Origin: Escherichia coli
GTDB taxonomy: Bacteria; Pseudomonadota; Gammaproteobacteria; Enterobacterales; Enterobacteriaceae
Assembly: GCF_003334785.1 (NCBI RefSeq)
Contig: NZ_QOWV01000003.1
Length of the DNA stretch: 64,000 bases
Strand: one strand, 5' to 3'
In this document: one piece after another, positions 1 to 64,000 of the stretch
Layout of the letters: each line of letters begins with the position of its first letter
Numbering within the stretch: the stretch's first letter is position 1
Translations under genes and position numbers: made by a program
Notes under the pieces: generated by a model
Database searches by the model: none
What the model was told of the DNA's origin: nothing
Seen by the model: the letters and a program-made list of their open reading frames with translations, nothing else

Positions 1-822
1 ATGCAGCGCGCGTAAGCATTGATCCTGGGTTAGCGGTTGGGCGTTATTCGCCGCTACGGTGCGAACATAGACCTGACATGGCACACCCGCGAGTTTTTTC
101 AGTCGTGGGCTGAAATCAAGCATTCGGCGAGTGATCGCTTCTATTTCTTTACCCGGCGTTGCTTCACGCGTTTTCACCACTGCGCCGCTAAATTGTTCTT
201 TGCCACTTTCATCTTTAAAGCGGTAAAGCACCGCCAGATAATGGTCGAACAAGTTATGTTTCCATTCCGGTTGGGAATAGGTGTCATATTCCAGATTGCC
301 ATTGTCCTGGCAGTCAACGTCGTATAACGGCAGGAAATCTAACAGTGAGGTAATACGTAATGCCAGTTCACGCATTTCCGCATTATTAATTGCATGAATG
401 ATTGCTCGCGCCAGCATTTCAATCTGCAACTCATTGACGACTAACTCACATTTGCTACCGTCATGTAGCGTTAATACGAAGGTAAGATTTTCGCCTTGAT
501 TATCGGTAAGTTCCAGCGTGTTAACCCGACGATTAATATCGGCATTTTTAAGCTCATCAACCAGAATTTCTGGGATGTTTTCTGCCATTTTCTTAATGAC
601 TTTATCGCGAGCTTGCTCATACTGAAGGTGTGCAGCAGCATCCAGTTTATGCTTTTGATGCAGACGACTTTCCAGCGCAATCAGCAGGTCGCGCAGTTCC
701 ATGACAGACATAAAGAACAACGATTCTTTATTGCGAGGTTCTTTAATTTTCAGCGCCAGTGCAATGAAATTATTACTCTTGCGAATAACACCGGTATTAA
801 CACCCTTGATGCTTATGGCCAT
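1..822 (-). CDS. yjeJ: YjeJ-like hypothetical protein, 5' portion (ORF runs off the window start)
   Basis: Minus-strand frame opens with ATG at 820-822 (MAISIKGVN...) and stays open to position 1; absent from the track presumably because no stop lies in the window. Sits upstream of epmB as in K-12. Confidence 0.6.
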   Translation of the reverse strand, partial: MAISIKGVNTGVIRKSNNFIALALKIKEPRNKESLFFMSVMELRDLLIALESRLHQKHKLDAAAHLQYEQARDKVIKKMAENIPEILVDELKNADINRRVNTLELTDNQGENLTFVLTLHDGSKCELVVNELQIEMLARAIIHAINNAEMRELALRITSLLDFLPLYDVDCQDNGNLEYDTYSQPEWKHNLFDHYLAVLYRFKDESGKEQFSGAVVKTREATPGKEIEAITRRMLDFSPRLKKLAGVPCQVYVRTVAANNAQPLTQDQCLRALH

Positions 823-1085
823 GTAGGTTCTCCCTAACCATTTCTCAATTAAATAATTAATTTTAATTTATAAGCCAGATAAATGGGCTTGGTAGTAATA
901 GTTGTTAAAATAACATAAATAGCCGTACTCACTCTATATAAACAGAAAAGAAAGGTTAATTATTGGTGTTAGCTATATAAAAAGTAACAACAGCAATGCA
1001 TATGAATAATTAAAGGTTATGCAACGGGCAAAGATTAAACTTCCCAGTTTAATGACAGGTTGCTGTACTTGCGTTTGTTGCTCTT

Positions 1086-1184
1086 GCCGGATGCAGCGTA
1101 AACGCCTTATCCGGCCTACAGTTCATTGCAAATCCATTCAATTTCAATGCACGATGTAGGCCTGATAAGCGTAGCGAATCAGGC
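1086..1184. repeat. REP/BIME element: two inverted REP copies (gccggatgcagcgtaaacgccttatccggcctaca / tgtaggcctgataagcgtagcgaatcaggc)
   Basis: Two imperfect palindromic units in opposite orientation carrying the cttatccggcctaca signature, in the yjeJ-epmB intergenic region. Confidence 0.8.
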
Positions 1185-1216
1185 AATTTTAATGTTTAAC
1201 TTCCCTGTTTAATCAG

Positions 1217-2245
1217 TTACTGCTGGCGTAGCTGGAGATCCAGCGGCGTTTTGCTGGGTTCGCCGCCAATTTCTCGCGCCAGTTTCGGCACCAGATATCC
1301 CGACACCAGTGTCAGCAACTCACGCATAATCTGCCGTGCTTCGTCATCACTCACCATAAAATGCGCCGCGCCCTGTACTTTATCGAGCACATGCAGGTAA
1401 TACGGCATTACGCCGGCATCGAACAACGCATTACTCAGGTTTGCCAGCGTTTGTGCGTTATCGTTCACATCACGTAACAGAACGCTCTGGTTCAGCAAAG
1501 TAACGCCTACCCGGCGCAACTTAGCCATCGCCTGACGGAATGTTTCATCTACCTCATTGGCATGGTTGATGTGATTCACCAGCAAGATTTGCAGCGTAGA
1601 ACGGGCAAAGCATTCAACCAGCGCCTCGGTGATACGTGCCGGGATCACAATCGGCAGACGGCTGTGAATCCGCAGACGTTTTATATGCGGGATGGCTTCC
1701 AGTTGTGTGAGCAACCAGTCCAGCTCGTGATCTTTCGCCATCAGCGGATCGCCGCCGGAGAAAATCATCTCGTCCAGTTCCGGATGCGCAGCAACATACT
1801 CAAGTGCAGTTTGCCAGTTACGCTTGTTGCCCTGATTTTCGGCATAGGGGAAGTGACGACGGAAGCAATAGCGGCAATTTACCGCGCAGCCGCCTTTGAC
1901 CAGCAAAAGCGCCCGGTTGTGGTATTTATGCAACAAACCAGGCACTACGCTGTGCTGTTCTTCCAGTGGGTCGGTGGAGAATCCGGGCGCGATGACAAAC
2001 TCATCTTGCGAGGTAAGTACCTGACGCAAAAGAGGATCGTCCGGATTGCCTTTCTCCATGCGATCGATAAATGAGCGGGGCACACGCAGGGCAAAAAGCT
2101 TTTTGGCGCTGCGTCCGGCTAACAGTTTTTCCTCCGCGTCTATATTCAAAAGACGCAGAAGTTCATCAGGATCGGTCACAACATCGGCAAGTTGCGTTAA
2201 CCAATCTTCTCTGGATGGGGTATTTAGGGTTACAATATGCGCCAT
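1217..2245 (-). CDS. epmB: EF-P beta-lysylation enzyme EpmB (lysine 2,3-aminomutase family, radical SAM)
   Basis: Track ORF of 342 aa with the CxxxCxxC radical-SAM motif (CAVNCRYCFRR); adjacent and divergent to efp. Confidence 0.95.
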   Translation of the reverse strand: MAHIVTLNTPSREDWLTQLADVVTDPDELLRLLNIDAEEKLLAGRSAKKLFALRVPRSFIDRMEKGNPDDPLLRQVLTSQDEFVIAPGFSTDPLEEQHSVVPGLLHKYHNRALLLVKGGCAVNCRYCFRRHFPYAENQGNKRNWQTALEYVAAHPELDEMIFSGGDPLMAKDHELDWLLTQLEAIPHIKRLRIHSRLPIVIPARITEALVECFARSTLQILLVNHINHANEVDETFRQAMAKLRRVGVTLLNQSVLLRDVNDNAQTLANLSNALFDAGVMPYYLHVLDKVQGAAHFMVSDDEARQIMRELLTLVSGYLVPKLAREIGGEPSKTPLDLQLRQQ

Positions 2246-2286
2246 TTTGTGGCTTAGCTACCAATTAACAAATTTCAGAGGGCCTT

Positions 2287-2853
2287 ATGGCAACGTACTA
2301 TAGCAACGATTTTCGTGCTGGTCTTAAAATCATGTTAGACGGCGAACCTTACGCGGTTGAAGCGAGTGAATTCGTAAAACCGGGTAAAGGCCAGGCATTT
2401 GCTCGCGTTAAACTGCGTCGTCTGCTGACCGGTACTCGCGTAGAAAAAACCTTCAAATCTACTGATTCCGCTGAAGGCGCTGATGTTGTCGATATGAACC
2501 TGACTTACCTGTACAACGACGGTGAGTTCTGGCACTTCATGAACAACGAAACTTTCGAGCAGCTGTCTGCTGATGCAAAAGCAATTGGTGACAACGCTAA
2601 ATGGCTGCTGGATCAGGCAGAGTGTATCGTAACTCTGTGGAATGGTCAGCCGATCTCCGTTACTCCGCCGAACTTCGTTGAACTGGAAATCGTTGATACC
2701 GATCCGGGCCTGAAAGGTGATACCGCAGGTACTGGTGGCAAACCGGCTACCCTGTCTACTGGCGCTGTGGTTAAAGTTCCGCTGTTTGTACAAATCGGCG
2801 AAGTCATCAAAGTGGATACCCGCTCTGGTGAATACGTCTCTCGCGTGAAGTAA
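2287..2853 (+). CDS. efp: Translation elongation factor P
   Basis: Track ORF of 188 aa, [24 protein letters not shown]..., with the KPGKGQAF loop that contains the modified lysine. Confidence 0.97.
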
Positions 2854-2904
2854 TGCGGTTGTGGTGCGGCCTGCAGGCTGCACCATCACTTATTCAGGTC
2901 AGAG

Positions 2905-3030
2905 ATGATGAAACGCCTTATCGTTCTTGTTTTGCTTGCCAGCACGCTGCTCACGGGCTGTAACACCGCTCGCGGTTTCGGCGAAGACATCAAACATCTC
3001 GGCAACTCCATCTCTCGCGCTGCCAGCTAA
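2905..3030 (+). CDS. ecnA: Entericidin A small lipoprotein (41 aa)
   Basis: Small [44 protein letters not shown] with a lipobox (LTGC); not in the track because of its size. Confidence 0.85.
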
Positions 3031-3140
3031 TTTTTCTTCTCTTCCGAAAAATCATCAGATTCCCATCATTTTTGGCGATGTTGTCTATTATTAATTTGCT
3101 ATAGGCAAACATAAATAACATTACCTAAAAGGAAGACGTT

Positions 3141-3287
3141 ATGGTGAAGAAGACAATTGCAGCGATCTTTTCTGTTCTGGTGCTTTCAACAGTATTAACT
3201 GCCTGCAACACCACGCGTGGCGTTGGTGAAGACATTTCTGATGGCGGTAACGCGATTTCTGGCGCAGCAACGAAAGCGCAGCAATAA
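3141..3287 (+). CDS. ecnB: Entericidin B small lipoprotein (48 aa)
   Basis: Small [51 protein letters not shown], a lipobox-containing paralogue of ecnA with an RBS (aggaag) upstream. Confidence 0.85.
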
Positions 3288-3398
3288 GCAATAACGGTAC
3301 GACAGCTGTGTCGTGCCGTTTGTTTTTTCTGCGATAGTCACAAAGGTAATAGTTGAAATTCCCCTGCCACCTGGCAAAATATCCGTTCAACCATCAGC

Positions 3399-3446
3399 TT
3401 TGCAGGACGACCTGCAAACGCCTCTTTTCACCGGGGACGGCCCCAA
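3399..3446 (+). promoter_or_regulatory. Guanidine-II riboswitch (mini-ykkC): two tandem hairpins with ACGR tetraloops
   Basis: Hairpin 1 tgcagg-ACGA-cctgca (3401-3416) and hairpin 2 ccgggg-ACGG-cccc (3431-3444), about 15 nt apart, immediately 5' of the gdx start. Matches the known mini-ykkC architecture. Confidence 0.8.
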
Positions 3447-3462
3447 TTCTCCGGAGCCTGAT

Positions 3463-3780
3463 ATGTCCTGGATTATCTTAGTTATTGCTGGTCTGCTGGA
3501 AGTGGTATGGGCCGTTGGCCTGAAATATACCCACGGCTTTAGTCGTTTGACGCCGAGTGTTATTACTGTGACGGCGATGATTGTCAGTATGGCGCTACTT
3601 GCCTGGGCGATGAAATCGTTACCAGTAGGGACGGCTTATGCCGTGTGGACGGGTATTGGCGCAGTCGGCGCGGCCATAACCGGCATTGTGCTGCTCGGTG
3701 AGTCCGCTAACCCGATGCGCCTGGCGAGTCTGGCGTTAATCGTATTGGGGATTATTGGTCTGAAACTCAGCACTCACTAA
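3463..3780 (+). CDS. gdx: Guanidinium exporter Gdx/SugE (SMR family, 105 aa)
   Basis: The track ORF starts at 3313, but the recognised protein begins at the internal ATG at 3463 ([22 protein letters not shown]...). Four-TM SMR protein; the upstream extension is occupied by the riboswitch. Confidence 0.9.
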
Positions 3781-4310
3781 CTACCAGGCTGCTGTACCCA
3801 AATAAATTTACTGACATCAAACCCTTCCCGGGTCGCGACTGCCAGCATCTCCTGTTTCACTTCGTCAGAAATGGTTGGCGTGCGGGAGAGTATCCACAGG
3901 TAGTCGCGGTCCGGGCCGCAAACCAGCGCATGGCGGTATTCCCGATCGAGTGCAATAACGTTATAACCGCCATAGAAAGGACCAAAGAATGACACTTTCA
4001 GCGCAGCGCGAGTTGGTGCGCCGGTAAAGTACGCTTTCCCTTCACTCTGCTGCCACATTCCTCTGTCAGGGTTATAGCCTTTATTAATGACATTCAGGCC
4101 GCCGTCATCACGCAGGCTGTATGTTGCGGTGACTTTTTCCAGTCCACGTTCAAAGCGGTGATCAAAACGGGCAATCTCATACCAGGTACCAAGATAACGT
4201 TTGGCGTCGAAATTATTTACTACGGTCACGCCACGCGGCGGCGTAGGAGAACTGCAGGCAACGACCAGAAATGCAGCTGTCGCTGCGGCAACGAGAGGGA
4301 GCAGGCGCAT
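3777..4310 (-). CDS. blc: Outer-membrane lipocalin Blc
   Basis: Track ORF of 177 aa with a lipoprotein signal (VVACSS) and lipocalin motifs. Confidence 0.92.
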
Positions 4311-4398
4311 AAATGTTTCCTTACTGGTTTTTTTCTAAGTGTAGATGACAGCAAGGAAAAGCGGAGAAAAGGTCCGAAAATTCGGACCCGATGGAATT

Positions 4399-5954
<1,556 letters not shown>

Positions 5955-5964
5955 CTCAGGCTCC

Positions 5965-7097
<1,133 letters not shown>

Positions 7098-7105
<8 letters not shown>

Positions 7106-8906
7106 TCGCCTTCTCCTTCTTATTGGCTGCTTCCGCCTTATCGGCTGCATCCGCTTCGCCACCGTAAACGCGTTTAGCTGGCGGCAGCGTAGTAATCTTC
7201 ACGTCGCTGTACTCCAGGCGAGTCGTGCCATCAGCATCGCGGAAGGCGAGGGTGTGTTTGAGGAAGTTGACGTCGTCACGCTCGGTGCAACCTTCGTCCA
7301 GACGCTGGTGCGCGCCGCGGGACTCTTTACGTGCCATTGCGGAGTGCGCCATACATTCAGCAACGTTCAGACCGTGGCCCAGTTCAATGGTGTAGAGCAG
7401 GTCGGTGTTGAACACGCTGGAAGTGTCGGTGATGCGCACGCGCTTGAAGCGTTCCTGCAGCTCTGCCAGCTTGTCGATGGTTTTCTGCATCAGTTCCGGC
7501 GTACGGTAGATACCGCAGCCTTCTTCCATAGCCAGGCCCATTTCGTCGCGGATCTTCGCCCAGTTTTCGCCGCCATCCTGGTTAACCAGATCTTTCAGAC
7601 GTTGTTCAACGCCAGCTGCCTGCGCTTCAATTGCCGCTTCGTTGCCATTACCGGCAGTTGCTGCACGCTCTGTCGCTTGTTCACCGGCCAGACGGCCGAA
7701 GACCACCAGTTCCGCCAGGGAGTTAGAACCCAGACGGTTTGCACCGTGCAGACCAACAGAGGAACATTCACCCACGGCGAACAGACCTTTAATGCGGGTT
7801 TCACAGTTCTGATCGGTTTCGATACCGCCCATGGTGTAGTGTGCGGTCGGACGTACCGGAATCGGTTCTTTAACCGGATCGACGCCAACGTACGCTTTCG
7901 CCAGTTCGCAGATGAACGGCAGACGTTCATGCAGTTTTTTCTCGCCGAGGTGACGCAAGTCGAGATAAACCACATCGCCACGCGGCGTGGAGATGGTGTT
8001 GCCTTTACGCCATTCGTGCCAGAAGGCCTGAGAGACTTTGTCGCGTGGACCCAGTTCCATATATTTGTTTTTCGGCTCGCCCAGCGGAGTTTCCGGGCCC
8101 ATGCCGTAATCTTGCAGATAACGGTAGCCATTTTTGTTGACCAGAATACCGCCTTCACCGCGGCAACCTTCGGTCATCAGGATACCGGAACCTGGCAGAC
8201 CGGTTGGGTGATACTGAACGAATTCCATGTCACGCAGCGGAACGCCGTGGCTTAGCGCCATACCCATACCGTCACCGGTAACGATGCCGCCGTTGGTGTT
8301 GTAACGATAAACGCGACCCGCACCGCCAGTAGCCATAACGACCGCGTTAGCACGGATCTGCACCAGCGTGCCTTCCATCATGTTCATTGCTACCAGGCCG
8401 CGAACATGACCATCATCAACCAGAATATCCAGCACGAAATGTTCGTCAAAACGCTGGATCTGCGGGAATTGCAGAGAGGTCTGGAACAGCGTGTGCAGCA
8501 TATGGAAGCCGGTCTTATCGGCGGCGAACCAGGTGCGCTCGATTTTCATGCCGCCGAAGCGACGTACGTTGACGCTACCATCCGGGCGACGGCTCCATGG
8601 GCATCCCCACAGTTCCAGTTGGGTCATTTCGGTTGGGCAGTGGTGGACGAAATAATCCACGACATCCTGCTCACACAACCAGTCGCCACCCGCTACTGTA
8701 TCGTGAAAGTGATATTCGAAGCTGTCATGATCCTGCGCGACAGCGGCGGAGCCCCCTTCTGCAGCAACGGTATGGCTACGCATCGGGTATACTTTTGAGA
8801 TTAGTGCGATTTTTGCATTCGGATTTGCCTGCGCGGCAGCAATTGCAGCACGTAATCCCGCGCCACCGGCGCCTACAATGGCAAGATCGGCTTGAAAGGT
8901 TTGCAC
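7098..8906 (-). CDS. frdA: Fumarate reductase flavoprotein subunit
   Basis: Track ORF of 602 aa, [26 protein letters not shown]...; FAD-binding GxGxxG plus the covalent-FAD histidine context ([10 protein letters not shown]). Confidence 0.97.
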
Positions 8907-9230
8907 GACATTCCTCCAGATTGTTTTTATCCCACAGCCACGTACTTCAGGGTAAGTACCTGAAAGTTACGGTCTGCGAACGCTATTCCACTGCTCCTTT
9001 ATAGGTACAACAGTATAGTCTGATGGATAAGTCTGAAATTTGACGAGATCGATTTTTTTAGTGCGCAAGAGGGCTAAATTATCACTGAAGATGATTAATT
9101 TAATTACTAAACCATCAGATCGTGCTTTTTTTAGTCACTGCCCACCGCTGTTTTATTCCTGCGTAAAATTTGTCTCGCCGTCGCGTTGCGAGTAGACTTC
9201 GTGCCCTTGTCAAAAACTGGAGATTTAACT

Positions 9231-10208
9231 ATGAGCGAAACGGCATCCTGGCAGCCGAGCGCATCCATTCCTAACTTATTAAAACGCGCGGCGATTATGG
9301 CGGAGATCCGTCGTTTCTTTGCCGATCGTGGAGTGCTGGAGGTGGAGACGCCTTGTATGAGCCAGGCGACGGTAACCGATATTCATTTGGTCCCGTTTGA
9401 GACACGTTTCGTTGGCCCCGGGCATTCGCAGGGGATGAATCTCTGGTTAATGACCAGCCCGGAATACCATATGAAACGCCTGCTGGTTGCCGGTTGTGGG
9501 CCGGTATTCCAGCTGTGCCGCAGCTTCCGTAATGAAGAGATGGGGCGTTATCACAACCCTGAGTTCACTATGCTGGAGTGGTATCGACCGCACTATGATA
9601 TGTACCGGTTGATGAACGAGGTAGACGATCTCTTACAACAGGTGCTGGACTGCCCGGCAGCAGAAAGCCTTTCTTATCAACAAGCTTTCTTGCGTTATCT
9701 GGAAATTGACCCGCTCTCTGCCGACAAAACGCAACTGCGGGAAGTCGCAGCGAAACTGGATTTGAGCAATGTTGCTGATACCGAAGAAGACCGCGACACG
9801 CTGCTACAATTGCTGTTTACCTTTGGCGTAGAGCCAAATATTGGCAAAGAAAAACCGACCTTTGTGTACCACTTTCCAGCCAGCCAGGCATCACTGGCGC
9901 AAATCAGTACCGAAGATCATCGGGTCGCTGAACGCTTTGAGGTTTATTATAAAGGTATTGAGCTGGCGAATGGTTTCCATGAATTGACGGATGCCCGTGA
10001 GCAGCAACAACGCTTTGAACAAGATAACCGTAAGCGCGCGGCGCGCGGTTTGCCGCAGCACCCCATTGACCAGAATCTGATTGAAGCCTTGAAAGTCGGT
10101 ATGCCTGACTGTTCCGGCGTGGCATTAGGTGTTGATCGTCTGGTGATGTTGGCGCTGGGCGCGGAGACACTGGCTGAAGTCATCGCCTTTAGCGTTGACC
10201 GGGCATAA
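9231..10208 (+). CDS. epmA: EF-P--(R)-beta-lysine ligase EpmA (class II Lys-tRNA synthetase paralogue, 325 aa)
   Basis: Track ORF trimmed to the ATG at 9231 ([30 protein letters not shown]...). Confidence 0.95.
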
Positions 10209-10426
10209 TTCTGAAAAATTACTGAATTAACAGCGAAGAATGGCGTGATAAGCGCCATTCTGTAGCATATGTTTTCATTTTTCCGTTAAAGGCCACAATT
10301 TAAGACTGGATATTTGATATCATCCAGGTATCAATTCTGTATTGGTTTTTACGCTGCCTGCTCAATGTTGCGCAGTGCAGTTCAGTGGGCACGTGTTATA
10401 CACGCGCTGAAATGAAGGATGGTTTC

Positions 10427-11929
10427 ATGCCTCACACGATAAAAAAGATGAGTCTGATAGGACTCATATTGATGATCTTTACTTCCGTATTTGGATTTGC
10501 CAATAGCCCATCGGCTTATTACTTAATGGGTTATAGTGCGATTCCCTTTTATATATTTTCTGCATTGTTATTCTTTATTCCATTCGCCTTAATGATGGCT
10601 GAAATGGGAGCTGCTTATCGCAAAGAAGAAGGCGGTATCTATTCCTGGATGAATAATAGTGTCGGACCACGTTTTGCCTTCATTGGTACGTTTATGTGGT
10701 TTTCCTCTTATATCATCTGGATGGTGAGTACCTCCGCGAAAGTTTGGGTACCGTTCTCAACATTCCTCTATGGTAGCGACATGACCCAGCACTGGCGTAT
10801 TGCCGGACTGGAGCCTACGCAGGTGGTTGGTCTGCTGGCTGTGGCATGGATGATTCTGGTCACCGTCGTTGCTTCTAAGGGGATTAATAAAATTGCCCGC
10901 ATTACTGCGGTGGGCGGTATTGCAGTAATGTGTCTGAATTTAGTATTGCTGTTAGTAAGCATTACTATTTTGTTATTAAATGGTGGGCATTTCGCGCAGG
11001 ATATTAATTTCCTTGCATCACCGAACCCGGGTTATCAGTCCGGTCTGGCAATGCTATCGTTTGTGGTATTTGCCATTTTTGCCTATGGCGGAATTGAAGC
11101 GGTTGGTGGTCTGGTCGATAAAACGGAAAATCCAGAAAAGAACTTTGCCAAAGGTATTGTTTTTGCCGCTATTGTTATTTCAATCGGTTATTCGCTGGCA
11201 ATATTTTTATGGGGCGTCAGCACAAACTGGCAGCAGGTATTAAGTAATGGTTCCGTTAACCTCGGCAATATTACCTATGTGCTGATGAAGAGCCTTGGGA
11301 TGACGCTGGGTAATGCACTGCATTTGTCACCTGAAGCGTCATTGTCGCTGGGCGTATGGTTTGCGCGTATTACTGGACTTTCGATGTTCCTCGCCTATAC
11401 CGGTGCGTTCTTTACGCTTTGCTATTCACCGTTGAAAGCCATCATCCAGGGGACGCCGAAAGCATTGTGGCCGGAACCGATGACGCGCCTGAATGCGATG
11501 GGGATGCCGTCTATCGCCATGTGGATGCAGTGCGGGTTGGTTACTGTCTTCATCCTGCTGGTTTCGTTTGGTGGCGGTACCGCATCGGCGTTCTTTAACA
11601 AGCTGACGCTGATGGCGAACGTGTCTATGACGCTTCCTTACCTGTTCCTCGCGCTGGCTTTCCCGTTCTTTAAAGCACGTCAGGATCTCGACAGACCGTT
11701 TGTGATTTTCAAAACGCATTTGTCGGCAATGATTGCGACAGTGGTTGTCGTACTGGTGGTGACATTTGCGAACGTCTTCACCATCATTCAACCTGTGGTT
11801 GAAGCCGGAGACTGGGACAGCACATTGTGGATGATTGGCGGCCCTGTCTTCTTCTCGCTGTTAGCGATGGCGATTTACCAGAACTATTGCAGCAGAGTGG
11901 CAAAAAATCCGCAGTGGGCGGTGGAATAA
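10427..11929 (+). CDS. yjeM: APC-superfamily inner-membrane transporter YjeM (500 aa)
   Basis: Track ORF trimmed to MPHTIKKMSLIGL...; polytopic hydrophobic protein. Confidence 0.85.
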   Translation: MPHTIKKMSLIGLILMIFTSVFGFANSPSAYYLMGYSAIPFYIFSALLFFIPFALMMAEMGAAYRKEEGGIYSWMNNSVGPRFAFIGTFMWFSSYIIWMVSTSAKVWVPFSTFLYGSDMTQHWRIAGLEPTQVVGLLAVAWMILVTVVASKGINKIARITAVGGIAVMCLNLVLLLVSITILLLNGGHFAQDINFLASPNPGYQSGLAMLSFVVFAIFAYGGIEAVGGLVDKTENPEKNFAKGIVFAAIVISIGYSLAIFLWGVSTNWQQVLSNGSVNLGNITYVLMKSLGMTLGNALHLSPEASLSLGVWFARITGLSMFLAYTGAFFTLCYSPLKAIIQGTPKALWPEPMTRLNAMGMPSIAMWMQCGLVTVFILLVSFGGGTASAFFNKLTLMANVSMTLPYLFLALAFPFFKARQDLDRPFVIFKTHLSAMIATVVVVLVVTFANVFTIIQPVVEAGDWDSTLWMIGGPVFFSLLAMAIYQNYCSRVAKNPQWAVE

Positions 11930-11980
11930 CCCGATGCCCTATCGTCTACCTGACGATAGGGCGTAAAGACAGGAAATGTT

Positions 11981-12295
11981 ATGGATGACACCAGCCGGGA
12001 CCCGGCAATAACCGAAGATGAAATCAGGGCGCTGCAATTTTCTGCCGGGGATGTAGCGGAAATAGAGCAGACGATTCTCTCTTTTGTCGATGCCTGCCAC
12101 ACCCGTAAAGTGGCGATGGTGGTGGGTAGCACCATTAACACCCTCAAAGATCGCGATGGTAAACGGTGGGGAAACCTGCCGGATATTTATTGCGCTTATC
12201 TTATCCGATGTCTGGTTTTTCGCGGGGAATTAGTGGGATACGGCGATTTGTTTCGTATGCGCTATAGCGAAATTAAGCGACCGGTTACCTTATGA
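11981..12295 (+). CDS. yjeN: Uncharacterised protein YjeN
   Basis: Track ORF of 104 aa in the conserved position between yjeM and yjeO. Confidence 0.8.
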   Translation: MDDTSRDPAITEDEIRALQFSAGDVAEIEQTILSFVDACHTRKVAMVVGSTINTLKDRDGKRWGNLPDIYCAYLIRCLVFRGELVGYGDLFRMRYSEIKRPVTL

Positions 12296-12606
12296 GTGCG
12301 CGCATGTTTGTCTTATGCTGCATCTGGTTTATTGTGGCGTTCCTCTGGATAACCATCACTTCCGCGCTGGACAAAGAGTGGATGATTGATGGACGCGGGA
12401 TTAACAACGTCTGCGATGTGTTGATGTATCTCGAAGAAGACGATACCCGTGATGTTGGTGTGATAATGACGTTACCGCTCTTTTTCCCTTTTCTCTGGTT
12501 CGCTTTGTGGCGAAAAAAACGCGGCTGGTTTATGTACGCCACCGCGCTGGCTATTTTCGGCTACTGGCTGTGGCAGTTTTTTCTGCGCTATCAGTTTTGT
12601 TTGTGA
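12292..12606 (+). CDS. yjeO: Inner-membrane protein YjeO
   Basis: Track ORF of 104 aa; hydrophobic; overlaps the yjeN stop by 4 nt. Confidence 0.8.
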   Translation: MSARMFVLCCIWFIVAFLWITITSALDKEWMIDGRGINNVCDVLMYLEEDDTRDVGVIMTLPLFFPFLWFALWRKKRGWFMYATALAIFGYWLWQFFLRYQFCL

Positions 12607-12634
12607 GCCGGATTGGTTCATCCGGCACACAAAC

Positions 12635-15600
12635 TTACAAACTTCCCGCCTGACGACCTTTGCCCGCAGACGTCAGCGTTCTCCCCGTTTGTTTACCGTT
12701 GAGGCTTTCCAGACGCATCTGGAAGGGCGGGAATGGCATATCGATACCGTGGGCATGGAAGCCAGCCAGAATCAGCTGGTGGATCTCATGGCGTAGCGGC
12801 ATACGGTGACCCATCTCAGCGGCGTAAATACGCAGCTCGAAAATCTGAATCCCCTGTTGCAGATCCACCAGGAAGACTTCCGGTGCCGGGTTGTCGATCA
12901 CCAGCGAGCAGCGACGCGCTGCGGTGAGCAGGATTTCCGTCACTTCTTCGCTATTGGCATCGGCAGGGGCCGGTATCGTCAACACCACGCGCGTGACCGA
13001 GTCAGAGAGCGACCAGTTGATAAACTGCTCGGTAATAAACGCCTTGTTCGGCACGATTATCTCTTTACGGTCCCAGTCGCTGATGGTGGTGGCGCGGGTG
13101 TTAATTTTCGTCACGCTACCGGTGAGATCGCGAATTGTCACCGTATCGCCAATGCGAATCGGTTTTTCGAACAGGATAATCAGACCAGAGATAAAGTTGG
13201 CGAAAATTTCCTGCAAACCAAAACCGAGACCAACACCGAGCGCGGCAACCAGCCACTGCAATTTCGACCACTCAATACCAATCATTGAGAAGCCGACCAG
13301 CCCGCCAATCAGCATCAGCAGATATTTGGTGATGGTGGTGATGGCGTAACCCGTACCCGGCGTTAAATCCAGGTGCTGCAAAATCGCCAGTTCCAGCAGC
13401 GCGGGCAAGTTGCGCACCAGCTGCGTGGTGATGATAAACACCAGAATGGCAATCAGCACCGCACCGAGGGTAATTGGCTCCAGACTTTCTACGCCCTGTA
13501 CCGTGGAGGTGACATCCCACAGCGAAATATTTTCGAGGAAGCCGAAAGCGGAATGGATTTCTGACCACAGCACAATGACAGAAAGCAGGGCGATCAACAT
13601 CAAAATTGAGCGCACCAGCCGCAAGGATTGCGCACTGATGGCATCGAGATCGACTTCGCTTTCATCGACTTCAATTGCTCCTTCCGGGCTACTGTGATGA
13701 TGCGCTTCCTCTTCGCCACGCGCACGTTGCGCTAACATCTCTGCCCGGCGATGCTTCGCCCGATCAAACGCCAGCCTGCGGCGCTGGATCAGCATCCAGC
13801 GGCGGATAACGTGATAAACCACCAGTAGCAGGAACCAGATGGCAACCGAGGTTTCAAGCCTCGCTAACAGCGCCTGTGCCGTTGCCAGATAACCCACCGC
13901 CGACGCCAGAATGGCAACCAACGGCGCGCCAATCATCATGTTCCACAGCATATGGTTGGTAATGTTGTCGCCGCTGCCCTCTTTGTTGAGATACAGCGGA
14001 ATCCCGGCCTTTTTCAGGCTGAGGGTGACCACCGCCAGCGCACCGCAAATGAGGATAAAGCAAAGCCGTCCCAGCGAACCGGAGAATTCACGGTCGTCGA
14101 GGTTATCGAACATCATCAGCGCCATAATCAGCGGCACAATAAGCCCGATGCTCATCAGGTAGTAGCGCATCCCACGGGAAACACGTTCGCGCGGCCAGCC
14201 AAAATGAGCGATAAACAAGCCGTTCGGGCGGGCAAAGGTGGCGCAAATCATCACTACCCACAGCAGCGGCACGGTGGCCGTTACACCATCGCCAATCGCG
14301 ACCGCCAGCGGATAAGGCCACGCCTCGCGCAAGCCGTAACCCAGCGTCATCCACAGCACCGGTAACGGTGACGCGACGAGAATCGACCAGAAAAGAGTGC
14401 GCAACGTCAGCCAGAAGTGATCCTGAGTCACTTTGCCAACTTTCGCCGCCGAACGTTCAAGAAAACGGGTGAAATAGCGGCGCGAGTAAATACTGCAACC
14501 GACCAGAATCAACGCGCCAAACAGCGGCAAAATTGTCTCTTTGCTGGTCAGCATCATCACACTGGCTTTGCCCAACTGACTGAAGGTGTCCAGCGAAATG
14601 AGACGACGCAGATCCTGGGCGATTTCCAGCGGCCAGGCGATGGTCATCGGGCGCACGTCAGAGGTCCAGAACAGATAGCGGTGCGTTGCTTCGTTCACCT
14701 CTTTCAGCGCATCCTCCAGTTGCCCGTTGGAGACTTTCAGCTTGGTCAGTTCCAATAGTAGCGTGTCGCCACCCTGCAACAATGAGTTCAGCAACTCACG
14801 CTGAGTGCGCAGTTGTGCTTCCAGAATACGGTTTTGCTCGGCAGTCAGCGGCTGACCGTCGGCCTGATGAATTTGCCGTAGCAGCGGCTGTTTATTAAGC
14901 AGATCCTCATAACGTAACCGTTGCACACGCAACTGCGCCATTTCGGTATCAAGCTGTTGTGGTTTCGGCATTTCCGGCAGCCGTGCCACCTGCGCCCGCA
15001 GCGCTTCGCCGAGCAGATTGGACGATCCCAGCCATTGCGACTGTTCACGCAGCGTATTCAACGCCTGCCGGACCTGTAACGTCTGGCTGGCAGCCTGACG
15101 CTGTTGCGAGGCAACGAGATCCATCCGCTGCGCCTGTTGATTCAAAGCCGCCGATAGTTCGCGGTTAATTTTGAATTGCGCGACGATATCTTTCGGCAAA
15201 TCGGCGCTGTTTTCTGCCAGCAATTCGGTACTTTCCAGCGCCCGCTCCGCCTCAAGCTGACGTTGGCTGTTTAATTGATTACGCAAGGCCTGCAAATACG
15301 CATCCAGTTGCTGGCTCTCTTTTTCCGCCAGCTCTGAGCGTAAGCGCGCTAATTCCTGGCGGTTATTGGCAGACAGCTGCGCCAGCTCCAGTTCATCAAC
15401 GAGCGCCTTAAGACGTGCAGAGTCAGACTGCAACGCGAAATTTTGTGCCTGATTGAGCGGAGTATTGCCGGTAAGCGTTCCCAGGCGGCGCTCGATCTCA
15501 TTTAACTGACGGCGGGCGTCGGTTTGCTGTTGCGGCAGTTGATTCAGCGAATCGGCAATCTCGCGGGCGCGCTCCTGCTCTTGCTGGGCCTGACGGCTTT

Positions 15601-15958
15601 TATCCAGCAACTGGCTGCTGACCTGGAGAATTTCCTGATTCAGCGCGTCGGTAGACATTCCCGGCGACACGCTGCGCGGCTCGTCACGCATGTTGTTTAA
15701 TTGTGCGCGCAGAGTAGCGGAGAGTTTCGGATAATTATCGATAACTTGCTGATATTGTTTGATGCGCTCAAGGGAACCTTTTCGTTCCTCAAGCGCATTT
15801 AAGGCAGACTGGAGCGCCTCTACGACTTCCGGCTGTGCGGGTTTCGCCGCTTTTGCCTGCTCCAGTTCCTGAGTGATTTGTTTGCTATCGGGGGCCGTCG
15901 CGGCGTACGCCCCCCAACTGAGGCACCAGGCCATCAGAAAAGTGATAATCAGGCGCAC
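12635..15958 (-). CDS. mscM: Miniconductance mechanosensitive channel MscM (YjeP; MscS family with a large periplasmic coiled-coil N-domain)
   Basis: Track ORF of 1107 aa: signal peptide, long Q/L/E-rich coiled-coil region, multiple TM segments and a C-terminal MscS domain. Confidence 0.93.
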   Translation of the reverse strand: MRLIITFLMAWCLSWGAYAATAPDSKQITQELEQAKAAKPAQPEVVEALQSALNALEERKGSLERIKQYQQVIDNYPKLSATLRAQLNNMRDEPRSVSPGMSTDALNQEILQVSSQLLDKSRQAQQEQERAREIADSLNQLPQQQTDARRQLNEIERRLGTLTGNTPLNQAQNFALQSDSARLKALVDELELAQLSANNRQELARLRSELAEKESQQLDAYLQALRNQLNSQRQLEAERALESTELLAENSADLPKDIVAQFKINRELSAALNQQAQRMDLVASQQRQAASQTLQVRQALNTLREQSQWLGSSNLLGEALRAQVARLPEMPKPQQLDTEMAQLRVQRLRYEDLLNKQPLLRQIHQADGQPLTAEQNRILEAQLRTQRELLNSLLQGGDTLLLELTKLKVSNGQLEDALKEVNEATHRYLFWTSDVRPMTIAWPLEIAQDLRRLISLDTFSQLGKASVMMLTSKETILPLFGALILVGCSIYSRRYFTRFLERSAAKVGKVTQDHFWLTLRTLFWSILVASPLPVLWMTLGYGLREAWPYPLAVAIGDGVTATVPLLWVVMICATFARPNGLFIAHFGWPRERVSRGMRYYLMSIGLIVPLIMALMMFDNLDDREFSGSLGRLCFILICGALAVVTLSLKKAGIPLYLNKEGSGDNITNHMLWNMMIGAPLVAILASAVGYLATAQALLARLETSVAIWFLLLVVYHVIRRWMLIQRRRLAFDRAKHRRAEMLAQRARGEEEAHHHSSPEGAIEVDESEVDLDAISAQSLRLVRSILMLIALLSVIVLWSEIHSAFGFLENISLWDVTSTVQGVESLEPITLGAVLIAILVFIITTQLVRNLPALLELAILQHLDLTPGTGYAITTITKYLLMLIGGLVGFSMIGIEWSKLQWLVAALGVGLGFGLQEIFANFISGLIILFEKPIRIGDTVTIRDLTGSVTKINTRATTISDWDRKEIIVPNKAFITEQFINWSLSDSVTRVVLTIPAPADANSEEVTEILLTAARRCSLVIDNPAPEVFLVDLQQGIQIFELRIYAAEMGHRMPLRHEIHQLILAGFHAHGIDMPFPPFQMRLESLNGKQTGRTLTSAGKGRQAGSL

Positions 15959-15979
15959 GTCAGCGTTTCCTTTGATGGA

Positions 15980-16948
15980 TTAGACCTGGTCTTTTTTGTC
16001 GTCAACCAATGGGCTGGCGTCGTGTTCTGCTTCGATCTCTTCAGCAGGAAGCGGGGCAGGTTCAGCGTCTGGCGTAACAAAGGTTTCGGTAGATACTGCC
16101 AGCGGCTGGCCAATTTTCGTGACAGACAGGCTTTCCAGTTGCTCAACCAGATTCACTTTACCCGGTGCAAACAGGTTGATAACGGTGGAACCGAGTTTAA
16201 AGCGACCCATTTCCTGGCCTTTCAGCAGTGCCACAGAACCGTCGTTTTCCCCGGCAGGCCAGGTCCAGCGCTTGATGATACCTTCGCGCGGCGGCGTAAT
16301 GGTGCCCGCCCAGACCGTCTCAATGCTGCCAACAATCGTCGCTCCGACCAGAATCTGCGCCATTGGGCCAAATTCGGTATCGAAAAGGCAAATCACGCGT
16401 TCGTTACGGGCAAACAGATTCGGCACGTTCTGAGCCGTGAGATGGTTAACGGAGAAGAGATCGCCCGGCACGTAGATCATCTCACGCAGAATACCGTTGC
16501 ACGGCATGTGTACGCGGTGGTAGTCACGCGGGGAGAGGTAAGTGGTCACAAACGTACCGTTGCGGAACAGGTCCGCCATCAGATAGTTGCCTGCCAGCAG
16601 GGCTTCGAGGCTGTAGTTGTGGCCTTTGGCTTGCAGGATTTTATCTTCTTCGATTTTACCCAACTGGCTGATAACGCCATCGGCAGGCATGACCAGTACA
16701 TTCGGATCGGTATCGATTGGGCGTACTTCGTCACGCAGCGGACGGACAAAGAATTCGTTAAAGGTGCGGTAGCTGGCGGTGTCCGGCTTTTGCGCCTCTT
16801 TCATGTCGACCTTGTAGTATTTAACGAACAGATCGATAACCAGTTTTGTCAGCCATCCTGCCCGCTTGCTTGCGCCCCAACCCGCCAGGCGAGTAAGCCA
16901 TAGTTTCGGCAGAATGTACTGTAGCGAAAGTTTAAATGAATTTAACAA
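15980..16948 (-). CDS. psd: Phosphatidylserine decarboxylase proenzyme
   Basis: Track ORF of 322 aa with the LGST self-cleavage motif near the C-terminus ([11 protein letters not shown]). Confidence 0.95.
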
Positions 16949-17044
16949 GGTAGCCTCCAGGCCATTGTTTTGTCGTTCCTGATCCGGCCTACATGCCGGA
17001 TCCTGAAAAAAAGGGGACGATTCTAACGACGGTTAGCTTAATTG

Positions 17045-18097
17045 TCAGTCATCCGTATCAGAAAAGTTTTTACGCGTTTTTACCTGCGCCATGCTTTCCA
17101 GAATACGGTGATAGTTTTCGAAACGGGTTTCCGCGATTTTCCCTTCCTCAACCGCTTCCCGGATAGCGCAGCCCGGATCGGTATCGTGTTTGCAATCGCG
17201 ATATTTACACAGACCTAAATAGTCATGGAATTCGACAAAGCCCTGAGTGATTTGTTCCGGCTCCAGGTGCCAGAGGCCGAACTCACGCACTCCTGGGGAG
17301 TCAATCACATCACCGCCGTGCGGGAAGTGATACAGCCGAGCGGCGGTCGTGGTGTGCTGACCGAGCCCCGAGTTGTCAGAGATATCGTTGGTCAGGATCT
17401 CTTTTTGCAGCCCCAGCAACGCATTCAGCAGGCTGGATTTGCCGACGCCAGACTGCCCGGCAAAAATGCTGATGCGCCCGGTCAACGCCTCTTCCAGCGG
17501 TTTTAGCCCATCCTGAGTATGGCTGGAAACCATCAATACGCGATAACCGATATTGCGGTAGATATCCATCTGCTCGTTGACGAACGCCATGCCTTCGTCG
17601 TCCAGCAGGTCTATCTTGTTGAGCACAATAATCGGCTCAATCTGCAAGGTTTCGCAGGCCACCAGGTAACGGTCGATAATATTGAGCGACAGCTCCGGCA
17701 AAATGGCGGAGACAATGACAATCTGGTCGATGTTGGCGGCAATAGGTTTTACGCCGTCGTAGAAATCCGGACGCGTCAACACCGAGGTACGCTCATGCAC
17801 CGCTTCCACGATCCCTTTGACATTTACGCCTTCCGCCGCCGGTTTACCCGGACGCCAGACTACGCGGTCGCCGGTTACCAGCGAACGGATGGTACGGCGA
17901 ATATTGCAGCGGTGAACGTCGCCATCGGCGGATTCCACATCAGCGTGCATACCAAAGCGGCTGATGACGATACCTTCATCAGGCTCGCCAAACAGATTGT
18001 CGTCGTAGTCGGGCTTCTCCTTAGACGTTTTAAGACGACGCTGGTGATTGGCGTTCACGCGGCGCTGCTGGCCTTTGGAGAGTTTATTTTTACTCAA
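17045..18097 (-). CDS. rsgA: Ribosome small-subunit biogenesis GTPase RsgA (350 aa)
   Basis: Track ORF trimmed to the TTG that corresponds to the annotated N-terminus ([12 protein letters not shown]...); G-motifs and a C-terminal zinc-finger Cys cluster. Confidence 0.9.
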
Positions 18098-18191
18098 TCG
18101 TACAGACTCCTGGTCGCCCCTGATGGGCAAAACATCTATGATACACGCAATTGTGGATCAATATAGTCACTGTGAATGGGTGGAAAATAGC

Positions 18192-18737
18192 ATGAGTGCC
18201 AATGAAAACAACCTGATTTGGATCGATCTTGAGATGACCGGTCTGGATCCCGAGCGCGATCGCATTATTGAGATTGCCACGCTGGTGACCGATGCCAACC
18301 TGAATATTCTGGCAGAAGGGCCGACCATTGCAGTACACCAGTCTGATGAACAGCTGGCGCTGATGGATGACTGGAACGTGCGCACCCATACCGCCAGCGG
18401 GCTGGTAGAGCGCGTGAAAGCGAGCACGATGGGCGATCGGGAAGCTGAACTGGCAACGCTCGAATTTTTAAAACAGTGGGTGCCTGCGGGAAAATCGCCG
18501 ATTTGCGGTAACAGCATCGGTCAGGACCGTCGTTTCCTGTTTAAATACATGCCGGAGCTGGAAGCCTACTTCCACTACCGTTATCTCGATGTCAGCACCC
18601 TGAAAGAGCTGGCGCGCCGCTGGAAGCCGGAAATTCTGGATGGTTTTACCAAGCAGGGGACGCATCAGGCGATGGATGATATCCGTGAATCGGTGGCGGA
18701 GCTGGCTTACTACCGCGAGCATTTTATCAAGCTGTAA
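18192..18737 (+). CDS. orn: Oligoribonuclease (181 aa)
   Basis: Track ORF trimmed to the ATG at 18192 ([29 protein letters not shown]...); DEDDh exonuclease motifs. Confidence 0.95.
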
Positions 18738-18862
18738 AATTTTTCCTGGTCACGTAAGCGCCGGAATCCACTTGCGGCGGCGTGATTTTGACGCTAAATT
18801 GAACGTCTTGCTGATAATTTCAGCACTTGAGATAAAAACGCAAAAAAAACTTTTTTGGGGGG

Positions 18863-18890
18863 TTGCAGAGGGAAAGATTTCTCGTATAAT
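18863..18890 (+). promoter_or_regulatory. Sigma-70 promoter of the tRNA-Gly operon (-35 TTGCAG, 16-bp spacer, -10 TATAAT)
   Basis: Near-consensus hexamers about 60 bp upstream of the first tRNA, followed by a GC-rich discriminator (gcgcctccc). Confidence 0.6.
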
Positions 18891-18947
18891 GCGCCTCCCG
18901 TAACGACGCAGAAATGCGAAAATTACGAAAGCAAAATTAAGTAGTAC

Positions 18948-19023
<76 letters not shown>

Positions 19024-19058
19024 AAATTTGAAAGTGCTGTAAGGCACAGACCACCCAA

Positions 19059-19134
<76 letters not shown>

Positions 19135-19149
19135 AATTCTTCTCTCAAT

Positions 19150-19402
19150 AAAATATCCACAGCGACGCGATGCGTTATTGCTGGTTTTTGTTGTCTCTGA
19201 CAAACTCTTGTAAACAGAGTTATCCACAGCCTCAGGCTGTAATCTTAATTTCAAAGAAACTTCGCACGGTGAATAGTATTTTTTTAACCTATTGATAGAT
19301 AAGTTAAAAATTAAGATTCCGTTTTGTCGAGTCGATCACTTGACGATTTTATTCGTCTTGAATTGCAATGCGTTTTTATTTTTATTCACAAGCTGTGGAT
19401 GA
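19150..19402. other. datA: DnaA-box cluster with an IHF-like site, consistent with the datA DnaA-inactivation locus
   Basis: 9-mers ATATCCACA (19153-19161), TTATCCACA (19220-19228), TTATTCACA (19382-19390) and, on the other strand, TGTGGATGA (19394-19402); IHF-consensus match TATCAAtaggTTA on the minus strand at 19285-19297. K-12 datA maps at about 94.7 min, which I recall as being next to glyVXY. Confidence 0.55.
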
Positions 19403-19403
19403 A

Positions 19404-20541
19404 TCAGGCGTCACGCGGTAACCCTTTTTCAATCACCCGAACCAGACGCTGTTTTTTCGGCAATTGCACTTCGACTATGCACGCATTTCGTCTCTCTATT
19501 TGCTGCGCAATCGCCCACGCTATGTGCTCATCGAGAAGTGGGTGCTCACCTTTACGACTTTCCAGCGCTGTCAAAATCGTTTCATCCCAAGGGGCATTGC
19601 CTAATGCTACGGCGATATTACGCAGCCAACGCAGGTGACCAATACGACGAATCGCCGATCCTTCCGTGACTTTTAAAAACTTCTCTTCGCTCCAGGCGAA
19701 TAACTCAATGAGTTCCGGTGCGTGTAGCGGCTTACGCGGGCTGAAATCCTCTTCTGTGGTGAGTTGTGAATAGCGATTCCACGGGCAGATAAGCTGGCAG
19801 TCATCGCAACCGTAAATACGGTTTCCCATTAACGGTCGCAACTCTTCCGGGATCGCCCCTTCAAGTTCGATGGTGAGATAAGAGATACAGCGGCGAGCAT
19901 CGACGGTATATGGCTCGACGATGGCACCGGTCGGGCAAATCGTCATACAGGCCACGCATTTGCCGCATCCTTCCTCGACTGGTTGATCCACGGGCAGCGG
20001 AATATCGACCAGCAATTCGCCTAAAAAGAAGAACGAACCGGCCTCGCGATTGAGGATAAGTGAGTGCTTACCTGTCCAGCCGAGCCCAGCTTTTTCAGCT
20101 AACGGGCGCTCGAGAATAGGCGCAGAATCGACAAACGGTCTAAAATTCAGCGAAACACAATGTTGCTGAATCATCTCGCCCAGCTTTTTGAGTCGGTTGC
20201 GCAGAAGTTTGTGATAGTCACGGCCCAGCGCATAACGGCTAACATAGCCGAGTTTGGGGTTTTTCAGCGTGCTGGCAAATGCGGCGTTAGCAGGAAGGTA
20301 ATTCATCCGCACGCTGATCACGCGCAGCGTACCGGGCAATAACTCATGAGGGCGAGCGCGCAGCATACCGTGACGTGCCATCCAGTCCATTTCGCCGTGG
20401 TATTGTTTGTCCAGCCATGCTTGCAGTTTGGGCTCGGACTCGCTGAGATCGGTATCGGTAATACCTACCTGCTGAAAGCCCAGTTCCAGCCCCCACTGTT
20501 TAATTTTTTGCGCTAACTGATTGAGATCGAGGGGCTCTGAC

Positions 20542-20543
<2 letters not shown>
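19404..20543 (-). CDS. queG: Epoxyqueuosine reductase QueG (379 aa; cobalamin and 4Fe-4S)
   Basis: Track ORF trimmed to MSEPLDLNQLAQKIKQWGLELGF...; two ferredoxin-like Cys motifs (CGKCVACMTICP, CDDCQLICPWN). Confidence 0.9.
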
Positions 20544-22522
<1,979 letters not shown>

Positions 22523-22540
22523 CCTTTGAAAGGTGGCGGG

Positions 22541-23878
22541 ATGATGTATCGCATCAGAAATTGGTTGGTAGCGACGCTGCTGCTGCTGTGCACGCCGGTG
22601 GGTGCCGCGACGCTCTCTGATATTCAGGTTTCTAACGGTAATCAACAGGCGCGGATAACGTTGAGTTTTATTGGCGATCCTGATTATGCGTTTAGCCATC
22701 AAAGCAAACGCACCGTGGCGCTCGATATCAAACAAACGGGCGTGATTCAGGGACTGCCGTTGTTGTTCAGCGGCAATAATCTGGTGAAGGCGATTCGCTC
22801 TGGAACGCCTAAAGATGCACAAACGCTACGGCTGGTGGTCGATCTTACCGAAAACGGTAAAACCGAAGCGGTGAAGCGGCAGAATGGCAGCAATTACACT
22901 GTCGTCTTTACGATTAACGCCGATGTGCCGCCACCGCCTCCTCCGCCGCCCGTGGTTGCGAAACGCGTTGAAACGCCTGCGGTTGTCGCACCGCGCGTCA
23001 GCGAACCGGCGCGCAATCCGTTTAAAACGGAAAGTAACCGCACTACGGGTGTTATCAGCAGTAATACGGTAACGCGTCCGGCAGCGCGCGCGACGGCTAA
23101 CACTGGCGATAAAATTATCATCGCTATTGATGCCGGACACGGCGGTCAGGACCCTGGCGCTATCGGCCCCGGTGGTACGCGGGAGAAAAATGTCACCATC
23201 GCCATCGCGCGTAAATTGCGTACTTTGCTCAATGACGATCCGATGTTTAAAGGCGTTTTAACCCGTGACGGGGATTACTTTATCTCGGTGATGGGGCGCA
23301 GTGATGTGGCACGTAAGCAAAACGCCAATTTCCTCGTGTCGATTCACGCTGATGCCGCACCGAACCGCAGTGCGACTGGCGCTTCCGTATGGGTGCTCTC
23401 TAACCGTCGCGCCAACAGTGAAATGGCCAGCTGGCTGGAGCAGCACGAGAAACAGTCGGAGCTGCTGGGTGGGGCGGGTGATGTGCTGGCGAACAGTCAG
23501 TCTGACCCCTATTTAAGCCAGGCGGTGCTGGATTTACAGTTCGGTCATTCCCAGCGGGTAGGGTATGATGTAGCGACCAGTATGATCAGTCAGTTGCAAC
23601 GCATTGGCGAAATACATAAACGTCGACCAGAACACGCCAGCCTTGGCGTTCTGCGCTCGCCGGATATCCCATCAGTACTGGTCGAAACCGGTTTTATCAG
23701 CAACAACAGCGAAGAACGTTTGCTGGCGAGCGACGATTACCAACAACAGCTGGCAGAAGCCATTTACAAAGGCCTGCGCAATTACTTCCTTGCGCATCCG
23801 ATGCAATCTGCGCCGCAGGGTGCAACGGCACAAACTGCCAGTACGGTGACGACGCCAGATCGCACGCTGCCAAACTAA
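22541..23878 (+). CDS. amiB: N-acetylmuramoyl-L-alanine amidase AmiB (445 aa)
   Basis: Track ORF trimmed to [17 protein letters not shown]...; Amidase_3 domain; contains an eight-proline run. Confidence 0.93.
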
Positions 23879-23887
23879 GGACGATTG

Positions 23888-25735
23888 ATGCCAATTCAGG
23901 TCTTACCGCCACAACTGGCGAACCAGATTGCCGCAGGTGAGGTGGTCGAGCGACCTGCGTCGGTAGTCAAAGAACTAGTGGAAAACAGCCTCGATGCAGG
24001 TGCGACGCGTATCGATATTGATATCGAACGCGGTGGGGCGAAACTTATCCGCATTCGTGATAACGGCTGCGGTATCAAAAAAGATGAGCTGGCGCTGGCG
24101 CTGGCTCGTCATGCCACCAGTAAAATCGCCTCTCTGGACGATCTCGAAGCCATTATCAGCCTGGGCTTTCGCGGTGAGGCGCTGGCGAGTATCAGTTCGG
24201 TTTCCCGCCTGACGCTCACTTCACGCACCGCAGAACAGCAGGAAGCCTGGCAGGCCTATGCCGAAGGGCGCGATATGAACGTGACGGTAAAACCGGCGGC
24301 GCATCCTGTGGGGACGACGCTGGAGGTGCTGGATCTGTTCTACAACACCCCGGCGCGGCGCAAATTCCTGCGCACCGAGAAAACCGAATTTAACCACATT
24401 GATGAGATCATCCGCCGCATTGCGCTGGCGCGTTTCGACGTCACGATCAACCTGTCGCATAACGGTAAAATTGTGCGTCAGTACCGCGCAGTGCCGGAAG
24501 GCGGGCAAAAAGAACGGCGCTTAGGCGCGATTTGCGGCACCGCTTTTCTTGAACAAGCGCTGGCGATTGAATGGCAACACGGCGATCTCACGCTACGCGG
24601 CTGGGTGGCCGATCCAAATCACACCACGCCCGCACTGGCAGAAATTCAGTATTGCTACGTGAACGGTCGCATGATGCGCGATCGCCTGATCAATCACGCG
24701 ATCCGCCAGGCCTGCGAAGACAAACTGGGGGCCGATCAGCAACCGGCATTTGTGTTGTATCTGGAGATCGACCCACATCAGGTGGACGTCAACGTGCACC
24801 CCGCCAAACACGAAGTGCGTTTCCATCAGTCGCGTCTGGTGCATGATTTTATCTATCAGGGCGTGCTGAGCGTGCTACAACAGCAACTGGAAACGCCGCT
24901 ACCGCTGGACGATGAACCCCAACCTGCACCGCGTTCCATTCCGGAAAACCGCGTGGCGGCGGGGCGCAATCACTTTGCAGAACCGGCAGCTCGTGAGCCG
25001 GTAGCTCCGCGCTACACTCCTGCGCCAGCATCAGGCAGTCGTCCGGCTGCCCCCTGGCCGAATGCGCAGCCAGGCTACCAGAAACAGCAAGGTGAAGTGT
25101 ATCGCCAGCTTTTGCAAACGCCCGCGCCGATGCAAAAATTAAAAGCGCCGGAACCGCAGGAACCTGCACTTGCGGCGAACAGTCAGAGTTTTGGTCGGGT
25201 ACTGACTATCGTCCATTCCGACTGTGCGTTGCTGGAGCGCGACGGCAACATTTCACTTTTATCCTTGCCAGTGGCAGAACGTTGGCTGCGTCAGGCACAA
25301 TTGACGCCGGGTGAAGCGCCCGTTTGCGCCCAGCCGCTGCTGATTCCGTTGCGGCTAAAAGTTTCTGCCGAAGAAAAATCGGCATTAGAAAAAGCGCAGT
25401 CTGCCCTAGCGGAATTGGGTATTGATTTCCAGTCAGATGCACAGCATGTGACCATCAGGGCAGTGCCTTTACCCTTACGCCAACAAAATTTACAAATCTT
25501 GATTCCTGAACTGATAGGCTACCTGGCGAAGCAGTCCGTATTCGAACCTGGCAATATTGCGCAGTGGATTGCACGAAATCTGATGAGCGAACATGCGCAG
25601 TGGTCAATGGCACAGGCCATAACCCTGCTGGCGGACGTGGAACGGTTATGTCCGCAACTTGTGAAAACGCCGCCGGGTGGTCTGTTACAATCTGTTGATT
25701 TACATCCGGCGATAAAAGCCCTGAAAGATGAGTGA
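23888..25735 (+). CDS. mutL: DNA mismatch repair protein MutL (615 aa)
   Basis: Track ORF trimmed to [39 protein letters not shown]... (GHKL ATPase motifs). Confidence 0.97.
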
Positions 25736-26678
25736 TATCAGTAAGGCGAGCCTGCCTAAGGCGATTTTTTTGATGGGGCCGACGGCCTCCGGTAAAACGG
25801 CGTTAGCCATTGAGCTGCGTAAAATTTTACCAGTAGAGTTGATAAGCGTTGATTCTGCCCTTATTTACAAAGGGATGGATATCGGGACGGCGAAGCCGAA
25901 CGCTGAAGAGTTACTCGCCGCGCCGCACCGATTGCTGGATATTCGCGATCCGTCGCAGGCTTACTCGGCTGCTGATTTTCGCCGCGATGCGCTGGCGGAA
26001 ATGGCCGATATCACCGCGGCGGGGCGGATCCCACTGTTAGTGGGCGGTACGATGTTGTATTTCAAGGCATTGCTGGAAGGGTTGTCGCCGCTACCGTCGG
26101 CAGACCCGGAAGTACGGGCCAGAATTGAGCAACAGGCGGCAGAGCAAGGTTGGGAGTCATTGCATCGTCAACTTCAGGAGGTAGATCCGGTTGCGGCAGC
26201 AAGGATTCATCCAAATGATCCACAAAGGCTTTCCCGGGCACTGGAAGTTTTTTTCATTTCGGGTAAAACTTTAACGGAACTGACGCAAACGTCAGGAGAC
26301 GCTCTACCGTATCAGGTGCATCAGTTCGCCATCGCCCCGGCGAGCCGTGAACTGCTCCATCAACGCATTGAGCAGCGTTTTCATCAGATGTTGGCTTCAG
26401 GTTTTGAAGCAGAAGTCCGGGCGCTTTTTGCCCGAGGAGATTTGCATACGGACTTGCCTTCCATTCGTTGCGTGGGTTATCGCCAGATGTGGTCTTACCT
26501 TGAAGGCGAAATCTCATACGATGAAATGGTTTATCGAGGTGTTTGCGCCACGAGACAGTTGGCGAAGCGGCAGATAACCTGGCTGCGTGGTTGGGAAGGG
26601 GTTCACTGGCTTGACAGTGAAAAACCAGAACAGGCGCGTGACGAAGTATTACAGGTTGTTGGTGCTATCGCAGGCTGA
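25728..26678 (+). CDS. miaA: tRNA dimethylallyltransferase MiaA
   Basis: Track ORF of 316 aa with a P-loop (GPTASGKT). Confidence 0.95.
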
Positions 26679-26751
26679 ATGTGTACAATTGAGACGTATC
26701 GTGCGCAATTTTTTCAGAATCGAAAGGTTCAAAGTACAAATAAGCATATAA

Positions 26752-27093
<342 letters not shown>

Positions 27094-27147
27094 ACGGGGA
27101 GCCAGCGATCCTGCGTTCCCCGCTGATCTATTTAGAGGGTTATACGC

Positions 27148-28428
27148 TTGTTTGACCGTTATGATGCTGGTGAGCAGGCGGTACTGGTACACATCTATTT
27201 TACGCAAGACAAAGATATGGAAGACCTCCAGGAGTTTGAATCTCTGGTCTCTTCCGCCGGTGTCGAAGCATTGCAGGTGATTACCGGTAGCCGTAAAGCG
27301 CCGCACCCAAAGTATTTTGTAGGTGAAGGTAAAGCAGTTGAAATTGCGGAAGCTGTCAAAGCGACGGGTGCTTCGGTCGTTCTTTTTGACCATGCCCTGA
27401 GCCCGGCGCAAGAGCGTAACCTGGAGCGTTTGTGCGAGTGTCGTGTTATCGACCGCACCGGCCTTATTTTAGATATTTTCGCCCAACGTGCGCGTACCCA
27501 TGAGGGTAAGTTGCAGGTTGAGCTGGCGCAGCTGCGCCATCTGGCTACGCGCCTGGTGCGTGGCTGGACCCACCTTGAAAGACAGAAAGGCGGGATAGGT
27601 TTGCGTGGTCCGGGTGAAACCCAGCTCGAAACCGACCGTCGTTTGTTGCGTAATCGCATCGTGCAGATACAGTCGCGCCTGGAAAGAGTTGAAAAGCAGC
27701 GTGAGCAGGGGCGGCAATCGCGTATCAAAGCCGACGTTCCTACTGTTTCGCTGGTGGGATATACCAACGCCGGTAAATCTACCCTTTTCAATCGCATCAC
27801 CGAAGCGCGGGTCTACGCGGCAGACCAGTTGTTTGCCACCCTCGACCCGACGTTGCGGCGTATTGACGTTGCAGATGTCGGTGAAACCGTACTTGCAGAT
27901 ACCGTAGGGTTTATTCGCCACCTGCCGCACGATCTGGTGGCGGCATTTAAAGCCACGTTACAAGAGACGCGGCAAGCCACATTACTGCTGCACGTCATTG
28001 ATGCGGCGGATGTGCGTGTACAAGAAAACATCGAAGCGGTGAATACGGTTCTTGAAGAGATCGACGCTCACGAGATCCCAACCCTGCTGGTGATGAACAA
28101 GATCGATATGCTGGAAGATTTCGAACCGCGTATTGATCGGGACGAAGAGAACAAACCGATCCGTGTCTGGCTTTCCGCACAGACCGGAGCGGGGATACCA
28201 CAGCTTTTTCAGGCTTTGACGGAGCGGCTTTCCGGCGAGGTGGCGCAGCATACATTGCGTCTGCCACCGCAGGAAGGGCGTCTGAGAAGTCGTTTTTATC
28301 AGCTTCAGGCAATAGAAAAAGAGTGGATGGAGGAGGACGGCAGCGTAAGTCTGCAAGTTCGTATGCCGATCGTTGACTGGCGTCGTCTCTGTAAACAAGA
28401 ACCGGCGTTGATCGATTACCTGATCTAA
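27148..28428 (+). CDS. hflX: GTPase HflX
   Basis: Track ORF of 426 aa with G1-G4 motifs (GYTNAGKST). Confidence 0.95.
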
Positions 28429-28513
28429 CGGCGTAGCGTCTGAAGCGTGGAGTCATATCCTCTGGCGTCGAAAGACAACAGGGATCACCGCATAACAAAT
28501 ATGGAGCACAAAC

Positions 28514-29773
28514 ATGGCGTGGAATCAGCCCGGTAATAACGGACAAGACCGCGACCCGTGGGGAAGCAGCAAACCTGGCGGCAACTCTGAGGGAAATGGA
28601 AACAAAGGCGGTCGCGATCAAGGGCCACCTGATTTAGATGATATCTTCCGCAAACTGAGCAAAAAGCTCGGTGGTCTGGGCGGCGGTAAAGGCACCGGAT
28701 CTGGCGGTGGCAGTTCATCGCAAGGCCCGCGCCCGCAGCTTGGCGGTCGTGTCGTTACCATCGCAGCGGCAGCGATTGTCATTATCTGGGCGGCCAGTGG
28801 TTTCTATACCATTAAAGAAGCCGAACGCGGCGTGGTAACACGCTTTGGTAAATTCAGCCATCTGGTTGAGCCGGGTCTGAACTGGAAACCGACGTTTATC
28901 GACGAAGTCAAACCGGTGAACGTGGAAGCCGTGCGTGAACTGGCCGCTTCTGGTGTGATGCTGACGTCGGACGAGAACGTAGTGCGCGTTGAGATGAACG
29001 TGCAGTACCGCGTCACCAATCCGGAAAAATATCTGTATAGCGTGACCAGCCCGGATGACAGCCTGCGTCAGGCTACCGACAGCGCCCTGCGTGGAGTTAT
29101 CGGTAAATACACCATGGACCGCATTCTGACGGAAGGTCGTACCGTGATTCGTAGCGATACTCAGCGCGAACTGGAAGAGACGATTCGTCCGTATGACATG
29201 GGTATCACGCTGCTGGACGTCAACTTCCAGGCTGCTCGTCCGCCGGAAGAAGTAAAAGCGGCGTTTGACGATGCGATTGCCGCGCGTGAAAACGAACAGC
29301 AATACATTCGTGAAGCAGAAGCGTATACCAACGAAGTTCAGCCGCGTGCGAACGGTCAGGCGCAACGTATCCTCGAAGAGGCGCGTGCGTACAAGGCCCA
29401 GACCATCCTGGAAGCTCAGGGTGAAGTGGCGCGCTTTGCTAAACTTCTGCCGGAATATAAAGCCGCGCCGGAAATTACTCGCGAGCGTCTGTATATCGAG
29501 ACGATGGAAAAAGTGTTGGGTAACACCCGCAAAGTGCTGGTTAACGATAAAGGTGGCAACCTGATGGTTCTGCCGTTAGACCAGATGCTGAAAGGTGGTA
29601 ACGCCCCTGCGGCGAAGAGCGATAACGGTGCCAGCAATCTGCTGCGTCTGCCGCCAGCCTCTTCCTCCACAACCAGTGGAGCAAGCAACACGTCGTCCAC
29701 CAGTCAGGGCGATATTATGGACCAACGCCGCGCCAACGCGCAGCGTAACGACTACCAGCGTCAGGGGGAATAA
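28514..29773 (+). CDS. hflK: FtsH modulator HflK (SPFH/band-7 family)
   Basis: Track ORF of 419 aa: Gly-rich N-terminus, one TM segment, SPFH domain. Confidence 0.95.
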   Translation: MAWNQPGNNGQDRDPWGSSKPGGNSEGNGNKGGRDQGPPDLDDIFRKLSKKLGGLGGGKGTGSGGGSSSQGPRPQLGGRVVTIAAAAIVIIWAASGFYTIKEAERGVVTRFGKFSHLVEPGLNWKPTFIDEVKPVNVEAVRELAASGVMLTSDENVVRVEMNVQYRVTNPEKYLYSVTSPDDSLRQATDSALRGVIGKYTMDRILTEGRTVIRSDTQRELEETIRPYDMGITLLDVNFQAARPPEEVKAAFDDAIAARENEQQYIREAEAYTNEVQPRANGQAQRILEEARAYKAQTILEAQGEVARFAKLLPEYKAAPEITRERLYIETMEKVLGNTRKVLVNDKGGNLMVLPLDQMLKGGNAPAAKSDNGASNLLRLPPASSSTTSGASNTSSTSQGDIMDQRRANAQRNDYQRQGE

Positions 29774-29775
29774 CG

Positions 29776-30780
29776 ATGCGTAAGTCAGTTATCGCGATTA
29801 TCATCATCGTGCTGGTAGTGCTTTACATGTCTGTCTTTGTCGTCAAAGAAGGTGAGCGCGGTATTACGCTGCGTTTTGGTAAGGTACTGCGTGACGATGA
29901 CAACAAACCTCTGGTTTATGAGCCGGGTCTGCATTTCAAGATACCGTTCATTGAAACGGTGAAAATGCTCGACGCACGTATTCAGACCATGGACAACCAG
30001 GCCGACCGCTTTGTGACCAAAGAGAAGAAAGACCTGATCGTCGACTCTTACATCAAATGGCGCATCAGCGATTTCAGCCGTTACTACCTGGCAACGGGTG
30101 GTGGCGACATTTCGCAAGCGGAAGTGCTGTTGAAACGTAAGTTCTCTGACCGTCTGCGTTCTGAAATTGGTCGCCTGGACGTGAAAGATATCGTCACCGA
30201 TTCCCGTGGTCGTCTGACCCTCGAAGTACGTGACGCGCTGAACTCCGGTTCTGCGGGTACAGAAGATGAAGTTACTACCCCGGCGGCAGATAACGCCATT
30301 GCCGAAGCGGCAGAGCGCGTAACGGCTGAGACGAAGGGCAAAGTTCCGGTCATCAACCCGAACAGTATGGCGGCGCTGGGTATTGAAGTTGTCGATGTGC
30401 GTATCAAGCAGATCAACCTGCCGACCGAAGTGTCTGAAGCGATCTACAACCGTATGCGCGCCGAGCGTGAAGCGGTAGCGCGTCGTCACCGTTCACAAGG
30501 TCAGGAAGAAGCGGAAAAACTGCGCGCGACTGCCGACTATGAAGTGACCAGAACGCTGGCAGAAGCTGAGCGTCAGGGCCGCATCATGCGTGGTGAAGGC
30601 GATGCCGAAGCAGCCAAACTGTTTGCTGATGCATTCAGTAAAGATCCGGACTTCTACGCATTCATCCGTAGCCTGCGTGCTTATGAGAACAGCTTCTCTG
30701 GCAATCAGGACGTGATGGTCATGAGCCCGGATAGCGATTTCTTCCGCTACATGAAGACGCCGACTTCCGCAACGCGTTAA
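29776..30780 (+). CDS. hflC: FtsH modulator HflC (SPFH/band-7 family)
   Basis: Track ORF of 334 aa, immediately downstream of hflK. Confidence 0.95.
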   Translation: MRKSVIAIIIIVLVVLYMSVFVVKEGERGITLRFGKVLRDDDNKPLVYEPGLHFKIPFIETVKMLDARIQTMDNQADRFVTKEKKDLIVDSYIKWRISDFSRYYLATGGGDISQAEVLLKRKFSDRLRSEIGRLDVKDIVTDSRGRLTLEVRDALNSGSAGTEDEVTTPAADNAIAEAAERVTAETKGKVPVINPNSMAALGIEVVDVRIKQINLPTEVSEAIYNRMRAEREAVARRHRSQGQEEAEKLRATADYEVTRTLAEAERQGRIMRGEGDAEAAKLFADAFSKDPDFYAFIRSLRAYENSFSGNQDVMVMSPDSDFFRYMKTPTSATR

Positions 30781-30810
30781 TATAACGACTGCGGTACAGG
30801 TCAATAAAGC

Positions 30811-30847
30811 CACCGCATCCTCAGGGATGTCGGTGGTTTTCTTTTTC
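30811..30847 (+). terminator. Intrinsic terminator after hflC
   Basis: Hairpin ccaccgcatcc-tcag-ggatgtcggtgg followed by ttttcttttt. Confidence 0.7.
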
Positions 30848-30861
30848 TATAAGGATAATGA

Positions 30862-31059
30862 ATGAATTCGACAATCTGGCTGGCGCTTGCCCTGGTTTTG
30901 GTACTGGAAGGTTTAGGGCCGATGCTTTACCCGAAGGCATGGAAGAAGATGATCTCTGCGATGACCAATTTGCCCGATAATATTTTACGTCGTTTTGGCG
31001 GTGGACTTGTGGTTGCGGGCGTTGTGGTCTACTACATGTTGAGGAAAACGATTGGCTGA
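30862..31059 (+). CDS. yjeT: Small membrane protein YjeT (DUF2065)
   Basis: Track ORF of 65 aa with two hydrophobic segments. Confidence 0.8.
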   Translation: MNSTIWLALALVLVLEGLGPMLYPKAWKKMISAMTNLPDNILRRFGGGLVVAGVVVYYMLRKTIG

Positions 31060-31159
31060 ACAAAAAACAGACTGATCGAGGTCATTTTTGAGTGCAAAAA
31101 GTGCTGTAACTCTGAAAAAGCGATGGTAGAATCCATTTTTAAGCAAACGGTGATTTTGA

Positions 31160-32461
<1,302 letters not shown>

Positions 32462-32665
32462 TTCTGGTACGCCTGGCAGATATTTTGCCTGCCGGGCGAA
32501 CAGTGTGATACATTGCTGTGTCGGGTAAGCCATTACGCTATCCGACACAGTGTTAAATCCTCGCTTTTTTCCTTCCCCGAACTGAAATAAATTAGCGACA
32601 CAGCTTGTGGCTGGTTTATCATCAATATAAATGTATTTTTTCCCGATTTCCCTTTTGAGGTTGAT

Positions 32666-33091
32666 GTGCAGTTAACGAGTTTCACTGATTACGGATTACG
32701 TGCGCTGATCTACATGGCGTCATTGCCAGAAGGGCGGATGACCAGTATTTCTGAAGTGACTGACGTCTACGGCGTCTCCCGTAATCATATGGTCAAAATA
32801 ATCAATCAACTTAGTCGTGCCGGCTACGTGACTGCTGTTCGTGGAAAAAATGGCGGCATTCGCCTGGGTAAACCGGCGAGTGCGATACGTATTGGTGATG
32901 TGGTGCGCGAGCTGGAGCCCTTATCGCTGGTGAATTGCAGCAGTGAGTTTTGCCACATTACACCTGCCTGTAGGTTGAAACAGGCACTTTCTAAGGCCGT
33001 GCAAAGTTTTCTTACGGAACTGGATAACTACACGCTTGCCGATTTGGTTGAAGAGAATCAACCGCTTTATAAATTATTGCTGGTGGAGTGA
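32666..33091 (+). CDS. nsrR: NO-sensing Rrf2-family repressor NsrR
   Basis: Track ORF of 141 aa with an Rrf2 HTH and three C-terminal Cys residues. Confidence 0.93.
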
Positions 33092-33129
33092 CGAAAATCT
33101 TCATCAGAGATGACAACGGAGGAACCGAG

Positions 33130-35571
33130 ATGTCACAAGATCCTTTCCAGGAACGCGAAGCTGAAAAATACGCGAATCCCATCCCTAGTCGGGAATTTAT
33201 CCTCGAACATTTAACCAAACGTGAAAAACCGGCCAGCCGTGATGAGCTGGCGGTAGAACTGCACATTGAAGGCGAAGAGCAGCTTGAAGGCCTGCGTCGC
33301 CGCCTGCGCGCGATGGAGCGCGATGGTCAACTGGTCTTCACTCGTCGTCAGTGCTATGCGCTGCCGGAACGCCTCGACCTGGTGAAAGGTACCGTTATTG
33401 GCCACCGTGATGGCTACGGCTTTCTGCGGGTTGAAGGGCGTAAAGATGATTTGTATCTCTCCAGCGAGCAGATGAAAACCTGCATTCATGGCGATCAGGT
33501 GCTGGCTCAGCCGCTGGGTGCTGACCGTAAAGGTCGTCGTGAAGCGCGTATTGTCCGCGTACTGGTGCCAAAAACCAGCCAGATTGTTGGTCGCTACTTT
33601 ACCGAAGCGGGCGTCGGCTTTGTGGTTCCTGACGACAGCCGTCTGAGCTTCGATATCTTAATCCCGCCCGATCAGATCATGGGCGCGCGGATGGGCTTTG
33701 TGGTCGTAGTCGAACTGACTCAGCGTCCGACTCGCCGCACCAAAGCGGTGGGTAAAATCGTCGAAGTGCTGGGCGACAATATGGGCACCGGCATGGCGGT
33801 TGATATCGCTCTGCGTACCCATGAAATTCCGTACATCTGGCCGCAGGCTGTTGAGCAACAGGTTGCCGGGCTGAAAGAAGAAGTGCCGGAAGAAGCAAAA
33901 GCGGGCCGTGTTGATCTGCGCGATTTACCGCTGGTCACCATTGATGGCGAAGACGCCCGTGACTTTGACGATGCAGTTTACTGCGAGAAAAAACGCGGCG
34001 GCGGCTGGCGTTTATGGGTCGCGATTGCCGACGTCAGCTACTATGTGCGTCCGTCAACGCCGCTGGACAGAGAAGCGCGTAACCGTGGCACGTCGGTGTA
34101 CTTCCCTTCGCAGGTTATCCCGATGCTGCCGGAAGTGCTCTCTAACGGCCTGTGTTCGCTCAACCCGCAGGTAGACCGCCTGTGTATGGTGTGCGAGATG
34201 ACGGTTTCGTCGAAAGGCCGCCTGACGGGCTACAAATTCTACGAAGCGGTGATGAGCTCTCACGCGCGTCTGACCTACACCAAAGTCTGGCATATTCTGC
34301 AGGGCGATCAGGATCTGCGCGAGCAGTACGCCCCGCTGGTTAAGCATCTCGAAGAGTTGCATAACCTCTATAAAGTGCTGGATAAAGCCCGTGAAGAACG
34401 CGGTGGGATCTCATTTGAGAGCGAAGAAGCGAAGTTCATTTTCAACGCTGAACGCCGTATTGAACGTATCGAACAGACCCAGCGTAACGACGCGCACAAA
34501 TTAATTGAAGAGTGCATGATTCTGGCGAATATCTCGGCGGCGCGTTTCGTTGAGAAAGCGAAAGAACCGGCACTGTTCCGTATTCACGACAAGCCGAGCA
34601 CCGAAGCGATTACCTCTTTCCGTTCAGTGCTGGCGGAGCTGGGGCTGGAACTGCCGGGCGGTAACAAGCCGGAACCGCGTGACTACGCGGAGCTGCTGGA
34701 GTCGGTTGCCGATCGTCCTGATGCAGAAATGCTGCAAACCATGCTGCTGCGCTCGATGAAACAGGCGATTTACGATCCAGAAAACCGTGGTCACTTTGGC
34801 CTGGCATTGCAGTCCTATGCGCACTTTACTTCGCCGATTCGTCGTTATCCAGACCTGACGCTGCACCGCGCCATTAAATATCTGCTGGCGAAAGAGCAGG
34901 GGCATCAGGGCAACACCACTGAAACCGGCGGCTACCATTATTCGATGGAAGAGATGCTGCAACTGGGTCAGCACTGTTCGATGGCGGAACGTCGTGCCGA
35001 CGAAGCAACGCGCGATGTGGCTGACTGGCTGAAGTGTGACTTCATGCTCGACCAGGTAGGTAACGTCTTTAAAGGCGTAATTTCCAGCGTCACTGGCTTT
35101 GGCTTCTTCGTCCGTTTGGACGACTTGTTCATTGATGGTCTGGTCCATGTCTCTTCGCTGGACAATGACTACTATCGCTTTGACCAGGTAGGGCAACGCC
35201 TGATGGGGGAATCCAGCGGCCAGACTTATCGCCTGGGCGATCGCGTGGAAGTTCGCGTCGAAGCGGTTAATATGGACGAGCGCAAAATCGACTTTAGCCT
35301 GATCTCCAGCGAACGCGCACCGCGCAACGTCGGTAAAACGGCGCGCGAGAAAGCGAAAAAAGGCGATGCAGGTAAAAAAGGCGGCAAGCGTCGTCAGGTC
35401 GGTAAAAAGGTAAACTTTGAGCCAGACAGCGCCTTCCGCGGTGAGAAAAAAACGAAGCCGAAAGCGGCGAAGAAAGACGCGAGAAAAGCGAAAAAGCCAT
35501 CGGCGAAAACGCAGAAAATAGCTGCAGCGACCAAAGCGAAGCGTGCGGCGAAGAAAAAAGTGGCAGAGTGA
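33130..35571 (+). CDS. rnr: Ribonuclease R (813 aa)
   Basis: Track ORF trimmed to [23 protein letters not shown]...; RNB domain, S1 domain and a Lys-rich tail. Confidence 0.95.
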
Positions 35572-35628
35572 TCAATACCCTCTTTAAAAGAAGAGGGTTA
35601 GATTGCTGACAAAATGCGCTTTGTTCAT

Positions 35629-35727
35629 GCCGGATGCGGCGTGAACGCCTTATCCGGCCTACATAATCACGCAAATTCAATATATTGCAGAGATCATGTA
35701 GGCCGGATAAACGTAGTGCATCAGGCA
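35629..35727. repeat. REP/BIME element (two inverted REP copies)
   Basis: gccggatgcggcgtgaacgccttatccggcctaca ... tgtaggccggataaacgtagtgcatcaggca between rnr and rlmB. Confidence 0.8.
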
Positions 35728-35750
35728 AAACGTAAACAACGAGTACATTA

Positions 35751-36482
35751 ATGAGCGAAATGATTTACGGCATCCACGCAGTGCAGGCCCTGCTGGAGCG
35801 CGCCCCTGAACGTTTTCAGGAAGTCTTTATTTTAAAAGGCCGTGAAGATAAACGTCTGTTACCGCTGATTCACGCCCTTGAGTCTCAGGGCGTGGTTATC
35901 CAGTTGGCAAACCGCCAATATCTCGACGAGAAAAGCGACGGTGCCGTGCATCAGGGCATTATCGCCCGCGTGAAGCCAGGACGTCAGTATCAGGAAAACG
36001 ATCTGCCGGATCTGATCGCTTCGCTCGATCAACCGTTCCTGCTGATCCTCGACGGCGTAACCGATCCGCACAACCTCGGCGCGTGCCTGCGTAGTGCGGA
36101 CGCCGCAGGCGTTCATGCGGTGATTGTGCCGAAAGATCGCTCCGCACAGCTCAACGCTACGGCGAAAAAAGTAGCCTGCGGCGCGGCAGAAAGCGTTCCG
36201 CTGATTCGGGTGACTAACCTTGCGCGCACCATGCGTATGTTGCAGGAAGAGAATATCTGGATCGTCGGTACGGCAGGCGAGGCGGATCATACACTCTATC
36301 AGAGCAAAATGACCGGACGCCTGGCGCTGGTGATGGGTGCGGAAGGTGAAGGTATGCGTCGCCTGACTCGTGAACATTGCGATGAGTTGATCAGCATCCC
36401 GATGGCTGGAAGCGTTTCTTCCCTGAACGTTTCGGTTGCGACCGGAATTTGCTTATTTGAAGCGGTGCGCCAGCGCAGCTAA
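35751..36482 (+). CDS. rlmB: 23S rRNA (guanosine2251-2'-O)-methyltransferase RlmB (SpoU family)
   Basis: Track ORF of 243 aa. Confidence 0.93.
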
Positions 36483-36499
36483 TTTCTCAGAATTATGAA

Positions 36500-36529
36500 A
36501 AGCCATCCAGATTTGGATGGTTTTTTTTT
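36500..36529 (+). terminator. Intrinsic terminator after rlmB
   Basis: Hairpin gccatcca-gattt-ggatgg followed by a run of nine T. Confidence 0.8.
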
Positions 36530-36608
36530 GTCTATAGCTGGTAAGATAATTACGTATTGCAAATATTCATTTTATTAATATTTAAACTTAATCTATATGG
36601 AATAATAT

Positions 36609-37010
36609 ATGACATGGAATCCGTTGGCGCTAGCGACGGCGCTGCAAACTGTACCTGAACAAAATATTGATGTAACAAATAGCGAGAACGCATTAATTAT
36701 TAAAATGAATGATTATGGCGATTTGCAAATCAATATTCTTTTTACTTCCCGCCAAATGATTATCGAAACCTTTATTTGTCCGGTGAGTAGTATCAGCAAT
36801 CCAGATGAATTTAATACCTTCTTATTAAGAAATCAGAAGATGATGCCGTTGTCATCGGTAGGGATCTCCAGCGTACAACAGGAAGAGTATTACATTGTTT
36901 TCGGGGCGTTATCGCTTAAATCTTCTCTTGAAGATATCCTGCTTGAGATAACCTCGCTGGTAGATAACGCATTGGATCTGGCTGAAATTACAGAAGAATA
37001 TTCACACTAA
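36609..37010 (+). CDS. yjfI: Uncharacterised protein YjfI (DUF2170)
   Basis: Track ORF of 133 aa; first gene of the yjfIJKLMC cluster. Confidence 0.8.
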   Translation: MTWNPLALATALQTVPEQNIDVTNSENALIIKMNDYGDLQINILFTSRQMIIETFICPVSSISNPDEFNTFLLRNQKMMPLSSVGISSVQQEEYYIVFGALSLKSSLEDILLEITSLVDNALDLAEITEEYSH

Positions 37011-37028
37011 TTACAAGGACGGGTATTT

Positions 37029-37727
37029 ATGGGAATTTTAAAAAGTTTATTTACGCTGGGGAAATCGTTTATCTCCCAGGCGGAAGAATCCATTGAAGAA
37101 ACCCAGGGCGTGCGCATGCTGGAACAGCATATTCGTGACGCTAAAGCTGAACTCGATAAAGCCGGAAAATCTCGCGTTGATCTGCTGGCGCGGGTGAAAT
37201 TAAGTCACGATAAGCTGAAAGATTTACGTGAGCGCAAAGCCAGTCTGGAAGCCCGTGCGCTGGAAGCGTTAAGCAAGAACGTTAATCCGTCGTTGATTAA
37301 CGAAGTTGCTGAAGAAATCGCGCGCCTTGAGAATCTCATTACCGCTGAAGAGCAAGTGTTGTCGAATCTGGAAGTCTCCCGTGATGGCGTGGAAAAAGCA
37401 GTTACAGCGACAGCGCAGCGTATCGCTCAGTTTGAGCAGCAAATGGAAGTCGTTAAAGCCACTGAAGCCATGCAGCGTGCACAACAGGCTGTAACAACCT
37501 CTACCGTTGGCGCATCTTCCAGCGTTTCGACAGCGGCAGAATCCTTAAAACGCCTGCAAACGCGTCAGGCCGAACGTCAGGCTCGCCTGGATGCTGCCGC
37601 ACAGTTGGAGAAAGTCGCAGACGGTCGCGACCTTGACGAAAAGCTGGCGGAAGCCGGAATTGGCGGTAGCAATAAAAGTAGCGCCCAGGATGTATTAGCA
37701 AGACTGCAACGCCAACAGGGCGAGTAA
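37029..37727 (+). CDS. yjfJ: PspA/IM30 (Vipp1) family protein YjfJ
   Basis: Track ORF of 232 aa with coiled-coil character typical of PspA-family proteins. Confidence 0.85.
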   Translation: MGILKSLFTLGKSFISQAEESIEETQGVRMLEQHIRDAKAELDKAGKSRVDLLARVKLSHDKLKDLRERKASLEARALEALSKNVNPSLINEVAEEIARLENLITAEEQVLSNLEVSRDGVEKAVTATAQRIAQFEQQMEVVKATEAMQRAQQAVTTSTVGASSSVSTAAESLKRLQTRQAERQARLDAAAQLEKVADGRDLDEKLAEAGIGGSNKSSAQDVLARLQRQQGE

Positions 37728-37777
37728 TTTTTTTGCCAGCCTCGCTAAAAGGCTGGCAACTATTTTAAGGATAAAAT

Positions 37778-38437
37778 ATGTCTGGTTTTTTCCAGCGTCT
37801 GTTTGGCAAGGATAATAAGCCAGCTATCGCTCGTGGTCCGCTGGGACTTCATCTCAATAGTGGCTTTACGCTCGACACGTTAGCGTTTCGTTTGCTGGAA
37901 GATGAATTGCTGATTGCGCTGCCGGGTGAGGAATTTACGGTAGCCGCCGTCAGCCACATCGATCTGGGCGGCGGTAGTCAGATTTTCCGCTACTACACTT
38001 CAGGCGATGAGTTTCTGCAAATCAATACCACCGGCGGCGAAGATATTGATGACATTGATGATATCAAGCTCTTTGTCTATGAAGAGAGCTACGGTATCAG
38101 TAAAGAGAGTCACTGGCGCGAGGCGATCAACGCCAAAGCGATGGGAGCAATGACCTTAAACTGGCAGGAAAAACGCTGGCAGCGATTTTTTAACAGCGAA
38201 GAACCGGGAAATATCGAACCCGTCTACATGCTGGAAAAAGTAGAAAATCAAAACCATGCCAAATGGGAGGTCCATAATTTTACCATGGGCTACCAACGGC
38301 AAGTAACCGAAGATACTTACGAATATTTGCTGCTAAATGGTGAGGAATCTTTTAACGATCTCGGCGAGCCAGAGTGGTTATTTTCGCGCGCGTTGGGTGT
38401 CGATATCCCGCTGACATCACTTCATATTATTGGTTAA
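37778..38437 (+). CDS. yjfK: Uncharacterised protein YjfK (DUF2491)
   Basis: Track ORF of 219 aa. Confidence 0.8.
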   Translation: MSGFFQRLFGKDNKPAIARGPLGLHLNSGFTLDTLAFRLLEDELLIALPGEEFTVAAVSHIDLGGGSQIFRYYTSGDEFLQINTTGGEDIDDIDDIKLFVYEESYGISKESHWREAINAKAMGAMTLNWQEKRWQRFFNSEEPGNIEPVYMLEKVENQNHAKWEVHNFTMGYQRQVTEDTYEYLLLNGEESFNDLGEPEWLFSRALGVDIPLTSLHIIG

Positions 38438-38454
38438 TTACAAGGACGTTTACA

Positions 38455-38853
38455 ATGCATATACTGGATTCACTTCTTGCCTTTAGCGCCTATTTTTTTA
38501 TTGGCGTGGCTATGGTGATTATTTTTCTGTTTATCTATTCTAAAATTACACCGCACAACGAATGGCAGTTAATCAAAAACAATAATACCGCGGCGTCACT
38601 GGCGTTCAGCGGTACATTGTTGGGTTACGTTATCCCCTTATCCAGTGCGGCAATCAATGCGGTGAGTATTCCAGACTATTTCGCCTGGGGCGGGATTGCA
38701 CTGGTGATTCAGTTACTCGTTTTTGCTGGTGTCAGACTTTATATGCCCGCATTAAGCGAAAAAATTATTAATCACAATACCGCAGCAGGAATGTTTATGG
38801 GAACCGCCGCGCTGGCTGGCGGTATTTTTAACGCAGCTTGTATGACATGGTAA
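38455..38853 (+). CDS. yjfL: Inner-membrane protein YjfL (DUF350, 132 aa)
   Basis: Track ORF trimmed to MHILDSLLAFSAYFFIGVAMVIIFLF...; four hydrophobic segments. Confidence 0.8.
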   Translation: MHILDSLLAFSAYFFIGVAMVIIFLFIYSKITPHNEWQLIKNNNTAASLAFSGTLLGYVIPLSSAAINAVSIPDYFAWGGIALVIQLLVFAGVRLYMPALSEKIINHNTAAGMFMGTAALAGGIFNAACMTW

Positions 38854-38862
38854 TGGACGATC

Positions 38863-39501
38863 ATGGCCAGAAAACGCAAATCAAGAAATAACAGTAAAAT
38901 TGGTCACGGAGCGATTAGTCGCATTGGTAGACCGAATAATCCTTTTGAACCGCGTCGCAATCGCTACGCACAAAAATACTTAACGTTGGCGCTAATGGGC
39001 GGTGCCGCTTTTTTCGTATTGAAAGGTTGTAGCGATAGTAGCGATGTCGATAACGACGGCGACGGAACGTTTTACGCGACAGTGCAGGATTGTATTGATG
39101 ACGGTAATAATGCCGACATTTGCGCGCGTGGCTGGAACAACGCCAAAACGGCATTTTATGCCGATGTTCCGAAGAATATGACTCAGCAGAACTGTCAGTC
39201 TAAGTACGAAAATTGCTACTACGACAATGTTGAACAGAGTTGGATCCCGGTCGTTTCTGGATTTTTGTTAAGCCGGGTTATTCGTAAAGATCGCGATGAG
39301 CCGTTTGTTTATAACAGCGGCGGTTCCTCTTTTGCTTCGCGCCCAGTCTGGCGCAGCACTTCTGGTGATTACTCTTGGCGCTCCGGTTCTGGCAAAAAAG
39401 AGTCTTACTCTTCGGGCGGCTTTACCACCAAAAAAGCGTCTACCGTTTCTCGCGGCGGCTATGGTCGTTCTTCCAGCGCCCGTGGGCATTGGGGAGGCTA
39501 A
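38863..39501 (+). CDS. yjfM: Uncharacterised protein YjfM (DUF1190) with a Gly/Ser-rich C-terminus
   Basis: Track ORF of 212 aa. Confidence 0.8.
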   Translation: MARKRKSRNNSKIGHGAISRIGRPNNPFEPRRNRYAQKYLTLALMGGAAFFVLKGCSDSSDVDNDGDGTFYATVQDCIDDGNNADICARGWNNAKTAFYADVPKNMTQQNCQSKYENCYYDNVEQSWIPVVSGFLLSRVIRKDRDEPFVYNSGGSSFASRPVWRSTSGDYSWRSGSGKKESYSSGGFTTKKASTVSRGGYGRSSSARGHWGG

Positions 39502-39503
39502 TC

Positions 39504-64000: not shown

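Follow-up and report, generated by a model that had tools for sequence, protein, structure and literature searches.

A cluster of DnaA boxes around an IHF site in Escherichia coli is almost certainly the known datA locus

The cluster of DnaA boxes at positions 19100-19480 of the window (the whole 64-kb stretch of Escherichia coli DNA that was analyzed) is almost certainly datA, the already known DDAH locus of this species. The region aligns with nucleotides 4392624-4393004 of E. coli K-12 MG1655 at 100% identity over 381 bp, and this stretch covers the 3' end of glyY, the intergenic region and the adjoining part of queG. The initial annotation had called the cluster a probable datA and had named alignment to the published datA region as the way to check it. 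The identity with the MG1655 glyY-queG interval, published mutagenesis primers that map exactly onto the elements, and an IHF-binding site (IBS) equal to the published one all bear this proposal out, and no sequence feature at 19100-19480 speaks against it. The observations made here are the identity of the sequence, the positions of the elements, their non-random clustering and the conservation of their layout.

Genomic setting

The surroundings of the cluster are those of K-12. Positions 1-53086 of the window are collinear with MG1655 4373413-4426610 at 99.2-99.97% identity (BLAST), and the gene order rsgA, orn, tRNA-Gly, (yjeV), queG, nnr is the same in both. Minimal datA has been placed at 94.7 min, in the intergenic region downstream of glyV-X-Y and adjoining queG (PMC10950094, PMC5742627), and the cluster described here lies in that tRNA-Gly/queG interval. 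The initial annotation had put datA next to glyVXY. The adjacency at 94.7 min is right, but two tRNA-Gly genes are found here, not three. It had also described the cluster as abutting the 3' end of queG, which is the case: queG, the gene for epoxyqueuosine reductase, occupies 19404-20543 on the minus strand (identified by its translation and by tblastn orthologues of 73-98% identity), and its stop codon (19404-19406, minus strand) lies 1 bp beyond the last box of the cluster, box 4.

The MG1655 annotation also carries a 17-aa open reading frame, yjeV, at 19368-19421 on the plus strand, with the product MRFYFYSQAVDESGVTR. This frame extends over boxes 3 and 4 and across the stop codon of queG, and its ATG is not conserved outside Escherichia in the cross-genus alignment. 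It is probably not a real gene but an annotation artefact over a DNA element.

Farther along the window, between rplI and ytfB, about 9.4 kb (53087-62525) are without an MG1655 counterpart and replace yjfZ/ytfA. The genes of this segment in a near-identical strain encode a TetR regulator, a 3-ketoacyl-ACP reductase, a sugar-phosphate isomerase, a CoA transferase, an FAD oxidoreductase and an MFS transporter, and include an enoyl-CoA hydratase pseudogene. The segment looks like an accessory metabolic cluster.

DnaA boxes and the IHF-binding site

DnaA boxes were scored throughout the 64-kb window by their mismatches to TTATNCACA, and were numbered according to the reviews and the primer sequences of PMC10950094. 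The scan recovered all four 9-mers with zero or one mismatch that had been listed initially, the last two of them convergent. Box 1 (19153-19161, plus strand, ATATCCACA) has one mismatch. Box 2 (19220-19228, plus strand, TTATCCACA) and box 3 (19382-19390, plus strand, TTATTCACA) have none and are the sole perfect matches to TTATNCACA in the whole window; both are classed as high-affinity, essential boxes. Box 4 (19394-19402, minus strand, TCATCCACA), with one mismatch, converges on box 3 and is separated from it by 3 bp.

A further site, TTGTAAACA at 19208-19216 on the plus strand, has two mismatches, lies 3 bp upstream of box 2 and is the only box of at most two mismatches that adjoins it. 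A low-affinity box 7 beside box 2 has been described in PMC5835720, and this site is most probably that essential box. Box 3 is oriented as are boxes 7 and 2. Another one-mismatch box, CTATTCACA at 19765-19773 on the minus strand inside queG, may be the site called "box 5" in the original datA fragment of 1 kb. We infer the assignments of boxes 7, 3, 4 and 5 from the reviews, the spacing and the orientation, that of box 4 from its order and orientation. A literature search for further named low-affinity datA boxes (6 and 8) returned nothing relevant.

A single IBS is found between boxes 2 and 3, at 19285-19297 on the minus strand. Its sequence, TATCAATAGGTTA, matches WATCAANNNNTTR exactly, as do only two other sites in the 64-kb window, and agrees in every base with the datA IHF site given for MG1655 in Suppl. 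Fig. S11 of PMC4585315. The IHF site proposed between the boxes by the initial annotation is thus an exact consensus match and the published datA IBS. The gaps of 56 nt between box 2 and the IBS and of 84 nt between the IBS and box 3 are the same as in MG1655, so that box 3 stands in its native orientation and spacing relative to the IBS.

The primers of PMC10950094 place several of these elements to the base. Primer subDnaAbox2_R starts at 19229 and the genomic portion of subDnaAbox2_L reaches to 19219, so the nine substituted bases are exactly 19220-19228. The ChdatAsubIBS primer aligns with 19265-19291 and 19298-19333; the bases that it substitutes, 19292-19297, form the TATCAA core of the IBS. 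The published primers for read-through RNA at the IBS map to 19215-19342. The terminator-deletion primers, whose product "also loses DnaA box 1", flank roughly 19152-19178.

The essential parts of datA are boxes 7, 2 and 3 and one IBS, with box 4 being stimulatory (PMC10950094, PMC5742627, PMC10380432, PMC5835720). Box 4 stimulates hydrolysis in vitro and is non-essential in vivo (PMC5742627, PMC10950094), and box 1, which is overlapped by the terminator TglyV-X-Y, is dispensable for hydrolysis (PMC10950094). The set of four boxes initially taken to define the locus therefore holds for boxes 2 and 3; box 7 had been missed, box 1 is dispensable and box 4 only stimulates. The published minimal datA is 183 bp long (PMC5742627). 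The interval from box 7 through box 3 (19208-19390, plus strand) has the same length of 183 bp and is taken as the functional core.

Comparison with chance

It might be argued that DnaA-box-like 9-mers had simply come together by chance in an AT-rich intergenic region. Across the window, 52 boxes with at most one mismatch were found where about 47 are expected, so the window has no general enrichment, and four or more such boxes within 250 bp occurred in 8 of 300 dinucleotide shuffles (about 3%). Judged solely by the number of its boxes, the cluster stands out only modestly. Its composition is another matter. Of 1500 dinucleotide shuffles, 18 had two perfect boxes within 250 bp and 34 had an exact IHF site flanked by boxes of at most one mismatch; none had both. 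The region is, moreover, identical to an experimentally characterized locus, and its layout is kept across at least 17 genera while the intervening spacers diverge. The MG1655 identity, the cross-genus layout and the shuffles refute a chance cluster, to which we give practically no credence.

The initial annotation had suggested a scan for local enrichment and had stated that a similar box density throughout the window would speak against datA. This is not the case: the highest local density, four boxes in 250 bp, occurs solely at datA, and the next best is three. Three boxes of at most one mismatch per 250 bp are found at only two other spots, 53926-54071 and 62601-62642. The boxes there all have one mismatch and no IHF site between them, and these groups are within chance expectation.

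The tRNA-Gly operon and transcription towards datA

Two tandem tRNA-Gly(GCC) genes lie upstream of the cluster on the plus strand, at 18948-19023 (ARAGORN; Rfam tRNA, 69 bits) and at 19059-19134 (ARAGORN, Rfam). MG1655 has three in this place, glyV, glyX and glyY, and the BLAST comparison puts the difference at one repeat unit of about 111 bp, absent here. The two-copy arrangement was matched end to end in 626 of 5426 complete E. coli genomes. In the Rfam search of the region just the two tRNAs scored above threshold. A sub-threshold match to YrlA (Y RNA-like) spanned both tRNAs (18973-19111, 40 bits against a gathering score of 69) and is most likely an artefact of the tRNA-like module of that model.

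The promoter PglyV-X-Y is located at 18863-18890 on the plus strand (TTGCAG, 16 nt, TATAAT). It equals the published deletion exactly, since the genomic parts of the primers deltaPgly1_L and deltaPgly1_R map to 18840-18862 and 18891-18913 (PMC10950094). A generic consensus promoter scan of 18700-19500 found no sigma-70 site; PglyV-X-Y was missed because its -35 hexamer matches the consensus at only three of six positions. With one repeat unit fewer, the promoter is about 111 bp closer to datA than in K-12. This distance and the number of tRNA-Gly genes are the differences from K-12 datA, whereas boxes 1, 7, 2, 3 and 4, the IHF site, all spacings and every base from the last tRNA-Gly gene to the inside of queG are the same.

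The operon ends in the terminator or attenuator hairpin TglyV-X-Y (19146-19193, plus strand; folding energy of the RNA -14.3 kcal/mol, z = -2.3), in which the stem is followed by UUUUU and box 1 is located in the 5' arm. Two more segments, 19226-19240 and 19324-19346, were flagged as terminator-like hairpins. The second of these is no more stable than its shuffles (z = -1.2) and was assigned no role.

The position of box 1 inside a terminator raises the question of whether the element serves transcription, as a roadblock or attenuator that halts read-through from the tRNA-Gly genes antisense into queG, its effect on DnaA being a by-product. Read-through is lowered by IHF bound to the IBS, by DnaA on box 2 and by the terminator (PMC10950094), and the element lies between convergent transcription units in every genus examined. 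However, the initiation of replication is disturbed when datA is lost, control has been published as running from transcription to the IHF binding that serves DDAH, and an ordinary terminator would suffice to protect queG. A primarily transcriptional role is highly improbable, and control of DnaA remains the preferred function of the locus.

Proposed mechanism of DnaA inactivation

The following mechanism is taken from the literature on the identical K-12 sequence, from which all datA biochemistry is extended to this strain. ATP-DnaA would bind the high-affinity boxes 2 and 3 and, cooperatively, the low-affinity box 7, all three of which point in the same direction. After initiation, IHF would occupy its site between boxes 2 and 3 and bend the DNA sharply. 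The bend would join the two groups of DnaA molecules into one head-to-tail oligomer, in which the bound ATP is hydrolyzed and inactive ADP-DnaA is released catalytically (DDAH). The pool of active initiator would then drop, and premature re-initiation would be prevented. Box 4 would aid the assembly, box 1 would be dispensable, and negative supercoiling would favor DDAH.

The timing of the process would depend on the occupancy of the IHF site. Read-through from PglyV-X-Y over the leaky terminator would keep IHF off the site before initiation, and bound IHF, together with DnaA at box 2, would in turn block the read-through transcription. Some DnaA would also be titrated by datA.

In vitro DDAH activity that depends on IHF and on the spacing of the boxes has been reported for the identical K-12 sequence, as have, for K-12, the post-initiation binding of IHF and the repression of untimely initiation in vivo. 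Experiments in which datA was relocated are cited in PMC4585315.

The locus was discovered through titration and named for it, and the "DnaA titration" model regards datA as a passive sink that binds many DnaA molecules with no catalyzed hydrolysis of ATP. Indeed, datA titrates DnaA directly, and point mutations in box 2 or the IBS lower this titration without abolishing it (PMC5835720). Nevertheless, the phenotype of the full deletion is reproduced by point mutations in any one of the IBS, box 2 and box 7 (PMC5835720, PMC5742627, PMC10950094), and catalytic hydrolysis of DnaA-ATP by datA with IHF has been reported (PMC5742627, PMC10950094, PMC5835720). The strict spacing and orientation of the boxes around the IHF bend would not be needed for simple titration. 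It is very unlikely that the locus is a passive sink, and catalytic inactivation of DnaA is the reading retained here.

Relation to oriC, DARS2 and other DnaA-box clusters

The arrangement of a box, an IHF site and more boxes gives datA a superficial likeness to oriC. The left DnaA-oligomerization region of oriC (R1, an IHF site, R5M and further boxes) similarly combines a high-affinity box, an IHF bend and same-direction boxes that form a head-to-tail ATP-DnaA oligomer (PMC5742627). The outcome differs, being ATP hydrolysis and inactivation of DnaA at datA and unwinding at oriC, and IHF binds datA after initiation but oriC before it. This likeness might suggest that the cluster is a cryptic or secondary replication origin resembling the left half of oriC. 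However, datA has no duplex-unwinding element: a search for the 13-mer GATCTNTTNTTTT with up to two mismatches gave no match between 17409 and 25688, so that the nearest lies more than 1.7 kb away. Furthermore, datA represses initiation according to the literature. An oriC-type origin was accordingly rejected, and the probability of a cryptic origin is negligible.

DARS2 is likewise a non-coding cluster of DnaA boxes gated by IHF binding that is timed by the cell cycle. Its effect is opposite to that of datA, consisting in the release of ADP and the regeneration of ATP-DnaA; it needs Fis, and its boxes are arranged otherwise.

The clusters of Bacillus subtilis and Streptomyces coelicolor act mainly by titration; they are not known to be related to datA in sequence or to depend on IHF. 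They share with datA extra-origin DnaA boxes that repress untimely initiation, and in PMC10950094, where they are cited, they are termed just "analogous to datA".

Conservation of the layout

All 5426 complete E. coli genomes contain a 271-bp datA region (median of one copy, maximum of two places), and in 5423 of them its identity is 95% or more. In 24 of the 25 matches listed, the region lies beside queG. In a sample of diverged E. coli strains the substitutions are mainly in the spacers; one of them affects the IHF site, at an unconstrained (N) position. The plasmid collection contains matches as well, all of them in non-mobilizable records of 0.37-4.9 Mb that are most likely chromosomal sequence filed as plasmid; on plasmids of ordinary size in that collection no datA was found.

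The complete genome of E. coli P276M (NZ_CP044293.1; locus L003, 2725-2800) has a divergent patch of about 90 bp equivalent to window positions ~19360-19450. The patch changes the essential box 3 to TTATTTTGG, weakens box 4 and alters the last ~10 residues of QueG. Either datA is naturally defective in this strain or the patch reflects a local assembly error.

Beyond the species, the pattern TTATCCACA, N41-71, YAANNNNTTGATW, N69-99, TTATNCACA was sought in one genome each from 100,044 species. At least 120 loci were found, with about 50 from Enterobacterales among the matches listed. These represent at least 17 genera: Escherichia, Enterobacter, Cedecea, Buttiauxella, Dryocola, Mixta, Pantoea, Tatumella, Serratia, Rahnella, Rouxiella, Hafnia, Edwardsiella, Photorhabdus, Xenorhabdus, Providencia and Morganella. 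At every listed Enterobacterales locus with a detected queG, the gene follows 17-53 bp downstream and is encoded on the opposite strand; the two loci of Tatumella are among those where it was not detected. The listed Enterobacterales loci with flanking sequence have one to three tRNA-Gly(GCC) genes upstream, so that the copy number of these genes varies from 1 to 3 across the listed loci of the order.

The search pattern itself accounts for the conservation of box 2, the IBS and box 3 among these loci, but not for that of the gaps between them. Across the listed Enterobacterales loci the gaps measure 55-58 and 82-86 nt, although 41-71 and 69-99 were allowed, and the 56 and 84 nt of the present locus lie inside these ranges. 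The position and spacing of box 1 and box 7 are also conserved although the pattern left them free. At the position of box 1, most other Enterobacterales genera have TTATCCACA (TTATCCACAG), and the genera share an ACAGAG/C tail at that of box 7. Conservation of the box 4 core, TGTGGA, is confined to Enterobacteriaceae and Erwiniaceae.

The scan also returned a cluster of box, IHF site and box between hemE and priA in a Sutterella sp. MAG (locus L121, 10106-10293). This locus and similar ones (L026, L042, L044, L061 and L101), which come from Sutterella and related Burkholderiales genomes, have several perfect TTATCCACA boxes with fixed gaps of 59 and 86 nt, and could be oriC or a datA-like regulator.

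A constrained spacer between the IBS and box 3

Conservation over 18 genera is unevenly distributed among the spacers. In the spacer between the IBS and box 3 (19298-19381), 19 of 84 columns are at least 80% conserved, as compared with 1 of 56 between box 2 and the IBS, a spacer essentially free of constraint, and none of 46 between boxes 1 and 7. The conserved blocks lie at 19358-19381 and consist of TTGA (19358-61), AA (19367-68) and TTTTT (19373-77). A GATC-CACTTG motif at ~19334-42 recurs by eye in an alignment of 21 sequences; in the 18-genus count it falls under the 80% cut-off, save for the TT at 19340-41.

The blocks do not resemble DnaA boxes. A counterpart of box 7, lying 2-3 bp in front of box 3, was looked for by eye, and the sequence there has 6-7 mismatches to a DnaA box; the conserved T-run is therefore no DnaA box. 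No protein-site name for the blocks was found in the accessible datA literature.

An "unidentified factor" is needed for the timely release of IHF (PMC10950094), and the blocks could be its binding site. Alternatively, they could provide a required intrinsic bend. The variation between two and three tRNA-Gly copies could, for its part, tune the read-through transcription that reaches datA. This view of the blocks and of the tRNA copy number is a speculation that we consider rather unlikely. If the blocks are a factor site or a bend, datA would have an additional, unnamed functional component.

Significance

At the level of sequence, recognizing datA in this strain is nothing biologically new, the region being identical to the reference. 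It does show that a reading of raw sequence can correctly recover a functional non-coding element. Modest leads for the specialist are the order-wide conservation of the spacing, the constrained right-hand spacer and the strain-variable copy number of the upstream tRNA genes. The locus they concern belongs to the four systems known to determine whether DnaA is in its ATP or ADP state and thereby the once-per-cycle timing of replication in E. coli.

Follow-up and report, generated by a model that had tools for sequence, protein, structure and literature searches.

The eight-proline run of Escherichia coli AmiB lies at the predicted start of an interdomain hinge and has a narrow phylogenetic range

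What do eight consecutive proline codons in amiB mean, in a 64,000-nucleotide stretch of Escherichia coli DNA (the window) that also carries genes for elongation factor P (EF-P) and for its modification? A sequence-only reading of the window had expected the run to stall ribosomes, had predicted that AmiB output, and through it the separation of daughter cells, responds with particular sensitivity to EF-P status, and had taken the linkage of the genes to be probably coincidental. In the explanation that we consider highly probable, the run is a lineage-specific stretch at the start of an interdomain hinge, it causes a ribosome pause that EF-P relieves, and its proximity to the EF-P genes is meaningless.

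The run reads CCG CCA CCG CCT CCT CCG CCG CCC on the plus strand, an imperfect repeat of four CCG, two CCT, one CCA and one CCC in proportions that look ordinary for E. coli. An open reading frame of 22526–23878 holds it in frame, and numbering from the annotated start at 22541 places it at AmiB residues 130–137, so that both the sequence and the reading frame confirm the eight proline codons that had been noticed in amiB. The product matched the NF007751 equivalog with 977.4 bits (cut-off 532), residues 1–445 aligning with profile positions 1–445, and the amiB DNA is 100% identical to that of E. coli K-12 BW25113. An artefactual or non-coding run was rejected, as the run is in frame in full-length AmiB and the gene was found in 5426 of the 5426 complete E. 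coli genomes searched. With a proline frequency of 0.046 over 43 genes of the region (12,821 residues), 2.6e-7 runs of at least eight prolines are expected in these genes and 2.7e-5 in a proteome of 1.35 million residues; the amiB run is far beyond chance. A six-frame scan of the window returned 36 other PPP or PPPP matches, all in stop-to-stop frames of 7–212 codons, and in the other genes of the 43 checked PPP was absent and only scattered single PP dipeptides occurred. A clustering of EF-P clients in the window was rejected, amiB being the sole PPP-bearing gene among those 43.

Table 1 Coordinates of amiB, of the parts of AmiB and of the EF-P genes in the window
Feature	Position	Strand	Description	Basis
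amiB CDS	22541–23878	+	N-acetylmuramoyl-L-alanine amidase AmiB, 445 aa + stop	NCBIfam NF007751; RefSeq annotation
AMIN domain	22607–22921	+	beta-sandwich, ~residues 23–127	Pfam PF11741, residues 27–112; AlphaFold2
Eight-proline run	22928–22951	+	residues 130–137, first linker residues	sequence; published footprint peak
Interdomain linker	22928–23107	+	~residues 130–189	predicted disordered, poorly conserved
Amidase_3 catalytic domain	23108–23806	+	~residues 190–422	PF01520, residues 194–413, E = 4e-48; 8c0j; AlphaFold2
epmB	1217–2245	-	lysine 2,3-aminomutase-like EF-P beta-lysylation protein	TIGR03821, 534 against a cut-off of 369
efp	2287–2853	+	elongation factor P, Lys34 in KPGKGQ loop	TIGR00038, 254 against a cut-off of 186
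epmA	9231–10208	+	EF-P (R)-beta-lysine ligase	NF006828, 604 against a cut-off of 264

The three EF-P genes named by the sequence-only reading were all recovered, each above its NCBIfam equivalog cut-off (Table 1). EpmB and EpmA beta-lysylate EF-P on Lys34, and this modifiable residue is present in the encoded EF-P, residues 31–35 of which read KPGKG. The description of these genes as a complete EF-P system held for efp, epmA and epmB, but it was overstated with respect to EpmC (YfcM), a hydroxylase and the third EF-P modification enzyme, which is dispensable. No EpmC was found by matching the RefSeq annotation of window positions 1–50,900 and of the rpsF-rplI segment, and none was found among ten large open reading frames at 53,145–63,586; we take epmC (yfcM) to map elsewhere in K-12. 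The stretch from 1217 to 36500 holds many genes of translation and RNA metabolism, namely epmB, efp, epmA, rsgA, orn, tRNA-Gly, queG, tsaE, miaA, hfq, hflX, rnr and rlmB, and rpsF-priB-rpsR-rplI lies farther on.

Work by Ude, by Doerfel and by Peil in 2013 reportedly established that prolines in succession react poorly, both as peptidyl donor and as acceptor, so that ribosomes stall at them, and that EF-P relieves the stall. In the study of Doerfel et al. of 2013, AmiB was reportedly one of the proteins that needed EF-P to be made in vitro. The amiB run has the at least three in-frame proline codons of a stall motif, and it was described by Martens et al. in 2015 as the longest proline run in E. 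coli, in a gene that is weakly expressed (PMC4402525). E. coli ribosome-footprint data show a sharp peak, ‘a dramatic ribosome pause’, at the eight codons (PMC4402525), which bears out the expected pause. A full-text literature search for efp-mutant data on AmiB returned none, with PMC4402525 as the sole relevant paper, and amiB is unlisted in those supplements of Elgamal 2014 that were examined. In our explanation, the successive Pro-Pro bonds, seven or more, would form slowly, so that ribosomes would queue at the run even in the wild type; beta-lysylated EF-P would then bind to such a stalled ribosome, between its P and E sites, and speed the formation of these bonds, as it would do in trans at proline motifs chromosome-wide. 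Since the general mechanism of EF-P is established, we infer that the amiB run, too, depends on EF-P and on its modification.

The position of the run within the protein was read from an AlphaFold2 model of AmiB built on 27 homologues. In this model, the AMIN strands span residues 24–127 with a block-mean pLDDT of 78–90, the last strand being 118–127, whereas pLDDT falls below 50 for residues 131–188 and the catalytic domain at residues 190–422 is again confident. The sole solved E. coli AmiB structure, PDB 8c0j, covers residues 190–422, and in a cryo-EM study of FtsEX-EnvC-AmiB the linker that joins the AMIN and catalytic domains is described as flexible and was left unmodelled (PMC10214136). 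Pfam, AlphaFold2 and 8c0j agree on an architecture of AMIN domain, linker and Amidase_3 domain. Because of the AlphaFold2 and Pfam domain limits, the coverage of 8c0j and the described flexible linker, we place the run as the first eight residues of the predicted interdomain hinge, three residues past the last modelled AMIN strand. The eight codons would thus encode the start of a hinge leading from the AMIN domain, as the septal peptidoglycan-binding part, to the zinc-amidase domain, and the run may serve as a stiff polyproline-II spacer of roughly 25 angstroms. Polyproline motifs of E. coli are over-represented near domain ends, from -2 to +9 residues, and interdomain linkers show no depletion of them (PMC5811046). 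Several AmiB variants of E. coli and Shigella (414–420 aa) carry in-frame deletions of ~25–31 residues in the distal linker and keep all eight prolines; because such deletions occur in natural variants, the distal linker appears to be dispensable in nature. A 36-nt length difference in the amiB of strain M15 (NZ_CP185789.1) was considered as a change inside the proline run and rejected: it is a tandem duplication of 36 nt in codons 11–22, located in the signal peptide, and gives a precursor of 457 residues.

The run has a narrow phylogenetic range. Among the best 120 protein clusters, eight prolines are found in E. coli and in 86 of the 120, nearly all from Citrobacter; E. coli, Shigella and most Citrobacter proteins in this set have eight, and variants with 3, 4, 6, 7 and 9 occur. 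AmiB proteins of other Enterobacteriaceae have 4–6 prolines. In a wider survey of 45 two-domain AmiB representatives at 50% clustering, a run of at least three prolines at this site was confined to four representatives whose AMIN identity to E. coli is at least 72%, one of them being an E. coli fragment that reads PPSPPP. Two distant representatives have an unrelated PPP deep within long linkers, and the other representatives of the 45, Yersiniaceae included, have at most two consecutive prolines. The Yersiniaceae AmiB, at 68% overall identity to that of E. coli, is without the run, and the linkers of the orthologues are unalignable and range from 15 to 171 aa, mostly about 20–65. This distribution fits a low-complexity stretch, seen only in Enterobacteriaceae, that is tolerated or mildly favoured. 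The run probably arose within Enterobacteriaceae, and its whole-codon length changes are probably due to replication slippage in the C-rich tract.

Length also varies within E. coli. K-12 has eight prolines, GmF067 has PPPPPP followed by V, and AVS0578 has PPSPPP followed by M. When a 90-nt probe spanning the run was compared with 5409 E. coli genomes, 4506 (~84%) matched over the full length at 95% identity or more and 903 matched at 80–95%, the sampled cases of the latter being 84 nt, that is, 6 nt shorter. The PPSPPP allele was exact in 695 genomes, and 156 more were within four mismatches of it. Going by these matches, a six-codon allele, in most cases the interrupted PPSPPP, is present in about 16% of the complete E. 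coli genomes; AmiB function therefore does not require a long run. The natural alleles are a ready comparison for the physiological effect of the pause.

A reading that goes further is that the run is a selected, programmed pause after AMIN synthesis, which would serve Sec targeting and export, AMIN folding or an AmiB output set by EF-P. It is compatible with the hinge explanation, to which it adds an adaptive function for the pause. The distance of three residues from the last AMIN strand lies inside the enriched zone of -2 to +9 (PMC5811046), for which motifs Qi et al. proposed a role in co-translational folding (PMC5811046), and the pause is strong enough to appear in wild-type footprints (PMC4402525). 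On the other hand, two-domain orthologues in Yersiniaceae and beyond do without the run, and because they share the architecture, AMIN folding and export would seem to need no run; the six-codon allele of about one E. coli genome in six, with its 695 interrupted copies, and the lengths of 3–9 among close relatives also argue against a tuned signal. Between E. coli and Citrobacter, all eight prolines are kept, although five of the eight codons differ synonymously and the remaining linker is 71% identical. At 71% per site, the chance that 8/8 sites are conserved is about 0.07, which makes this conservation only marginally unexpected and a weak hint of selection on the run; it follows that ‘tolerated low-complexity expansion’ may undersell the run. 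Stiffness as a spacer could equally have retained it. Taken together, we regard a programmed pause as unlikely, at roughly one chance in five.

The prediction for daughter-cell separation fared less well than that of the pause. Single amiB mutants were reportedly near normal in the work of Heidrich et al. of 2001. Strong chaining has been reported for strains without several amidases, such as the amiABC triple mutant (PMC12505981). We consider a special EF-P sensitivity of AmiB output and cell separation to be weakly founded and the predicted phenotype doubtful, because other amidases overlap AmiB, because the strength of a stall is an unreliable predictor of protein loss and amiB expression is weak, and because six-codon alleles occur naturally.

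The stall could instead matter mainly downstream of amiB: when EF-P is limiting, ribosomes caught at the run would uncouple translation from transcription and so reduce read-through into mutL-miaA-hfq-hflXKC. The arrangement of the genes would allow it, as mutL and miaA follow amiB on the same strand with junctions of at most 9 nt or overlapping, with hfq, hflX, hflK and hflC beyond them, and a scan of 21900–24100 gave no intrinsic terminator-like site from the run to mutL, its one weak terminator-like site being inside tsaE. An EF-P-dependent upkeep of transcription-translation coupling, reportedly described by Elgamal, Artsimovitch and Ibba in 2016, also counts for this reading. Against it, work of Tsui and Winkler in the 1990s reportedly described internal promoters for mutL, miaA and hfq within the genes upstream of them, and these would buffer polarity. 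No sigma-70-like promoters were detected in 21900–24100 by a simple, insensitive scan, and the literature searched contained no report linking efp to mutL or hfq expression. We judge such polarity to be very improbable; if it were true, EF-P status would be linked to mismatch repair, tRNA modification and Hfq levels. There is a similarly slim chance that the run alleles set lineage differences in the EF-P dependence of AmiB and, by polarity, of mutL-miaA-hfq-hflXKC, in which case EF-P status would influence Hfq levels and mismatch repair in certain lineages only.

As to the proximity of the genes, between efp and amiB lie about 25 unrelated genes, which belong to several operons and occupy both strands. 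The interval contains ecnA, ecnB, sugE, blc, ampC, frdDCBA, epmA, yjeM, yjeN, yjeO, mscM, psd, rsgA, orn, the tRNA-Gly genes, queG, nnr and tsaE. amiB itself occupies its conserved position in the cluster tsaE-amiB-mutL-miaA-hfq. When the flanks of amiB were compared across species out to 10 kb, the order mscM-psd-rsgA-orn-queG-nnr-tsaE-amiB-mutL-miaA-hfq-hflXKC-purA-nsrR-rnr proved identical between Citrobacter, whose AmiB has the run, and a Yersiniaceae genome whose AmiB lacks it. The intervening genes and this shared neighbourhood uphold the earlier view that the linkage is probably coincidental, and since EF-P acts in trans, the 20-kb distance between efp, epmB and epmA on the one side and amiB on the other is mechanistically meaningless. 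That co-regulation or gene dosage has placed the strongest EF-P client close to the EF-P genes is barely credible: the gene with the longest run in E. coli does lie 20 kb from efp, in a region rich in translation and RNA genes (those from rsgA to rlmB listed above), and +/-20 kb is ~0.9% of the 4.6-Mb chromosome, but this figure is post hoc, one among many possible coincidences, EF-P is diffusible and its motifs are genome-wide, no other gene of the 43 checked in the window has PPP, and both the unrelated genes in between and the identical neighbourhood of the run-less Yersiniaceae amiB speak against it.

Compared with known EF-P stall motifs such as that of CadC, the amiB run likewise has at least three in-frame prolines, a density peak (PMC4402525) and a host with EF-P Lys34, EpmA and EpmB. 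The usual motifs have three prolines, and the eight of amiB are the extreme in E. coli. To our knowledge, no regulatory role like the copy-number control of CadC has been described for the amiB run. With the domain-boundary motifs of Qi et al. 2018 (PMC5811046), it shares the enriched position class, here in a disordered linker; theirs is a statistical study whose main text does not name amiB (PMC5811046), and a folding benefit for AmiB would be hypothetical. E. coli AmiC (PDB 4BIN) and the AmiB proteins of P. aeruginosa and E. coli have the same two-domain plan, with a flexible linker that lets the AMIN domain relocate. In AmiB proteins of Yersiniaceae and of more distant groups, the linker is similar in length but has at most 1–2 consecutive prolines at the site, and the eight-proline run is a peculiarity of Escherichia and Citrobacter. 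The run and its pause are thus already published, the mechanism would be a textbook case of EF-P action and the proximity looks coincidental; what is added here is the exact placement at the domain boundary, the restricted phylogenetic spread and the alleles within the species. The amiB run is a handy natural extreme for studies of EF-P stalling, for which it has already been used.

Despite its identical amiB, the window is not from K-12, because the number of tRNA-Gly copies differs and an island is present at 53–62 kb. Two tandem tRNA-Gly(GCC) genes lie at 18948–19134, where collinear K-12 BW25113 has three, a difference of one 112-nt unit. Between rplI and ytfB, at about 53145–62928, ~9 kb are absent from the K-12 record; this island encodes the DctP and DctM subunits of a TRAP transporter, a flavoprotein of the fumarate-reductase/aspartate-oxidase type, a CoA-transferase, an enoyl-CoA hydratase, an SDR reductase and a TetR-like regulator. 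At the same site, the K-12 record shows yjfZ together with a truncated TetR pseudogene, and this comparison suggests a deletion or replacement in K-12. On the minus strand opposite the proline run (22928–22951), the reverse complement contains AGGAGG, a perfect Shine-Dalgarno-like hexamer, which sits in a 104-codon antisense open reading frame (22826–23140) that looks non-genic and encodes an arginine-rich low-complexity stretch.
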